Shown: positions 1-63,478, counted from the first letter of the whole stretch. The stretch is DNA of 63,478 nucleotides, filler included, from an uncultured bacterium (GCA_964506785.1; 17 parts of 17 records of this genome joined end to end with filler, not necessarily neighbours in it), one strand, 5' to 3'. Numbers and translations: made by a program. The notes: a model not told the origin generated them from the letters alone.

Positions 1-1020
1 GATTGGATTACGACCGTTAGCCCCGGATTCATTATAAAACCTGATTTAGCCACACATAAACTAGTTTTTGATTACCGGGCGGATTTGGAATTTTTTGATA
101 AATATGACGGCGAAGATACCGATAATCACACGACCAACCTTGAATTAGACTTTCTTTTAAACAAACTTACCTTTGAAATTGACAATATGTTTCATTATTT
201 TTCTGACCGCAGTGGTAGCGAAGATGTTACCCGGGTCCCCAGAACACAGGATTATGCCCGGGCACGGACTACCTTCGATTTGAATAAACTTGACCTTTCC
301 CTTAGTTATTATTACCGACATGAGGAATACCGCAGTGATGATGCCATTGGGAATTTTAAAGGCCAGGCCTTAACCTATGACGATCTGGACAGAGACGAGC
401 ATCAGGGCGAGATAGAGACGGCCTTTAAGCTATGGCCGAAAACTTCGCTTCTCTTATCGGGAGATTATGGCACCATTGAACACAAAACCGGGAAGAAAAG
501 CGATTCCGACTATTTTGATGCTTTAATTGGCCTGCGCGGAGAACCAACGGCTAAATGCATGGTTGAAGGAAGGGTTGGTTATCGTAAACAGGATTATGAT
601 GATTATGATGATGATTTTGACGGGGTAATTTTTAACGGCAGTCTGATAGAGAATTTTAGCCCCCGGGATACCATACGAATAGATTTCCTGCGGAGGACTG
701 AAGACACTATTTATAAAGATAATGCCTATTATACAAATACTTTTGTTGGGGTGGGCTATAAACACGGTTTTACCGATAGAGTTTTCGGAAACATAAATGG
801 TTATTACCAGTGGAATCGCTATCCCAGTGAAACTATCGAAGATGCAGAAACAGCCAAAAGAGAAGACGATTTGTGGTCGACTTCAGCCGGATTGAATTAT
901 GAATTTCCAAAAGGTTTTACAGTTAATCTCATCTATGAATATCGGGTCAGGGATTCGAATTTTGCCAAGTATGATTATAAGGATAACCGCGTAAGTATTG
1001 GACTCACCGTTAGCTTCTGA
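1..1020 (+). CDS. Outer-membrane beta-barrel protein, exopolysaccharide-associated (5' partial)
   Basis: Frame open from base 1; alternating aromatic beta-strand pattern; C-terminal Phe (VSIGLTVSF); upstream of Wza/Wzc-like genes. Confidence 0.75.
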   Translation, partial: DWITTVSPGFIIKPDLATHKLVFDYRADLEFFDKYDGEDTDNHTTNLELDFLLNKLTFEIDNMFHYFSDRSGSEDVTRVPRTQDYARARTTFDLNKLDLSLSYYYRHEEYRSDDAIGNFKGQALTYDDLDRDEHQGEIETAFKLWPKTSLLLSGDYGTIEHKTGKKSDSDYFDALIGLRGEPTAKCMVEGRVGYRKQDYDDYDDDFDGVIFNGSLIENFSPRDTIRIDFLRRTEDTIYKDNAYYTNTFVGVGYKHGFTDRVFGNINGYYQWNRYPSETIEDAETAKREDDLWSTSAGLNYEFPKGFTVNLIYEYRVRDSNFAKYDYKDNRVSIGLTVSF

Positions 1021-1062
1021 AATAGTTTTATCAAAGTTTTTTTTAGTTGTGGAAGTAGCGGG

Positions 1063-1106
1063 CCACTAAAGGAGGAGGGGGGATTGTCTATTCTTTAGTG
1101 GTTTTT
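1063..1106 (+). terminator. Possible intrinsic terminator
   Basis: CCACTAAAG...CTTTAGTGG stem followed by TTTTT; loop is long. Confidence 0.4.
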
Positions 1107-1126
1107 AATTTTTACGGGGGGGGGAC

Positions 1127-1708
1127 ATGAAACTCAAAATTATTGTATTCGTAGTTACTTGTTTTTTAACGGCAGGCGTGTTGTCGACCGCCAAGGCCCA
1201 AAACGCGGACTACCTTCTGCAACCTGAAGATGTACTTTATATTACTGTTTATGAACAACCGGACCTCGATACGACGGTGCGTATTAGTTCTGCCGGTCAA
1301 ATTACTTTTCCTTTATTAGGTAAAATCACGGCAGCTGGATTTACGGTTTCCCAATTAAAAGATAAAATTGAGCATCTCTTAGCTTCCGATTACCTGGTTG
1401 ATCCGCAAGTGCAGGTTTTTATCCAGAAGTATCATGTAAGGCAGGTTTCGGTTCTCGGGGCGGTACAAAAACCCGGGAAATATGATATGTATAATGAAAA
1501 AGGAACGACTGTTTTAGAGGCGATTGCCATGGCCGGAGGCTTTAATGATGTGGCCAGCGTCAATGGGACCAGAATAATTCGCAAAAAAGATGGAAAGGAA
1601 GAGACTATTCCAGTTAGAACTACCGATATAACCAAAAAAGGACAGAAGGAAAAAGATATTCTTCTTCAACCCGGAGACATTGTTTTTGTCCCCGAAAGTT
1701 TCTTTTAA
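1127..1708 (+). CDS. Polysaccharide export protein (Poly_export + SLBB, Wza/GumB-like)
   Basis: Signal peptide, YLLQPEDVLYITV, GQITFPLLG, LEAIAMAGG, LQPGDIVFVPES motifs. Confidence 0.9.
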   Translation: MKLKIIVFVVTCFLTAGVLSTAKAQNADYLLQPEDVLYITVYEQPDLDTTVRISSAGQITFPLLGKITAAGFTVSQLKDKIEHLLASDYLVDPQVQVFIQKYHVRQVSVLGAVQKPGKYDMYNEKGTTVLEAIAMAGGFNDVASVNGTRIIRKKDGKEETIPVRTTDITKKGQKEKDILLQPGDIVFVPESFF

Positions 1709-1722
1709 AAAAGGGAGTAGAT

Positions 1723-3387
1723 ATGCAAGAGTACAAACAGGATGTTCATCTTAATGATTACCTGCGGGTAATTAAGAACCGTAAGAATTTGATAATTGTA
1801 TTTTCTTTTATCAGCGTTCTGGTGGTAACCGTTTATAGTTTTATGGTTGAGCCAGTTTACCGGGCAACGGCCACTTTATTAATCGATTTAGAGAGCCCCC
1901 ATGTTTTGACGACAACCGGCTCGGTTGCTTTAGAAACAACACATTATGATGCCTATCGCGAGTATTTTCAGAGCCAGAAAGAAATAATTAAAAGCCGGGG
2001 TATTATTCATCAGGTGTTCGATGAATTTAAGCTTGATGAAAAAAAAGAATACCGTGAGTCCAAGGACCCGGTAAAAAAATTCCTTAAGACAATTAAGGTC
2101 GAACCTATCAGGGATACGAGGTTGCTTCAGCTTCATGTTGAGAATAAAGACCCGAAGCTTGCTGCAGCTTTTGCTAACCGGATTGCCGAGATATATATTA
2201 TCCATAACCTTTCCTATATTACAAAAAGTGAAATCACCAATCTCCTAAAAAATGAATACTTAAGACTGCAGACAAAATTATCAGAATACACCAAGATTTA
2301 TAAAGCTAAACATCCCAAAATGCTCCGCCTTAAGCAAGAGATGGATCAGATTGCTTCCAGAATTCAAGCGGAAAAAGAGCGAGTGGGCAATTTCAGTAAG
2401 ACAGCTTCCCGTACTTTAAGTTTAGATGATTCGTCCTCGGTTCTTACCGTCGGTCTTAAAGCTAACAATATTTCTATTCAGGACCGGGCGGTGGTGCCCA
2501 TACTGCCGGTGAGGCCGAAAAAACGTTCTAATATTCTCCTTTCGATGATTATCAGTCTTTTCGCCGGGATAGGCCTGGCTTTTTTCTTTGAATATCTGGA
2601 TGATACCGTAAAGGGGGCAGAGGAGGTCGAGCGATTAGTGAAATGGCCGGTTTTGGGAAGTGTACCCAAAATCGATTGTTCGGAAAATGGGTTTGGTAAT
2701 TCTGAGAGGGCCAAGCCGGAACTTTTTATTCAGATGAATCCGCAAAATCCAATATCCGAAGCTTACCGGGCAATAAGGACCAGTGTGCTTTTTTCATCTA
2801 CCGAGGAACACCCCATAAAAAGTTTTCTGGTTACCAGTCCCGGCCCCCAGGAAGGGAAAACAACCAGTCTTTGCAACCTGGCGATAACCATGGCCCATAG
2901 CCAGAATCAGGTGCTTATGGTCGAAGCGGATATGCGTAAACCACGCCTTGATAAAATATTCGAAACGAAAAAAGATATCGGATTAAGCAGTTTTCTTTCC
3001 GGACAGGCGAAGCCTGGCGATTTAATCCAGAAAACGAAAATAGAGAATCTATCTTTAGTTAGCGGTGGACCGCCGCCGCCAAACCCATCAGAATTATTAG
3101 CCAGCCGTAAAACAAAGGAATTTATTGATACGGTTAGGAAGAAATTTGATTTTATCTTATTTGATACCCCACCAATGGCAGTCGTGACCGATGCCGTTAT
3201 CCTTTCTCAAGCCGTAGATGGCACCATTATTGTCTTAGAAAGCGGCAAGACCAACAGAAGAATGCTCAAGCGTATTAATCAGATGTTAAAAGAGGCCAAA
3301 GGTAGAATTATTGGGGCAATTCTTAATAAGATTTCCCTTAGTGACGATAGCTATTATTACTACTCTTATTACTCTGAGAAAAAATAA
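1723..3387 (+). CDS. wzc: Polysaccharide co-polymerase / BY-kinase (Wzc/GumC-like)
   Basis: Two TM segments, Walker A GPQEGKTT, ILFDTPP, C-terminal Tyr cluster SYYYYSYY. Confidence 0.9.
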   Translation: MQEYKQDVHLNDYLRVIKNRKNLIIVFSFISVLVVTVYSFMVEPVYRATATLLIDLESPHVLTTTGSVALETTHYDAYREYFQSQKEIIKSRGIIHQVFDEFKLDEKKEYRESKDPVKKFLKTIKVEPIRDTRLLQLHVENKDPKLAAAFANRIAEIYIIHNLSYITKSEITNLLKNEYLRLQTKLSEYTKIYKAKHPKMLRLKQEMDQIASRIQAEKERVGNFSKTASRTLSLDDSSSVLTVGLKANNISIQDRAVVPILPVRPKKRSNILLSMIISLFAGIGLAFFFEYLDDTVKGAEEVERLVKWPVLGSVPKIDCSENGFGNSERAKPELFIQMNPQNPISEAYRAIRTSVLFSSTEEHPIKSFLVTSPGPQEGKTTSLCNLAITMAHSQNQVLMVEADMRKPRLDKIFETKKDIGLSSFLSGQAKPGDLIQKTKIENLSLVSGGPPPPNPSELLASRKTKEFIDTVRKKFDFILFDTPPMAVVTDAVILSQAVDGTIIVLESGKTNRRMLKRINQMLKEAKGRIIGAILNKISLSDDSYYYYSYYSEKK

Positions 3388-3522
3388 CGCGAGTGAGGCC
3401 GGAACACACCTAGACAATCCCTGGTTTTAATATCAGCTTTGCTGCCTAGTCAAGATGCCAATTCTACCTGGTGCGCGAGTCCTCATCATAACCGCTTTTT
3501 AAAGATAACTATTTAGAGGCGA

Positions 3523-4624
3523 ATGCCAAAGCATAAAAATAAATATAAAGTTAAAGATTTATTGGAAAAGGGGAAAATGATTTACCGAGAAATGCCGGTT
3601 TATATCCGCTGGATTTTTCTTCCTCTTAAATTGATAGTAAAGTCTATCCGCAAGGTCTTTAATTTTATCGATACTATAAAATTGGACCTTTGGATTATAG
3701 CCGGGGAAGAGGCCTCCACTAAAGAAGAGCTTGCGGTTATCTATGCGGGTAGAGAAAAAAACAAGAATTATATAGCTAAATTGGCTTTTAACGGACTTTA
3801 TAACGAAAGATTTATTTCAAAAATCTGGGTATGGAAAATTAAGAGTGAGGCGAAACGAAAAGAGCGAGATTGTCCTTTATTGGTTGTTGAAGCACCGAAA
3901 TTTTGCCGCCGATTATTTCAAAAAGAAAACTTTTTCTATATTCCTTCCTGGATTTCGGGAGAGGTAGATATTTTCGCTGATATTTCTCTAATATGTAAAG
4001 ACGGAAGTCTTAAATCGGACCTGCGCAGGATAAGAAGAAATAAACTGGCTTTCGAAGTAAGCAATAATCTTTCGCAGTTTAAAGAATTTTACTTTGATAT
4101 GTACCTTCCATATATTACTAACTCACACGGTGATAGGGCGATAGTAACGGGATACGACTCCATGAAGGAAAAGTTTAAAGAGTGTGATTTGTTTTTGGTG
4201 AAAAATGGAGTCGAATTTATATCAGGCGGTTTGATTGCCTATGATAAAAATAAGGTTAGTCTCTGGCATGCCGGTGTCAGAGACGGCGCTAGAGACTATA
4301 TTAACGATGGGGCGGTAGCTGCTTTATATTATTTTTCGGTTCTTTACCTGAAAGAAAGAGGATATAAAAAGCTGAATTTCGGGCTATCACGGCCTTTTTT
4401 AAAGGATGGTGTGCTGCAGTATAAAAGAAAATGGAAGATTCGTATTATAAAATCACCTGAGGCAGGTATTTTTATTAAACCTTTAGTCCAAACAGGCGGA
4501 GTAAAGGGATTTTTTTTGAATAACCCTTTTATCTATTTGGATAAAGAAAACTTAAAGGCGGCGCTCTTCATAGAAGAAGGAAAAATTCTATCGAAAGAAG
4601 ATTTTGAAAAAATCTATAAAGATT
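3523..4624 (+). CDS. Hypothetical protein with GNAT/FemAB-like C-terminal domain (3' partial)
   Basis: LNFGLSRPFLKDGVLQYKRKW resembles the acyltransferase-fold motif common in EPS loci; runs into linker. Confidence 0.55.
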
Positions 4625-4724
4625 NNNNNNNNNNNNNNNNNNNNNNNNNNNNNNNNNNNNNNNNNNNNTTAATTAATTAANNNNNNNNNNNNNNNNNNNN
4701 NNNNNNNNNNNNNNNNNNNNNNNN
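4625..4724. other. Artificial contig linker, first of 16 (others at 9322, 13980, 18520, 22982, 27182, 31356, 34966, 38573, 41978, 45311, 48526, 51739, 54853, 57936, 60713; each 100 nt)
   Basis: N-run, TTAATTAATTAA (stops in all six frames), N-run; identical at every occurrence. Confidence 0.99.
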
Positions 4725-4948
4725 AGGATGCCGAAAAATATCTTTCTGACCTGAAGGATCGTCAGGGGAAATACCTTTTCAATATCGGCGAATATTACTA
4801 TAAGAAAGAGGGTTCGCTGAAAGCCGCTTCGGTATATTTTAAAAAACTTGAAGAAAATTTTAAGGGAAGTTCTTGGGGAGAAAAAGCCAAGGAAAGATTA
4901 GCCGAAATTGGGGAAATAGAAAGGCGGATAAAGGAGGGGAAAAAATGA
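4725..4948 (+). CDS. bamD: Outer membrane assembly factor BamD-like TPR protein, C-terminal fragment
   Basis: Manual translation FNIGEYYYKK...AASVYFKKLEENFKGSSWGEKAKERL; TGA overlaps the ATG of the lptE-like gene. Confidence 0.6.
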
Positions 4949-5436
4949 GAAATTTTATCATAGCTATATTAGCGGTATTTTTATTAGCTGGCTGCGGTTA
5001 TACAGCCAGGGGGCTTCTTCCTCCAGGGGTAAAGAAAATTAATATATCAACCTTTGTAAACCAAACCTATGAATATCAGATAGAATTTACCTTGGCTAAC
5101 GAAATTACCAATGAGTTTATCATTGACGGTCGTCTTCAAGTGGTCAATCTTGCTGAAGCTGACACCCAATTGACCGGGACAATTGTTGAATACCGTCGGG
5201 AAAGTTTAGTTTATGATAGAAATGACGATGTTAGCCAGTACCAAATTCAGGTTTTTGCTGATGTGGCTCTTAAGGATTTAGAGGACGGGTCAATTATCTG
5301 GGAGGGCAGCCGAATCAAGGGGGAAGACATATATTTTGTTACTGGCAGTTTAGCTAATACAGAAGAAGAAGCCAGGCTAGGAGCTTTTAAGGATTTAGCC
5401 GAAAATATTGTTGATCAGGTAATTGAAGGTTGGTAG
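4945..5436 (+). CDS. lptE: LptE-family lipoprotein
   Basis: Lipobox LAGC-GY after ATG 4945 with GGAGG RBS; position before holA. Confidence 0.8.
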   Translation: MRNFIIAILAVFLLAGCGYTARGLLPPGVKKINISTFVNQTYEYQIEFTLANEITNEFIIDGRLQVVNLAEADTQLTGTIVEYRRESLVYDRNDDVSQYQIQVFADVALKDLEDGSIIWEGSRIKGEDIYFVTGSLANTEEEARLGAFKDLAENIVDQVIEGW

Positions 5437-5437
5437 G

Positions 5438-6439
5438 ATGTATAGTGAAGTACTCCTTGAAGAGATAGAAAAGGGGAAAATTTCTCAGGTTTATTTATTT
5501 CAAGGAGAGGAAGACTATCTTAAAATTAAGGCTTTAAACCAGATTAAAGAAAAATTTTTTCAAAATCCTGCCGCAGAAAGTTTCAATTTCCGCATTTTTT
5601 ACGGGAAAGATTTAGATTGCGCCAATTTCCTTGAAGAGATAAATACCTTCCCCGTTTTATCTAATAGGAAACTCTTGATAATTAAAGAGGCAGATAAATT
5701 AAACGCCTCTTCCCGCGATAAAATTGCTAAAGAACTTGTTAAGACCCCTCCTTTTTTACACCTGATTTTTTTCTTTCAAAAGGTTGATAAGAGGCAAAAA
5801 CTCATTCAAGCCATTCAGAGCAAAGGGAAGCTCGTTTATTTTTATCCGCTTAAAGATAACAATTTAAAATTTTGGGTTGCTACCCAGTTTAAAAAAAGGA
5901 AAAAAGAAATTACTCCGCAAGGAATCGCTTTTTTGTTAAATAAAGCAGGCAGTCAGCTTGGGAATTTGGAGCAAGAAATTGAAAAGGTCTCACTTTATGC
6001 CGGCAGTAAAAATCAGATAGAATTAGATGATGTAAAGGCCGCTTCTAGTGAATATCAGACTCAAGATATATACGATTTGGCAGACAAAATAATGGAAAGA
6101 GATGTTCAGGCGAGTTTAACAAGCCTCTCCAGATTAATGCCGGAGAAAAAAGGCACAGAGTTGATTGCCTTGTTCTATTGGCAGTATTCTAGAGTTTTCC
6201 AAGCAAAGATTTTACAGGATAAAGGAATGTCTGCCGCAGAAATTGGCCGAAAGCTGAAGATTCCGCCCTACTATTTATCCAGGTTTTTAAATAGGATAAA
6301 CAGTTTCTCCCGGGAGGAGTTAAAGGGATTCTTTTATAAATTATTTCAAAGCGACTTAAATTTGAAATTAACCAGATTCTCGCCCAAGTTGGCTCTCGAA
6401 CTTTTATTAATCAGCCTTTGCCTGAAGCAGACCGGTTAA
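5438..6439 (+). CDS. holA: DNA polymerase III subunit delta
   Basis: VYLFQGEEDYL, EQEIEKVSLY motifs; convergent with rpsT. Confidence 0.9.
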   Translation: MYSEVLLEEIEKGKISQVYLFQGEEDYLKIKALNQIKEKFFQNPAAESFNFRIFYGKDLDCANFLEEINTFPVLSNRKLLIIKEADKLNASSRDKIAKELVKTPPFLHLIFFFQKVDKRQKLIQAIQSKGKLVYFYPLKDNNLKFWVATQFKKRKKEITPQGIAFLLNKAGSQLGNLEQEIEKVSLYAGSKNQIELDDVKAASSEYQTQDIYDLADKIMERDVQASLTSLSRLMPEKKGTELIALFYWQYSRVFQAKILQDKGMSAAEIGRKLKIPPYYLSRFLNRINSFSREELKGFFYKLFQSDLNLKLTRFSPKLALELLLISLCLKQTG

Positions 6440-6686
6440 TACGTTTGGTCAGACGGCTAATCTTGCGCGAGGCGGTGTTTTTATGAAAAACTCCCTGAGA
6501 AGCCGCTTTGTTCCACATAGAAAGCAAATCCGTTAAGATTTTGCGGGCCTCATCAAATTTTTTATCATCAAGGAGTTTATTAAAATTCTTCATTTTAAAT
6601 TTGAGAGCTGATTTGACGGCCCGGTTTTTTATTTGCCTTTTTTTGCTTTGCCTCATGCGTTTAGCGGCCGAACGGTGAACAGGCAT
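6411..6686 (-). CDS. rpsT: 30S ribosomal protein S20
   Basis: SAAKRMRQS, HKNTASRKISRL. Confidence 0.97.
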   Translation of the reverse strand: MPVHRSAAKRMRQSKKRQIKNRAVKSALKFKMKNFNKLLDDKKFDEARKILTDLLSMWNKAASQGVFHKNTASRKISRLTKRINRSASGKG

Positions 6687-6774
6687 ATATTCCTCCTTCT
6701 AAAGATTTTAAAGTTTAGCATAAAAAGAATTTTCTGTCAAGCAGTATAGCCTGATTTTGCGAGGGTAATAAAAT

Positions 6775-8358
6775 ATGGAATCTCACCTTGAAATTGCCAG
6801 GGCAACCGGAAACATTGCCGGGATGACAGTTATTAGCCGCACGCTCGGTTTCATTCGAGATATCTTGATAGCTTCTTTCTTTGGGACGACTATGGCCGCT
6901 GATGCTTTTTTTATCGCCTTTCGCATTCCTAATATTCTCAGGCACCTTTTGGCCGAAGGAGCTTTAAGTGCTGGTTTTGTTCCCGTATTTGCTGAGACCC
7001 ATACCCAGGGGGGCAAAGAGGAGCTATGGAAGTTGGTAAAAATAGTTTTTACCTTAATGTTTCTCCTCTTGTTAATTTTAGTAATCCTGGGTATTATTTT
7101 CGCTCCCTGGTTGGTAAGGATAATTGCTCCGGGATTTATTCACCATCCAGATAAATTAAAGTTGACCATACATTTATCCCGGTTAATTTTCCCTTACCTT
7201 TTTTTTATCGGCTTAGCCGCCGTCGGAATGGGCGCTTTGAATTCGCTTAAGCATTTTAGTATCCCGGCTTTTTCTCCAGCGGTGCTTAATATCTCTTTGA
7301 TTATTTTTCTAATTTTTGTTTGCCGGCATATGCAGGTTCCTATTTATGGCCTGACCTTGGGTGTAGTCGTGGGAGGAGTAGGACAGTTTTTAATTCAGCT
7401 TCCACCTTTATTGAGACGGGGTTGGCCACCTAGCCTTTTCTTTAATTTTCGCAAGACCTGGCAGGAGGTTAAAACCCATCCCCAGATAAGAAAAATTGGC
7501 ATACTACTTACCCCGGCTATGTTCGGTTTGGCTATTCACCAATTGAGTTTGTTAATTGATACATTGCTTGCTTCTTTTTTGCCTGAGGGGAGTGTTTCCT
7601 ATCTATATTATGGAAATCGTCTAATGCAGCTTCCTCTGGGTGTGTTTGGTATTGCCTTAGCTACAGCCAGCCTGCCTATTTTATCTGCCCAGGCGGCAAA
7701 AAAAGATTTAGAAAATTTTAGAAAAACCTTAACGTTCTCTTTGCGCTCAATGCTTTTTATTACCTTGCCGGCTATGGTCGGCTTAATTGTGCTGCGTTAT
7801 CCTATTATTCGTCTGCTTTTTGCTCACGGCGCCTTTTCCGAAGCATCTGTTCAAGGTTCAGCCAGCACCCTGCTTTTCTATTCGTTAGGTCTCTGTTCCT
7901 ACGCTGGCGTGAAAATGGTAGTGGCCGGTTTTTATGCTCTTCAGGATACTCGCACACCTTTAAGAATAGGCTTCTTGGTTTTAGTAGTAAATGCAGTTCT
8001 TAATCTGATCTTAATGGGACCCCTTAAAAGCGGCGGCATAGCTTTAGCTACCGCCCTAAGTTCGACAATGAGCTTTTTCATTTTTCTTGCTGTCTTGAAA
8101 GGAAGGATTGGCCCGCTGGAATACGATAGTATCAAGGATTCTTTTCTACGCATTCTTTCCGCGGCTATAATTATGGGTGGGGTTTGTTTTTTGGTTGCCC
8201 AGGGATTAAGCCGGCCAGATATGGGGATTTTAGGAAAAATAATACAGGTTGGGTGCTCTATTATTTTCGGTTTGGGGGCGTATATTTCAGCTTGTTTATT
8301 TTTTCGGCTCGAAGAAATAAATTCCCTTAAAAATTTAATTTTAAAACATAAGAGATGA
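6775..8358 (+). CDS. murJ: Lipid II flippase MurJ (MviN)
   Basis: SRTLGFIRD, FRIPNILR, AEGALSAGFVPV, RLMQLPLGVFG. Confidence 0.97.
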   Translation: MESHLEIARATGNIAGMTVISRTLGFIRDILIASFFGTTMAADAFFIAFRIPNILRHLLAEGALSAGFVPVFAETHTQGGKEELWKLVKIVFTLMFLLLLILVILGIIFAPWLVRIIAPGFIHHPDKLKLTIHLSRLIFPYLFFIGLAAVGMGALNSLKHFSIPAFSPAVLNISLIIFLIFVCRHMQVPIYGLTLGVVVGGVGQFLIQLPPLLRRGWPPSLFFNFRKTWQEVKTHPQIRKIGILLTPAMFGLAIHQLSLLIDTLLASFLPEGSVSYLYYGNRLMQLPLGVFGIALATASLPILSAQAAKKDLENFRKTLTFSLRSMLFITLPAMVGLIVLRYPIIRLLFAHGAFSEASVQGSASTLLFYSLGLCSYAGVKMVVAGFYALQDTRTPLRIGFLVLVVNAVLNLILMGPLKSGGIALATALSSTMSFFIFLAVLKGRIGPLEYDSIKDSFLRILSAAIIMGGVCFLVAQGLSRPDMGILGKIIQVGCSIIFGLGAYISACLFFRLEEINSLKNLILKHKR

Positions 8359-9321
8359 ACTTGAAAGAGAAAATAAAAACATTCCCGGATTCTCCCGGTG
8401 TCTATATTATGCGTAATCAAGGGGGAGATATTCTCTATGTGGGTAAAGCCCAGTCGCTTCGGAAGAGGGCGGCCTATTATTTTAAAGGGAAAGATACCCT
8501 TTCTCCCCGCCTGAATTCTCTTATAGCTAAAGTAAAGCAAATGGAGTATCTTCCTACTCCTACTGAAGAAGAAGCCTTAATCTTAGAATGCGATTTGATA
8601 AAGAAATATCATCCCGGTTATAACATTAGCCTTCGAGACGACAAAAAATATCCATTTTTGAAAATAACTATTAACGAGGATTATCCGCGGGTTTTTATTA
8701 CCAGGAGCATAAAGAAAGACGGTGCTAAATACTTTGGTCCTTATCCCCTTGTTTTGCCTTTACGCCATACTCTGAGACTTCTTAGAAAGGTTTTTCCCAT
8801 CCGTAGCTGCCGGGGCGATTTTACCAAGACGAAAAGACGTCCTTGCCTTTATTTCCAAATTGGTGAATGCCTAGCACCCTGCCAGAAGAAGGTAGATAAA
8901 AAGACTTATCGAAAAGTCGTCTGGTCATTATGCCGTTTTCTGGACGGCCGGCAGGATGAAATAATTAATAATTTTGGAGAAAAAATGGAGAAGGCCAGCC
9001 AAAAGCAGCAATACGAAAAGGCGGCTAAAATCAGGGATAGAATAAAAACTCTGCAAAAGGTTATTTTTATGACCGGGATTATTCCCCGATATCCCCATTT
9101 GCCGAAAAAGGATGAAAATCAGCCAGCTTTAGAAGAACTGAGAAATATCTTGGGCTTACAGAAAGTGCCCAGTTTTATTCAGTGTCTGGATATGTCTAAT
9201 ATTAAAGGAGAAGAAGCCGTAGGCGCCGTGGTTTCTTTTAAAAATGGCTTACCCCAAAAAAATAATTACCGGCGGTTCAAAATCAAGCTGGTTAAAAAAA
9301 TTGATGATTATGCCATGTTAG
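8355..9321 (+). CDS. uvrC: Excinuclease ABC subunit C (3' partial)
   Basis: GIY-YIG PGVY...LYVGKA, Cys cluster, UVR motif YEKAAKIRD, RNase H-like CLDMSN and DDYA. Confidence 0.93.
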
Positions 9322-9421
9322 NNNNNNNNNNNNNNNNNNNNNNNNNNNNNNNNNNNNNNNNNNNNTTAATTAATTAANNNNNNNNNNNNNNNNNNNNNNN
9401 NNNNNNNNNNNNNNNNNNNNN

Positions 9422-10155
9422 AAAATATGTTAAAAAAAGTGGCTAAAAAAGCAGACAGGATAATTACTATTTCTCAAAATTCTAAAAAAGATATCGTTGA
9501 AGTGCTTGGTGTTCAGGAAGAAAAAATTGAAGTGGTCAATTTAGCAGCGGATGAATCATTTCGACCGATTAAATCAGATTTTAAAAACATTCTTTCTAAA
9601 TATGGAATTAATAAGAAGTTTATTTTTTACTTCGGGAATCTCAGCCCTCACAAAAACATCACAACTTTAATAAATGCCTATAGCCGTCTTTCCGCTGAAA
9701 TAAAGAAGGAATACAGGTTAGTAATTGGAGGTAGGAAGGGTCGCTATTTTCAGAGTTTATTAGAGATAATTCGGGCATTAAAAATTGAAGGGCAGGTAAT
9801 ATTTACTGGGTTTATTCCTGAAGAGGACCTCCCTCATTTTTATAACGCCGCCTCAGTTTTTGTTTTTCCTTCCCTTTATGAAGGATTTGGCCTACCGCCT
9901 TTAGAAGCTATGGCTTGCGGAACACCGGTGATTGCTTCTAAAGCGGCTTCGTTACCAGAGGTGATAGCTGAAGGGGGAATTTTGATAGATCCCCATAATT
10001 CAAAAGAGCTTTCAGAAAAAATCTATCCAGTTTTGACTAATGAAGAGATGAGGAAAAACTTATCAATTAAAGCTTTAAATAGAGCTAAAAATTTTTCCTG
10101 GGAAAAATTTTCAAAAGAGGTGTTAAAAGTTTTGGAAGAAACATTTGAGGCATAA
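9422..10155 (+). CDS. Glycosyltransferase family 4 (5' partial)
   Basis: [24 protein letters not shown]. Confidence 0.92.
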
Positions 10156-10157
10156 AG

Positions 10158-11306
10158 ATGAAATGTTTACTTATTAGTGCAGATTTCCCGCCCATTATTG
10201 GCGGCGAATCGGTTTTTTATTATAACCTGTTTAGGCTTCTTCCGTCAAAAAAGGTAGTTATTCTGGCTCCAAAAGTTAGAGGCTCTTCTCCTTTTGATAA
10301 AAGACAAAATTTTCAGATTTACCGATTAAAAGGCCTTTTATTCCCTTCTTTAATTGGAAAGCTAATAAAGGTTTTGTTATTTTGGTATCATACAGCTAAA
10401 TTGATTAAGGCTGAGAAAATAGAACTTATCCATTGCGGCCAGCTTTTTACGACCGGCCTGATAGGTTTTCTGGTTAAAAAATGTTTTAACATTCCGTATT
10501 TTCTTTATGTATACGGCACTGAATTTCAAGTTCATAAAAAGATAGGATTATTAAAATCATTCTGGATTAAAGTATTAAAAGAAGCTGCCTATGTAATAAC
10601 TGTGAGCGATTTTGCCAAAAAAGAATACCTGGGGATGGGAGTGGATGCGAAGCGGTTAATAACTGTATATCCTGGCGTAGATGTTAAATTATTTCGGCCC
10701 AGCCTGGATTGTTCGAAAATTGTTGAAAGATATAAACTTCGGGATAAAAAAGTCATCCTTTCTGTTTCTCGCTTGGAGAAAGATAAAGGGGAGGATATGG
10801 TAATCAGAGCATTACCAGAAGTGATTAAGAAAACAGATAATCTCGTTTATCTGGTTGTTGGTGCCGGTTCTCAAAAGGTCGTTTTAAAAAAACTGGTGGA
10901 TAAATTTCATCTTAAAGATCGGGTGGTTTTTACTGGAGCGATGCCTAATGGAATTTTGCCGCAAATTTTTAATGCTTGTGATGTTTTCATCAGAGCGACT
11001 AGAGAAGAAAAAGGGCATATGGAGGGCTTTGGCATAGTTTATTTAGAAGCCAATGCTTGCGGTAAAACGGTAATAGGGGGAAGAACTGGAGGAGCAGTTG
11101 AGGCTATCATCCATAATCAAACCGGTCTTTTAATTAATCCAAAAAGCCAGCAAGAAATTGCCCGCTCTTTAATTAAACTTTTATCCGACAGGGCTCTCAG
11201 AGAAAAATTAGGTGGGAATGGCCGAAAACGGGTTATAGAAAAATTCAATTGGGAAAACAGCGCCCAGAGCTTATTAAAGCTTATAGAGCGTACGGTTATA
11301 AAATAG
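10158..11306 (+). CDS. Glycosyltransferase family 4
   Basis: DFPPIIGG, EGFGIVYLEANACG. Confidence 0.92.
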   Translation: MKCLLISADFPPIIGGESVFYYNLFRLLPSKKVVILAPKVRGSSPFDKRQNFQIYRLKGLLFPSLIGKLIKVLLFWYHTAKLIKAEKIELIHCGQLFTTGLIGFLVKKCFNIPYFLYVYGTEFQVHKKIGLLKSFWIKVLKEAAYVITVSDFAKKEYLGMGVDAKRLITVYPGVDVKLFRPSLDCSKIVERYKLRDKKVILSVSRLEKDKGEDMVIRALPEVIKKTDNLVYLVVGAGSQKVVLKKLVDKFHLKDRVVFTGAMPNGILPQIFNACDVFIRATREEKGHMEGFGIVYLEANACGKTVIGGRTGGAVEAIIHNQTGLLINPKSQQEIARSLIKLLSDRALREKLGGNGRKRVIEKFNWENSAQSLLKLIERTVIK

Positions 11307-11315
11307 AAGGATAAG

Positions 11316-12662
11316 ATGGATAGGCTATTAGCCAGAGGAGTTTTCAATATATATCAATGGTGGAGTAAAGAAGGGTTTTTAAATCGTCTCAAGGATTTAA
11401 AGGAAACTCAGTATTATTCTAAAGAAAAGCTCCTCAAACTGCAGTGGAATAAATTAAAGAAAATGCTTGATTATGCCTGGAGAAATGTTCCCTATTACCA
11501 AGAAGTATTTAAAAAAACAGGAATTTTTCCCCAGGAGATAAATAATTACCAGGATTTTATGAAGATTCCTTTTCTTACTAAAGAAAAGGTGAGAGAAAAT
11601 AGTTTAACGCTTAAAAGTAAAGATTATTCAGGTAAGATTATCAGCTATGGCAGTAGCGGTTCTACTGGCGAGCCGTTAATGTTAAATCTCAGCCCGTCTC
11701 TCCAAGGAAGCTCCCGGGCGGCTCAATACCGTGGTTTTAGCTGGTACGGCATAAAATTCGGGGAGAGGGGCGCAAAAATCTGGGGAATTCCCCTGGTCTT
11801 TAAAGAAAGATATTCTGAAAAAATAAAAGATTGGATGATGAATCGCAATCGGCTTTCTGCTTTTAATCTCTCGAAGGAAGAGATGGACAAGTTTTTTAAG
11901 AAGTGCCAAAGATTAAAAATAAGATATCTATATGGCTATGCTTCCGCCCTCTATAAATTTTCAGCTTTTCTTAAAGAGAAAAAAATAGACGGCCGTATTT
12001 TAAACTTAAAGGCGGTTATCTCTACTGCCGAGATATTGTATGATTTTCAAAGGGAGTTTATTTCATCCGCCTTTGGGTGTCCCCTTGCCAATGAATATGG
12101 AGCGGCTGAAGCGGGGATTATTGCTTTTGAGTGTCCAGAAGGTAGCATGCACATAACCAGTGAGAATGTTTATCTCGAAATCATTAAAAATAATAAACCG
12201 GCTCGTCTTGGGGAATCAGGCGAGATAGTGGTCACTACTTTAGAAAATTTTTACAGCCCTTTGATTCGTTACAGATTAGGGGATTTAGGGATACTTACGG
12301 ATAAAAAGTGCCAGTGCGGCTGGACGCTGCCGCTTATTGAAATTGTTCAAGGAAGAAATAACGATATGGTCATAACGCCCGATAATCGATATCTGCATAG
12401 CGAAGTTTTTAGTTATATTAACAGGACTCTTTTAAATTCAGGTAGAGGCATTAAGGAATTTAAAATTATCCAAGAAAGTAAAAAAAACCTGTTGGTTTTG
12501 ATAACTAAAGAACCAAATCTTGATGAGGAAGCTATCAGTTTTCTAAAGAAAGAAATCTATAAATATATGAGTAGAGAAATGATTATTACTACACAGCTGG
12601 TAGATGAAATCCCCCGCGAAAAATCAGGAAAGATTCGTTATTTTGTTTCTGAGTTAGTTTAA
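11316..12662 (+). CDS. Phenylacetate-CoA ligase family protein (CapK-like)
   Basis: SSGSTGEP, EYGAAE, PLIRYRLGD, SGKIR. Confidence 0.88.
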   Translation: MDRLLARGVFNIYQWWSKEGFLNRLKDLKETQYYSKEKLLKLQWNKLKKMLDYAWRNVPYYQEVFKKTGIFPQEINNYQDFMKIPFLTKEKVRENSLTLKSKDYSGKIISYGSSGSTGEPLMLNLSPSLQGSSRAAQYRGFSWYGIKFGERGAKIWGIPLVFKERYSEKIKDWMMNRNRLSAFNLSKEEMDKFFKKCQRLKIRYLYGYASALYKFSAFLKEKKIDGRILNLKAVISTAEILYDFQREFISSAFGCPLANEYGAAEAGIIAFECPEGSMHITSENVYLEIIKNNKPARLGESGEIVVTTLENFYSPLIRYRLGDLGILTDKKCQCGWTLPLIEIVQGRNNDMVITPDNRYLHSEVFSYINRTLLNSGRGIKEFKIIQESKKNLLVLITKEPNLDEEAISFLKKEIYKYMSREMIITTQLVDEIPREKSGKIRYFVSELV

Positions 12663-12678
12663 AAAGAAAGAGAACCCT

Positions 12679-13612
12679 ATGCCAGAGGAAAAACCTTTCA
12701 AAAAGGACGATTTTGAATTTATAAAATGTAATCTTTGTGGGCGAGACGAAACAAAACTTTTAATTAAAAGAGGAAGCTCTCCTTCCAGTGTGGTGTTCTG
12801 CCGGCAATGCGGCCTTATATATCGCAATCCAAGAATTTGCAGGAGTAAAATCTTTGAACTTTATCAAAATAGCACTTTTGAGGCAATAGATGATAAAACT
12901 TTATCCCAGGCAAGAAAGCCGGTATATAAACAGATTTTAAACAATATAACCAGATATGTGAAAAAAGGAAATATTTTAGATGTGGGCTGTGGATATGGAC
13001 ATTTCCTGAAAATGGCCAAAGATAACGGTTGGAATGTTTTTGGGATAGAACTTTCTAAAGAAGCATCTAACTTTGCTAAAGATGCATTGGGAATAAATAA
13101 TGTTTCCAATTTGCCTTTAAAAGGAGCAGCTTTTTCTGAAGGTTTTTTTGACGTAGTCACTCTTATTAACACCTTAGACTTTTTCCCTGATCCTATAGGT
13201 GAATTAAAAGAAATATCCAGAATTTTAAAAAAAGAGGGTTTGTTAGTTATCAGAGTGCCCAATGCCCGATTTACTATTTTTGCCTACCGGTTATATTTAA
13301 TTTTCAAAAACTTCTTTAAAAAAGAACCTGTTGGTTTCCAATGTTATCTATTTTCCCCCAAAANNNNNNNNNNAAACTCTTAAACAACTGTTAGAAAAAT
13401 CTAACGTAAGAATAGTAAAGCTGGAAAATTCTACTTTTACTTCGGGCGATCCTTATTCAATTTTTCGAAACCTAAATAAACCTTTAAAGAAAGCCGTCTA
13501 TATCTTTATAGCTTTTTTCGCAGCTGTCATTTATCATTTAACTTCCAAGCATTATCTTATCGGCTCATCTATAGAAATCTATGCTCAGCCTAAAAAAAAT
13601 GGGAAAAATTAA
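12679..13612 (+). CDS. Class I SAM-dependent methyltransferase with N-terminal zinc-binding region (spans 10-N gap)
   Basis: CNLC...CRQC, ILDVGCGYG; two ORF pieces either side of a short N gap near 13364-13373. Confidence 0.8.
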
Positions 13613-13880
13613 AGTTTTGCATATTATCACCCGTTTGGACAGAGGTGGCTCCAGTGAGAATACCCTGTTTAGCTGTATTGGATTGAATAAAGATAAATTT
13701 GAAGTTAGCCTGTTTGTCGGAAAAACTATCAGTCCTGATAGAGACTTAATAAGGGAGGCAGAATCTCATGGGGTAGAGTTTCTTTTTATCCCTGAGCTTA
13801 TTCGAGGGTTGAGTTTTTTAAAAGACATCAAAGCTTTTTTGAAAATTTATGTTTTTAGGGCGAAAAACGGGCGATTTTAG
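13599..13880 (+). pseudogene. Glycosyltransferase family 4, N-terminal fragment
   Basis: KIKVLHIITRLDRGGS; similarity to the family ends abruptly near 13850. Confidence 0.7.
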
Positions 13881-13910
13881 ACATAGGAACGAGCAGCGGC
13901 CCTAAATCAC

Positions 13911-13940
13911 TTGACAAAAAGCCGCCTTTTTTATTAGAAT
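13911..13940 (+). promoter_or_regulatory. Sigma70-like promoter
   Basis: TTGACA-N18-TAGAAT. Confidence 0.45.
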
Positions 13941-14114
13941 TCAAGATATATACCATGGTGATTCCATGGTGATTATGAGNNNNNNNNNNNNNNNNNNNNN
14001 NNNNNNNNNNNNNNNNNNNNNNNTTAATTAATTAANNNNNNNNNNNNNNNNNNNNNNNNNNNNNNNNNNNNNNNNNNNNTGAGACCTTTAAATCCATAGG
14101 GGGGGGAGAGTTCT

Positions 14115-14405
14115 ATGTCTGGGCAAATTATTCCTAAAGATAAGTTGCCGGTACGTATCTATACTCAAGATTTCATTATCGAAGGGGTGGCTTATTTACC
14201 CAAGGGAGGACGGCTTTCTGATTATATCAATGTTGACAGGAAATTTCTCCCCATTAGTGAAGCGGTAGTTCATTTTTTGACCAGTGGTAAAGAAATTCAA
14301 AGAATGGAAGTTTTAATGATTAATCGCGATTCAGTAATTATTCTTATCCCGAGAGAAGAAAAGATTAAAAAGGTTGAAGAGATTAATGGTGAAGAAGTTT
14401 CTTAA
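14115..14405 (+). CDS. Conserved hypothetical protein
   Basis: RBS and ATG; GRLSDYIN...FLPIS pattern; overlaps leuD start. Confidence 0.7.
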   Translation: MSGQIIPKDKLPVRIYTQDFIIEGVAYLPKGGRLSDYINVDRKFLPISEAVVHFLTSGKEIQRMEVLMINRDSVIILIPREEKIKKVEEINGEEVS

Positions 14406-14895
14406 AGGCCAGGCGCATAAACTCGGTAATAATATTAACACAGACGAAATCATTCCGGCTCGTTTCCTAAACATGCATAAAGATGAAGAATTGGCTAAAC
14501 ATTGCTTAGCTGGTCTTGATGCGAGTTTCCCACGGCGTCTAAAAAAAGGCGACATTATTGTTGCGGGTGATAATTTTGGCTGCGGTTCCTCTCGGGAGCA
14601 TGCCCCCCGGGCTATTAAAGCAGCTGGTGTATCCTGTATCATTGCTAAAAGTTTTGCCCGGATATTTTTTCGCAACGCTGTAAATATAGGCTTGCCGATT
14701 ATTGAGAGTAACCCCGCTGCTTTAAAAATCCGGAATAATGATTTGGTTGAAATAAATTTAGCTAGGGGGGAAATAAAAAATTTAAGCCGGAGTCAAAACT
14801 ACAGGTTTTCTGCTTTTCCAAAATTTTTGCAGAAAATCATTGCCTCTGGCGGTTTAATGAGCTTGATTCCTGTAAAAAAAGGGGAAAAAGGCTGA
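14386..14895 (+). CDS. leuD: 3-isopropylmalate dehydratase small subunit
   Basis: NINTDEIIP, NFGCGSSREHAP, SFARIFFRN. Confidence 0.95.
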   Translation: MVKKFLKGQAHKLGNNINTDEIIPARFLNMHKDEELAKHCLAGLDASFPRRLKKGDIIVAGDNFGCGSSREHAPRAIKAAGVSCIIAKSFARIFFRNAVNIGLPIIESNPAALKIRNNDLVEINLARGEIKNLSRSQNYRFSAFPKFLQKIIASGGLMSLIPVKKGEKG

Positions 14896-14910
14896 AAGGA
14901 GAAAGTTAAA

Positions 14911-15978
14911 GTGTATAAAATTGCTGTTATTCCTGGTGATGGTGTTGGCCCAGAAATTATTCAAGAAGGGATGAAGGTGATAAAGACGGTTGCTACTGGT
15001 CTAGGTATTACCTGTAAATTTGTCAGCTATAATTTTGGCGGAGAGCGTTATTTAAAAACTGGAGAGGTGCTTCCCGATAGTGCCTTGTCTGAATTCAAAG
15101 AGATGAGTGCTATTTACTTAGGGGCAGTAGGTGATCCTCGGGTGAAACCGGGAGTTTTAGAACAAGGGTTACTTTTGAAGCTTCGTTTTGGGTTAGACCA
15201 ATACATTAATCTTCGCCCGATAAAACTTTATCCTGAAGTTTGGACACCTCTGAAAAATAAAGGCCCGGAAAATATTGATTTTGTGGTTATCAGGGAGAAC
15301 ACTGAAGGCGCTTATTGTGGAGTGGGTGGTTTTTTGAAAAAGGGGACTCCGGATGAAGTTGCTATTCAAGAAGACGTAAATACCCGTAAAGGAGTGGAAA
15401 GGGCTATTCGTTATGCTTTTGAGTATACTCGAAAACGGAACAAGAAGAAAAAACTTACTCTTTGCGATAAAGCCAATGTCTTAACCTATGCTCATGACCT
15501 TTGGCGAAGGATATTTGAAGAGGTAGGAAAGGAATATTCTGATATAGAGAGGGATTGTGCTTTTGTTGATGCTACCTGTATGTGGATGGTAAAAAATCCT
15601 GAATGGTTCGATTGCATTGTGACCTGTAATATGTTTGGTGACATCATTACTGATTTAGGGGCGGTTATTCAAGGAGGTATGGGTATCGCCGCCGGTGGTA
15701 ATATTAATCCTAAAGGCGTATCTATGTTTGAACCCATTCATGGCTCTGCTCCTAAATATGCAGGCAAAAATGTAATTAATCCTTTAGCTACTATTGCTGC
15801 CGGGGGAATGATGATGGAAACCTTAGGAGAGGAGAAAGCGGCTAAGGCCATTGAGGACGCGATTATTCGAGGTTTTTCAGAGGGATATATCAAGGATTTA
15901 GGCGCTGGTAAGATGGGCTTAACTACCAGCCAGGTGGGAGATTTAATGGTAAAATTTATCAAAGAGGGACTGTGTTAA
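14911..15978 (+). CDS. leuB: 3-isopropylmalate dehydrogenase
   Basis: IPGDGVGPE, RENTEG, NMFGDIITD, FEPIHGSAP; leuD/asd context. Confidence 0.9.
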   Translation: MYKIAVIPGDGVGPEIIQEGMKVIKTVATGLGITCKFVSYNFGGERYLKTGEVLPDSALSEFKEMSAIYLGAVGDPRVKPGVLEQGLLLKLRFGLDQYINLRPIKLYPEVWTPLKNKGPENIDFVVIRENTEGAYCGVGGFLKKGTPDEVAIQEDVNTRKGVERAIRYAFEYTRKRNKKKKLTLCDKANVLTYAHDLWRRIFEEVGKEYSDIERDCAFVDATCMWMVKNPEWFDCIVTCNMFGDIITDLGAVIQGGMGIAAGGNINPKGVSMFEPIHGSAPKYAGKNVINPLATIAAGGMMMETLGEEKAAKAIEDAIIRGFSEGYIKDLGAGKMGLTTSQVGDLMVKFIKEGLC

Positions 15979-16991
15979 TGAAGAGGTATAATGTAGCTAT
16001 AGTTGGTGCCACCGGTATGGTTGGTATTGAGATGAAAAAGATTCTTGAGGAAAGAAAATTTCCAATTAAGGAGTTACGTCTTTTAGCCTCCGAGCGCTCT
16101 AAAGGTAAAAAATTAGAATTTTCTGGGAAAGCGCTATTGGTTGAGGGATTGGATGAAAATTCTTTTACAGGGATTGATTTTGCCCTTTTTTCGGCTGGTG
16201 CCTCTATCAGTAAAAAATTTGCCCCTAAAGCCGTAGAAGCTGGAGCGATTGTCATTGATAACAGCAGCGCTTTTAGAATGAATAAGGATATTCCTCTAGT
16301 GGCACCGGAGGTAAATCTACCTGCTTTGAAGCTTCATCAAGGTATTATTGCCAATCCTAATTGTTCTACTATCCAGCTGGTTTTGATTTTGAAGCCGATA
16401 CATGATTATGCCCGGATTAAAAGAATAGTAGTGTCCACCTATCAATCAGTTTCTGGCTGGGGAAAAGAAGCGGTAGAGCAGTTATGGCAGGAAACATCGG
16501 AAATTAGTAAAACTCGAAATCCTAAGGTAAAGGTAGCTGATAGAGCTTTACCATACCAAATTGCCTTTAATCTTATTCCCCAGATAGATATATTTCTAAA
16601 TAATGGCTACTCAAAGGAAGAAATGAAGATTGTCCATGAAACCAGAAAGATTATGCAAGATGACTCAATTGCCATTACCGCCACCACCGTTCGCGTGCCG
16701 GTATTAGTCGGACATACTGAGGTGGTTAATATTGAAACGCAAAATAAACTTAGTGCCGCGGTAACTAAAGAAATTCTTAAGGAAGCTCCGGGAGTAAAGA
16801 TTGTCGATGATTTAAATAAGCTGCAATACCCAATGCCGATAGATGTGGCTGAAAAAGATGATGTTTTTGTCGGTAGAATCCGTGAAGACGAATCTATTCC
16901 TAACGGAATTAATTTATTAGTTGTTGGAGATAATCTTCGCAAAGGAGCCGCACTTAACGCCGTTCAGATAGCTGAAGAACTAATAAAGTAG
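15978..16991 (+). CDS. asd: Aspartate-semialdehyde dehydrogenase
   Basis: GATGMVG, IIANPNCST, DNLRKGAALN. Confidence 0.97.
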   Translation: MKRYNVAIVGATGMVGIEMKKILEERKFPIKELRLLASERSKGKKLEFSGKALLVEGLDENSFTGIDFALFSAGASISKKFAPKAVEAGAIVIDNSSAFRMNKDIPLVAPEVNLPALKLHQGIIANPNCSTIQLVLILKPIHDYARIKRIVVSTYQSVSGWGKEAVEQLWQETSEISKTRNPKVKVADRALPYQIAFNLIPQIDIFLNNGYSKEEMKIVHETRKIMQDDSIAITATTVRVPVLVGHTEVVNIETQNKLSAAVTKEILKEAPGVKIVDDLNKLQYPMPIDVAEKDDVFVGRIREDESIPNGINLLVVGDNLRKGAALNAVQIAEELIK

Positions 16992-17054
16992 TGGCAATAG
17001 CGGCTAGTTAATAGTTTTTACTAAAAAACTGTTCGGTAAATACCTCAATGTCTT

Positions 17055-17078
17055 TGCACCTTTAGGTGCATTTTTTTT
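17055..17078 (+). terminator. Intrinsic terminator after asd
   Basis: TGCACC-TTTA-GGTGCA followed by T8. Confidence 0.65.
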
Positions 17079-17122
17079 ATTGAGCGGTATGCCAGAAATA
17101 AACAACTAAAATTGGGAGAATT

Positions 17123-17869
17123 ATGTTCAACTTCAAACTCCTCATTGAATATAAAGGGACTGGTTATTCCGGTTGGCAAAGGCAAAGAAGGCAAAAAACA
17201 GTTCAAGGAGAAATTGAAAAGGCCCTCAAAAAAATCTTTGGACGGCAGATAAATTTGATTGGTTCTGGAAGAACTGATACTGGAGTCCATGCTCTGGGAC
17301 AGGTAGCTAATTTTTCTTTAGAGACAGGACTGCCAAAAACGAAAATTCAAAAAGCCTTGAATTTTTATCTGCCTAATGATATTCGAATTAAAAAGATAGA
17401 TTTTGCCAAAATTCATTTTCACAGCCGGTTTGCGGCAAAAAGCAGAATTTACCGGTATACAATTATTCAGGAATATTCTCCTTTTCTAAAAGATGAAGCT
17501 TATTATTACCCTGGAAAGCTCGATTTGGAACGGATGAAGAAAGCGGCTATCTTTCTTTTAGGCCGGCATGATTTCAGCTCTTTTCAAAATCGAGGCAGCC
17601 GGCGAAAACACGCTATTATCAACCTTCAGGGACTAAAGATAAAAAAAGGTTATTTTAATCCGGGTAGGTGTAAGGCAATAATGATTGAGGTTGAGGCCAA
17701 TGCTTTTCTTTATCGCCTGGTTAGAAATTTGGTTGGTTTGCTTTTAGAAGTAGGCCGGGGAAAGATTAAGCCGGAAGCAGCCAAATATATTTTAAAGAAA
17801 AAGGATCGTTGCCATTCTCCTTCGCCTGCTCCGGCCCACGGGCTATATTTGCTCAAAGTAAAATATTAG
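17123..17869 (+). CDS. truA: tRNA pseudouridine(38-40) synthase
   Basis: GWQRQ, SGRTDTGVHA, FLYRLVR, APAHGLYL. Confidence 0.96.
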   Translation: MFNFKLLIEYKGTGYSGWQRQRRQKTVQGEIEKALKKIFGRQINLIGSGRTDTGVHALGQVANFSLETGLPKTKIQKALNFYLPNDIRIKKIDFAKIHFHSRFAAKSRIYRYTIIQEYSPFLKDEAYYYPGKLDLERMKKAAIFLLGRHDFSSFQNRGSRRKHAIINLQGLKIKKGYFNPGRCKAIMIEVEANAFLYRLVRNLVGLLLEVGRGKIKPEAAKYILKKKDRCHSPSPAPAHGLYLLKVKY

Positions 17870-17879
17870 TAAAAAATAC

Positions 17880-17933
17880 TTGACACTTAATTTCATGCAT
17901 GATAGAATTCTTGTCAACGAAAAAGCTCTTTGA
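17880..17933 (+). promoter_or_regulatory. rRNA promoter with boxA-like site
   Basis: TTGACA (17880)-N17-TAGAAT (17903) with extended TG; GCTCTTTGA at 17925-17933. Confidence 0.75.
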
Positions 17934-17941
17934 TATACAGT

Positions 17942-18519
<578 letters not shown>

Positions 18520-18619
18520 NNNNNNNNNNNNNNNNNNNNNNNNNNNNNNNNNNNNNNNNNNNNTTAATTAATTAANNNNNNNNNNNNNNNNNNNNNNNNN
18601 NNNNNNNNNNNNNNNNNNN

Positions 18620-19471
18620 TATTTCTCTTAAATATTCGCCGTAGCCGGTGTTTATTCCTCGGGCTAATTTCTTCACTTGATTCTCATTTATATAACCCAT
18701 TCGGTAAGCCACCTCTTCAATACAGCCTATCTTCAATCCCTGTCTTTCCTCTATTGTCTTAATAAATATTGAAGCGTCAATTAATGAATCGTATGTCCCG
18801 GTATCAAGCCAGGCATAACCACGGCCTAACAATTTCACTTCTAACTGTCCTCTTCTCAGATATGCATTATTAACATCGGTAATCTCCAATTCTCCCCGAC
18901 CAGAAGGTTTAAATCCTTGAGAAATCTCAACTACATTGTTATCATAAAAATAAAGGCCGGTAACCGCCCAGTTGGATTTTGGTTTATCCGGCTTTTCCTG
19001 AATAGAGACCGCCTTTCCTTTCTTATCAAATTCAATAACCCCGTATCTTTGCGGATCTTTTACATAACAGCCAAAAACAATTGCCCCTTCTCTTGGTTTA
19101 GCAGCCTCTTTCAATAAGGCGATAAGGTTATGTCCGTAAAATATGTTATCCCCTAAGATTAGACAGACATTATCTTGGGAAATAAAATCTTTCCCGATAA
19201 TAAAAGCTTCGGCGATTCCCTTTGGCTCTTGTTGGAGAGCATAAGAAAGCTTTATACCTAAATCCTTGCCATCCCCCAGTAAATCTTTAAATCTGGGGAT
19301 ATCTCGCGGGGTAGAAATTATAAGGATATCTCTGATTCCAGCCAGCATTAAAACCGATAAGGAATAATAAATCAACGGCTTGTCATATATGGGAATAAGC
19401 TGTTTACAAATCCCCTTGGTAGCCGGATAAAGACGCTTGGCCTTACCGCCGGCTAAAATTATTCCTTTCAT
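18620..19471 (-). CDS. rfbA: Glucose-1-phosphate thymidylyltransferase (3' partial)
   Basis: [31 protein letters not shown]. Confidence 0.96.
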
Positions 19472-20304
19472 CTTTTGTCCTTTTTGCTAGCCCTGGAGTT
19501 AAATTGCAAATTCCCATTTTTTATCCTTTTCTTTTTTACTTTCTCGGCGTATAGATTAATCGGGTTATTTCTATCGTAGTACTTAAGAATATACATGCGG
19601 TAGAATATTGCCATCGTATCCATCCAAATTCTGTATATGGAATAAAAACCTATCCGGCCGTATTTCCTCTGCGAATTTAAGACTACCGGCGCCTCGGCTA
19701 TCTTGTAGTCTAAATGGTGGGCATTTACCAGTAATTCCAGGTCGAAAGCGAACTGTTTAATAATGATTTTGGGGAAGATTTCTTTTAAAGCCCGGTATTT
19801 AAAAACTTTAAGGCCGGTTTGGGTATCCTTGATGGGCAAGCCAAACAATAAATTAATCAAGAAAAAATAAATACTGCTTATAATTCTCCGGCCTAAAGGG
19901 TAATATAATTTTGAATTGGGATGGCGTTTCGAACCGATAACAATATCTGCTTCGTCTAATTTCATAATATCGAAAAAGGTCCGAATCTGGCCGGGATGAA
20001 GATCCATATCAGCATCTAAAAATACTGCATATTTTCCATTGACAAACCGACATCCATATTTTAATGCCCGTCCCTTCCCGTAATTCGCCCTATTCCTTTT
20101 GACGATAATATTATCATAATTTGCGGCAAACCTTATCGCCTGCTCGTAAGTATTATCCGTGCTGCCATCGTCAATCAAAATTATTTCATAATCGCAGCCA
20201 AAATCATCGAATGTCCGTGTTACTTCCCCAAGATTAGCGAAAATATGCTCCCCTTCATTATAAGCTGGGATTATTACCGAAACCTTTCCATCAAGATTTT
20301 CCAA
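19468..20304 (-). CDS. Glycosyltransferase family 2 (DPM/DPG-synthase-like)
   Basis: IIPAYNE, DDGSTD, FLDAD, DTQTGLK. Confidence 0.92.
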
Positions 20305-21616
20305 CTTTTCCCTCGAAAAATTTGTTCTTTGGCCTTATTGCCTTCCATAAAGTAACCATAAACAGCAGAATTGAATTACCACAAAGAATATAAAGCACTT
20401 GAGCTAAACTCCGGTGAAAAAGAATGATCAAAATAAGCTGTAAAAGAGTCAAGGAAATTAAAGGGTATATAAAATTCAAACGGTGGATAGAAAGCTGGTA
20501 GAACAAAAGAGTATAAAGCAAGGCGAAGAAAGTCATAGAAATAGCAAATAGCCGGACTAATGAGATTGACTCCATGTATTCTTTACCGGATAAAATTTTG
20601 ATGACCAAGGAAGGGAAGATAATACAAATTAAAGCGGCCCCCCCGCAGAGGACTCCGGCGATTACCAAACTTTTTTTCAGAATCGGCCGGGTATTTTTAC
20701 CCTGGGCGTGAAGATGAGAAGCCTTGGGAAACATCACTACCGTAATCGCCCCGGGTAAAAAAAGAATTATCTTACCTGCCATCTGGGCTATCGAAAAGTA
20801 TCCGGCCTCTAAAGGAGAAAAGAAATGCTTAACGAGAATAACATCCCCGTTTACCAGAGCCATAAAACAAAGAAAGGTTACGGCTACCGGTAAAAAATAT
20901 TTGTAAATTTCGCCGAAGTTTATCTCCTCTGAATAGGTTCCGGAGGGGGCAGTTCCAAAAGAAACATCTGACAATTTACACTTCCCCGATATAAAGCTTT
21001 TCAAAGGGCCGAAAGACAGAAAAAACATGGTTACACTGGCAGCTATATAAGCGCTCAAAGCCCCCATTACCCTGAAACCCAGACTGACTAAAAGAATACC
21101 CATAGCCACTTTCAATCCTCCGCTCGTAATCATGCTTAGACCAAACCACCTAAACATCTGCAGCCCCTGCAGTCCGCCCAGACTAAGGGGGAGAATTACC
21201 GAAAGAAATAAAAGCAAGCCGATTATGATAACCGGAAGAAAGCTTGGAATTTGAAGAAAAGAAGCTATATAGCCGCTTCCCAGAACAATTATAAAAAAAA
21301 ATGCCAGGCCAAAGAAAAAAACCACTTTGGCAAGCTTTAATAAAAAAATCTTTATCTTTTTCCATTGTCTATGGGCATAAAAAGTGGAAACAAACTTGGT
21401 AATTGCCGTCTGTAGAGTCCCGGCCGGGACGGAAATAATCAGGAGCAAACCCACAAGTGAATTGAGAACGCCATAATCGACCGGAGCTAAATGCCTCACC
21501 ATATAGAGCTGATAGACAAGATTTAAGAGGCTTCCCACACTGGCAGCAAAAAACATCCAAATGCCGTGCCGGATAAAATCATCATTAAATTCTATCTTTT
21601 TTATCGTCTTTATCAA
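20291..21616 (-). CDS. Oligosaccharide flippase (Wzx-like)
   Basis: About 12 TM helices, DVILVKHFF...AGYF motif, polysaccharide locus. Confidence 0.85.
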   Translation of the reverse strand: MIKTIKKIEFNDDFIRHGIWMFFAASVGSLLNLVYQLYMVRHLAPVDYGVLNSLVGLLLIISVPAGTLQTAITKFVSTFYAHRQWKKIKIFLLKLAKVVFFFGLAFFFIIVLGSGYIASFLQIPSFLPVIIIGLLLFLSVILPLSLGGLQGLQMFRWFGLSMITSGGLKVAMGILLVSLGFRVMGALSAYIAASVTMFFLSFGPLKSFISGKCKLSDVSFGTAPSGTYSEEINFGEIYKYFLPVAVTFLCFMALVNGDVILVKHFFSPLEAGYFSIAQMAGKIILFLPGAITVVMFPKASHLHAQGKNTRPILKKSLVIAGVLCGGAALICIIFPSLVIKILSGKEYMESISLVRLFAISMTFFALLYTLLFYQLSIHRLNFIYPLISLTLLQLILIILFHRSLAQVLYILCGNSILLFMVTLWKAIRPKNKFFEGKVGKS

Positions 21617-21629
21617 AGAATACCCTTTA

Positions 21630-21703
21630 CCCCGTTAGAAAAAATTTCGTCATTCAAAATATCCCACCTTAGATAGCATAGCAAACCCTATTTTCTAACG
21701 GGG
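21630..21703. mobile_element. Miniature inverted-repeat element, copy A
   Basis: CCCCGTTAGAAAA...TTTTCTAACGGGG terminal inverted repeats flanked by TTTA direct repeats. Confidence 0.7.
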
Positions 21704-22731
21704 TTTACTTCCTTAGCCCACTCAATTAATTTTTTTATCCCCTGCTGGGGATTTACGGTTGGTTCCCACCTAAGTTCTTTTTTTATCCGGGAAATATCGG
21801 AAATATATACCTTCTGGTCGCTCGGCCGCCAATCTGCAAAAGAAATCTTTGGCTGGTTTTTTAATTCCTCCTTTAAAATCTCCACGAATTCTAACAAAGA
21901 AATCGTATTGTCCGGGCCGCCGCCGATATTGTAAACTCCGTGCTTAATAGTGCTCTGGGCAAATTTATCGTAGGCCTTCACCAGATCTTCTACATAAAGT
22001 AAATCCCTCACCTGTTTACCGTTTCCATAGATAGTGATTGGATGCTTGGTTAAAACGGCAATAATAAACCAGGCTACCCAGCCCTGGTCTTCGAAACCAA
22101 ACTGCCGCGGCCCATAAATGCAGCTCATCCGAAAAACCGCCGTCTTCATCCCATAGATACGGGCATATTCCTGAGTGTAGATATCACCCACATATTTACT
22201 GGCTCCATAAGGGGTGTGGCCGGTATGATCAATGGGCATACTTTCTGAAATTCCTTCGACTCCTTCATAGACGTATCTGGAGTCTTTCTCTTTTAAAGGG
22301 ATCTTATCCACATTCTCGCCAAAAACCTTATTGGTTGAACAATAGATAAATGTTGCCCGGGGGGATTTTTCTCGCAGAGACTCTAAAACATTTAATGTCC
22401 CAAAAGCATTGATATCAAAGTCTTCTCGGGGCTGCCTCACTGAAGACGGCACTCCGGGTTGACCCGCCGTATGGATAACTAAATCTAGGCCGCCTCCGAT
22501 AGCTTTATAAACGTCTTCTTTATTTCTCACATCTCCTTTTATCTTTTTAACATTGTCGTATTTATCTAAATAATTCCAGTTATGCTCTACGCTCTCTTTA
22601 TCATAATTAAATAACTTTGAACGCATTAAATTGTCCAGAATGATAACTTCATCGCCTCTCTTAGCGTAATACTCGGCCGTATGGCTTCCTACCAGGCCGG
22701 CTCCGCCGGTAACCAACACTCTTTTAGCCAC
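21688..22731 (-). CDS. NAD-dependent epimerase/dehydratase (CDP-paratose 2-epimerase-like)
   Basis: GGAGLVG, STNKV, PYGASK, RMSCIYG, EDQGWVAWF. Confidence 0.88.
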   Translation of the reverse strand: MAKRVLVTGGAGLVGSHTAEYYAKRGDEVIILDNLMRSKLFNYDKESVEHNWNYLDKYDNVKKIKGDVRNKEDVYKAIGGGLDLVIHTAGQPGVPSSVRQPREDFDINAFGTLNVLESLREKSPRATFIYCSTNKVFGENVDKIPLKEKDSRYVYEGVEGISESMPIDHTGHTPYGASKYVGDIYTQEYARIYGMKTAVFRMSCIYGPRQFGFEDQGWVAWFIIAVLTKHPITIYGNGKQVRDLLYVEDLVKAYDKFAQSTIKHGVYNIGGGPDNTISLLEFVEILKEELKNQPKISFADWRPSDQKVYISDISRIKKELRWEPTVNPQQGIKKLIEWAKEVNPVRK

Positions 22732-22792
22732 CGTTTACCTCCCTTGTTACAATCTTTGCGCTCAAAAATTAACCGCTGAAACTAAACTCACA

Positions 22793-22981
22793 CTATTCGT
22801 TCTTGTTTTTCTTAAACCAATCAACAGTTAGTTTTAACCCTTTCTCTAAATCAAGCTTTGGAGACCAGGCAAGTTCCTTCCTGGCTAAAGCTATATCCGG
22901 CTGTCTAACTTTAGGATCATCAACAGGCAATGGCTTGAAGACAATTTCGCTTTTACTTTTGGTAATAGACAAAAGCTTTTT
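22793..22981 (-). CDS. SDR epimerase / UDP-glucuronate decarboxylase-like, C-terminal fragment
   Basis: Manual translation FKPLPVDDPKVRQPDI...LAWSPK...GLKLTVDWF. Confidence 0.75.
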   Translation of the reverse strand, partial: KKLLSITKSKSEIVFKPLPVDDPKVRQPDIALARKELAWSPKLDLEKGLKLTVDWFKKNKNE

Positions 22982-23081
22982 NNNNNNNNNNNNNNNNNNN
23001 NNNNNNNNNNNNNNNNNNNNNNNNNTTAATTAATTAANNNNNNNNNNNNNNNNNNNNNNNNNNNNNNNNNNNNNNNNNNNN

Positions 23082-24053
23082 AGGCTTCATGTTAGGATTA
23101 GTTCTAACATCGTTATCCTGCTTTTCAAAAATAATAATTTCTACCCGGGTAAACATCCCCGATAGGAGAGCCTCATCAAGATTATCAACACTGATTTTAG
23201 CTAGAACGGTACGGCTCTTCTCGGCTACGATCGGCTGAATAGAAGTAATCACCCCGGGGAAAACCCTTCCTGGATAGGCATCAACATATAACTTGGCCTT
23301 CTGGCCGATAGAAAGCTTTTGAATGTCTCTTTCTACCACCCCTACCTCGGCAATAGCTGTCTTGGCATCAACTAAAAACCCCACCTTGGTGCTGGGTAAA
23401 ATCAGCTCTCCGGGATATACCAAACAATTTCCCAAGACACATTCACAAGGAGCATAAATCCGGGTTTTATCTAACTCTAATTCGGCAAATTCTAATTCTC
23501 TTTTTTTGCCCTCAACTTCCAGGCGGGCCTGTTCATACTCAAGAATGGCCTGTTCTAATTTCAACTTGATGATGGCCCCGAGATCATATAACTTTTTATA
23601 CATTCGGTATTCTTTGGTTTTCTTGACTAATTCTGCCCGGGCTGATTTTAATTTGGTCTCGGCGTACTTTAAGCGCTGCCGGTAATCTTTGGGGTCAAGG
23701 CTGGCGATTATTTCCGCCTTGCCTATTCTTTCTCCTTCAAGGAAGTTAAAAGATTTGAAAACTCCCTGCACTTCAAAATTCAGGTCTATTTCCTTTTCAC
23801 CTTTCATATTGCCCATGGCGGTAATAACATCCTTATAGTCACTCCTACCCGCCCGAAAAACCTTAACCGGCAAACCCTGAACAGCCGAAGTTGGGGCTGC
23901 ATTCTCTTCGGCCTTGGCCGGTTCGGCTTTTCCAGATTTGACTTTTTCTTTCAGTTTGCCGGGAACTATTTTCTTTTGAAAAAATGTCCAGGCAAGAAGT
24001 AAACCTAAAGCCAGTATCAGAAGAATAATAATCCGTTGCTTTCTTTTATCCAT
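23082..24053 (-). CDS. RND efflux periplasmic adaptor (MFP), 3' partial
   Basis: N-terminal TM, lipoyl halves, coiled-coil hairpin, VDAYPGRVFPG, LLSGMF. Confidence 0.9.
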
Positions 24054-24114
24054 ATTTCCTTCCTCCGCCTACCTGCACTTTTACGGCGCAAGCAATGCTT
24101 TCCCTTTGTGGTCA

Positions 24115-26055
24115 CTATCTTTTTCCATAAGAATAATAAAAGCTGATACCCATGGCCCGATTAAGTGTGGCCAGGGCCAGATAATATTCCATCAAGGCTT
24201 TTGAATAGGCGTTTTCCTGTTCACTAAGGTTAATTTTCGCCTCCAGGAGCGTGCTTAAAGGCACAATATCCAAACTTTTTCGTAATTCGGCGATTTCTAC
24301 TTCTTTTTTATAATATTTAATTTTGCTCTCTACTGCCGCCAGCATTATTTTCGCCCTTTCGTAAAGAAAATAGGCTTCTTTTACCTCCAGGGTAATTTTC
24401 TGTCTCAACTGGTTATAATCATTCATTGCTTTTTGAAAAGCAATTTCGGCTTCTTTACTTTTAGAGTAATAATCCAAATTATCGAGAAGACCGAATTTGA
24501 AGCTATGGGTCCGGGCCTCTGTAGTTAAATTTGTCTCCGTAATCTCCGCGGGATTGACCTTTTCGCGGTTATAAGAATAATCAAGGGAACTGCCCCCAAA
24601 AGACCAGCTAAGTTTACCTAAAACAGACCATTCCTCTCTCATCCGCAAAATATCCTGGGTATAGGCTTCACCGGATTCCCCAACACTTCCGACTAAACTT
24701 AATTCGGGCCAGCCCTTACGTTTGGCAATCTTCTCGCCATATTTCGAACTGGCTAAGGTTAATTGGCCTACCCGAATTTCCGGCCGATTGCGCAGGGCTA
24801 AATTCAAACAGCGGTCTAAATTTACTCCCAGATCAGAATTATACGAAAGTTCTTCGTCAATCAGCAAAGCAAAAGGGACATCCAGATTTAAAACCTGCTG
24901 GAATTTCAATTTAGCTAAGGATAAGGCCTGTTGGCTGGAAATTAAAGAAAACCCTACCTGGTTAAATTTGGATTCAAGATTCAGAAATTCCAGGCGGGAT
25001 ACATAACCTAATTTATATTGCTTATCAGTCAAATCCAAGAAATCCTGGGCCTGCTTATAAAGAGACTGCTGTAACTTAACGACTTTCTGGAGATAAATCA
25101 GTTTATAATAGTTTTGTTCGACCTGGTAAATAAGTTCCTGCTTTACGGTATCAAAATTCTGCCGGGCAATTTTCTGTCCCAGCTCAGCCCGGTGAAGAAG
25201 AAAAACATTTCTTCCACCGTCAAAAATTAACTGCTGGAACTGTAAGGAACGACTCCTGGATTCGTAATCGTTATCGACAGTCTTCCCGTAGGTATCACGC
25301 ATTTCCCCTACCACCGAAGGGAAAAGAACCCGCCAGGCTTCAAATAATTTCATCTCGGCTAATTCCACCTCTTTTTTGGCAATTTTAACCGGGAGACTGT
25401 TCAAAATAGCCATTTGGATACACCCTTGAAGATTGACAACCGGTTTTTCTCTGGCTGGTTTTTCACTCTTTTTTAGCGGCTGAGAAGGTTTCCTTTTTAT
25501 CTCCCTCTTTTTTTCTTCGGCTATCTTCTTCTTTATCTTTAGTTCGGCTATTTTTTCCTCTTGCCGGCGGATGGCTTTATCTTTGACCTGTAGCTCTTTC
25601 TCTACCTTCTCCTTCGCCTGGCGAATAATCTGCTGATTTATCCCCTCCCAAAGTTGAATTACCTCCGACGCAGTTTTATGCTGTGGATAGGTCTCAACAG
25701 CCTTTCTTAATTCCTCTTTGGCTTTATCCCATTCTTTCCTTCGGTAATACTTCCTACCTAAATTATAATGCCGAGAAAATAACTTATCTTTTTGCTTTTT
25801 CCCTTTTAGCTCTGCAGATACGGCTTTTAAAAATTCTCGAGCGATTTCATCGTTGGAATCAAGTTTGAGAATCTGCAAAAGTTCTTTTCGGGCCGCTTCT
25901 AATTCGCCTTTAAGATAGAAATCCTTGGCTTGAAGATAAAGCTTCTGGGTTTCAAGGAGTAAAGGCTCATCGGTAGAGGTTTTGGCAAAAGAGGCGGGGT
26001 CTAAACTAAAAAGCAGGGCTAATACCAAAAACATCCTGAGAAATTTGCCAGACAT
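24115..26055 (-). CDS. TolC-family outer membrane protein with N-terminal TPR-like/coiled-coil extension
   Basis: Signal peptide, helical repeats, then LQGCIQMA...LALRNRPE...LATLNRAMG TolC repeats. Confidence 0.85.
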   Translation of the reverse strand: MSGKFLRMFLVLALLFSLDPASFAKTSTDEPLLLETQKLYLQAKDFYLKGELEAARKELLQILKLDSNDEIAREFLKAVSAELKGKKQKDKLFSRHYNLGRKYYRRKEWDKAKEELRKAVETYPQHKTASEVIQLWEGINQQIIRQAKEKVEKELQVKDKAIRRQEEKIAELKIKKKIAEEKKREIKRKPSQPLKKSEKPAREKPVVNLQGCIQMAILNSLPVKIAKKEVELAEMKLFEAWRVLFPSVVGEMRDTYGKTVDNDYESRSRSLQFQQLIFDGGRNVFLLHRAELGQKIARQNFDTVKQELIYQVEQNYYKLIYLQKVVKLQQSLYKQAQDFLDLTDKQYKLGYVSRLEFLNLESKFNQVGFSLISSQQALSLAKLKFQQVLNLDVPFALLIDEELSYNSDLGVNLDRCLNLALRNRPEIRVGQLTLASSKYGEKIAKRKGWPELSLVGSVGESGEAYTQDILRMREEWSVLGKLSWSFGGSSLDYSYNREKVNPAEITETNLTTEARTHSFKFGLLDNLDYYSKSKEAEIAFQKAMNDYNQLRQKITLEVKEAYFLYERAKIMLAAVESKIKYYKKEVEIAELRKSLDIVPLSTLLEAKINLSEQENAYSKALMEYYLALATLNRAMGISFYYSYGKR

Positions 26056-26288
26056 CGATCCCTCGCGCGGTCAAAAAAGTGATTTTGTGCGTTTGCCGTA
26101 AGTATAGCACATATATATATTTTAAGGCAAGATGTTTTTGAATTGTTTGAGTAAGGACAGAAAAATAAAAACATCCCCGTCGATTTGGCGGGGATAAACA
26201 CTATGTGCCATTATTTTGGCCCATAAATTATAGGATATCGGATTTCCTATAAAAGCTTTTGGCTCATGGCTCTTAGCGTATAGCAAAT

Positions 26289-26347
26289 AAAAAAGATGAG
26301 TCGCCTGTTCCGCCACAAAAATTAGCGGGCAAGTTTCCAGGCAACTC
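26289..26347 (-). terminator. Riboswitch expression-platform terminator
   Basis: Minus strand GAGTTGCCTG pairs with CAGGCGACTC, followed by ATCTTTTTT. Confidence 0.7.
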
Positions 26348-26420
26348 AGCCGTCATTGCTTTGGGCAAGACCTGAAGTCTTGCGCCCCTATATTACCATA
26401 GGTTTGCCTTTATCTAGAAA
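26334..26420 (-). ncRNA. Cyclic di-GMP-I (GEMM) riboswitch
   Basis: Minus strand TTTCTAG-ATAAA-GGCAAACCTATG-GTAA-TATAGGGGCGCAAG...GGTCT...GACGGCTGAGTTGC-CTGGAAA: GGCAAAC, GNRA loop, GCGCAA junction, P1 closes. Confidence 0.88.
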
Positions 26421-26468
26421 TTTACCAAAGAAAGTGCAGCATATTGTAACGGGTAAAAGCAAATAAAT

Positions 26469-27181
26469 CTATCCCATCAAGACTTCTACCTGATAGGTTT
26501 TGCCCGGCTGAAAATTGGCAATTAAATTCCCTTTTATTCGTTTCCCATTAACCGAAACCTTTTTTACCCCTTTTTCAACACCTTTAGGATTTTTAATCCT
26601 GATCTCAAAGGTCGCCCGGCGAAAACTTCTCTTGGCCCGGCACTCTTTCCACTTTGAGGGAAAACAGGGGTCAATCCTCAAGCCTTTATAATCGGCCTGG
26701 ATGCCCAAAAGCCAGACAGTGGCCGCCATAAAATTCCAGCCGGCGGTGCCGGTAATCCAGGTAAAAGCCCCTTCGCCATAATGGTAAGGATGCTCCGGAC
26801 CAACCAGGTATTCGGCATAAACATACGGCTCGGTTTTATAAAGCTCATAATCATCCTGGGCATTGGGCATGATTTTTTTCATGCTTTTATAGGCAATGTT
26901 TCCCCGTCCCAGGAGACAATTGGCAACAATCATAAAGGTGGCCGCATGACAAAAAACCGCGGCGTTTTCCTTGGTCCCTTCAGAAAACATGGTCATCCGG
27001 CCCAGGCGCGAGTCATAATTCGAATAGGCCGGATAAAATAAAGCATAGCCGTGTTTGCCATCCAAATATTTATCGGTGGATTGAAGAAGCTTTTTTAAAC
27101 GTTCGCCTTTAGCCAGGCCGCTTAAAACAGCCCAGCTTTGGGTATTGAGAAATATTTTCCCGGCGGGATTAGTTTTTGAAC
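26469..27181 (-). CDS. GH94 glycoside phosphorylase, C-terminal part (5' partial)
   Basis: KENAAVFCH, YKTEPYV, TWITGTAGW, GLRIDPC. Confidence 0.9.
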
Positions 27182-27281
27182 NNNNNNNNNNNNNNNNNNN
27201 NNNNNNNNNNNNNNNNNNNNNNNNNTTAATTAATTAANNNNNNNNNNNNNNNNNNNNNNNNNNNNNNNNNNNNNNNNNNNN

Positions 27282-27995
27282 AATTTAAATAAAATTAAAG
27301 AGATTGATTATAAAGGGAAATTTAATCTGGTTACCAACGTTGACCAGCAGTCTCAGGATAAAATCGTTGAAATCATCCATCATTCCCTTCCTGACCACGG
27401 AATCTTAGCTGAAGAAAAAGGAGGCCTGAAAAAAAAAGATTCTCCCTACAAATGGCTTATTGATCCCCTGGATGGCACCACTAACTACGCCCACGGTTAC
27501 CCCTGTTTTTGTGTTTCTATTGCCCTGGAGAAAGAAGGAAACGTTATTATGGCCGTTATTTACAATCCGGTTTTAAATGAGCTCTTCTTTGCAGAAAAAG
27601 GCAAGGGAGCCTTTTTAAACGGGGGAAAAATTTGTGCCTCTCAAACAAAAAAAGTCAGCCGGAGTCTTCTGGCCACTGGGTTCCCTTACAACCGCGGAGA
27701 AAATTTAAATTACCATCTTAAGCAATTCAAAAATTTTATGGAGCATTGTCATGGAATCAGGCGCGACGGTTCGGCCGCCCTTAATCTATCTTATTTAGCC
27801 ATGGGCCGTTTTGACGGCTTCTGGGAAGTTAACCTTTCTCCCTGGGATACTGCCGCGGGGAGCCTCATAGTTAAAGAAGCCGGAGGTAAAATAACTACCT
27901 TCTCTGGCAAACCTTTCAGCCATTATGCTAAAGAGACTCTCGCCAGCAATGGCTTAATCCACCAAGAAATGCTAAAAATTCTTCATACCCCTTAA
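27282..27995 (+). CDS. suhB: Inositol monophosphatase family protein (5' partial)
   Basis: WLIDPLDGTTNYAHG upstream in frame; RRDGSAAL, WDTAAG. Confidence 0.9.
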   Translation, partial: NLNKIKEIDYKGKFNLVTNVDQQSQDKIVEIIHHSLPDHGILAEEKGGLKKKDSPYKWLIDPLDGTTNYAHGYPCFCVSIALEKEGNVIMAVIYNPVLNELFFAEKGKGAFLNGGKICASQTKKVSRSLLATGFPYNRGENLNYHLKQFKNFMEHCHGIRRDGSAALNLSYLAMGRFDGFWEVNLSPWDTAAGSLIVKEAGGKITTFSGKPFSHYAKETLASNGLIHQEMLKILHTP

Positions 27996-28041
27996 TTTTT
28001 TTCTCCCATTCCGGGGAAATGGAAAGATTGACTGAAAAAAT

Positions 28042-29082
28042 CTAGCTAAAAACTCTTTTTACTGCCTTAATTATTTTTTCTATTTCTTTCTCCTTTAAAG
28101 AGGGGTAAATCGGAATAGAAAGAACTTCTCGATAAGCTTTATCTGTTTCCGGAAAACCCTCAAGAGCTAAATATTGGTGAAGCGGCTTAAATACCGGCCG
28201 CTCGGCACTAATGCCTTTTACTCTTAAAGATTTAATAAACCTCTCAAGATTCCCCTGCACCCTTAAAACATAACGATAATAGATACGCCCACTTCTTGAA
28301 GAGGGAAGTTTTAAAAAAATATTATTTTTAAAAGTTTGATTGAATCTTTCGGCAATTTCTTTACGACGCTTAAGAAAAACAGGTAATTTCTTTAATTGCG
28401 ATATCCCTAGAGCCGCTTGAAAATCAGTCATCTTGTAATTAAACCTTAAAAAATTGAGATTTTTTTTGTGGTCATAATCCCGCCAATCCTTCATCTTTTT
28501 TAGAAGTTGGCTAGAATTAGAAACAATCATCCCGCCTTCTCCAGTAGTCATAAGCTTGGTAGCATAAAATGAAAAAATAGAAATTGTTCCAAAGCTGCCC
28601 GTTTTTTTACCCGCTAATGATGCTCCCAGGCTCTGGGCACAATCTTCTACTATCGGCACACCTAAAGATAGGAACTGCCGGATTTTAACCGGATTCCCAA
28701 ACATATGCGGGGCAATAATCGCTTTGGTCCTTTGATTAATTCTTTTCTCTGTCTCTTTAAAACTTAAATTGTAACTGCCTTCTTCAATATCAACTAAACA
28801 CGGTTTTGCACCAGTGTATAAAATAGCCAGATAAGGAGCGGTGCAAACAAAAGATGGTAAAATCACTTCATCTCCTTTACCTATTCCTAAAGCTAATAAA
28901 GAAAGATGAAGAGCCGCCGTACCCGAGCTAACTGCTAGGCCGGCTTTTACTCCAATAAATCTGGCAAATTTCGCCTCGAACTCCAAGACCTTTCTGCCCT
29001 GAGTAATCTGTTTTGAGCGAAACACCTCTCTTATTGCAACTAAATCTTTTTTATCAATTGCCGGTCGAGAATGATTCATCAT
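28042..29082 (-). CDS. DegT/DnrJ/EryC1/StrS aminotransferase
   Basis: SSGTAALHL, EDCAQ, SFYATKLMTTGEGG. Confidence 0.93.
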   Translation of the reverse strand: MMNHSRPAIDKKDLVAIREVFRSKQITQGRKVLEFEAKFARFIGVKAGLAVSSGTAALHLSLLALGIGKGDEVILPSFVCTAPYLAILYTGAKPCLVDIEEGSYNLSFKETEKRINQRTKAIIAPHMFGNPVKIRQFLSLGVPIVEDCAQSLGASLAGKKTGSFGTISIFSFYATKLMTTGEGGMIVSNSSQLLKKMKDWRDYDHKKNLNFLRFNYKMTDFQAALGISQLKKLPVFLKRRKEIAERFNQTFKNNIFLKLPSSRSGRIYYRYVLRVQGNLERFIKSLRVKGISAERPVFKPLHQYLALEGFPETDKAYREVLSIPIYPSLKEKEIEKIIKAVKRVFS

Positions 29083-29693
29083 ATTTTCCTTAAAACCCTC
29101 AGGGCCTTAAATCCTTCCGCATATTTAACCTTACCCTGGAATCCCCTGAAATTGGCTGTGGCTTCGATGCTCTCTATCATATCTAAATTAGTCGGATAAA
29201 TCCGGTTAACCTGAGAAGAATGAGCCTTAAGCAGTTTAACTTTATCCTCCAGGACCGGTTCGATATCAACAAAAATATTCGGTTCGAAATTACTGGTGGT
29301 GTAACTTTCATATAGAAAAACACATTTAATATAGCGGGTGGCAGCTAAACCACACAGGGATAAAGTGCGGTGGTCCTGATGGGTATCATCAAAGTAATTA
29401 AGATAGATTTCATCCGGTTTCACTTTAGCAATCACCTCTTCAATTTTGGTAATGGCTTTTTTATTAACCGGGATTTCTGTATCCATAAATCCACCCCAGA
29501 AGATTTCTTTTACCCCCAAGATACGGGCAGATTCTTTCTGCTCTTTTCTTCTCACTTTGCCTTCTCCGGATGACTCTCCTTCGGTTAAAATCAAAAGATA
29601 GATATTATTACCCGCTCGGCTTTGCAATAACAAGGTTCCGCCACAGCCATATTCGATATCATCCGGGTGTGCCCCAATAGCTAAAATATTCAT
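29079..29693 (-). CDS. PIG-L family deacetylase
   Basis: AHPDDIE, DTHQDH, YAEGF. Confidence 0.92.
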   Translation of the reverse strand: MNILAIGAHPDDIEYGCGGTLLLQSRAGNNIYLLILTEGESSGEGKVRRKEQKESARILGVKEIFWGGFMDTEIPVNKKAITKIEEVIAKVKPDEIYLNYFDDTHQDHRTLSLCGLAATRYIKCVFLYESYTTSNFEPNIFVDIEPVLEDKVKLLKAHSSQVNRIYPTNLDMIESIEATANFRGFQGKVKYAEGFKALRVLRKI

Positions 29694-29716
29694 AATAAAA
29701 TCCTCCTTTTACCTTT

Positions 29717-30400
29717 TCATCCCTTTCTTAAAATTTTTAAACTATTCCTGCCGCAGTTAAATAGAAGGTCAATGATGGACATGTTTTCCTGGAATCCATT
29801 CTCGGAGAAAGCTTGAGGATAGACTAAAGGTGCGAAATTTTGAAATTGCACTTTAATGGCGGCTTCCCTAAATTTGTCTAAATCCAGATAATTCCTTCCG
29901 CCTTCCCCAGAAAGATAAATATCAGCTTTAAACTTCTGACATATATCAAGGAGACGGTCGGTTTTCCTCCCTGGTATATCTAACTCAGAAGACAAAATTA
30001 ACTTCGTTTTAATGCCTAAAAAATTTTTCAAATTTTCAATCAAATAAATGTTAAGAGGAGAAAGCCTCTGCCAGTTTCTTTCATAAACATCTTTGAAAAA
30101 AGCTTGATATTCCTTAAAAAATGAAACCTTACTATAATTGGTTAAAAGGGCCTGATAGTGTTTGTTCCGCCAGTTCATTTTATTATCCACTTCTAGCTGG
30201 GATAAAGTTTGTCCAAATTTATATTTTACCGGAACTGTCAGCCATTGCCAACCCTGACTATTAGGAATGCGATTGCGATTCTGCCACTCATTCTTCTTAA
30301 ACTGAACATCATCCAAAAGGACAAAGCAATCCGCTTTATCCATTTTATCAAAAAATCCCGGATATGGCAAATATTGAGGTTGATGAATAGCGATTATCAT
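29717..30400 (-). CDS. WbqC family protein
   Basis: AIHQPQYLPY, QNRNRI, YLSGEGG, SIIDLLFN. Confidence 0.92.
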   Translation of the reverse strand: MIIAIHQPQYLPYPGFFDKMDKADCFVLLDDVQFKKNEWQNRNRIPNSQGWQWLTVPVKYKFGQTLSQLEVDNKMNWRNKHYQALLTNYSKVSFFKEYQAFFKDVYERNWQRLSPLNIYLIENLKNFLGIKTKLILSSELDIPGRKTDRLLDICQKFKADIYLSGEGGRNYLDLDKFREAAIKVQFQNFAPLVYPQAFSENGFQENMSIIDLLFNCGRNSLKILRKG

Positions 30401-30425
30401 TTTTCCCCTTTGATAATAGGCGTAT

Positions 30426-31151
30426 TTAATTTTTAAAACTAACTACCCGAGTAATTTTATCCTTACTAAGGACAGCAACAATTGTATCCCCTAAATTTGA
30501 AAAAATACGATTTAACACTCCTACTAAGAATTTTCTAAGTAAACTATCTGCGCCAAAATAGGAAAAAAGGTAAAAAAATCTTATCTTTAAGCACTGGATG
30601 CTTAAAGAAGTTTGTTTTAATATTTGCCGCAACCGTTTTTCGTCATAGTAAAAGTGATGATTAGGGTCATTATCCGGGAAAATTCCCAGAAAACTAAATT
30701 TGAGACGGCCCTTGAGACTGGGCATATTAGGCACGGTAAGAAGCATCAAGCCGCCTTCATTCAAAAAAGGCGTGAGTTTGTTAAGTAACTCCCAAGGTTT
30801 AAAAAAATGCTCAAGAATCTCCCCCAATAGAATTAAATCGTATTTTTTCACTAAGTTAACCTCCTCTATTCTGCCACAGATAAATTCAGTCTGGAGATTA
30901 TATTCTTCAGCCAAGGCTTTGGCCTTATTTACCCGAATGTAATCTTTCTCTATACCTAAAACATGGTAACCCAGGTTAGCTAACTCAACAGCTATATCTC
31001 CACAGGCAGAGCCAACATCCAGGATGGCCTTTTTTTTCGGTAATAGTTCCTGAATTATTTCAAGTAAATATTTTTTTCTAATTTGGTGGCTATAAATTCT
31101 TTTTTTCCCTAATTTTGTAATTTCTAAAATATGACTTTGCGGTATCAACAT
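30426..31151 (-). CDS. Class I SAM-dependent methyltransferase
   Basis: ILDVGSACG, EILEHF, LTVPN. Confidence 0.85.
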   Translation of the reverse strand: MLIPQSHILEITKLGKKRIYSHQIRKKYLLEIIQELLPKKKAILDVGSACGDIAVELANLGYHVLGIEKDYIRVNKAKALAEEYNLQTEFICGRIEEVNLVKKYDLILLGEILEHFFKPWELLNKLTPFLNEGGLMLLTVPNMPSLKGRLKFSFLGIFPDNDPNHHFYYDEKRLRQILKQTSLSIQCLKIRFFYLFSYFGADSLLRKFLVGVLNRIFSNLGDTIVAVLSKDKITRVVSFKN

Positions 31152-31480
31152 TTTTAATCTACTTTAAATCAGAAATAAGTTTATTGCCACTTGCTATCAA
31201 CCTAGTTAGAAATAGGTATAGTAAAATTAAACCATAGGTTTTAAAAGCCGAAAAAACACTCAAAAGGCCTTCTTGAAATATGGTAAAACGCAAAGAACTA
31301 CATTTAGATAATATAAGAAGAACTGCACCTAACAATAATAAAACCTCCAGCTTTTNNNNNNNNNNNNNNNNNNNNNNNNNNNNNNNNNNNNNNNNNNNNT
31401 TAATTAATTAANNNNNNNNNNNNNNNNNNNNNNNNNNNNNNNNNNNNNNNNNNNNGTTGACTAAGAAACACAGCACTCCC

Positions 31481-31562
31481 CTCTGCGCCCCACCTAATGT
31501 GAAACGCGGTGTCCTCGAGGGGTAGGCTCGCTCTCAGACTCGCTCCTTGAGCAAACTGCTAA
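31481..31562 (+). repeat. Structured array repeat core, copy R1
   Basis: CTCTGC..CCTAATG..GCGGT..CTCGAGGGG..AGACTCG-CTCCTTGAG-CAAACTGCTAA. Confidence 0.85.
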
Positions 31563-31657
31563 AAGGAAAAAAATTAAAAAAATTTGAAAGAATCTTTTTA
31601 ATTTTTGTGTCTCTAAGTATGTAAGGGGCACGATATGAAACCAAAAAAGGAGGGAAA

Positions 31658-32197
31658 ATGGACAAAAAGAAGAAAACTACGGTAACGGGTTTAATCCCCC
31701 AAGAGACTATTGAAAGTAAAATTCTCTTACTTAGAGGACAAAAGGTCATGTTAGACAGAGATCTAGCAAAGCTATATAAAGTACCCACCAAGAGGCTTAA
31801 TGAACAGGTTAAAAGGAATAAGGGGCGATTCCCGGAGGATTTTATGTTTCAATTGACGAAAAATGAGAAAAATGAACTGGTCGCAAATTGCGACCGGTTT
31901 AACCCCCTTAAACACTCTACTGTACTGCCTTATGCTTTTACAGAACATGGGGCATTAATGTTAGCCAACGTAATCAAAAGCTCTACTGCAATAGCGGTTA
32001 GTATTCTGATTGTCCGTGCATTTATCAGGCTAAGAGAAGTCATCAGAAACCACAAAGATCTTCGAAGAAAAATTGAAGATATGGAGAGGAAATATGACGG
32101 ACAATTTAAAATCGTTTTTACAGCCATTAAGAAACTGATGGAAACACCAGAAGTGAAACCAAAAGTGATACAGGATTTCAACCCTCGTAAAGACTAA
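31658..32197 (+). CDS. ORF6N domain DNA-binding protein
   Basis: LRGQKVMLDRDLAKLY, VKRNKGRFPEDFMFQL, PYAFTEHG. Confidence 0.92.
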   Translation: MDKKKKTTVTGLIPQETIESKILLLRGQKVMLDRDLAKLYKVPTKRLNEQVKRNKGRFPEDFMFQLTKNEKNELVANCDRFNPLKHSTVLPYAFTEHGALMLANVIKSSTAIAVSILIVRAFIRLREVIRNHKDLRRKIEDMERKYDGQFKIVFTAIKKLMETPEVKPKVIQDFNPRKD

Positions 32198-32213
32198 AGC
32201 ACACAGCACTGTA

Positions 32214-32479
32214 CTCTGCATTAACCTAATGGCGAAGCCGCGGTCCTGAGGGGTACGTGAGCTACTAGACTCGCCCTCAGCAAACCGCTAATAAAAACGA
32301 GGCGAGCTAATACAATCAACCTAAAACAAAAAGAAGCAAAAAAAACACTTAAAGCTGCTTATGTTACTGAATAAACTATCGTTATATGTGATTAAGACCT
32401 TTTGCACCTTAATCACTAGTATGGGTATAAAAAAAGAGCTTAAGACGGGGGCTTAAGCTCTATGTGAGGCATATGTTTA
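32214..32479 (+). repeat. Array repeat copy R2 (core 32214-32291 plus extension shared with R3)
   Basis: Aligns with R1/R3/R4 cores; 32344-32404 is identical to 33465-33525. Confidence 0.9.
32429..32461 (-). terminator. Intrinsic terminator downstream of the TA pair
   Basis: Minus strand AGAGCTTAAG-N7-CTTAAGCTCT followed by T-run. Confidence 0.75.
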
Positions 32480-32512
32480 AAGTGGGGTTACTCTAAATAT
32501 AAGTATAGTAGT

Positions 32513-32806
32513 TTAAGGATGTGGTGTTATTGCCAAAACTGTTATTTGTTTTCTCTGCGGACCATAATACCAAAAAATACGATAAGCTGCTGGGGTATTT
32601 TGCTCAGCATATGCCTCAAAAACTTTCTCTCCATTTGGTCCACTAAGGCTATAAAAAGGATGTGTCTGAAGGCTGGGGTGTCGTGGATCTTGCGCTAAGT
32701 ACTTGAGTGTTTTTTTAGCTGCGTTGTGTCTCTTCTTAAGACTTTTATTCTTCTTTAAGGAATTAAGGTTTTGCTCTGCCTCGATTGTAAGCAGTATTTT
32801 GAACAA
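32513..32806 (-). CDS. RelE/ParE-like toxin
   Basis: 97 aa basic protein, DPRHPSLQTH, AYRIFWYYG, ITVLAITPHP; downstream of small partner. Confidence 0.75.
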   Translation of the reverse strand: MFKILLTIEAEQNLNSLKKNKSLKKRHNAAKKTLKYLAQDPRHPSLQTHPFYSLSGPNGEKVFEAYAEQNTPAAYRIFWYYGPQRKQITVLAITPHP

Positions 32807-32821
32807 ATTTCTCTCCTATAG

Positions 32822-33115
32822 TTAATCCAAGGATTTTAAATCTAATTCAGAAACCTTACCCTTACCCGCTTGTTCCAATCCCTTTCTTACCGAAGCTAGA
32901 GCTTTCTTGTTTTTATATAACCATGCTTCTGATGCGGGAATCTCTACCATGGGCCGAATTAAAATTTCTCCTTGTAGATTTATATAAACTTTTACTCTTT
33001 TGACCTCAGGTAAGTTCTGAAGTGCACCTAAAACAATCCTATTCCTCTGATCAATAGTCTTAGATTCAATTTCTTCAAAATCATCTTCTATATGTATTTT
33101 TTTAGTCTTACTCAT
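32822..33115 (-). CDS. Putative antitoxin (AbrB-like N-terminus)
   Basis: TIDQRNRIVLG swapped-hairpin-like motif, EAWLYKN..ASVRKGLEQA tail; strong RBS before ATG 33115. Confidence 0.7.
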   Translation of the reverse strand: MSKTKKIHIEDDFEEIESKTIDQRNRIVLGALQNLPEVKRVKVYINLQGEILIRPMVEIPASEAWLYKNKKALASVRKGLEQAGKGKVSELDLKSLD

Positions 33116-33140
33116 TTCCTCCTCCTTAACTTCCATTTAA

Positions 33141-33186
33141 ATTATATCATATTCCCCATTTTTTGTCAAATGGGAATTTCCCATTT
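33141..33186 (-). promoter_or_regulatory. Consensus sigma70 promoter with palindromic operator
   Basis: TTGACA (33169-33164)-N17-TATAAT (33146-33141); AAATGGGAA-T-TTCCCATTT palindrome abutting -35. Confidence 0.8.
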
Positions 33187-33289
33187 GTACCATATCCTTT
33201 ATGTATTATAGCATATATTTATACATTATCAACTTTTTTACTAATTTGCCCATAAACACCTAAAAACACTAAAAACAGCACAAAATTCC

Positions 33290-33675
33290 CAAGAAACCCC
33301 ACTCCCCCACCCTAAACACCCCTAAAAAAACACATAATCCCCCCTCTGCATTAACCTAATGTTGAAAACGCGGTCCTGAGGGGTAGGCTTCTCTTAGACT
33401 CGCTCCTTGAGCAAACCGCTAATAAAAAATTAGCGAGCTAATACAATCAACCTAAAAACAAAGTAACACTTAAAGCTGCTTATGTTACTGAATAAACTAT
33501 CGTTATATGTGATTAAGACCTTTTGGGCTTGATCACTATATAGGGGATAAAAAAAGAGCTTAAGACGGGGGCTTCCGCCTTCGCCAATCTATTTCTATAT
33601 TATCTGGCTTCGGCGGACTGCCGACAAACTTTACCCCAAAAGTCGTAAGCTCTATATATGTGGGGTATATGTTTA
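33290..33675 (+). repeat. Array repeat copy R3 (C-rich leader, core 33344-33422, extension)
   Basis: Shares leader with R4, core with all copies, extension with R2; carries a 72-bp insertion at 33574-33645. Confidence 0.9.
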
Positions 33676-33689
33676 TTGCGATACAGAAC

Positions 33690-34376
33690 TTATTTATTAG
33701 TTAGGATGTCTATAATATCTAACTCATCAATTAGTTTCAGATTATCTAAGACTTTTTTCTGCCATTTTTTATGCATTTTTTTGAAGATTTTGTGTATCTG
33801 TAAATGTTGGTTCTCTCTTATCATTTCATGAAATACACGCAAAGCCCCTTCAATATCCCTATCCTTTTTATCTTTTTTTCTTCTCCGTTCGAAAATAATA
33901 AGTTTATGCAATGCATATGCTGCCGGATGAGGCAATCTTATACGCAAATTATTAACGTTTAAAAATATAGAATTCTGAACAAGAAAATCTAAAAATCTTA
34001 AAGGTTGCGCATTAATACTCAACTGTGCTATTGGATACGGCTTATCATGCCCCCTTCCCCGTTCTGGCACCAGAAATTCAACCGTTAAATCAGGATGGAA
34101 TAATTTAATATAACCTTACGATCCTTTAAATTCTTCAATAAATCCCAAATCTTCTAGGAGTTCAAAAACATTGATTTTCTTATTAAATTTTGGAGGCAGT
34201 GGAACTACAAAATCAATATCTCTCGTACGAATAAAAGTAGAATACTCGCGAGATTTGAATAGATATTTATAAAAATAAATGCTCCAGCTACCAACTAGAA
34301 CAATTTTATTAAGTATTTGAGCCTTTTCGAACCTTCTAAGCACTTTTAAGCATAAATCAAACGTCTTCTTTTCCAT
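33690..34376 (-). pseudogene. Nucleotidyltransferase-fold protein interrupted by one in-frame TAA
   Basis: VLVGSWS..RTRDIDF (GS..DxD motif); both ORFs are in the same frame across TAA 34116-34118 (FKGS*GYIKLFHPDLTVEFLVPERG); ALHKLII. Confidence 0.8.
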
Positions 34377-34677
34377 GTAGGGATTTTTCCAGAAACTTTA
34401 TTTGTTTATTCAGTTTAACAATATTATCTTTATACTTTTTCCTTAATCGCTTTTGTTTTTTTAATTCAGCAAGAAAATCCTTTGATAACACCTTCCCCTT
34501 ATAGATAAACTTTACCTTTTTCCCGTCTCTAATGGCGAGATAATAATACGAATGCCCCTTAATTATCTTCTTAACGATGCAACCACCTGGATTAGCTTTT
34601 AAAGCTTTCTCATAGCCCTGTTTGATCTTCTTGGAATTTTCCAATTCCTCTCTAAGCACACCTTTAATCATCCCCAT
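34357..34677 (-). CDS. Small basic putative DNA-binding protein
   Basis: GCIVKKIIKGHSYYYLAIRDGKKVKFIYKG beta-rich core between coiled coils; overlaps the NTase start. Confidence 0.75.
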   Translation of the reverse strand: MGMIKGVLREELENSKKIKQGYEKALKANPGGCIVKKIIKGHSYYYLAIRDGKKVKFIYKGKVLSKDFLAELKKQKRLRKKYKDNIVKLNKQIKFLEKSLHGKEDV

Positions 34678-34696
34678 AATCAGCCCCTAAGTTCCT

Positions 34697-34799
34697 GTTA
34701 CCAAACATAATTCTAATATAAGTATACTTAGTTTGGTAACAATTGTCAAGAATTTGTTACCAAACTAATTTCTTAAAATTTAAATCTATGTTTGGTAAA
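34697..34799 (-). promoter_or_regulatory. Sigma70 promoter embedded in four 10-bp operator boxes
   Basis: TTGACA (34749-34744)-N17-TATACT; GTTACCAAAC-N24-GTTTGGTAA(C) occurs twice. Confidence 0.8.
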
Positions 34800-34861
34800 T
34801 GGTGCGGAACACCCGATAAAAACCTAAAACATTTGCAACTTACATAACAATCCCAAATACA

Positions 34862-34965
34862 CAAGAAATCCCACTCCCGTACCAAAACACCCCCTAAAAA
34901 CACATAATTCCCCTCTGCGTTAATCTAATGGCGAAGCCGCGGTCCTGAGAGAAAGGTAGGCTTCT
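34862..34965 (+). repeat. Array repeat copy R4 (truncated by contig end)
   Basis: C-rich leader then CTCTGCGTTAATCTAATGGCGAAGCCGCGGTCCTGAG. Confidence 0.85.
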
Positions 34966-35077
34966 NNNNNNNNNNNNNNNNNNNNNNNNNNNNNNNNNNN
35001 NNNNNNNNNTTAATTAATTAANNNNNNNNNNNNNNNNNNNNNNNNNNNNNNNNNNNNNNNNNNNNTCATATTCTGTA

Positions 35078-35647
35078 TCATTGCTTTAAAGTACTAAAAT
35101 TTAACACTACCCCCTCGTTATAACCGTTATCGTGTAAAAGATTACACCGTAAATTTTCCCTAAGCCGGAACGCTGATCCCTCTATTTCCCGTATAATCTC
35201 CTCTAAACTTATATCGGCCAGCTTATCTAAAGGATAATCCTGTTTATGATGTTTGGGATAAACGGAAAAAATACCTTTTCTTTTCGAAACTCTATGTATT
35301 TCCTTATAAAAAGCGGCCCGTTCCTTTTTATCCTGATAGTGGATAACATCATAACAAAGCACTGCATCGAGCGAATTGTTTTCCAGTGGAATTTCTGAAT
35401 GTCGGTTTAAAATTTCTATATTTTCCATTGCCCTTATCTTTGCCATTTCTTTTAATCCTGTCAGCCTCATTGTATCTTTATCCAAACCATAAACTTTGCC
35501 TTCTTTGCCCACCACTCTTGCCGCGGGAATCGTATAATGACCTTCTCCGCATCCAAAGTCCAGCACAGCCTGCCCTTTCTTAAGGCCAATTTTTTTCAAA
35601 AAATCTACCCCGTCTTTTTCTATCCATTTTCTGACATCATCATTCAT
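35078..35647 (-). CDS. Class I SAM-dependent methyltransferase
   Basis: VLDFGCGEG, GKVYGLD, LCYDVIHY. Confidence 0.88.
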   Translation of the reverse strand: MNDDVRKWIEKDGVDFLKKIGLKKGQAVLDFGCGEGHYTIPAARVVGKEGKVYGLDKDTMRLTGLKEMAKIRAMENIEILNRHSEIPLENNSLDAVLCYDVIHYQDKKERAAFYKEIHRVSKRKGIFSVYPKHHKQDYPLDKLADISLEEIIREIEGSAFRLRENLRCNLLHDNGYNEGVVLNFSTLKQ

Positions 35648-35842
35648 TTTTATATATCTTCTATTTTCCCTAAAACCTTATCTGCTGTAACCGCATGTAA
35701 ATTAAAAGCTGAATCTTTTATCAGATCCGCGCCTGATGCTAACCCTGAAAGTCGGGCTTTCCGCTGATCGTTATACATAAGGTGACAAGCCCGTCATTAA
35801 AGGGCCTTTTGCATCTGTTTTTTTGTCCGCGGTATTATAGAG

Positions 35843-35950
35843 TCACCTTTCTATTTTTAAATCGGGTAATTTTTCTACCGGACGCAGCCCATTCCAAGTT
35901 ACATCTGTCCCGTCATAAGGATTGCGATTAAAGATAATCAATACCTGCAC
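35843..35950 (-). pseudogene. DsrE-family protein remnant
   Basis: Manual translation VQVLIIFNRNPYDGTDVTWNGLR resembles the DsrE/YchN N-terminus; stop after 35 codons. Confidence 0.55.
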
Positions 35951-35972
35951 TTTTTATTTCCTTTTCAAGAAA

Positions 35973-37325
35973 TCACCTGTTATAAAATTTATCAAAAGCG
36001 CTTTCAGCCGCCAAAGCTATCGGTTCCCTGCCGGGATCCGGGGACAACTCCGGTTGGCCGGCGCACCTCAAAGTAGTCAAATCCAAAACCTTTAATCCGC
36101 ACCTTATCGCCAGGGCTATTACATCAATATGCTTGACTGAGCATTCGGTATCGCTTATTAGCTGCCCGCCTATTAACTTCTCATCTTTTTTGTCAAATAT
36201 CAGCTTCACCGTATAAGGTTTTCGTTCCCGCATCATAGAATGCTTACTGATAGATTTTTCTTTCGCTGTAACTATTTCGATACCTTCCCTTTTAGCCTCC
36301 GTTTCGGTGACACCCGCCCCTGCTATAGATTTGTCAAAAAATTTGGTGCAAAAAGCATTGATTAGAGGTGGAAATTTTATGTTAAACCCTAATATATTCT
36401 TGGCAATGACCCTACCGGAAATTACCGCGTTAGGGCGTAATTGCCCAAGCGCGGGATTGCCTGTAATATGACTCTGGTACTCCACAAGGTCTCCGCCGGC
36501 AAATATATCAGGGTCTGAAGTTTGCAAATTCTGATTGACCTTTAAACCAAGCTTACCCAGTTTCAATCCCGCGTCTTTGGCTAAATCAATATTGCAACGG
36601 GCGCCCGCGGAAACAACAACCATACCCGTATTTATTTTTTCGCCGGAAACCAGTGTTACGCTTTCTACGCTTTCTTTTCCGTTAATTGTAACTGCTTTCT
36701 GGTTAAGTTTCAATCGCACTCCTTTTTTCACCATATAACCCTGTACCTCTTCGGCCATATCGGGATCTAAGGCATTCGACATAATATTCCCGAGCATTTC
36801 CACAAGCGTAACTTTCAATCCTTGGCGGGACAACAGATAAGCCTTTTCAATCCCTATCGTACCCGCGCCTAAAAGAACAACATCTCTAACCCGCTTAGAA
36901 TTTATCCAATTGAGAATGTTAACCGCGTCACCACTTGTGCGAAGGGTAAATACCCCCGCTAAATTAATTCCCGGAATAGGAGGCATAACAGGCTTTGCGC
37001 CAACAGCTAAAACAAGTTTATCATATGGATATGTGTTGCCGTCGGTTGTGGTAACTATTTTTTTATCTCTATCTATCCCTACCGCTTTTACGTTTACCAA
37101 TCCTATTCCTTTTTCCGTGAATATACTGTCATCCTTGTAGGAAGGGTCTACCATCACGTCACCGCAACAAATATAGGGAGTCGCGCATCTTGTCAATAAA
37201 CCTTTTTCCTGTGGCTCCCGAATTATAGTTACTTCGAGAGAAGGTTTCAACTTTTTTAGCATTAGAGCTGCAAGCGCGCCGCATCCCGAGCATCCGATAG
37301 AAACTACTTTTTTTATCCGGTCCAT
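35973..37325 (-). CDS. FAD-dependent oxidoreductase (NADH oxidase / CoA-disulfide reductase family)
   Basis: TRCATPY redox Cys, YDKLVLAVGA, LGAGTIG, TSDPDIFAGGD, dimerisation domain. Confidence 0.88.
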   Translation of the reverse strand: MDRIKKVVSIGCSGCGALAALMLKKLKPSLEVTIIREPQEKGLLTRCATPYICCGDVMVDPSYKDDSIFTEKGIGLVNVKAVGIDRDKKIVTTTDGNTYPYDKLVLAVGAKPVMPPIPGINLAGVFTLRTSGDAVNILNWINSKRVRDVVLLGAGTIGIEKAYLLSRQGLKVTLVEMLGNIMSNALDPDMAEEVQGYMVKKGVRLKLNQKAVTINGKESVESVTLVSGEKINTGMVVVSAGARCNIDLAKDAGLKLGKLGLKVNQNLQTSDPDIFAGGDLVEYQSHITGNPALGQLRPNAVISGRVIAKNILGFNIKFPPLINAFCTKFFDKSIAGAGVTETEAKREGIEIVTAKEKSISKHSMMRERKPYTVKLIFDKKDEKLIGGQLISDTECSVKHIDVIALAIRCGLKVLDLTTLRCAGQPELSPDPGREPIALAAESAFDKFYNR

Positions 37326-37366
37326 TTTATTCGCCTAATTTCATTACCTTTTACACACTCCATCGC

Positions 37367-37609
37367 CTATGCAAGGAGGCCCGTCGCAAGCTCGCTTCTC
37401 CCGCAACAGGTCTTATCTGAAAAATGGTTATTTTCGTAATCTGTCGGGTAAAATCCTTTTCCTTTAAAAATTATCCCCATACCCGTTACCGATGACCTTC
37501 TTATCCCTTTACCGCATTTCGGGCATTCTTTTAGCGGTTGCGTGCTCATGTTCTGAAATTTTTCAAATTTGCAGCCGCAACTGCCGCACTGATACCTGTA
37601 TGCCGGCAT
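37367..37609 (-). CDS. FmdB-family zinc-ribbon protein
   Basis: MPAYRYQCGSCG...CPKCG...IIFKGKGFY. Confidence 0.88.
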   Translation of the reverse strand: MPAYRYQCGSCGCKFEKFQNMSTQPLKECPKCGKGIRRSSVTGMGIIFKGKGFYPTDYENNHFSDKTCCGRSELATGLLA

Positions 37610-37622
37610 ATTTCTCTTTCTT

Positions 37623-38093
37623 CTATTTTATGAATTTGGATTTCAGTCTTTCCAGCACATTCATATAATCAATGATTAATTTACCGTTTAAATGGTCGAT
37701 TTCATGCTGCAATACCCTTGCCAAAAGGCCCTTTGTCCTTATTTCTACGGCGCGCCCTTCCTCATTCAGGCCTTTTACCGTAATGCCAATAGGCCGCCTG
37801 ACATTAACTGTAATGTCAGGGACGCTTAGACAGCCCTCCGGCATATTATCGGATCCTTTTACATCGATAATTTTAGGGTTAGCCAATTTTACGGTTATAT
37901 TTTCGACCTCCGCGACAATGAGCCTTTTAGAAATACCTATTTGAGGGGCTGCCAGCCCAATGCCGCAAAAATGCTTCATGGTAAAAAGCATATCCCGAAA
38001 AAGCTTGATCTCTTTTTCCGTGATTTTTTCTATTGACTGACATTGCTTTCTTAAAACATTGTCGGGATATTTTTTAATCGCTAAAGGTTTCAT
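37623..38093 (-). CDS. def: Peptide deformylase
   Basis: GIGLAAPQIG, EGCLS, QHEIDHLNG. Confidence 0.96.
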   Translation of the reverse strand: MKPLAIKKYPDNVLRKQCQSIEKITEKEIKLFRDMLFTMKHFCGIGLAAPQIGISKRLIVAEVENITVKLANPKIIDVKGSDNMPEGCLSVPDITVNVRRPIGITVKGLNEEGRAVEIRTKGLLARVLQHEIDHLNGKLIIDYMNVLERLKSKFIK

Positions 38094-38094
38094 G

Positions 38095-38572
38095 TCATCC
38101 GGCTAAAATTGAGCTCGCTACCATAAAACCGGCGGCAGCCAAAGTAGTATACGCAAATATTTTCTTAAGGCGCAGGGGCTCTGTCTTAACGGAAAGCTTA
38201 CCGCCTGCCAAGCCACCCAAGGCCGCGACACAAACTAACGGAACGGCCCAAACAGGATTAAAATCGCCGGCAACACTATGGCCAAGAAATCCCATTAAAG
38301 CTGTTACGGCGACCATGGCGGAAGATGTTCCAATAGCTATTTTCATGGGAACGCCGCAAGCCAATACCATTAACGGTATTTTAAAGCTTCCTCCCGAAAT
38401 TCCAAGCATTCCGGCGAAAAAACCTATTAATGCCGTAATGGGAATAGCCATCCAGAGGTTTACCCTGTAATTATATCCGTCAAAAGAACGATTCCAATAA
38501 CCAAACTGCTTTTTACCGTTGTTAATACGCTCTTTAACCGGTTTTAACATGAAAAAAGCTGCTACTATTAAA
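38095..38572 (-). CDS. Sulfite exporter TauE/SafE family (5' partial)
   Basis: GMLGISGG, AIGTSS, hydrophobic helices. Confidence 0.88.
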
Positions 38573-38672
38573 NNNNNNNNNNNNNNNNNNNNNNNNNNNN
38601 NNNNNNNNNNNNNNNNTTAATTAATTAANNNNNNNNNNNNNNNNNNNNNNNNNNNNNNNNNNNNNNNNNNNN

Positions 38673-38908
38673 TTAAAGATTTAGAGGAGAATAAACAGGT
38701 CCTTTTTCGTTACTGTGACGTAGAGGGAGAAATAAATAGAAACAGCAATCCAAACGGGGCTATAGCCGATATTGCGGGTTTAGTAAACAAAAAAGGTAAT
38801 GTCCTGGGTATCATGCCTCATCCGGAGAGAAGTTCTGAAAAAGAATTAGGTTCCGAGGATGGATTAAACATATTCAAATCAATAGTCAAATGGATCGGGG
38901 CCCATTGA
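38673..38908 (+). CDS. purQ: FGAM synthase subunit PurQ, C-terminal fragment
   Basis: Manual translation [11 protein letters not shown]...[12 protein letters not shown]. Confidence 0.92.
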
Positions 38909-38909
38909 T

Positions 38910-41117
38910 ATGTTTCGAGAAGAAGTCTATAAAAGTTTAGGTTTAAGCGACGGGGAGTATAAAAGGATTATAAAGGTCTTGGGGCGGGAACCAACACCTA
39001 CGGAACTGGCCATGTTTTCGGTGGAGTGGTCGGAGCATTGCGGCTATCCCCGTTCGCGTAATTTATTAAAACTTCTACCGCAAAGTGGCCGATACCAGGC
39101 TTTAAAGAGTGAAGATTCCGGTGGGATTATTATTGATGATTTAGCGGTTATTTTTAAAATGGAAAGTCATAACCATCCTTCACAGGTCGAACCAAAGCAG
39201 GGTGCGGCCACGGGTGTAGGCGGTATTATCAGAGATATCTTTACCGCCGGGGCAAGACCGATTGCCTCTTTGAATTCTTTAAGATTCGGTCCTTTAACCG
39301 AACCCTATAATCGCTATCTTTTACGCGGCGTGGTAGATGGAATTCAATTTTACGGTAATTGCCTGGGTGTGCCCACAGTTGGCGGTGATATATACTTTGA
39401 TGAGAGCTATAACGGTAACTGCCTGGTTAATGCAATGAGTATCGGTATTGCCAAAAAGGATAAGTTAGCCCGGGCGCGGGCTAGCGGATGCGGCAACTCC
39501 ATTATGTATGTAGGCTCAAGTACCGGAAGAGATGGCATTGGCGGTTGTAGTGTTTTAGCCTCACACGAATTTAGGGAAGGTGAAGAAAAAAGACCGACAG
39601 TTCAAATTGGAGACCCTTTTACCGAAAAATGTCTTATTGAGGCTACCTTAGAGGCTTTGGCGACCGGATATGTGGTAGGAATTAAAGATATGGGCGCCGC
39701 CGGGCTTACCTGTTCGACCAGTGAGATGGCTTCGGCCGGTAATTCCGGAATGGAAGTGGAACTTGCCGATGTTCCCCGCAGAGAAGAAAATATGGAGCCC
39801 TGGGAGGTGATGATGTCAGAGTCTCAGGAGAGGATGCTTATTTGTGTGCAAAAAGGGAAAGAGAAAGAAATCGCGAAGATTTTCTCCAACTGGGACTTAA
39901 ATGCGGTGGTTATCGGTAAGGTTACCGGTGATGATATGGTGCGCATCAAAGATAAAGGTAAAATCGTAGCGGAGATAAAGGCTCATTCTTTGACTCAAGT
40001 GCCGCTCTATGATATGCCTTACAAAAAGCCGGATTATTTAGATATATTAGGTAAATTGGATATCGCCACAATTCCCGAGCCCAAAGATTACAATGAGGTT
40101 TTGCTTGAACTTTTGAGCTCTCCTACTATTTGTAGTAAGGCCTGGGTTTATGAGCAATATGACCATATGGTGCAGACAAATACTTTGGTTTTACCCGGTT
40201 CTGATGCGGCAGTGCTCAGATTAAAAGGAACAAACAAAGCCATTGCCGCTACTACCGATTGTAATAGCCGCTACTGCTATTTAAATCCTTATCGAGGGGC
40301 ACAGATTGTTATCGCCGAGGCGGCCAGGAACCTGGTTTCATCCGGTGCCGAGCCGGCGGCGGTGACTGATTGTCTTAATTTTGGCAATCCGGAGAAACCC
40401 GATAGATTCTGGCAGTTTAAAAAGTGCGTTGAGGGAATCGTCGATGCTTGCAAATTTTTCAATATACCTGTAGTTAGCGGCAATGTCTCTTTTTACAATG
40501 AGCATCCTAAAGGAGCCATTTATCCTACTCCCAGTATCGGAATGATTGGCGTTATTCATGACGTCCGGCTTGTTTGCCGGCAGAATTTTAAAAAAGAAAA
40601 AGAAACAATTATTCTTTTAGGACTTTGTAAGGAAGAATTAGGTGGTAGCGAATATTTGAAAATGGCGCATGGATTAATAAAAGGAGACGCTCCAGAATTG
40701 GATTTGCGTTTAGAAGTAGCAGTTCAGCAGGCAACCTTAGAGGCGATAAAAAAAGGATTGGTCAGCTCCGCCCACGATTGCTCTGAAGGGGGATTAGCAG
40801 TGGCTTTGGCAGAATGCTGCCTCTCCGATAGGGAGAACCCGATAGGAGCAGTTATCGATAATTTGGATTTTACCGGAAGAAAAGATGCTATTCTTTTTGG
40901 TGAATCCCAGTCAAGAATTATCCTTTCTTGCAGCGAAGAATCTATCAGTAAGATTAGGGATATAGCCAAAAAGTTTGCGGCGCCATTTCAGATAATCGGG
41001 AAAACCGGCGGTAAAAAATTAAAGATATTAAACGATAAAAGCGTTATAATTGATTTGGCGGTTAAAAGGATGGTTTCTAAATGGACAAATTCATTGCAGT
41101 TATTGATTACGGCTTAG
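38910..41117 (+). CDS. purL: FGAM synthase subunit PurL
   Basis: WSEHC, ESHNHPS, DMGAAGL, SESQER, SGNVSFYN. Confidence 0.97.
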   Translation: MFREEVYKSLGLSDGEYKRIIKVLGREPTPTELAMFSVEWSEHCGYPRSRNLLKLLPQSGRYQALKSEDSGGIIIDDLAVIFKMESHNHPSQVEPKQGAATGVGGIIRDIFTAGARPIASLNSLRFGPLTEPYNRYLLRGVVDGIQFYGNCLGVPTVGGDIYFDESYNGNCLVNAMSIGIAKKDKLARARASGCGNSIMYVGSSTGRDGIGGCSVLASHEFREGEEKRPTVQIGDPFTEKCLIEATLEALATGYVVGIKDMGAAGLTCSTSEMASAGNSGMEVELADVPRREENMEPWEVMMSESQERMLICVQKGKEKEIAKIFSNWDLNAVVIGKVTGDDMVRIKDKGKIVAEIKAHSLTQVPLYDMPYKKPDYLDILGKLDIATIPEPKDYNEVLLELLSSPTICSKAWVYEQYDHMVQTNTLVLPGSDAAVLRLKGTNKAIAATTDCNSRYCYLNPYRGAQIVIAEAARNLVSSGAEPAAVTDCLNFGNPEKPDRFWQFKKCVEGIVDACKFFNIPVVSGNVSFYNEHPKGAIYPTPSIGMIGVIHDVRLVCRQNFKKEKETIILLGLCKEELGGSEYLKMAHGLIKGDAPELDLRLEVAVQQATLEAIKKGLVSSAHDCSEGGLAVALAECCLSDRENPIGAVIDNLDFTGRKDAILFGESQSRIILSCSEESISKIRDIAKKFAAPFQIIGKTGGKKLKILNDKSVIIDLAVKRMVSKWTNSLQLLITA

Positions 41118-41761
41118 GGAATTTAAGAAGCGTGAGCAAAGCCTTAGAAGCCGTTGGCGCAAAGACAAAGGTTACTAACGAACCTAAAGACATAGCCAAT
41201 GCTTCCGCACTCGTATTGCCTGGGGTAGGGGCTTTTTATCGGGCTATGGAAAATTTTAGCAATTTAGGGGTTTTATCTTCCATTTTTAAGGCAATCAAAA
41301 GCGGCAAGCCTTTTTTAGGAATCTGCCTGGGCTTACAGCTGTTATTTACGGAAAGCGAGGAACACGGGCGCCATAAGGGTTTTGATATTTTAAAGGGAAA
41401 GGTAAAAAAAATCGATTCGCAGGTGAAGATTCCCCATATGGGATGGAACCAGGTAAAAGTGCGGAAAACAGAAGACAGAAAACAGAAAACAGAAAGCAGA
41501 GGACAGAAAACAGATATATTTAAAGATATCCCGGATAAAAGTTATTTTTATTTTGACCACACTTATTATGTCGAACCTGAAGATAAAGAAATAATTATTG
41601 CCACGACCAAATATGGCCGGGATTTTGTCTCCGCAGTAAATAAGGATAACATTTGGGGTCTGCAATTTCACCCGGAAAAAAGCACCGCGCTTGGCCTGAA
41701 AATTTTGGGGAACTTTTGCCGTTATGTTAGCCCCGTTAGAAATCCCTCTGACTATGAGTAA
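41081..41761 (+). CDS. hisH: Imidazole glycerol phosphate synthase glutaminase subunit
   Basis: [30 protein letters not shown]. Confidence 0.96.
41462..41517 (+). repeat. Degenerate heptamer tandem repeat (CAGAAAA-like x8) inside hisH
   Basis: CGGAAAA CAGAAGA CAGAAAA CAGAAAA CAGAAAG CAGAGGA CAGAAAA CAGATAT. Confidence 0.85.
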
Positions 41762-41830
41762 GCATTTTTATTTTCTGATGGGGTAAGGGATGAGATTAAA
41801 ATGAAAAGTGAATCAAAATTTCCAACGGGG
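41731..41830. mobile_element. Miniature inverted-repeat element, copy B
   Basis: CCCCGTTAGAAAT...ATTTCCAACGGGG flanked by TTAG direct repeats; internal degenerate end at 41771-41783. Confidence 0.75.
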
Positions 41831-41977
41831 TTAGCTAAAAGGATTATACCTTGTCTGGATGTAAAAGACGGCCGGGTAGTTAAAGGAATTAATTTCCTGA
41901 ATTTAAAAGATGCTGGTGACCCGGTAGAGTCAGCTTCCGTATATTCCCGGGAAGGAGCCGATGAAATTGTTTTCTTA
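41801..41977 (+). CDS. hisF: Imidazole glycerol phosphate synthase cyclase subunit (3' partial)
   Basis: [27 protein letters not shown]. Confidence 0.95.
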
Positions 41978-42077
41978 NNNNNNNNNNNNNNNNNNNNNNN
42001 NNNNNNNNNNNNNNNNNNNNNTTAATTAATTAANNNNNNNNNNNNNNNNNNNNNNNNNNNNNNNNNNNNNNNNNNNN

Positions 42078-42778
42078 TTTTTCAGTGCTATGCTTACTGC
42101 ACGTAAATTATCAGCATTACATATCATAGGATTCTTGTATTTTCCGAATGGAACATTGAACTTCCCTCTACTATTAACCCTATATAAACCATTAAAGCAT
42201 GTTTTATTTAAATAAATTGTCCGTGCTGCTCGCTCTACTTTATCCGCTGGCTCTTGCTTCCTAATTTTGTAATATATTTTCTCTATATTCTTAAATTTAG
42301 AATTATTCAAGAAACCTATTAATCTTTCAACGTTTTCTTTAATGACACGATAGCAATTCACAAGCTCATCGTTCGAATCTATTAAAATTATTCGTTTGCC
42401 ATTATTTAATCTACCAGTGCTATATAAATGAAAAAATACTGCACCGCCACCAACAAAAGGTTCAAGATAATTATTAAATTTATCCGGAAAGAAAGCTTCG
42501 TATTGCCTTAACAACTGACCTTTTCCCCCTGCCCATTTTAAGAAAGGTTCAGTTTTGGTAGGAAATTGTGTGGAGAGAGACACTGAAATGGTGCTCAACT
42601 CATTTGCTTCAAGCCAAGCATTTAGTTTTTCGATTCTAAATCTCCATTGATTTTCTATTCTTGCGACAGGGATTTTTCCATTTTGAGCAAGTTTATATAC
42701 CTTTTCTTTGCTCATTTGAAGATACTCAGCTACATCTTTTACTGTAAGCAACCTTTCCACTTGTAAGCCTCTGTCCAA
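42078..42778 (-). CDS. Dam-family DNA adenine methyltransferase with N-terminal excisionase-like HTH (3' partial)
   Basis: LLTVKDVAEYL...QWRF HTH; PFLKWAGGK, EPFVGGGAV, FNGLYRVN..G.FNVPFG. Confidence 0.9.
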
Positions 42779-43001
42779 AGAAAACTACAGAATACTACTA
42801 TTTACCAATATTATACTCTTCTTCGGGGGTTATTCAAGTTAATTCGACAAACAAAAAACCTCCGCCTTTTCAAGCGAAGGTTTTACTTTTTTAACGTCCG
42901 GGATTTCCCCCTTCAAACACGGGACTTTTGCTACTAAATTTACTATAACTTATCTATATAGGTTTGTCAATTCCTTTTATGGGAAAGCTTGCCTGCCCCC
43001 G

Positions 43002-43616
43002 TTACTTACCGTAGAGAGCCTTTAATTGCTCAACCGTGGGATTGGCCGAATAATATTCTCCCTGGGGTCCGATATACCCTTCATCCTGCTTTACCAATCT
43101 AACCGGGGTATAGCTGCCATTGGCATTAGGAACATGTATCGTTACCGCCTGGCCGGGTAGATTCTGAAGCTCTTGAACGGCCGGAGAGAGAACCATAGCG
43201 GCCGGAATAGCCTCAGGAGGCGAAACAACAATATAACCGGAAGGACAAGCCCTATAGTAAATATTGTCGCAATAATAATAGGTTTGGCCTCTAACCCTAA
43301 AGGTTCGGTGTCCTCCGGGAAGAACCTTGACTGTCCTAACTGTCTTAACCATCCTAACCGTTGGGCAGGTTGAAGATGTAGACATAGTAGTAGCCAGGAC
43401 CCCAACTAACCCTAAAGCCAGGGCTCCATACAAGACAGCATCATTAGTATCCTTTTTGTGCCTTATGTGCCTTAGGTGACGGCCCGGCCTTCTATGCGAA
43501 TAGCTTCTTGAGATACGTCTTCGCGGACGAGCAAAGGCATCTGCCGATTGGGCCATAATAATTAAGCTGCAAATCAATACCACCAATAATTTATTGGAAA
43601 AGATTTTTTTATTCAT
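43002..43616 (-). CDS. Secreted/membrane hypothetical protein
   Basis: Signal peptide, Arg/His-rich segment, YYYCDNIYY..GYIVV.PP motif. Confidence 0.7.
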   Translation of the reverse strand: MNKKIFSNKLLVVLICSLIIMAQSADAFARPRRRISRSYSHRRPGRHLRHIRHKKDTNDAVLYGALALGLVGVLATTMSTSSTCPTVRMVKTVRTVKVLPGGHRTFRVRGQTYYYCDNIYYRACPSGYIVVSPPEAIPAAMVLSPAVQELQNLPGQAVTIHVPNANGSYTPVRLVKQDEGYIGPQGEYYSANPTVEQLKALYGK

Positions 43617-43617
43617 T

Positions 43618-44115
43618 TTAATCCTCCTTTCCGTATTTCTTGCTCCATATCTTCCGCGAATGCGACCTGCGCCCCATCTTTGAGCGAGAGGGGCCTAACG
43701 TCTTGAATTTCTCCTGTTGCTGGGGAGTTAAAACCTCCATAATCTTCTGGTTGCTCTTCTCCTTGATAGTGTCAATAGACTGACGAACATCTTTTCCTAC
43801 CTGACTAATTTCCCGGCGCGTCTCTTCCATAATCGCCTTAACCTTGACTTGCTGCTCCTGGTTAAGCTCCAGCTTATCGGTCAACATGGTAAAGAGACGC
43901 TCCTTGCCCCTTCCCCCTCTGGCTCTGAAATCTTTGGGGGCCTTGAAATCCTTCGACCGATGCCACATAAATCGCTCTGCCTTTTCGGTAAAATTCGGCC
44001 TCTTAGAACTCAGGTAAGGAAAATCTACCTTTTTGGCTATACCGGCGCCAACCACTACCCCGGTTAAAACACATAACACTCCAAATACTGCCAGATAAAC
44101 TGCGTTCTTATTCAT
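43618..44115 (-). CDS. Periplasmic Spy/CpxP-like protein
   Basis: TM anchor, LELNQEQQ and VLTPQQQEKF (LTxxQ) motifs. Confidence 0.7.
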   Translation of the reverse strand: MNKNAVYLAVFGVLCVLTGVVVGAGIAKKVDFPYLSSKRPNFTEKAERFMWHRSKDFKAPKDFRARGGRGKERLFTMLTDKLELNQEQQVKVKAIMEETRREISQVGKDVRQSIDTIKEKSNQKIMEVLTPQQQEKFKTLGPSRSKMGRRSHSRKIWSKKYGKED

Positions 44116-44131
44116 CTAAATCACCTCCATT

Positions 44132-44581
44132 TTAATCTTCTACTCCCAGAATTACCTCTAAAGCCGCTTCGGTACTTACCGGATTGCCGCTTAAGAGGTT
44201 ATCTTCTAAAGTTGTCTCACTAGCCTTCTGCCCGGTGGAAATTGAAAAGAGAAAGAGAATCGATAGGACAAAGGTCGCTACCGGAATGGGAATAAGCCGC
44301 CGGGAAAGATTTTCCAGATCAATCAGGGAAGGTCTCTTTTCGGCAGGCTCTTGCCGTTTCCGGGCGATTTTATCCCGCAGGCGGTTAATTAAATAATTCT
44401 CCGGTAAATTTATCCGCTCTTTTCCCGAGACAAGCTCCTTAACCCGGGAAAGTTCCAATAATTCCTTTTTACAAAGAGGACAGGCATTTAGGTGTCTTTC
44501 AACCAGAGTGGTTTCGGCTTCACCTGTCTCCTTATCCAGATAGCGGGATAATAATGTTTTTACCTTAATGCATTCCTTCAT
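44132..44581 (-). CDS. Zinc-binding anti-sigma factor (zf-HC2)
   Basis: HLNACPLC (HxxxCxxC) and one TM helix. Confidence 0.9.
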   Translation of the reverse strand: MKECIKVKTLLSRYLDKETGEAETTLVERHLNACPLCKKELLELSRVKELVSGKERINLPENYLINRLRDKIARKRQEPAEKRPSLIDLENLSRRLIPIPVATFVLSILFLFSISTGQKASETTLEDNLLSGNPVSTEAALEVILGVED

Positions 44582-45138
44582 TTCGATTCACCCCTTGACC
44601 TAAGCAGTTCCGTTTTAAGAAATTTTCTGGCACGGTAAATCTTTGACTCCACCGTTCCGATAGAACAACGTAAAACCCCGGCTATTTCAATATAGCTTAA
44701 CCCATCGATATCCTTAAGCACCAGCGCTACCCTGAACTTAAAAGGAACGTTCTTTAACGCCATTTGAATCATCCGTTCTTTTTCCTTGCCCAATAAGGTG
44801 TCTCCGGGACCCCGGCGGCCGGAGGCAATATTATTAAGGATACCTTCATTATTAACAAAATGCCTTCTCCGGCGCGAGAAATCATAAGTGGTATTGACAA
44901 CAATGCGGTAAAGCCAGGTGGAAAACTGAGAGCGTTCCCTAAAAGACCTTAAATTGCGGTAAACCTTCAAAAATACCTCCTGGGTGATATCTTCGCTTTC
45001 CCCGTCTCTTCCGATAAGGGAATAAACGATATTCAAAGCCCGGTTCTGGTACTTTTTGACCAACATTTCGAACCCTTTCTCATCGCCAGCAAGAAACTGT
45101 TCTATATAAAGGTTATCTTCGTTTTTCTGTTTCTTCAT
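44578..45138 (-). CDS. ECF RNA polymerase sigma factor
   Basis: EDITQEVFLK, FSTWLYRI, LSYIEIA..GTVESKIYRAR. Confidence 0.95.
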   Translation of the reverse strand: MKKQKNEDNLYIEQFLAGDEKGFEMLVKKYQNRALNIVYSLIGRDGESEDITQEVFLKVYRNLRSFRERSQFSTWLYRIVVNTTYDFSRRRRHFVNNEGILNNIASGRRGPGDTLLGKEKERMIQMALKNVPFKFRVALVLKDIDGLSYIEIAGVLRCSIGTVESKIYRARKFLKTELLRSRGESK

Positions 45139-45144
45139 AGATTA

Positions 45145-45169
45145 GACGTACCCATTAGAAATTTATTCC
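45145..45169 (-). promoter_or_regulatory. Putative ECF autoregulatory promoter
   Basis: Minus strand GGAAT-N16-CGTC, 6 nt before the ATG. Confidence 0.55.
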
Positions 45170-45552
45170 CAGAATTTTGGAGGAAGATATCATTCAGGTA
45201 TTGCAGGTTAAATGCCCTACTATTATACCAGAAAGATAGGATTTGGTAAGGATTTCTTGTTGAGGAATGAAGAAGGGTGGTTTATTAAAGAAGAAAGACC
45301 TGCCCGGCTGNNNNNNNNNNNNNNNNNNNNNNNNNNNNNNNNNNNNNNNNNNNNTTAATTAATTAANNNNNNNNNNNNNNNNNNNNNNNNNNNNNNNNNN
45401 NNNNNNNNNNAGCAAATGCAATAATACGTCAGATGAAGAGAATCTAAAAAAAGAAGAGCGTTCCTAGTCGTGAGACCCCAGTCGGATAGAACCTTGTGTT
45501 TCGTTACTTTTGCCGAAAAATGGTCTTTATGATATAAGGGGAGGAATAGGAA

Positions 45553-45813
45553 ATGTCATTTAATTATGATACATGTCAAAAAAATATTGAGTTATTGGCT
45601 CAGTGGTATAAGGAGCATCGCGGGGAAAGAAATGAAGCAACAACTCGTTTAACTCTAATTGATAGATTATTTTTTGAATGCTTAGCTTGGGAGAAAGCAG
45701 ACGTTATTTTAGAAGAATCACATAATAAAACATACGCAGATTATACGTTTTTAGCACCACGACGCATTCTCATTGTTGAAGCAAAAAAGGCAAGAGGTTA
45801 TAAGGATGAATAA
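45553..45813 (+). pseudogene. Truncated restriction endonuclease-like (HsdR N-terminal type) protein
   Basis: NEATTRLTLID..L..LAW, ADY...IVEAKK PD-(D/E)xK-like motif; ORF ends 7 codons later. Confidence 0.6.
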
Positions 45814-45991
45814 AAAACAATTGATTGTATTGTGGGTAATGGGAATTATTATTAGTATAGGGTGGTGGTGTTGGTCTGCGAATGTAGGTCAATACAAGTC
45901 ACAAAGCACACCATACTTAATAGGGACGCATATGACAACTTTAATTATCGGTGGCTTATTAATTTATACCTTAAAAAATAAAAAGAAATGA
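45806..45991 (+). CDS. Small two-TM membrane protein
   Basis: MNKKQLIVLWVMGII...LIIGGLLIYTLKNKKK; overlapping starts and stops with neighbours. Confidence 0.6.
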   Translation: MNKKQLIVLWVMGIIISIGWWCWSANVGQYKSQSTPYLIGTHMTTLIIGGLLIYTLKNKKK

Positions 45992-46515
45992 AGTCCTTAA
46001 CTATTCTAATTCTGGCCCTACTTCTCCTCTCATCCCTCGCCTATGCTCAAATGAATTATCAGCATATTGATTTAGATGGCGATGGCAAAGAGGAGATTAT
46101 CGCAGTTTATCAGCAATTTGAGATACCAGAAAATATCCTGCCATTTGAGAAAGAAGGAACAATTGCGGTATATAATTCGGATGGGGAACAGATAGGTCGT
46201 TTCTCTATGCCAGACCGCTTTGATAAGATAGAATTTGTAAGCCTCAACAAGGATGGAGTTAAGCAGATAGTAGCTTGGTCTTCTGGTGGTATGCATTATA
46301 CTAATATAGCTATCTATGGCTATAAGGATAGTAGATTGTATAAAATATTTGAGAATGGTAGCGGTTGCGCTATCCTTACGGATTTTAATTCTGCGCCGCC
46401 TAAAATAAAAGTAGGCATACCTAAGTTTGAAGAAAAAGGCTGGTCTTACGCAGATGAGCCAGATTGGGAAATATGGGCTTGGGGTGGTAAGGAATTTAAA
46501 AGAATGAGTGAATAA
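45988..46515 (+). CDS. Secreted hypothetical protein with DxDGDG motif
   Basis: Signal peptide, IDLDGDGKEEII and LNKDGVKQI repeats. Confidence 0.7.
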   Translation: MKSLTILILALLLLSSLAYAQMNYQHIDLDGDGKEEIIAVYQQFEIPENILPFEKEGTIAVYNSDGEQIGRFSMPDRFDKIEFVSLNKDGVKQIVAWSSGGMHYTNIAIYGYKDSRLYKIFENGSGCAILTDFNSAPPKIKVGIPKFEEKGWSYADEPDWEIWAWGGKEFKRMSE

Positions 46516-46629
46516 TAGTCACTCGAAGCATTACCATCACGGAACAATTGATAATTTGATTAGTGAATTAAAAGAGATCAAGTTAAAGTAATATTTTTGG
46601 TATAATAAGGTAGATTTTACCATCAAATT

Positions 46630-47005
46630 TTGCCCGTCCCTTTATATATGGCGGGCGTGCCCGCACCACGCCCGCCATAAGAAGATTTAAAAAATTCGCG
46701 TTTTCCCTTTTCCCCTCCCTTTGAGGAAAGGGAGAGGGGAATAAAAAGGGGTGGGGTTAAAAGCCCTCTGCAAGAGTCGTCGAACCCTCCTCGGAGGGCG
46801 TTCCGCCGAAGGCGGACGGCGAAAGGGAGGTCATAAAGCGAACCCCAATATCCCTTGTAAGCGAGCGCTACATATTCGGCCACTCTGCCCGATAGAAGTT
46901 TTTATTTTATCGCTTAAGGGCAGAGACGGACGAGCGACACCTTAAATTACTTGTTAAAGAGCGAGGACGCAGACTCAGCCGAAGGCTGAGGCTGGCCGAA
47001 TTAAA
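46630..47005. other. GC-rich multi-hairpin non-coding region
   Basis: At least six stems, e.g. 13-bp perfect stem 46647-46679 and stems at 46710-46741, 46883-46925, 46974-46990. Confidence 0.65.
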
Positions 47006-47096
47006 TTACTTGTTTTTGTAAAAATAAGTTCGAACTTTGTTTAAAAGGCGCCGCCAGTTTTACTTTGAAAAATTTTTAAAATAAAAAAAGACGAAA

Positions 47097-48525
47097 ATGC
47101 AAAAAGACAGACTTACTATCTTTCTCCTTTCGGCCATCTGCCTTTTTAGTCTTGGCTTTTTTCCCGCCGGGGCAGAGGAACATAAATTGGCTTCCCCGGA
47201 AAATAGAGTCATTTCTCTGGAGGAATGCGTTAACTTTGCCCTTGAAAACAGTTCGGTGGTTAAATTAGCCAAGCTGGATTTTTTGATTGCAGAAGCCGAT
47301 CAGGGAATAGAGGAAGCGATATTTGATACGAGACTATTTGCCGATCTGTATTTCTCTGATGACAAAAGAGAGAGTCTTTCTATTTTCGGCCCCGATCAGA
47401 CAAAAACAAATTCCTATTCCGCCGGTCTTTCAAAAAAGCTGCCCTCAGGGACGGAATTAACCTTTTCTTTTTCGGATAGCAGAGCCTGGAGTAACTCCCA
47501 GTATGTTTCGCAGAATCCGGCTCATACCGCAGAGGCATCTCTGGAGGCGCGCCAGCCTTTAGCCAAGAATTTCTTTGGTCAAATCGACAGGCAAAAGATA
47601 TCGGTAACCAATTTGGCAATTAAAAATGCCGATTTGGATACCAAAGAAAGAATCGAATTATTAGTGGCCGAAGTTGAAAAGGCCTACTGGCAGTGGGTAT
47701 ATGCTAAGAAGGATTTAGATGTTTACCGTCAGATTTTAGAAAAGTCTAAAAAGCTGCATAAGGCCAATATCCGCAATTATGATATCGGCCGTATTGAAAG
47801 GGGAGACTTTTTGGCTTCGAAGGCGAATGTTTTGATAAGGGAAAGCGAAACGGCTATTGCTGAAAATAAATACCGGCAATCGGAAGAGAGCCTCAAGCTT
47901 TTTATGAATATGGACCCGATTTATCGAATTAAGCCAGCGCAAGGTTTGGAGTATAAAGAAATAAAATTTACGTTGGAGAATTCTCTCCGAACGGCCTTTC
48001 AAAAAAGGAGGGATTATCAAAAGGCCACGAGAGAAGTGATGATAAAGAATATTACCTTAAAGACTAAAGCCAATGAATGCTGGCCGGAGATTGATCTGGT
48101 AGCTACCATGGCCGCCAATGGAATAGACTCGAATTTTACCGATGCCTCAAAGAAGATAGCTGATGAAGACAATAACTATTATTATGCCGGGGTGGAAATA
48201 TCGATCCCTCTGGAAAATAAAAAAGCCAGAGGCGAATTTAAGAAGGCCCGGCACAACAAAGAAAAAGCCATTATTAACCTTAAGACGATTGAGAGAACCA
48301 TCATCACTGAAATAGGCAATGATTTCCGCGATTATACAACTTATCACGCCAATTTAAAAAATCTCATAAAGGCTTCCCAACTGCAAGAGGAAAAGCTCCG
48401 GGAAGAGGAAAAACGATTTAACTATGGCCGGTCGGATACCAAAAGGTTAATTGACTATCAAGAGGATAATCTCCGGGCCCAGCTTCAGGTAGCTCAAGGT
48501 ATCCTTAATTTTGAAAAAGCCCGGG
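47097..48525 (+). CDS. TolC-family outer membrane protein (3' partial)
   Basis: Signal peptide, ISLEECVNFALEN, ARQPLAKN, WPEIDL, GVEISIPL. Confidence 0.9.
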
Positions 48526-48625
48526 NNNNNNNNNNNNNNNNNNNNNNNNNNNNNNNNNNNNNNNNNNNNTTAATTAATTAANNNNNNNNNNNNNNNNNNN
48601 NNNNNNNNNNNNNNNNNNNNNNNNN

Positions 48626-49481
48626 CCATATTAATATCGATATCGCTAAGAGTTTTTGCCTTACTATAATTCTGGTTAAAACGCGAACATTTATCGATAA
48701 GTTTAAGCTCAAGCCGGGAAAGCTGACTGTACCAATTATTCACCAGATCCTTATTGAGAGCCATATACAGGCAGGACTCTTTTAAGGCAATAAGAAAATT
48801 TAGTGCCCCTTCAGGATTTTTCTGGATAAAATCCTCCGAGATTATAACCGCTAAATTAAGAGGTTGTGCCTTTATAACCCTGGCCTTTTTTTTCTGAATC
48901 AAATCCTCTATATAGGGATCCCAACTCATAACAGCATCTACTGAACCGTCAACTAATGCCGCCCGGGAATCCCCCCCGGACATATTGATTAATTTTACAT
49001 CTTTTCCCGGGATTAATTTCGCTTCTTCAAGCCAGGCTAAAATAGGCCGGTGGATGGAAGAACCGAATATAGTCGTAACCTTTTTACCCTTTAAATCTTC
49101 CAATGACCGTATATCCGAATCAATCGGCACCAAAAGACCTGCCCTTCCGGCGCTACCGAAAGAGGCAACAACCCGGGCCGGGAAACCTCTTCCCAGCAGG
49201 ACCACCACGTTCTGCTCGCTGGTAAACGCAGCATCAATCTTACCTGAAAGTAAAGCCTCCATCATCGGCGGCCCATACTGAAAAGGAACCACTTTCCCTT
49301 CGAGTCCATTTTTAGCTAATATGTTGGTCCTTTCTAAAATCTGGCCAATCTGTCCATTAATAAGCGTGCCCACGGCTGGATAGGCAAGGCGAATGGGAAT
49401 AAGATTATCCTCTGCCCGAATAACAATCCGGCCGGATAAAACCAAGAAAATAAAAACCAGCAGAAATAATTTTTTGTTCAT
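48626..49481 (-). CDS. NitT/TauT-type ABC substrate-binding protein (3' partial)
   Basis: Signal peptide, GPPMMEALLSGKID, DLKGKKV, WDPY. Confidence 0.9.
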
Positions 49482-49508
49482 TTTTAACTCCCTTTCAATA
49501 TAATCCGC

Positions 49509-50549
49509 TTATTTTGTAACTACGATTATATCCGAGGGAACATACAAACTATCATCGATTTTTTTTGCTGCTTCTTTCTTCAGTGTAGGGTTTATAGCCT
49601 TTGAAATATCAAAGGGAGAAACCATTTTTTGGGTAGCGGTAAACTCAGCGCTTTTCTCCATCATATCTAAAAAATCATCACTCAAAGCCACATTAATATC
49701 GCTTATCTTTTTTGCATAACGGTAGTTTGAATTCACCCCGGAGCATATTTTTATAATTTCTGGGTCTAACCGCGAAACTTCGCCAAACCACTTATCTACC
49801 TGGTCCTTATGGGTAACCCAGAAAAATACCGCCTCTTTAAGAGATCTGATGAAATTAATTGCTCCATCAGGATACCTTTCAATAAATTTGTCGTTCATAA
49901 TGACTACAGAATAAAAGGGTTCTGCCTCTATAATTCTAAAATTATTTTTTCGCCGGTATTGTTCTACCGCCGGATCCCAAATCATTATGGCATCCAGTCC
50001 GCGCCTTATTAATCCCGGGGCCACTTCATCCCGGCCAACGTTTAATACCTGAACATCTTCACCCGGTTTTAAACCAGCTTTCCTGAGCATCCCTAAAAGA
50101 TTTCGATGCGGGGAAGAACCAAAAGGAATCCCTATTTTCTTGCCTTTTAAATCACCGGTTTGTCTAACCGGGGAATCTTTTAAAACCATAATTGCTCCCC
50201 TGCCCAGATGGCCGAAAGTGGCAATAATTGTGGCTTTATGTCCTTTAGACAGAGGCAAACTGGCCGGGACCTCAGAAGTAAAAGATACATCTACCTTATC
50301 AGACAATAAAGCCTCCATCATTGGAGCTCCATACTGGAAGCCTTTAATATCGGCCCGCAAGTTATTTTTTTCTAGAATATTGGTTTTCAAAAGCACCTGT
50401 CCAACCTGTCCATTTGTCAAAGTAGCCGTAGGATAGGCAACGCGAATGGGAATTTCCCCTGTTTCATTTAATCCACCGGAAACAGAACAAATTTGGAAGG
50501 TGAATAAACCTAATACTACAACTATTAATCCACTAATTATTTTTCCCAT
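49509..50549 (-). CDS. NitT/TauT-type ABC substrate-binding protein
   Basis: GAPMMEALLS, DLKGKKIG..GS, WDP; paralog of the adjacent gene. Confidence 0.9.
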   Translation of the reverse strand: MGKIISGLIVVVLGLFTFQICSVSGGLNETGEIPIRVAYPTATLTNGQVGQVLLKTNILEKNNLRADIKGFQYGAPMMEALLSDKVDVSFTSEVPASLPLSKGHKATIIATFGHLGRGAIMVLKDSPVRQTGDLKGKKIGIPFGSSPHRNLLGMLRKAGLKPGEDVQVLNVGRDEVAPGLIRRGLDAIMIWDPAVEQYRRKNNFRIIEAEPFYSVVIMNDKFIERYPDGAINFIRSLKEAVFFWVTHKDQVDKWFGEVSRLDPEIIKICSGVNSNYRYAKKISDINVALSDDFLDMMEKSAEFTATQKMVSPFDISKAINPTLKKEAAKKIDDSLYVPSDIIVVTK

Positions 50550-51393
50550 TTTTACCTTCCTTTTCCATCTTTATACTGCCTAAAACCTTGGTTAATTTTA
50601 TACCCATCTGGTCTATACCTTTTAATGTTTCTTCCCGCAGGCTCTGGGAAATATAATCTTTCAATTTTAAAAATTGGCTGTTTCCCCTTTTTATTTCGGA
50701 AAGCCTGGGTTTTTCCAAGTCTATCGGCACAATTTCCTTCAGCTTTCCCGGACGGGCACTCATTATAAGAACTCTATCACTTAAAAAAATCGCCTCTTCG
50801 ATATTATGAGTAATGAAAAGCAAGGCCTTATTTGTTTCTCCCCAGATCTTTAAAATTTCTTCCTGCATTATTTCCCGGGTTAACGAATCCAGAGAAGCAA
50901 AAGGCTCATCCATCAATACAACTTCCGGATTTGAGGCCAGGGCCCGGGCAATGCCAACTCGCTGCTTCATCCCTCCGGAAAGCTGGTAGGGATATTTGTC
51001 TTCAAAACCTTTCAAATGAACAAGTTCAATAAAATGACGGGTGATTTCTCTGCGTTCATCTGCGGGAATCCCTTTTGCCTTAAGGCCAAATTCAATATTC
51101 CCCTCTACGGACATCCAGGGAAATAATCCGTACTCCTGAAACATTACTGTCCGCTTGGCACTCGGAGCGGTAATCGGTTCTCCATCATAAGATACCCGAC
51201 CAGTCTCATAGGGAATGAATCCGGCGATTATATAAAGAAGTGTTGTTTTACCACAGCCACTTGGCCCGATAATACCTAAAATTTCGTTATTTTTAAGAGA
51301 AAAAGAAAAATTCTCCAAGACCTGAATGTTTGTTTTGTTGTCCGCTAAAACAAACTTTTTAGATAAGTTTTGAATTTCTATCTTGGATAACAT
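50533..51393 (-). CDS. NitT/TauT-type ABC ATPase
   Basis: GPSGCGKTT, LSGGMKQR, MDEPF. Confidence 0.95.
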   Translation of the reverse strand: MLSKIEIQNLSKKFVLADNKTNIQVLENFSFSLKNNEILGIIGPSGCGKTTLLYIIAGFIPYETGRVSYDGEPITAPSAKRTVMFQEYGLFPWMSVEGNIEFGLKAKGIPADERREITRHFIELVHLKGFEDKYPYQLSGGMKQRVGIARALASNPEVVLMDEPFASLDSLTREIMQEEILKIWGETNKALLFITHNIEEAIFLSDRVLIMSARPGKLKEIVPIDLEKPRLSEIKRGNSQFLKLKDYISQSLREETLKGIDQMGIKLTKVLGSIKMEKEGKNGKNN

Positions 51394-51396
51394 CGT

Positions 51397-51738
51397 TTAT
51401 TTTTTTACCCAGGGAACCAACTTTCGCTCTAAATAGAGCATAAAAAGATTCATTGCTAACCCAATTATTCCAATGGAAATCATCCCGGCAATAACCTTGT
51501 GCGTTTCAAGCAGCATCCGATGCAACTGAATCATATATCCCAGCCCTGATTGAGCAGCGATAAGTTCAGCGGCAATAACACTCATCCAGGCTACTCCTAA
51601 ACCTATTCTCATCCCGGTAAGCACAAAAGGCAAGGCTGAAGGAAAAAGAACTTTAGTAATAACCCTCCCTCGGGAAGCCCCTAAACTTAAGGCCGCATTA
51701 ATATGAACCTTTTCGACGCTTTCCGCTCCGACAAATGA
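51397..51738 (-). CDS. NitT/TauT-type ABC permease (5' partial)
   Basis: PSALPFVLTGMRIGLG..IAAELI..SGLGY. Confidence 0.9.
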   Translation of the reverse strand, partial: SFVGAESVEKVHINAALSLGASRGRVITKVLFPSALPFVLTGMRIGLGVAWMSVIAAELIAAQSGLGYMIQLHRMLLETHKVIAGMISIGIIGLAMNLFMLYLERKLVPWVKK

Positions 51739-51838
51739 NNNNNNNNNNNNNNNNNNNNNNNNNNNNNNNNNNNNNNNNNNNNTTAATTAATTAANNNNNN
51801 NNNNNNNNNNNNNNNNNNNNNNNNNNNNNNNNNNNNNN

Positions 51839-52075
51839 GTAGATGATGGCTTCGCGAAAGCCTGTTATGATGCGGTAATGTCCCATCAGGGTATTGTCCG
51901 TTGCCTCATCCCCTGTGTCGACCAGCAATGGCCGGCTGTTCAGAGAATGTATCTTATTTTTGGTAGCGACAACGATGATATTGTCTTTGCCGACATGCCC
52001 GATGACTTCGGGACTGATCTGCTGATTACCCCTTCCTAACAGGAATCCCTGGCCCCCGATAGGTGTCAGAATAGT
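51839..52075 (-). other. Fragment of an ATP-NAD kinase-family C-terminal domain
   Basis: Manual translation [22 protein letters not shown]...LLVDTGD; no start codon or N-terminus. Confidence 0.65.
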
Positions 52076-53130
52076 TTGGTCGGTTTCCCCTTGATTTTTT
52101 CCAGGTCATCATGGGAATAATTAATCATCCCCCGGGCGATTTCTCTGCCTTTATCATCCTGGAGACTGACCACATCTCCTGCCTGAAACCTTCCTTTGTA
52201 ACCAATTATACCGGAAGGCAGCAAGCTTTTTCCTTTGGAAACCAGGGCTTCTTTAGCCCCTTTATCCAGGAGAATTACCCCTTTGACACTTAAACGAAAG
52301 GCAATCCAGCGTTTGCGGCTGGCCATTTTATCCGACATTTCGGGAAGAAATAAAGTGCCTAAATTCTGGCCGCCGAAAAGTTTGGAGAGAATGTTTTTTT
52401 TGCCTCCATTGGCAATAATCATCTTTTCCCCGGCTTTGGTTACCATTTTCGCTGCCTGAATTTTAGTCCGCATCCCGCCGGTAGCAGTTTCTGCCATCGT
52501 CCCTTCGGCCATAGCCTCTATTTCGGGACTAATCTTATTTATCTCCAGAATAAGCTTAGCCTTTTTATCTTTCCTGGGCTCTCCGGTATAGAGCCCGTCA
52601 ATATCGGATAGTATAATCAGCAAATCTGCTTCAACCAGATTAGCCACCAAGGCAGAAAGAATATCGTTATCACCAACCTTAATCTCCTCTATGGCTACGG
52701 TATCATTCTCGTTTATAATCGGGATGATATTTGAGGAAAGCAAGGTTCTTAAGGTATTGCGGGCATTGAGGTAGCGCTTTCGATCCATTAAATCCTCCTG
52801 GGTAAGAAGGACCTGACCAACTACCTGACGACACCGCCTGAAAAGTTTGTCATAAACAAACATTAACTGACTTTGGCCGACAGCGGCAGAGGCTTGCTGT
52901 AAAGGAATAGTCCGGGGTTTCCCTTTAAACCCGAGACGTCCCATACCGGCGGCAATCGCTCCAGAGCTAACTAATAAAATCTCTTTGCCCTTTTTCCTTA
53001 GAGAAGCAATATCTTTGACAATATTTTCGACTCTTTTTAAATTCAAGGTATGGTTTTCTTTCGTTAATACCCTGGTGCCTACTTTGATGACTATTCTTTT
53101 TGCCTGATTAAATATTTTCTCCCGTTCCAT
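52066..53130 (-). CDS. proB: Glutamate 5-kinase (C-terminus appears truncated)
   Basis: [27 protein letters not shown] domain lacking its final motif. Confidence 0.95.
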
Positions 53131-53131
53131 T

Positions 53132-54402
<1,271 letters not shown>

Positions 54403-54404
54403 TT

Positions 54405-54722
54405 TCAGCCTCCTGTTTCGATTCCTTTTATTTTTACCTGAGTATTAAAAGGTCGATGGCCAATCATCCGGTGATAATTTTCCCGTTTAATATAGCGGTA
54501 AACCCTTATCTTCTTTCCCCTGGCTTGCTTGATTATCTCACCGGTTACCTTTGCCCCTTTGACTAAAGGAGAGCCTAATTTAACCTCTTTTTTATCAGCC
54601 ACCAGCAAAATGTTTTTGAACTCTATTTCCTTTTTCTTGCGGGGCGGAAGATTATTCAAGGTGACTACCTCACCCGGGGCCATCTTATATTGCTTTGAAT
54701 TCACCTCAACAATCGCATACAT
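54405..54722 (-). CDS. rplU: 50S ribosomal protein L21
   Basis: [16 protein letters not shown]; upstream of rpmA. Confidence 0.95.
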
Positions 54723-54800
54723 GAGCTTTTCCCTTTCTGGTTAAATCAAGGTCATATAGTAGCATATTGATATAGGGCTGTCAACTTTCTTTATTTCGTT

Positions 54801-54852
54801 TGTCAAGCCAAAATAGAAATGTCGTATTGTTACCAAAATAGAAATGTCGTAT
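54801..54852 (+). mobile_element. Possible insertion-sequence end
   Basis: Starts TGT; CCAAAATAGAAATGTCGTAT repeated at 54808 and 54833; contig breaks here. Confidence 0.45.
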
Positions 54853-55010
54853 NNNNNNNNNNNNNNNNNNNNNNNNNNNNNNNNNNNNNNNNNNNNTTAA
54901 TTAATTAANNNNNNNNNNNNNNNNNNNNNNNNNNNNNNNNNNNNNNNNNNNNGATTATATCATTTTTTCACTCTAATTGCCAACGCAACTTTTTTCTGTT
55001 GTAAAGAACA

Positions 55011-55949
55011 TCAGAGATTATACTCCTCTTTTAACTCTTCGATACCTTTACGGGTAACTTCAGCCGATTTGTTTAAGGCTTCTTTTTCCTTCGAATTTAA
55101 TTTTAACTCTATGATTTTTTCAACTCCATCTTTACCTAAAGATACCGGCACACCTAAAAAAATCCCTTCATATCCGTACTCTCCGGATAGACAAATACTG
55201 CAGGGTAAAACTCTTTTAGTATCTTCTATAATTGCCCGGGCCATTTCATAAACAGCCGCCGAAGGCGCATAATAGGCACTCCCTTTCCCCAATAAAGAAA
55301 CAATTTCCGCACCAGCATGGCGGGTGCGTTCAATAACCTCTTCAATTTGTTTCACCGTAAGTTTATCTGAAATCGGCTTTCCCCCAACCTTAGCTAAACG
55401 CATAAGAGAAACCATAGTCTCACCATGTCCACCTAATACCGTCGCTTCTATGGATTGGGAAGGAATTCCTAAAATCTCAGAAATAAAATAACAAAGACGT
55501 GATGAATCTAATACCCCGGCCATGCCCAGAACCTGATTTGGCAGAAAGTTGCCTAAAGCATAAATTAGATAGGTCATCTCATCCAATGGGTTGGTTACAT
55601 TAATGATAATAGCCTCTGGAGCGTTTTCTTTTATTTCTTTGGCAATCAAAGCGGTAATACCTGAATTTTTCTCTACTAGGTCCCTTCGAACCATACCCGG
55701 TTTCCGCGGATATCCAGCAGTAACAATAATCAACTGAGAGTCTTCAATTGCTTTGTAATCTCTCGCCCCGGAAATTTTTGTTTGAAAGCCCATAATTGAA
55801 GAAGACTCGGCTAAATCTAAGGCTTTCCCTCGAGCTATTCCTTCCACAATATCAAGAATGACAATCTCCTTCACTAAATTGCGTTCGGCAATCTTTACCG
55901 CAACATTTGCCCCAACATTACCAGCACCAATAATAGAAATTTTCTTCAT
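55011..55949 (-). CDS. mdh: Malate dehydrogenase (LDH-like)
   Basis: GAGNVG, TAGYPRKPGMVRRDL, GVLDSSR, GGHG. Confidence 0.92.
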   Translation of the reverse strand: MKKISIIGAGNVGANVAVKIAERNLVKEIVILDIVEGIARGKALDLAESSSIMGFQTKISGARDYKAIEDSQLIIVTAGYPRKPGMVRRDLVEKNSGITALIAKEIKENAPEAIIINVTNPLDEMTYLIYALGNFLPNQVLGMAGVLDSSRLCYFISEILGIPSQSIEATVLGGHGETMVSLMRLAKVGGKPISDKLTVKQIEEVIERTRHAGAEIVSLLGKGSAYYAPSAAVYEMARAIIEDTKRVLPCSICLSGEYGYEGIFLGVPVSLGKDGVEKIIELKLNSKEKEALNKSAEVTRKGIEELKEEYNL

Positions 55950-55967
55950 TTAATTTTCCATAAAGTT

Positions 55968-57668
55968 TTAGGTTGCTTCTTTAGATAAGTTTTTTTCGAT
56001 AATATAATTTTCTAATACAAGATAATCCATCTGGCTCCTTTGCAAACAGTCTATAGCCTCTTCAGGAGTACAAACTATAGGTTCCCCTCTTAAATTAAAA
56101 GAAGTATTTAGAACAACCGGCACACCAGTTATATTTTCAAATTCTTTAATTAACTGCCAAAACCTAGGGTTTGTTTGTTTACTTACGGTTTGAACTCTGG
56201 CCGTTCCATCAACATGGGTTACAGCTGGGATAGTGGCTTTTTTCCCTTCTATTACCCGAGAAGCTAATAACATAAAAGGAGAGGAGGTTTTTAATTGAAA
56301 AAACTCACCAGCTCTCTCTTCCAAAACAGCAGGTGCATAAGGCCGAAAAGATTCCCTTTTTTTTATCTTGGCATTTAATATATCTTTCATGTCAGGATTA
56401 CATGGATTTGCCAATATAGAGCGGTTGCCAAGAGCCCTCGGTCCCCACTCCATCTTTCCTTGAACCCAACCTATTGTTTTATCTTCTGAAAGCTTTTTTG
56501 CAATATATTTTGTTAATTCTGGATCTGATAATCTTTTGAATTTTATTCCTAGATTTATCAAAATTCGCTCTATTTGATTCAAGGAAAAATCTGGACCAAA
56601 ATAAGCATCTTTCATAATGTAATTTCTCTTATTCCCCAAAACAGAATGGTAAAGATAAGAAGCTGCACCTAAAGCTCCTCCACTATCGCCAGCGGCCGGC
56701 TGAATAAAAATCTCCTTAAAAGGAGTCTCTTCAAGAATTTTACCGTTGGCCACACAATTTAAAAATACCCCTCCAGCCAAACAGAGATTATTTACCCTTG
56801 TTTCATTATATAGATTTCTTGCAATGGTTATTAACGTCTCTTCAATAAATACTTGAAGACTCGCTGCTATATCACAGTGTCTTTCCTCAATTTTATCTTC
56901 TGAATTTCTTTCTTTCCCAAAAGCCTCTACTAACCTTTTGCTATACATCTTCAACCCTTTATTAAAGGCGAAAAATGCCATATCAAGTTTAAAACTACCG
57001 TCGGATTTAACAGTAATAATCTCCCTGAATTTATTAAGATATTTTGGTTTTCCATAAGCAGATAAACCCATCACTTTACCTTCACCTTCAAATACTTTGA
57101 ACCCAAGATAAGTGGTAATTATTGCATAAAGCAAACCTAATGAATCAGGATAGATTATCTCTTTAAAAATCTTGATATTATTTCCTCTGCCAAACCCCAA
57201 AGTTGTGGTAGCCCATTCGCCTACTCCGTCTGCCGTTAAAATAGCCGCTTCTTCATATGGAGAAACCAAAAAGGCGCTAGCGGCATGAGATAGATGATGT
57301 TTTATGAAGAATGTCTTTCTTTCATACCCAAGTTCTCTTTTGAGCACTATCGGCAAGATCAATCTATCGGCCAGCCAGCTTGGTGTTGTATCCAAAAAAT
57401 TCTTTAGAGAAAATGGATAAGACCTCAAATGTCTTAAGATGACTCTGGAGAACTTTAGGAAAGGTTTCTCGTAGAAACAAATGTAATCAATATCATAAAT
57501 TGTCAAATCACCTGCTTGTAGACAAAAATTAGCCGCATTAAGAGGGAAAACAGACGAATATTTTTCTCGATTAAACCTCTCTTCTTGAGCGGCTGCAATA
57601 ATTTCTCCATCTTTTAAAAGGCAGGTGGCAGAGTCATGATAGTAACACGATAGTCCTAATATATTCAC
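55968..57668 (-). CDS. Carbamoyltransferase (NodU/CmcH family)
   Basis: YHDSA, QEERF, HHLSHAAS, GPRALGNRS, NTSFN. Confidence 0.95.
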   Translation of the reverse strand: MNILGLSCYYHDSATCLLKDGEIIAAAQEERFNREKYSSVFPLNAANFCLQAGDLTIYDIDYICFYEKPFLKFSRVILRHLRSYPFSLKNFLDTTPSWLADRLILPIVLKRELGYERKTFFIKHHLSHAASAFLVSPYEEAAILTADGVGEWATTTLGFGRGNNIKIFKEIIYPDSLGLLYAIITTYLGFKVFEGEGKVMGLSAYGKPKYLNKFREIITVKSDGSFKLDMAFFAFNKGLKMYSKRLVEAFGKERNSEDKIEERHCDIAASLQVFIEETLITIARNLYNETRVNNLCLAGGVFLNCVANGKILEETPFKEIFIQPAAGDSGGALGAASYLYHSVLGNKRNYIMKDAYFGPDFSLNQIERILINLGIKFKRLSDPELTKYIAKKLSEDKTIGWVQGKMEWGPRALGNRSILANPCNPDMKDILNAKIKKRESFRPYAPAVLEERAGEFFQLKTSSPFMLLASRVIEGKKATIPAVTHVDGTARVQTVSKQTNPRFWQLIKEFENITGVPVVLNTSFNLRGEPIVCTPEEAIDCLQRSQMDYLVLENYIIEKNLSKEAT

Positions 57669-57696
57669 TAGTTACCTTTATCAATAAAAAGCAATA

Positions 57697-57897
57697 TTAA
57701 ACTCCAGCATAAATAAATGAGATGATAATGGTAGGCCCAATATAAAAAACCAAAAAAGCAAGAAGAGTTAGAATAAGAAATATTGGAATTAAAAAGAATA
57801 ATTTCTCTTTTCTAACCAGATGAAACATCTCTTTTAAAATATAAAAAAACTTGGCAAATATAATCTTTAGTGCATCAAAAATTTTATTCATAATCAA
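57697..57897 (-). CDS. Small membrane protein upstream of the carbamoyltransferase
   Basis: KEKLFFLIPI...SFIYAG; resembles SxtK-like small proteins. Confidence 0.65.
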   Translation of the reverse strand: MIMNKIFDALKIIFAKFFYILKEMFHLVRKEKLFFLIPIFLILTLLAFLVFYIGPTIIISFIYAGV

Positions 57898-58071
57898 TCC
57901 TATAAAATCATCTTTACAATTCCAATCCGAATCTTNNNNNNNNNNNNNNNNNNNNNNNNNNNNNNNNNNNNNNNNNNNNTTAATTAATTAANNNNNNNNN
58001 NNNNNNNNNNNNNNNNNNNNNNNNNNNNNNNNNNNAAAATAGAAGTGTTCCCTTTCTCATATTTTGATTTT

Positions 58072-59091
58072 TTACTTTCCGAAAAGGTTTTTGTATGACC
58101 CGTATCCCTCTTTCTCTAAATCTGCCCTGGGGATAAAGCGTAAGGCACTGGAATTTATGCAATAACGCCTCCCGCCAGGAGACGGGCCATCATTAAATAC
58201 GTGGCCTAAATGAGAGTCCGCTTGCTTGCTTTTTACTTCTGTCCGCTTCATCAATAAACGGTTGTCTCCTTTTTCTACTATATTACCAGACTCAAGAGGT
58301 TTGGTGAAACTTGGCCAGCCGGTGCCGGATTCAAATTTTTCAAGTGAACTAAAAAGGACCTCGCCTGAAACTATGTCAACATAAATACCTTCTCTTTTGT
58401 TATCCCAATATTCATTTTGAAAAGGCGGTTCAGTGCCGCCTCTCTGAGTTACTTTGTATTGAAGCGGGGTGAGTTTTGAAACAGCCTTCCCTCTTTTTTT
58501 AAAATATAGTGAACGGCCGGAGCCGTCTCTATAGAGACGGTATTCTTTAGGATTTTTCTTGTAATAATCCTGGTGATAATCCTCTGCTTTGTAAAAGGTA
58601 GAAGCCTTTAATATAGAAGTGACTATGGGTTTTTTAAATTTAGAGGATTCTTTTAATTTTTTCCTCGATTCCTCTGCCAGGTGCTTTTGCTCAGCATCGT
58701 GATAAAAAATAGCTGTCTTGTACTGCGAACCCTTGTCTGTAAATTGACCGAAGGCATCAGCGGGATCAATATTCTGCCAGAAAATATCCAAAAGCTCAGC
58801 ATAGCCTATCTTAGATGGGTCATAGGTTATCTGAATAGCCTCTAAATGGCCGGTCTCTCCGCTGGATACCTCTTTGTAAGAAGGATCCTCTTTGTGGCCT
58901 CCGGTATAACCGGCAGTAACATCTATCACCCCTTTAAGTTTTTCAAAAGGAGGCTCCATGCACCAGAAACAACCGCCGGCAAATGTCGCTTTTTTCATTG
59001 TGTCATTTCCATAAACAAATAGATTTAAAAATGTAAAACTTAATATGACCGCAAAAAAGAGGAAGAAACCTCTGGAGGTAAACATAATCAC
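58072..59091 (-). CDS. msrAB: Peptide methionine sulfoxide reductase MsrA/MsrB fusion
   Basis: [37 protein letters not shown]-terminal export-like segment. Confidence 0.96.
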
Positions 59092-59112
59092 CTTATTTTA
59101 CCATATAAAACG

Positions 59113-59140
59113 AGAGCCTCAAGGATTATCTTGAGGCTCT
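59113..59140. terminator. Intrinsic terminator hairpin
   Basis: AGAGCCTCAAG-N6-CTTGAGGCTCT with A/T tracts on both sides. Confidence 0.7.
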
Positions 59141-59174
59141 GTTTGTTTTTGTAAAATAGGCGGATTAGTTTTTC

Positions 59175-59369
59175 CTATTGCAGAAGTTTTTTTGCGTTAA
59201 TGACAACGCAAATCGCCGATAGACCAACCAGAGTATAAATAACCCTTGAGATTATAGACATTGCCCCGAAAATCGCAGCAACAAGGTCAAAATTAAAAAG
59301 ACCTACCAACCCCCAGTTTAGACCGCCTACGATGAGAAAAATAACCGCGATTAAATTTATAACCTTCAT
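59175..59369 (-). CDS. DUF378-family small membrane protein
   Basis: IVGGLNWGLVGLFNFDLVAAIFG..SRVIYTLVGLSA. Confidence 0.88.
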   Translation of the reverse strand: MKVINLIAVIFLIVGGLNWGLVGLFNFDLVAAIFGAMSIISRVIYTLVGLSAICVVINAKKLLQ

Positions 59370-59584
59370 ATGAATTTCCCCCGGACAATAGAATATCATA
59401 AAATGAAATCGACTAATACTATATTTATTTTATCTTCTTAGGATGGCAAAGATTCTCCGCCCTTATAGCCGTGCGGCCGCAGCTATTAAACACCATACCA
59501 CTGGCAAGTTTTATCTCTCTCGGTAAAAGGACCACAGGCGTAGCCGCCGGGACCGGCCGGCTGTAAATAAGCGGCATAAATACT

Positions 59585-60178
59585 CTAGGAAGTCTCCTTG
59601 AGGAAAAAATCAGGCGTAACTGCCCTGGCTAAATCTTCCCAGAATTTCTTTCTCTTTTCAGAAGATGGCTCGGATTGAGTGGGAAATTCTAAAAAAGGAA
59701 CCTCGACGCCTTCCCGGGAAAATTCTTCTTCTAAAATCTCAGCCATTATCCCCTTTAAAACAGGCTCGTCAGAATCCGGCTTATCAACAGGATTTGGGGA
59801 TTCAGTCTGGTATCTGTTTACCTTGTGCTTGCCCCAGTGTATGCCGCAGGTAGGACTGTTCTCTAAGCCAATAAAACAAGTGAGGCGATATTTGTTTTTT
59901 ACAAATTCCCTAACCATAAGCATGGGGGTGCGAAGAAGCTCTTTACAGTGATTGCGGAAAAAAATGTTGTCGTATTGCTGCCTTCCTTGAGGATTGCGCT
60001 TTAAGCCCATGGCCGTGGTCTCCGGACAAGGATATTGTATTATTCCCACTTTTTTTTCCATAAGATAATTGGTTAGCTCCTGGGATAACGGGAAATTCTG
60101 CCCTAAAATGTGTACCCGGCAATAGGGATTAACTAAACATTGCGCAATTAAAATTATCCTGCGGTCTTTTTTACTCAT
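59585..60178 (-). CDS. DUF523 / 2-thiouracil desulfurase-like protein
   Basis: QCLVN, QYPCPE, NSPTCG cysteine motifs. Confidence 0.7.
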   Translation of the reverse strand: MSKKDRRIILIAQCLVNPYCRVHILGQNFPLSQELTNYLMEKKVGIIQYPCPETTAMGLKRNPQGRQQYDNIFFRNHCKELLRTPMLMVREFVKNKYRLTCFIGLENSPTCGIHWGKHKVNRYQTESPNPVDKPDSDEPVLKGIMAEILEEEFSREGVEVPFLEFPTQSEPSSEKRKKFWEDLARAVTPDFFLKETS

Positions 60179-60201
60179 AAAATATCGCCTCCTTTAGAAT
60201 A

Positions 60202-60712
60202 CTATAGCTTGCGGCTGTCATAAGCCCAGTGGAGAATCGCCTGACGCTGCTTGATACGACAGCTAAGGTCGCCAGTTTTACAGTTCTTTTTAACCTGAGC
60301 AATGTGACGCCTGATCGCTCGCCACCTCTTAATCTGACGCCTATCCTCACCCGGCAACCTTCGGCCCAGGTAATAGCGGCAGTACCATTGAAACCAGCCG
60401 CGAGGGTCATCCGGATGTATCCAGCCCTTCTTTCTCCAAAAAGAAAGCGGCTGGCTGGCGTTTATGCCAAAATAATTTAGCTTTGGGTCGTGACGATCTT
60501 TGCATAACTTGGCCCGTTTGTACCAGGAGGCGGGGAATTCTCTCCGGCAATCAGTCATGTATTTACCGCCAAAAATACCTAACTTGAGCATCTCTTTGGG
60601 GGTAAGCTCCGGCTTGAATTCGGGATGGAAATTCTTGCCGGCCCGGCTCAGTGCATATATACCGGTAATTCTTCTGCATCTTGTCGCGTACCGTGACGGT
60701 CCTTTTTTTCAT
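60202..60712 (-). pseudogene. Conserved hypothetical protein with apparent +1 frameshift near 60643
   Basis: ATG 60712 frame (MKKRTVTVRDKMQKNY) joins the PEFKPELTPKEMLKLG...DPRGWFQWYCRYY frame if one base is removed; span is 511 nt. Confidence 0.65.
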
Positions 60713-60889
60713 NNNNNNNNNNNNNNNNNNNNNNNNNNNNNNNNNNNNNNNNNNNNTTAATTAATTAANNNNNNNNNNNNNNNNNNNNNNNNNNNNNNNN
60801 NNNNNNNNNNNNAAAAAACATTTTATCGGATTTTTGATAAAATATCAAATCTTTATGAGTATTTCACAATTCAATTCGTTAGAAAATGA

Positions 60890-61060
60890 TCTGAAATTGT
60901 ATTAAAGAACAAAAATTCGATAGATAAAAAAATTAACATCCAAGACGGGATAGATACTGAATTAGTAAAAGAGGCAGAGAAAAAACTAAGTGGAATCAAA
61001 TACGATTCCTCCACGGTAGAAATTACAAAACCTGATAAAAAAAGGAGTTTTTCCTGGTAA
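60890..61060 (+). other. C-terminal fragment resembling the NitT/TauT binding-protein tail
   Basis: INIQDGIDTELVKEAEKKLSGIKYDSSTVEITK aligns by eye with FDISKAINPTLKKEAAKKIDDSLYVPSDIIVVTK of 49509-50549. Confidence 0.4.
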
Positions 61061-61079
61061 ATATGAAGAGGGACCAGAT

Positions 61080-62549
61080 ATGAATAAAAATGATTTTTAT
61101 CCGGATAATACCAATACGTACAAACGCCTTCTAAAGATTTCGCAAAATCTCCAGCCAAAAATTAAACATAATTTAAAAATTGGAATTATTGTGCCGCCTT
61201 CAATTTTTGTTGTTCCTACGGGGTGGGAATTTGTCCATACCGCCCCTTTTGAAGGCCCATCGGTAATTGCCAGTTTGTTAAAAGGTATTGGTCTCGATGT
61301 GGTTATACTGGATGAACGGTCTAATTTTAATCCTTACGCTCTAAAGGGAGGTTCATTAAAAGGTCTTGATTTCATTGGGGTGGCCACTTATTCTGACAGT
61401 TTCCCTTATATCAAAAAAACCATCGAAATTGCTAAGGAAGAAGAGCCGAAAAGGCCGGTTATTCTCGGGGGGCCTCTGGTAAGTTCTGTTCCTGAATTAA
61501 TAATGAAAAATACGCTGGCTGATTATGCCGTAATCGGCGAAGGGGAACTTACCTTGATAGAATTGATGGATTTTTTTTTGAAAGAGAAACAGGCCCTGCC
61601 GATAGACAAGATAAAAGGGCTTAGTTGGAAAAATGAGCAGGGAAAGGTGATTATCAATTCCAGAAGAGCGCAGATGTATAATCTTGATGCCGTTCCTTTA
61701 CAGGATTTATCCCTATGGCCGACTGTACAGAAGGAAGGTACGGCTCCTGAGATATATATGACCTTTAGCCGGGGCTGCTCGGGAAATTGCAGTTTCTGTT
61801 TTAGAGCAATGCCTCTTTTGCGTTATAAATCACCCCAGAGGGTCCATCGCGAACTCAAACAGCTAAAAAAATATAAATATCGTTTTGCCTGGTGGAGCGA
61901 TCTTACCTTCGTTGAGTCTAAACAACGAGTTCATAAATTTATGGATGAAGCTTTCAGCGGTATTGATTTTCGCTGGAGTTGTTTTACCCGGGTTGACGGC
62001 TTGGATTTATCGGTTCTTAGTCATATGAGGGATAAAGGCTGCGATATTGTTATGTACGGTTTCGAATCCATTACTAAGGAAATTCTCGATTACTTTAAGA
62101 AGGGGGTTACAGAACACCAAATTATAGAGGCGATAGAACTTACTCGTCGGGCAGGCTTGAAAGTAGGGGGGCTTTTTATTATCGGCGGCCCCGGAGAGAC
62201 AAAGGAAAGTTTGAAAAGGGTAATGGGTTTTTGTAAAAGATTTAAGGAGGTCACCAGGGTAAAATATCTTTCGGCCCTGCCGGGCACGGCTCTTTATTAT
62301 GATGCTCTTAAAAAGGGTATTATCAAAGATGAACTGGAGCATTTATATTTTTTAGCCAGGGAACATTCGGTAAAAGAGGATGAATTCTTGCAGTTCACCG
62401 ATATCCCCGAAGAAACGCTCAGAGAGGCTTATGATAAGATTAATCAGCAGATAGAACTGCGGCCGTACGAATACTGGAACCCCTCTAATCGTTATCTTGA
62501 AGAGGGCCAAAAGTTTAAAGGAAGGCCGAACGTTATTCTGGCGACATAA
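61080..62549 (+). CDS. B12-binding radical SAM protein
   Basis: VILGGP, VIGEGE, SRGCSGNCSFC (CxxxCxxC), YGFES, IGGPGET. Confidence 0.93.
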   Translation: MNKNDFYPDNTNTYKRLLKISQNLQPKIKHNLKIGIIVPPSIFVVPTGWEFVHTAPFEGPSVIASLLKGIGLDVVILDERSNFNPYALKGGSLKGLDFIGVATYSDSFPYIKKTIEIAKEEEPKRPVILGGPLVSSVPELIMKNTLADYAVIGEGELTLIELMDFFLKEKQALPIDKIKGLSWKNEQGKVIINSRRAQMYNLDAVPLQDLSLWPTVQKEGTAPEIYMTFSRGCSGNCSFCFRAMPLLRYKSPQRVHRELKQLKKYKYRFAWWSDLTFVESKQRVHKFMDEAFSGIDFRWSCFTRVDGLDLSVLSHMRDKGCDIVMYGFESITKEILDYFKKGVTEHQIIEAIELTRRAGLKVGGLFIIGGPGETKESLKRVMGFCKRFKEVTRVKYLSALPGTALYYDALKKGIIKDELEHLYFLAREHSVKEDEFLQFTDIPEETLREAYDKINQQIELRPYEYWNPSNRYLEEGQKFKGRPNVILAT

Positions 62550-62572
62550 ATTGAAAAATCAGATAATAAAGA

Positions 62573-63478
62573 ATGAAGAGCGCAATTTCGGAATTTTTAA
62601 AGGGTAATTATTCATATTCTGATGGGCAAGATCCCCAGGAAGAAATTTTAAGAGAGCTTTCATATGCGAAAAGCGTTAATCCCAGGCCTCAAAAGGTAAC
62701 GCTTATAATCCCTTCATCCCCTCAAATTCCAACCCCCGGCAGAGAATTCTTATTAACCGGCCCTTTTGAAGGATTTACCTATATCGCCACATTAATTAAA
62801 AAAATGGGCTATCGATTGCAGGTTATTGACTGCCGTTTGAAAGAAAATATAAAGGAGTTTATTATTGAGGAAATTTATGACGCCTCCATTATAGGTATAG
62901 CCGCATATATGGACTCTTTCATTTTCCTCCAGGAAATAACAGCTTTGATAAAAGAAAAGTATCCTGAAAAGTTAATTTTTTTGGGCGGCTCGTTAATTTC
63001 ATCCCTGCCGGAACTCATACTTTCTCAGACTGACGCTGATTGTGCGCTTTTAGGTGAGGCGGAGCTTACTCTGGTAGAATTTTTGCATAAATATTTTCAA
63101 GAAAAATTTTTCGATTATAAAAACGTAAAAGGGATGGCCTATAAAAAAAATGGAGCGGTTATAATAAATCCGGCCAGACCGCAGATTAAGAATCTTGACA
63201 ATCTCCCTTTGCTTGATTATACCATTTGGCCTAATTTTCAGAGCATAATTGATAATGGGCAAACATTAATTTCTTCAACGAGAGGGTGTCCTATGGAATG
63301 TTCTTTCTGTTTCAAGACGATTCCTGCTCTTCGGATGAAAAGCCTCGAACGTTTTGAAGAGGAAGTAGCCGTTCTTAAAGAAAAAACTAAATTTGATTAT
63401 ACCTGGTTGAACGATCTCACCTTTAATATCGATGAAACAAGGGCTATGCGTGTCGCTGAAATAATGAAGAAATACGAT
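62573..63478 (+). CDS. B12-binding radical SAM protein (3' partial, absent from ORF track)
   Basis: Manual translation MKSAISEF...TGPFEG...LGEAE...STRGCPMECSFCFK; open to window end. Confidence 0.9.
   Translation, partial: MKSAISEFLKGNYSYSDGQDPQEEILRELSYAKSVNPRPQKVTLIIPSSPQIPTPGREFLLTGPFEGFTYIATLIKKMGYRLQVIDCRLKENIKEFIIEEIYDASIIGIAAYMDSFIFLQEITALIKEKYPEKLIFLGGSLISSLPELILSQTDADCALLGEAELTLVEFLHKYFQEKFFDYKNVKGMAYKKNGAVIINPARPQIKNLDNLPLLDYTIWPNFQSIIDNGQTLISSTRGCPMECSFCFKTIPALRMKSLERFEEEVAVLKEKTKFDYTWLNDLTFNIDETRAMRVAEIMKKYD

Follow-up and report, generated by a model that had tools for sequence, protein, structure and literature searches.

A one-strand repeat array separates unrelated toxin-antitoxin and defence-type genes in an uncultured bacterium

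The DNA examined here contains part of a cassette-like array, at least 13.9 kb long, in which direct repeats, all in a single orientation, separate unrelated genes; the junctions between units are mosaic, and one near-identical sister contig carries a different left neighbour. The locus is tentatively read, with somewhat less than even confidence, as a repeat-scaffolded, integron-like exchange array that is not an integron and that would be served by a putative enzyme. The window (the whole stretch of DNA analysed, 63,478 bases) consists of 18 small contigs with N spacers between them. A covariance model of the repeat gave exactly four matches in the window, every one in the contig at 31456-34965 and 0 in the other 17 contigs. 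The features of this contig are listed below, L002 being the longer metagenome contig described further on.

31456..34965, no strand assigned: whole contig, 3,510 bases, both ends at N-spacer boundaries
31466..31562, plus strand: repeat R1; right side ends early, after GCTAA; left hairpin at about 31468-31525
31577..31593, plus strand: upstream module AAAAAATTTGAAAGAAT of ORF6N-a; 5 one-strand copies in L002 against 0.12 expected
31658..32197, plus strand: ORF6N-a, 179 aa; Pfam ORF6N, 2.8e-33; PADLOC PDC-S05, 2.1e-59
32199..32339, plus strand: repeat R2, full length (left hairpin, second domain, tail); covariance model 146.5 bits
32340..32461, minus strand: extension common to R2 and R3, R2 side; hairpin and intrinsic terminator (32435-32461) of the minus-strand operon
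32513..32806, minus strand: RelE/ParE-like toxin candidate, 97 aa; nearest Atlas clusters named RelE/ParE
32822..33136, minus strand: antitoxin candidate, upstream partner of the RelE-like gene, from the ORF list
33169-33141, minus strand: promoter of the RelE-like unit, TTGACA-17-TATAAT; 12/12, with TG
33274..33332, plus strand: C-rich leader of R3; G-rich on the minus strand
33328..33470, plus strand: repeat R3, full length; covariance model 156.6 bits
33471..33581, minus strand: extension common to R2 and R3, R3 side; degenerate terminator (33562-33581)
33690..34376, minus strand: NTP_transf_8 nucleotidyltransferase gene; Pfam match on both halves; 228-codon frame
34357..34677, minus strand: partner of the nucleotidyltransferase, 106 aa
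34749-34721, minus strand: promoter match of the nucleotidyltransferase unit, TTGACA-17-TATACT; 11/12
34846..34904, plus strand: C-rich leader of R4, shared with the leader of R3
34898..34965, plus strand: repeat R4, interrupted by the contig end; complete in L002

The four direct copies of a core of about 80 bp reported in the preliminary description were confirmed by alignment, with start-to-start spacings of 732/733, 1130 and 1569. An 18-base core pattern had 3 matches against 0.20 expected, a count reached in 0 of 100 shuffles, and the covariance-model match of R1 extends over 31466-31586 (52.5 bits). Junctions are ordered as C-rich leader, imperfect hairpin of about 60 nt, second domain with tail, and a common terminator serving minus-strand units, the repeat unit itself being made of two different structured domains. 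The pairwise sharing of flanks described earlier was also recovered: R1 and R2 both have GACTAA..CACAGCACT, R3 and R4 share the C-rich leader (59 nt, 75%), and R2 and R3 have about 190 further bases in common (segments of 97%, 86% and 87%).

The contig was matched to positions 13803-10294 of L002, an 18-kb metagenome contig, at 99.97% (99.972%) identity over 3,510 bases. Nine repeat copies, all on one strand, were found in 13.9 kb of L002, which bears out the earlier suggestion that the array continues beyond the contig. The repeats separate a minimum of four intact ORF6N paralogs from RelE/ParE-like, BrnA-type, HigBA-type and PIN units; a P-type ATPase and a nucleotidyltransferase pair are also among the cargo, and unit size ranges over 0.65-4.8 kb. 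L003, the sister contig, represents the same locus (99.97% identity over 3,071 bases), and its left neighbour departs from that of L002 at the edge of the upstream module. Both contig ends had been placed in repeat sequence; this holds for the right end, in R4, but the left end coincides with the point at which contigs of runs X3 and X5 run into the end of an IS3-family element. The IS3 element in the sister contig was the sole recombinase-type gene found in the readable DNA, and it is apparently a separate insertion.

An exact pattern of 21 specified bases fits 7 of the 9 copies in L002 and matched 3 of 241 million metagenome records, L003 again being the L002 locus. One further copy, in L001, lies outside the array. 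The pattern had 0 matches in GTDB species genomes and 0 in the plasmid collection, and two related patterns had 0 in viral contigs. Within the DNA searched, the repeats are arrayed rather than dispersed, as originally described, with 9 of the 10 known copies in one array. Repeats of the REP/BIME and MITE types are likewise short, structured and intergenic, but identification with such a dispersed family was rejected, the array copies being neither scattered nor in both orientations, having no terminal inverted-repeat pair joining unit ends, and comprising two different structured domains instead of a single GTAG-headed palindrome.

The cargo assignments made at first sight were largely upheld. 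ORF6N-a, encoded on the plus strand between repeats, has 51-57% protein identity to three L002 paralogs and belongs to a candidate single-gene defence family. The module AAAAAATTTGAAAGAAT upstream of it may be a promoter; this plus-strand site is absent from the promoter-scan list. The minus-strand RelE-like pair was retained as a candidate pair: the 97-aa protein had a feature score of 0.98 and TM of 0.97-0.98 against the RelE/ParE Atlas clusters, with no sequence match in Pfam, NCBIfam or PDB, and no family match was found for the ORF at 32822..33136. Since the listed start of this ORF overlaps the promoter, its true start, as read from the sequence, is probably near 33116. For the small protein and nucleotidyltransferase pair, also on the minus strand, the family was supported by Pfam, but the gene proved to be a single frame broken by one in-frame TAA at 34116-34118 (read-through translation). 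Translated comparison (tblastx) with L071 gave 44% over 160 codons spanning this break. The 106-aa partner had no known family in profile searches; by eye, a similar 114-aa ORF adjoins the homologous nucleotidyltransferase gene in L071. That each minus-strand unit has its own promoter agrees with the consensus matches at 33169-33141 and 34749-34721. Terminator and upstream modules occur around unrelated genes, with 4 and 5 copies, respectively, in L002.

The left hairpin is the only part of the repeat present in 10/10 copies, and it is under selection for pairing. Across 14 proposed pairs, in a structure that rests on about 1.4 effective sequences and whose register is uncertain, 92.1% of 140 cells were paired, and the covariation score was reached in 0 of 500 shuffles. 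Two pairs show changes on both sides, in 5 cells (GGC/GCC, GTT/AAC, GGT/ACC), and by reading the sequence the stem of R1 is shorter by one pair on each side. These results support an imperfect hairpin whose tip covaries. As single-stranded DNA, the repeat has unremarkable fold energies on either strand (z -0.33 to -1.58).

Junction cores are more conserved (66-88% DNA identity) than the ORF6N paralogs are as proteins, and the cores most alike are not neighbours in the array (R7-R9, R2-R8 and R3-R7). Simple tandem duplication was rejected, as successive units belong to different families and the ORF6N paralogs are no closer than the range given above. Similarity between junctions extends to about 330 bases; its end follows GGGGTAG, GCTAA or the full tail, or falls inside the leader without the core, and these several end points count against one precise crossover. 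Repeat segments assort with more than one breakpoint, a pattern for which homologous exchange or gene conversion is no worse an explanation than a precise crossover.

The site-specific capture or shuffling of cassettes proposed in the preliminary description was not supported in that form: no evidence of site-specific recombination was obtained, and no circles or empty sites were seen in the contigs of four runs compared with L002. Nor was permuted order seen: the window contig has its genes in the order of L002, as does L003 across the 3 kb it shares with L002. Contig breaks fall at the repeats in 4/4 runs, 20-36% of the compared contigs continuing into unlike sequence, and in 4/4 runs the repeat adjoins sequences absent from L002. 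Further paralogous copies account for these joints, except that the one skip of 1,121 bases, in X5, is explained by an assembly path that ran through 61 shared bases.

Under the exchange reading, two junction copies would recombine to excise a unit as a circle with one hybrid junction, and the circle could then recombine with any junction of the array to insert the unit. Repeated excision and insertion at junctions would make the junctions mosaic and flank each unit with direct repeats. Circles, enzyme and direction of events are all postulated. Two routes are weighted about evenly within this reading, namely homologous recombination over the 60-330 bases shared by junctions, and a dedicated hairpin-recognising recombinase encoded elsewhere. 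A more specific version, which we consider unlikely, is a non-integron gene-capture system of an uncultured small-genome lineage, in which a recombinase encoded elsewhere would recognise the hairpin of about 60 nt lacking AAC/GTT triplets, cassettes would be expression-ready with a standard upstream module or terminator, and other Omnitrophota, for example G003, would have lineage-specific repeat families of their own in this role. In this second genome, strings of ORF6N, HigBA-like and homologous nucleotidyltransferase-pair genes lie between copies of a different repeat, in arrays analogous to that of L002, which speaks for the exchange reading. Part of the G003 repeat also occurs among ordinary-looking genes in both orientations, and these copies count against the exchange reading.

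In the main alternative, the repeats would be passive junction elements of an ordinary toxin-antitoxin and defence island, either members of an intergenic family or a conserved module with a regulatory or insulating function (structured RNA, terminator, leader set), kept alike by gene conversion and with no part in cargo movement. This we regard as possible though doubtful. It accommodates the variable similarity breakpoints and mosaic pattern, the common modules being expression signals, the G-U type pairs found on the plus strand only (as would fit an RNA transcribed in the direction of ORF6N), the G003 repeat pieces among ordinary-looking genes, and run contigs in which mobility was not seen. 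It is less easily reconciled with the confinement of nearly all known copies to one strand of one array and their absence from the other window contigs, with the changed neighbour at the module edge in L003, and with the unlike sequences beside the repeat in every run. A further alternative makes the ORF6N module itself mobile (upstream module, ORF6N gene and hairpin core), the core being a cis site or 3' element and gene-less copies being derivatives left among other genes. At least five ORF6N genes or gene ends lie in the 13.9 kb, an ORF6N stop codon immediately precedes 4 of 9 repeats and an ORF6N-x remnant precedes R1, left-neighbour joints fall at four or more different points in an insertion-like manner, and local direct repeats often enclose ORF6N homologs in other phyla (L038, L045, L050, L066, L071, L077). 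Yet some such enclosing repeats are only what is left of the ends of tandem paralogs (L008, L077), the 77 homologs with at least 60 bases downstream have no following element in common, and the repeat profile matches 0 of 80 loci; moreover, 4 of the 9 array repeats (R3, R4, R8 and R9) and the L001 copy are preceded by the C-rich leader rather than an ORF6N gene. ORF6N is a DNA-binding domain for which, to our knowledge, no strand-transfer activity has been described, and ORF6N-module mobility is decidedly unlikely.

Tandem accretion of small integrase-less elements at an attachment site within an unrecognised small RNA gene, with the integrase elsewhere, is less probable still. SCC composite islands, CIMEs and Xer-dependent IMEX strings, like strings at tRNA genes, carry direct repeats around unrelated units; in SCC, CIME and IMEX accretion the repeats regenerate at each insertion and many units have no recombinase of their own. 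The one-orientation repeats around every unit, the compensatory changes (as in structured-RNA gene copies from different donors), and a fixed left edge with a variable other side (50, 87 and at least 115 bases), which is the pattern of nested att duplications, would suit such accretion. Here, however, the repeat belongs to no recognisable gene and the units are much smaller; wobble pairing points to the plus strand, whereas the nested-copy geometry needs a gene on the minus strand; and no integrase was seen in the DNA examined, which includes neither array end. The repeat as a piece of a tRNA, tmRNA or Rfam small-RNA gene was rejected: ARAGORN found 0 genes in L001-L003, and the Rfam search suggested earlier gave no relevant match on the contig (E up to 10) or on L001 and L002 (E up to 1). 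The absence of a recombinase from the contig, noted from the outset, was extended to the window and the readable DNA of L001-L003, where no Xer-type recombinase was found with Pfam and an ad hoc profile of limited reach. Arrangement as pdif/Xer modules was likewise rejected, all copies being direct rather than alternating, with no 11-6-11 imperfect palindrome by eye. Very improbable, finally, is a canonical integron cassette array without its integrase (CALIN), with attC sites so divergent that the eye misses them. In the text available from Cury et al. (2016, PMC4889954), attC sites consist of complementary R'' and R' boxes with conserved AAC and GTT triplets, and CALINs, attC clusters with no integrase nearby, are common. 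CALINs and sedentary chromosomal integrons resemble this locus in their one-orientation arrays of structured 60-140-nt repeats, in unrelated small units that include small ORFs and toxin-antitoxin pairs driven by promoters of their own, and in repeats that resemble each other more than the genes do. The attC hairpin is imperfect, with an unpaired central spacer, extrahelical bases and a variable terminal structure; the imperfect hairpin with a variable tip seen here is a point in favour, but its register is uncertain and its fold energies are ordinary. The search for candidate sites paired 7-mers that have AAC at their end with 7-mers headed by GTT, separated by 45-150 nt and complementary at 6/7 positions or more, against a background of 29 candidate pairs per strand in 13.9 kb. 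The triplets had been described as lacking; conserved paired boxes are indeed missing, but AAC and GTT do occur in some copies, and a box pair at the same place in the core is present in 2 of 9 (R2 and R3; 141-151 nt apart, 3-4 bp of inner pairing), on which grounds canonical attC was rejected. As read from the sequence, the best hairpin has GT on its 5' arm and AAC on its 3' arm, the reverse of attC. Similarity also runs far beyond attC size with variable ends, unrelated units share an upstream module and terminator, and 0 of 5 ORF6N-bearing Omnitrophota genomes had an integron integrase, a tyrosine recombinase with an additional domain of about 35 residues, above the NCBIfam TIGR02249 cut-off. 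Nor are the cassettes promoterless and co-oriented behind Pc, as integron cassettes mostly are: 5 of 8 L002 units oppose the ORF6N direction and both minus-strand units of the window have their own promoters. Toxin-antitoxin cassettes are a known exception to promoterless integron cassettes.

Variable islands bounded by repeats and exchanged through homologous recombination, with no dedicated enzyme, are a further parallel. In Neisseria, for example, the conserved flanks or repeats of minimal mobile elements and of dRS3/Correia-flanked regions act as homology arms for swaps of unrelated cargo, and the junctions are mosaic. The present array differs in that the homology arm is repeated nine times in tandem and carries a hairpin selected for pairing. 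If units do move at these junctions, the locus would be a cassette-exchange platform without the integron attC/IntI pair. Its lineage has received little study, and the accessory genes there are mostly toxin-antitoxin and defence modules. The common upstream and terminator modules around unrelated genes bear on a question of integron biology, the origin of standard cassette ends. Even with passive repeats, the locus would remain a clear case of a variable defence island built from repeats, and a warning that arrayed repeats with toxin-antitoxin cargo do not by themselves make an integron.

The window comes from a fragmented assembly and consists of 18 small contigs, with N...TTAATTAATTAA...N spacers at the joints, and the contig at 31456-34965 (3,510 bases, 36% G+C) is spanned in its entirety by the feature. 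Four direct repeat copies, as reported in the preliminary description, were recovered in this contig by alignment with start-to-start spacings of 732/733, 1130 and 1569, and their flanks are shared pairwise as described there. An 18-base core pattern gave 3 matches versus 0.20 expected, and a covariance model of the repeat matched this contig four times and no other part of the 63-kb window. The cargo is as follows.

Plus strand: ORF6N gene, ORF6N-a (Pfam ORF6N, 2.8e-33)
Minus strand, first unit: 97-aa protein with an upstream partner (nearest Atlas clusters named RelE/ParE), with an intrinsic terminator
Minus strand, second unit: 106-aa protein and NTP_transf_8 nucleotidyltransferase (Pfam), the latter at 33690-34376

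This agrees with the cargo first described (ORF6N, a RelE-like pair, a small protein with a nucleotidyltransferase), with one correction: the nucleotidyltransferase gene is a single 228-codon frame interrupted in frame by one TAA, at 34116-34118 (..EEFKGS*GYIKLF..); this codon is a nonsense mutation that has become fixed, or else a site of read-through. The same two ORFs are listed at this gene on L002, a metagenome contig that includes the window contig and differs from it by one base (99.97%). Near-perfect consensus promoter matches were found for both minus-strand units, each of which had been assigned its own promoter. In the stretch 33116-33169, the start listed for the 104-aa ORF is separated by 5 bases from the -10 hexamer of the ORF's perfect promoter; judged from the sequence, the ORF more likely starts at a later ATG near 33116, behind GGAGGAGG. 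In PADLOC, ORF6N-a matches the candidate defence family PDC-S05 at 2e-59; the 97-aa protein gave no sequence match in Pfam, NCBIfam or PDB, and searches of the unnamed proteins against PHROGs, PADLOC and NCBIfam returned nothing beyond PDC-S05 (ORF6N) and a single PHROG whose function is unknown. A 646-aa window protein has a best identity of 30-35% among 401 genomes, which is uninformative for host placement.

The exact core pattern (21 specified bases) had three matches among 241 million metagenome records, L001, L002 and L003, and 0 in 185,579 GTDB species genomes. L002 (13,923 bases of an 18,033-base contig) includes the window contig at 99.972% identity and carries nine repeat copies (R1-R9), all on one strand and at intervals of 0.65 to 4.8 kb; L003 represents this locus in a different sample. 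The preliminary observation is correct, and understated.

Units of the L002 array
ORF6N gene alone, two instances
RelE/ParE-like pair
Nucleotidyltransferase pair
CopG/BrnA-type pair fused with an ORF6N gene
928-aa P-type ATPase, 259-aa protein and ORF6N gene
PIN protein and SAM methyltransferase
Gp49(HigB)-HTH pair

The four ORF6N paralogs in the array are merely 51-57% identical, which excludes recent duplication. L001 (10815-14167 of a 34-kb metagenome contig) holds the tenth copy, the sole one found outside the array, with genes of unknown function and an HNH endonuclease gene as its neighbours. This copy has the leader, with a fragment of the terminator module (both described below) about 270 bases further on, and is flanked by a 618-aa protein without known family and by a 222-aa protein, after which comes an HNH_3 endonuclease gene.

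Read in the ORF6N direction, the full junction has four parts.

Part 1: left flank, formed by an ORF6N gene's 3' end or by a C-rich leader of ~60-75 nt that lies past the promoter of a minus-strand unit
Part 2: left hairpin, ~60 nt, ACACA..CCCCTCTGC..CTAATG-(tip)-CGCGGTCCTGAGGGGTAG
Part 3: second domain and tail, ending ..CAATCAACCTAAAAC..CTCCTAA
Part 4, minus-strand units: two small hairpins and a common intrinsic terminator, GAGCTTAAG-loop-CTTAAGCTC-T7

The terminator module has 4 exact occurrences and one degenerate copy. The plus-strand units (four ORF6N genes and HigB) have in common an upstream module, AAAAAWKTTGAAAGAAT, with 5 occurrences on one strand versus 0.12 expected. Only the left hairpin is kept in 10/10 copies; right limits vary (R6 stops after GGGGTAG, R1 after GCTAA), two ORF6N modules adjoin a truncated leader with the core entirely absent, and a further copy, on an assembled contig in three runs, has the full core and tail followed by the upstream module. 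On the minus strand, the leaders at 33274-33332 and 34846-34904 have runs in G3-5 blocks (GGGG..GGG..GGGGG..GGGG) and are, by sequence, G-quadruplex-capable.

In a 14-pair model of the left hairpin across ten copies, 92.1% of 140 cells pair, and its covariation score was reached by 0/500 shuffles. Two tip pairs vary on both sides (GGC-GAA-GCC, GTT-GAA-AAC, GGT-GTA-ACC), and the R1 tip stem is shorter by one pair on both sides. On the plus strand several of the pairs are U-G, where the other strand would give C-A. Counting against strong structure, three copies had folding energies within 0.3-1.6 sd of shuffles on either strand; the structure model is built on about 1.4 effective sequences, and the outer stem has an ambiguous register.

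Both contig ends had been placed in repeat sequence, which for the left end did not hold. To the right of the part shared with L002, L003 carries an IS3-family element (OrfA with HTH_Tnp_1 and OrfB with rve, L003 3155-4460), inserted in one sample directly after the HigB upstream module. The same IS3 end adjoins L002 position 13803 in sequencing runs X3 and X5, which is the exact start of the window contig, so the left end is an IS junction outside the array repeat. The element is thus polymorphic between populations, and its ordinary transposase is the sole recombinase seen near the array. That the contig itself carries no recombinase was borne out: an ad hoc profile of limited reach, built from the Xer-type recombinases of five Omnitrophota genomes with ORF6N loci, found nothing in the window or in L001-L003.

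The repeat was compared with known kinds of element. AAC/GTT boxes are given as the defining feature of attC (PMC4889954). A complementary AAC/GTT pair that begins in the core is present in 2/9 copies, its boxes 141-151 nt from each other, and the background is 29 such pairs per strand. In the clearest stem GT is in the 5' arm and AAC in the 3' arm, opposite to attC. The original exclusion of attC holds. In 0/5 of the Omnitrophota genomes does an integron integrase exceed the TIGR02249 cut-off. A true CALIN is very improbable. pdif modules were ruled out because all repeat copies are direct, and a dif-like reading of CACATAAT...GCGTTAAT was rejected by eye since ORF6N-type copies are without it and inner ATAA/TTAT symmetry is absent. 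A dispersed MITE or REP was ruled out (the copies are arrayed, on one strand, and absent from other window contigs), as was tandem duplication, and a mini-ORF in the core (MAKPRS) was rejected because it is not conserved in R1 or R9. Tandem accretion at an unrecognised RNA gene is improbable, the covariation of the left hairpin notwithstanding: tRNA and tmRNA searches found none, Rfam gave no matches on L001 and L002, and the window contig had no accepted family. With E up to 10 allowed, the sole Rfam match there, a weak one to sraA (31806-31908 inside ORF6N-a), scored 25.9 bits versus a gathering score of 56 and falls on a coding palindrome, and was rejected as chance. This near-perfect palindrome, of GGTCGCAAATTGCGACC type (31879-31895), also scored as a terminator-like site; longer forms of it are found in a gap between genes of the array (L002 about 9364-9394, reverse-complement 4530-4560) and directly 3' of ORF6N homologs in other phyla (L023, L057, L068, L075).

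An ORF6N-centred element is also unlikely, if a little less so. ORF6N homologs were found at 80 loci in many phyla (47-65% identity), and many are bracketed by local direct repeats; this array's repeat is absent from all 80 loci (repeat profile, 0 matches), and the 77 homologs for which 60 bases or more of sequence follow the gene have no element in common there. Our tentatively preferred reading is a repeat-scaffolded, integron-like exchange array, in which homologous recombination over the long shared junction and a hairpin-directed recombinase are equally likely. A passive junction or regulatory repeat is the next candidate, possible but not favored. Counted for movement, junction cores are 66-88% identical with the closest pairs non-adjacent, and junction segments assort separately (R3/R7 left and middle, R7/R9 middle and right, R2/R8 right). 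L003 and L002 agree at 99.97% identity over 3,071 bases; to the left of this shared part, at the upstream-module edge of the paralog ORF6N-c, L003 has 83 bases of another neighbour where L002 has the ATPase block. Unique segments are separate contigs ending at repeats in 4/4 runs, and 20-36% of contigs compared run on into sequence unlike L002. Counted against movement, gene order is identical wherever two assemblies overlap. Circles (a back-joint between neighbouring repeats) or empty sites were not listed; all runs compared are in the form of assembled contigs rather than reads, and rare forms do not show in contigs. Listed contig joints connect paralogous ORF6N, leader and module copies and are best read as further paralogous copies rather than rearrangements. 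A 1,121-base skip of the RelE unit, in 1/4 runs via a 61-base shared stretch, may be an assembly path. The site-specific recombination system first proposed is no more than possible, and the several different similarity end points speak against one precise crossover.

The repeat gave 0 and 0 matches in viral contigs with two looser patterns, and blastn against plasmids gave no match. The covariance model had 0 matches in 151 genomes of the phylum of G001, a single-cell Omnitrophota genome, a null that says little as no positive control genome exists. In main texts, a literature match for ORF6N together with integron was unrelated, and no paper on cassette arrays was among the matches listed for ORF6N. 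On G001 contig 14 (L050), an ORF6N gene is bracketed by 104-nt repeats (98% identical, 2366-2469 and 3166-3269) that contain an intrinsic terminator and of which fragments recur on four other contigs. Two contigs of another Omnitrophota genome, G003 (contigs 260 and 132; L071 and L092), carry same-strand strings of a different ~100-200-nt repeat, part of which occurs on a third contig in both orientations among ordinary-looking genes (identified by eye). The cargo of these strings includes two ORF6N genes, HigBA-like pairs, a small GIY-YIG gene, others, and a nucleotidyltransferase pair homologous to that of the window (tblastx, 44% over 160 codons). This kind of architecture is therefore found again, built on lineage-specific repeats.
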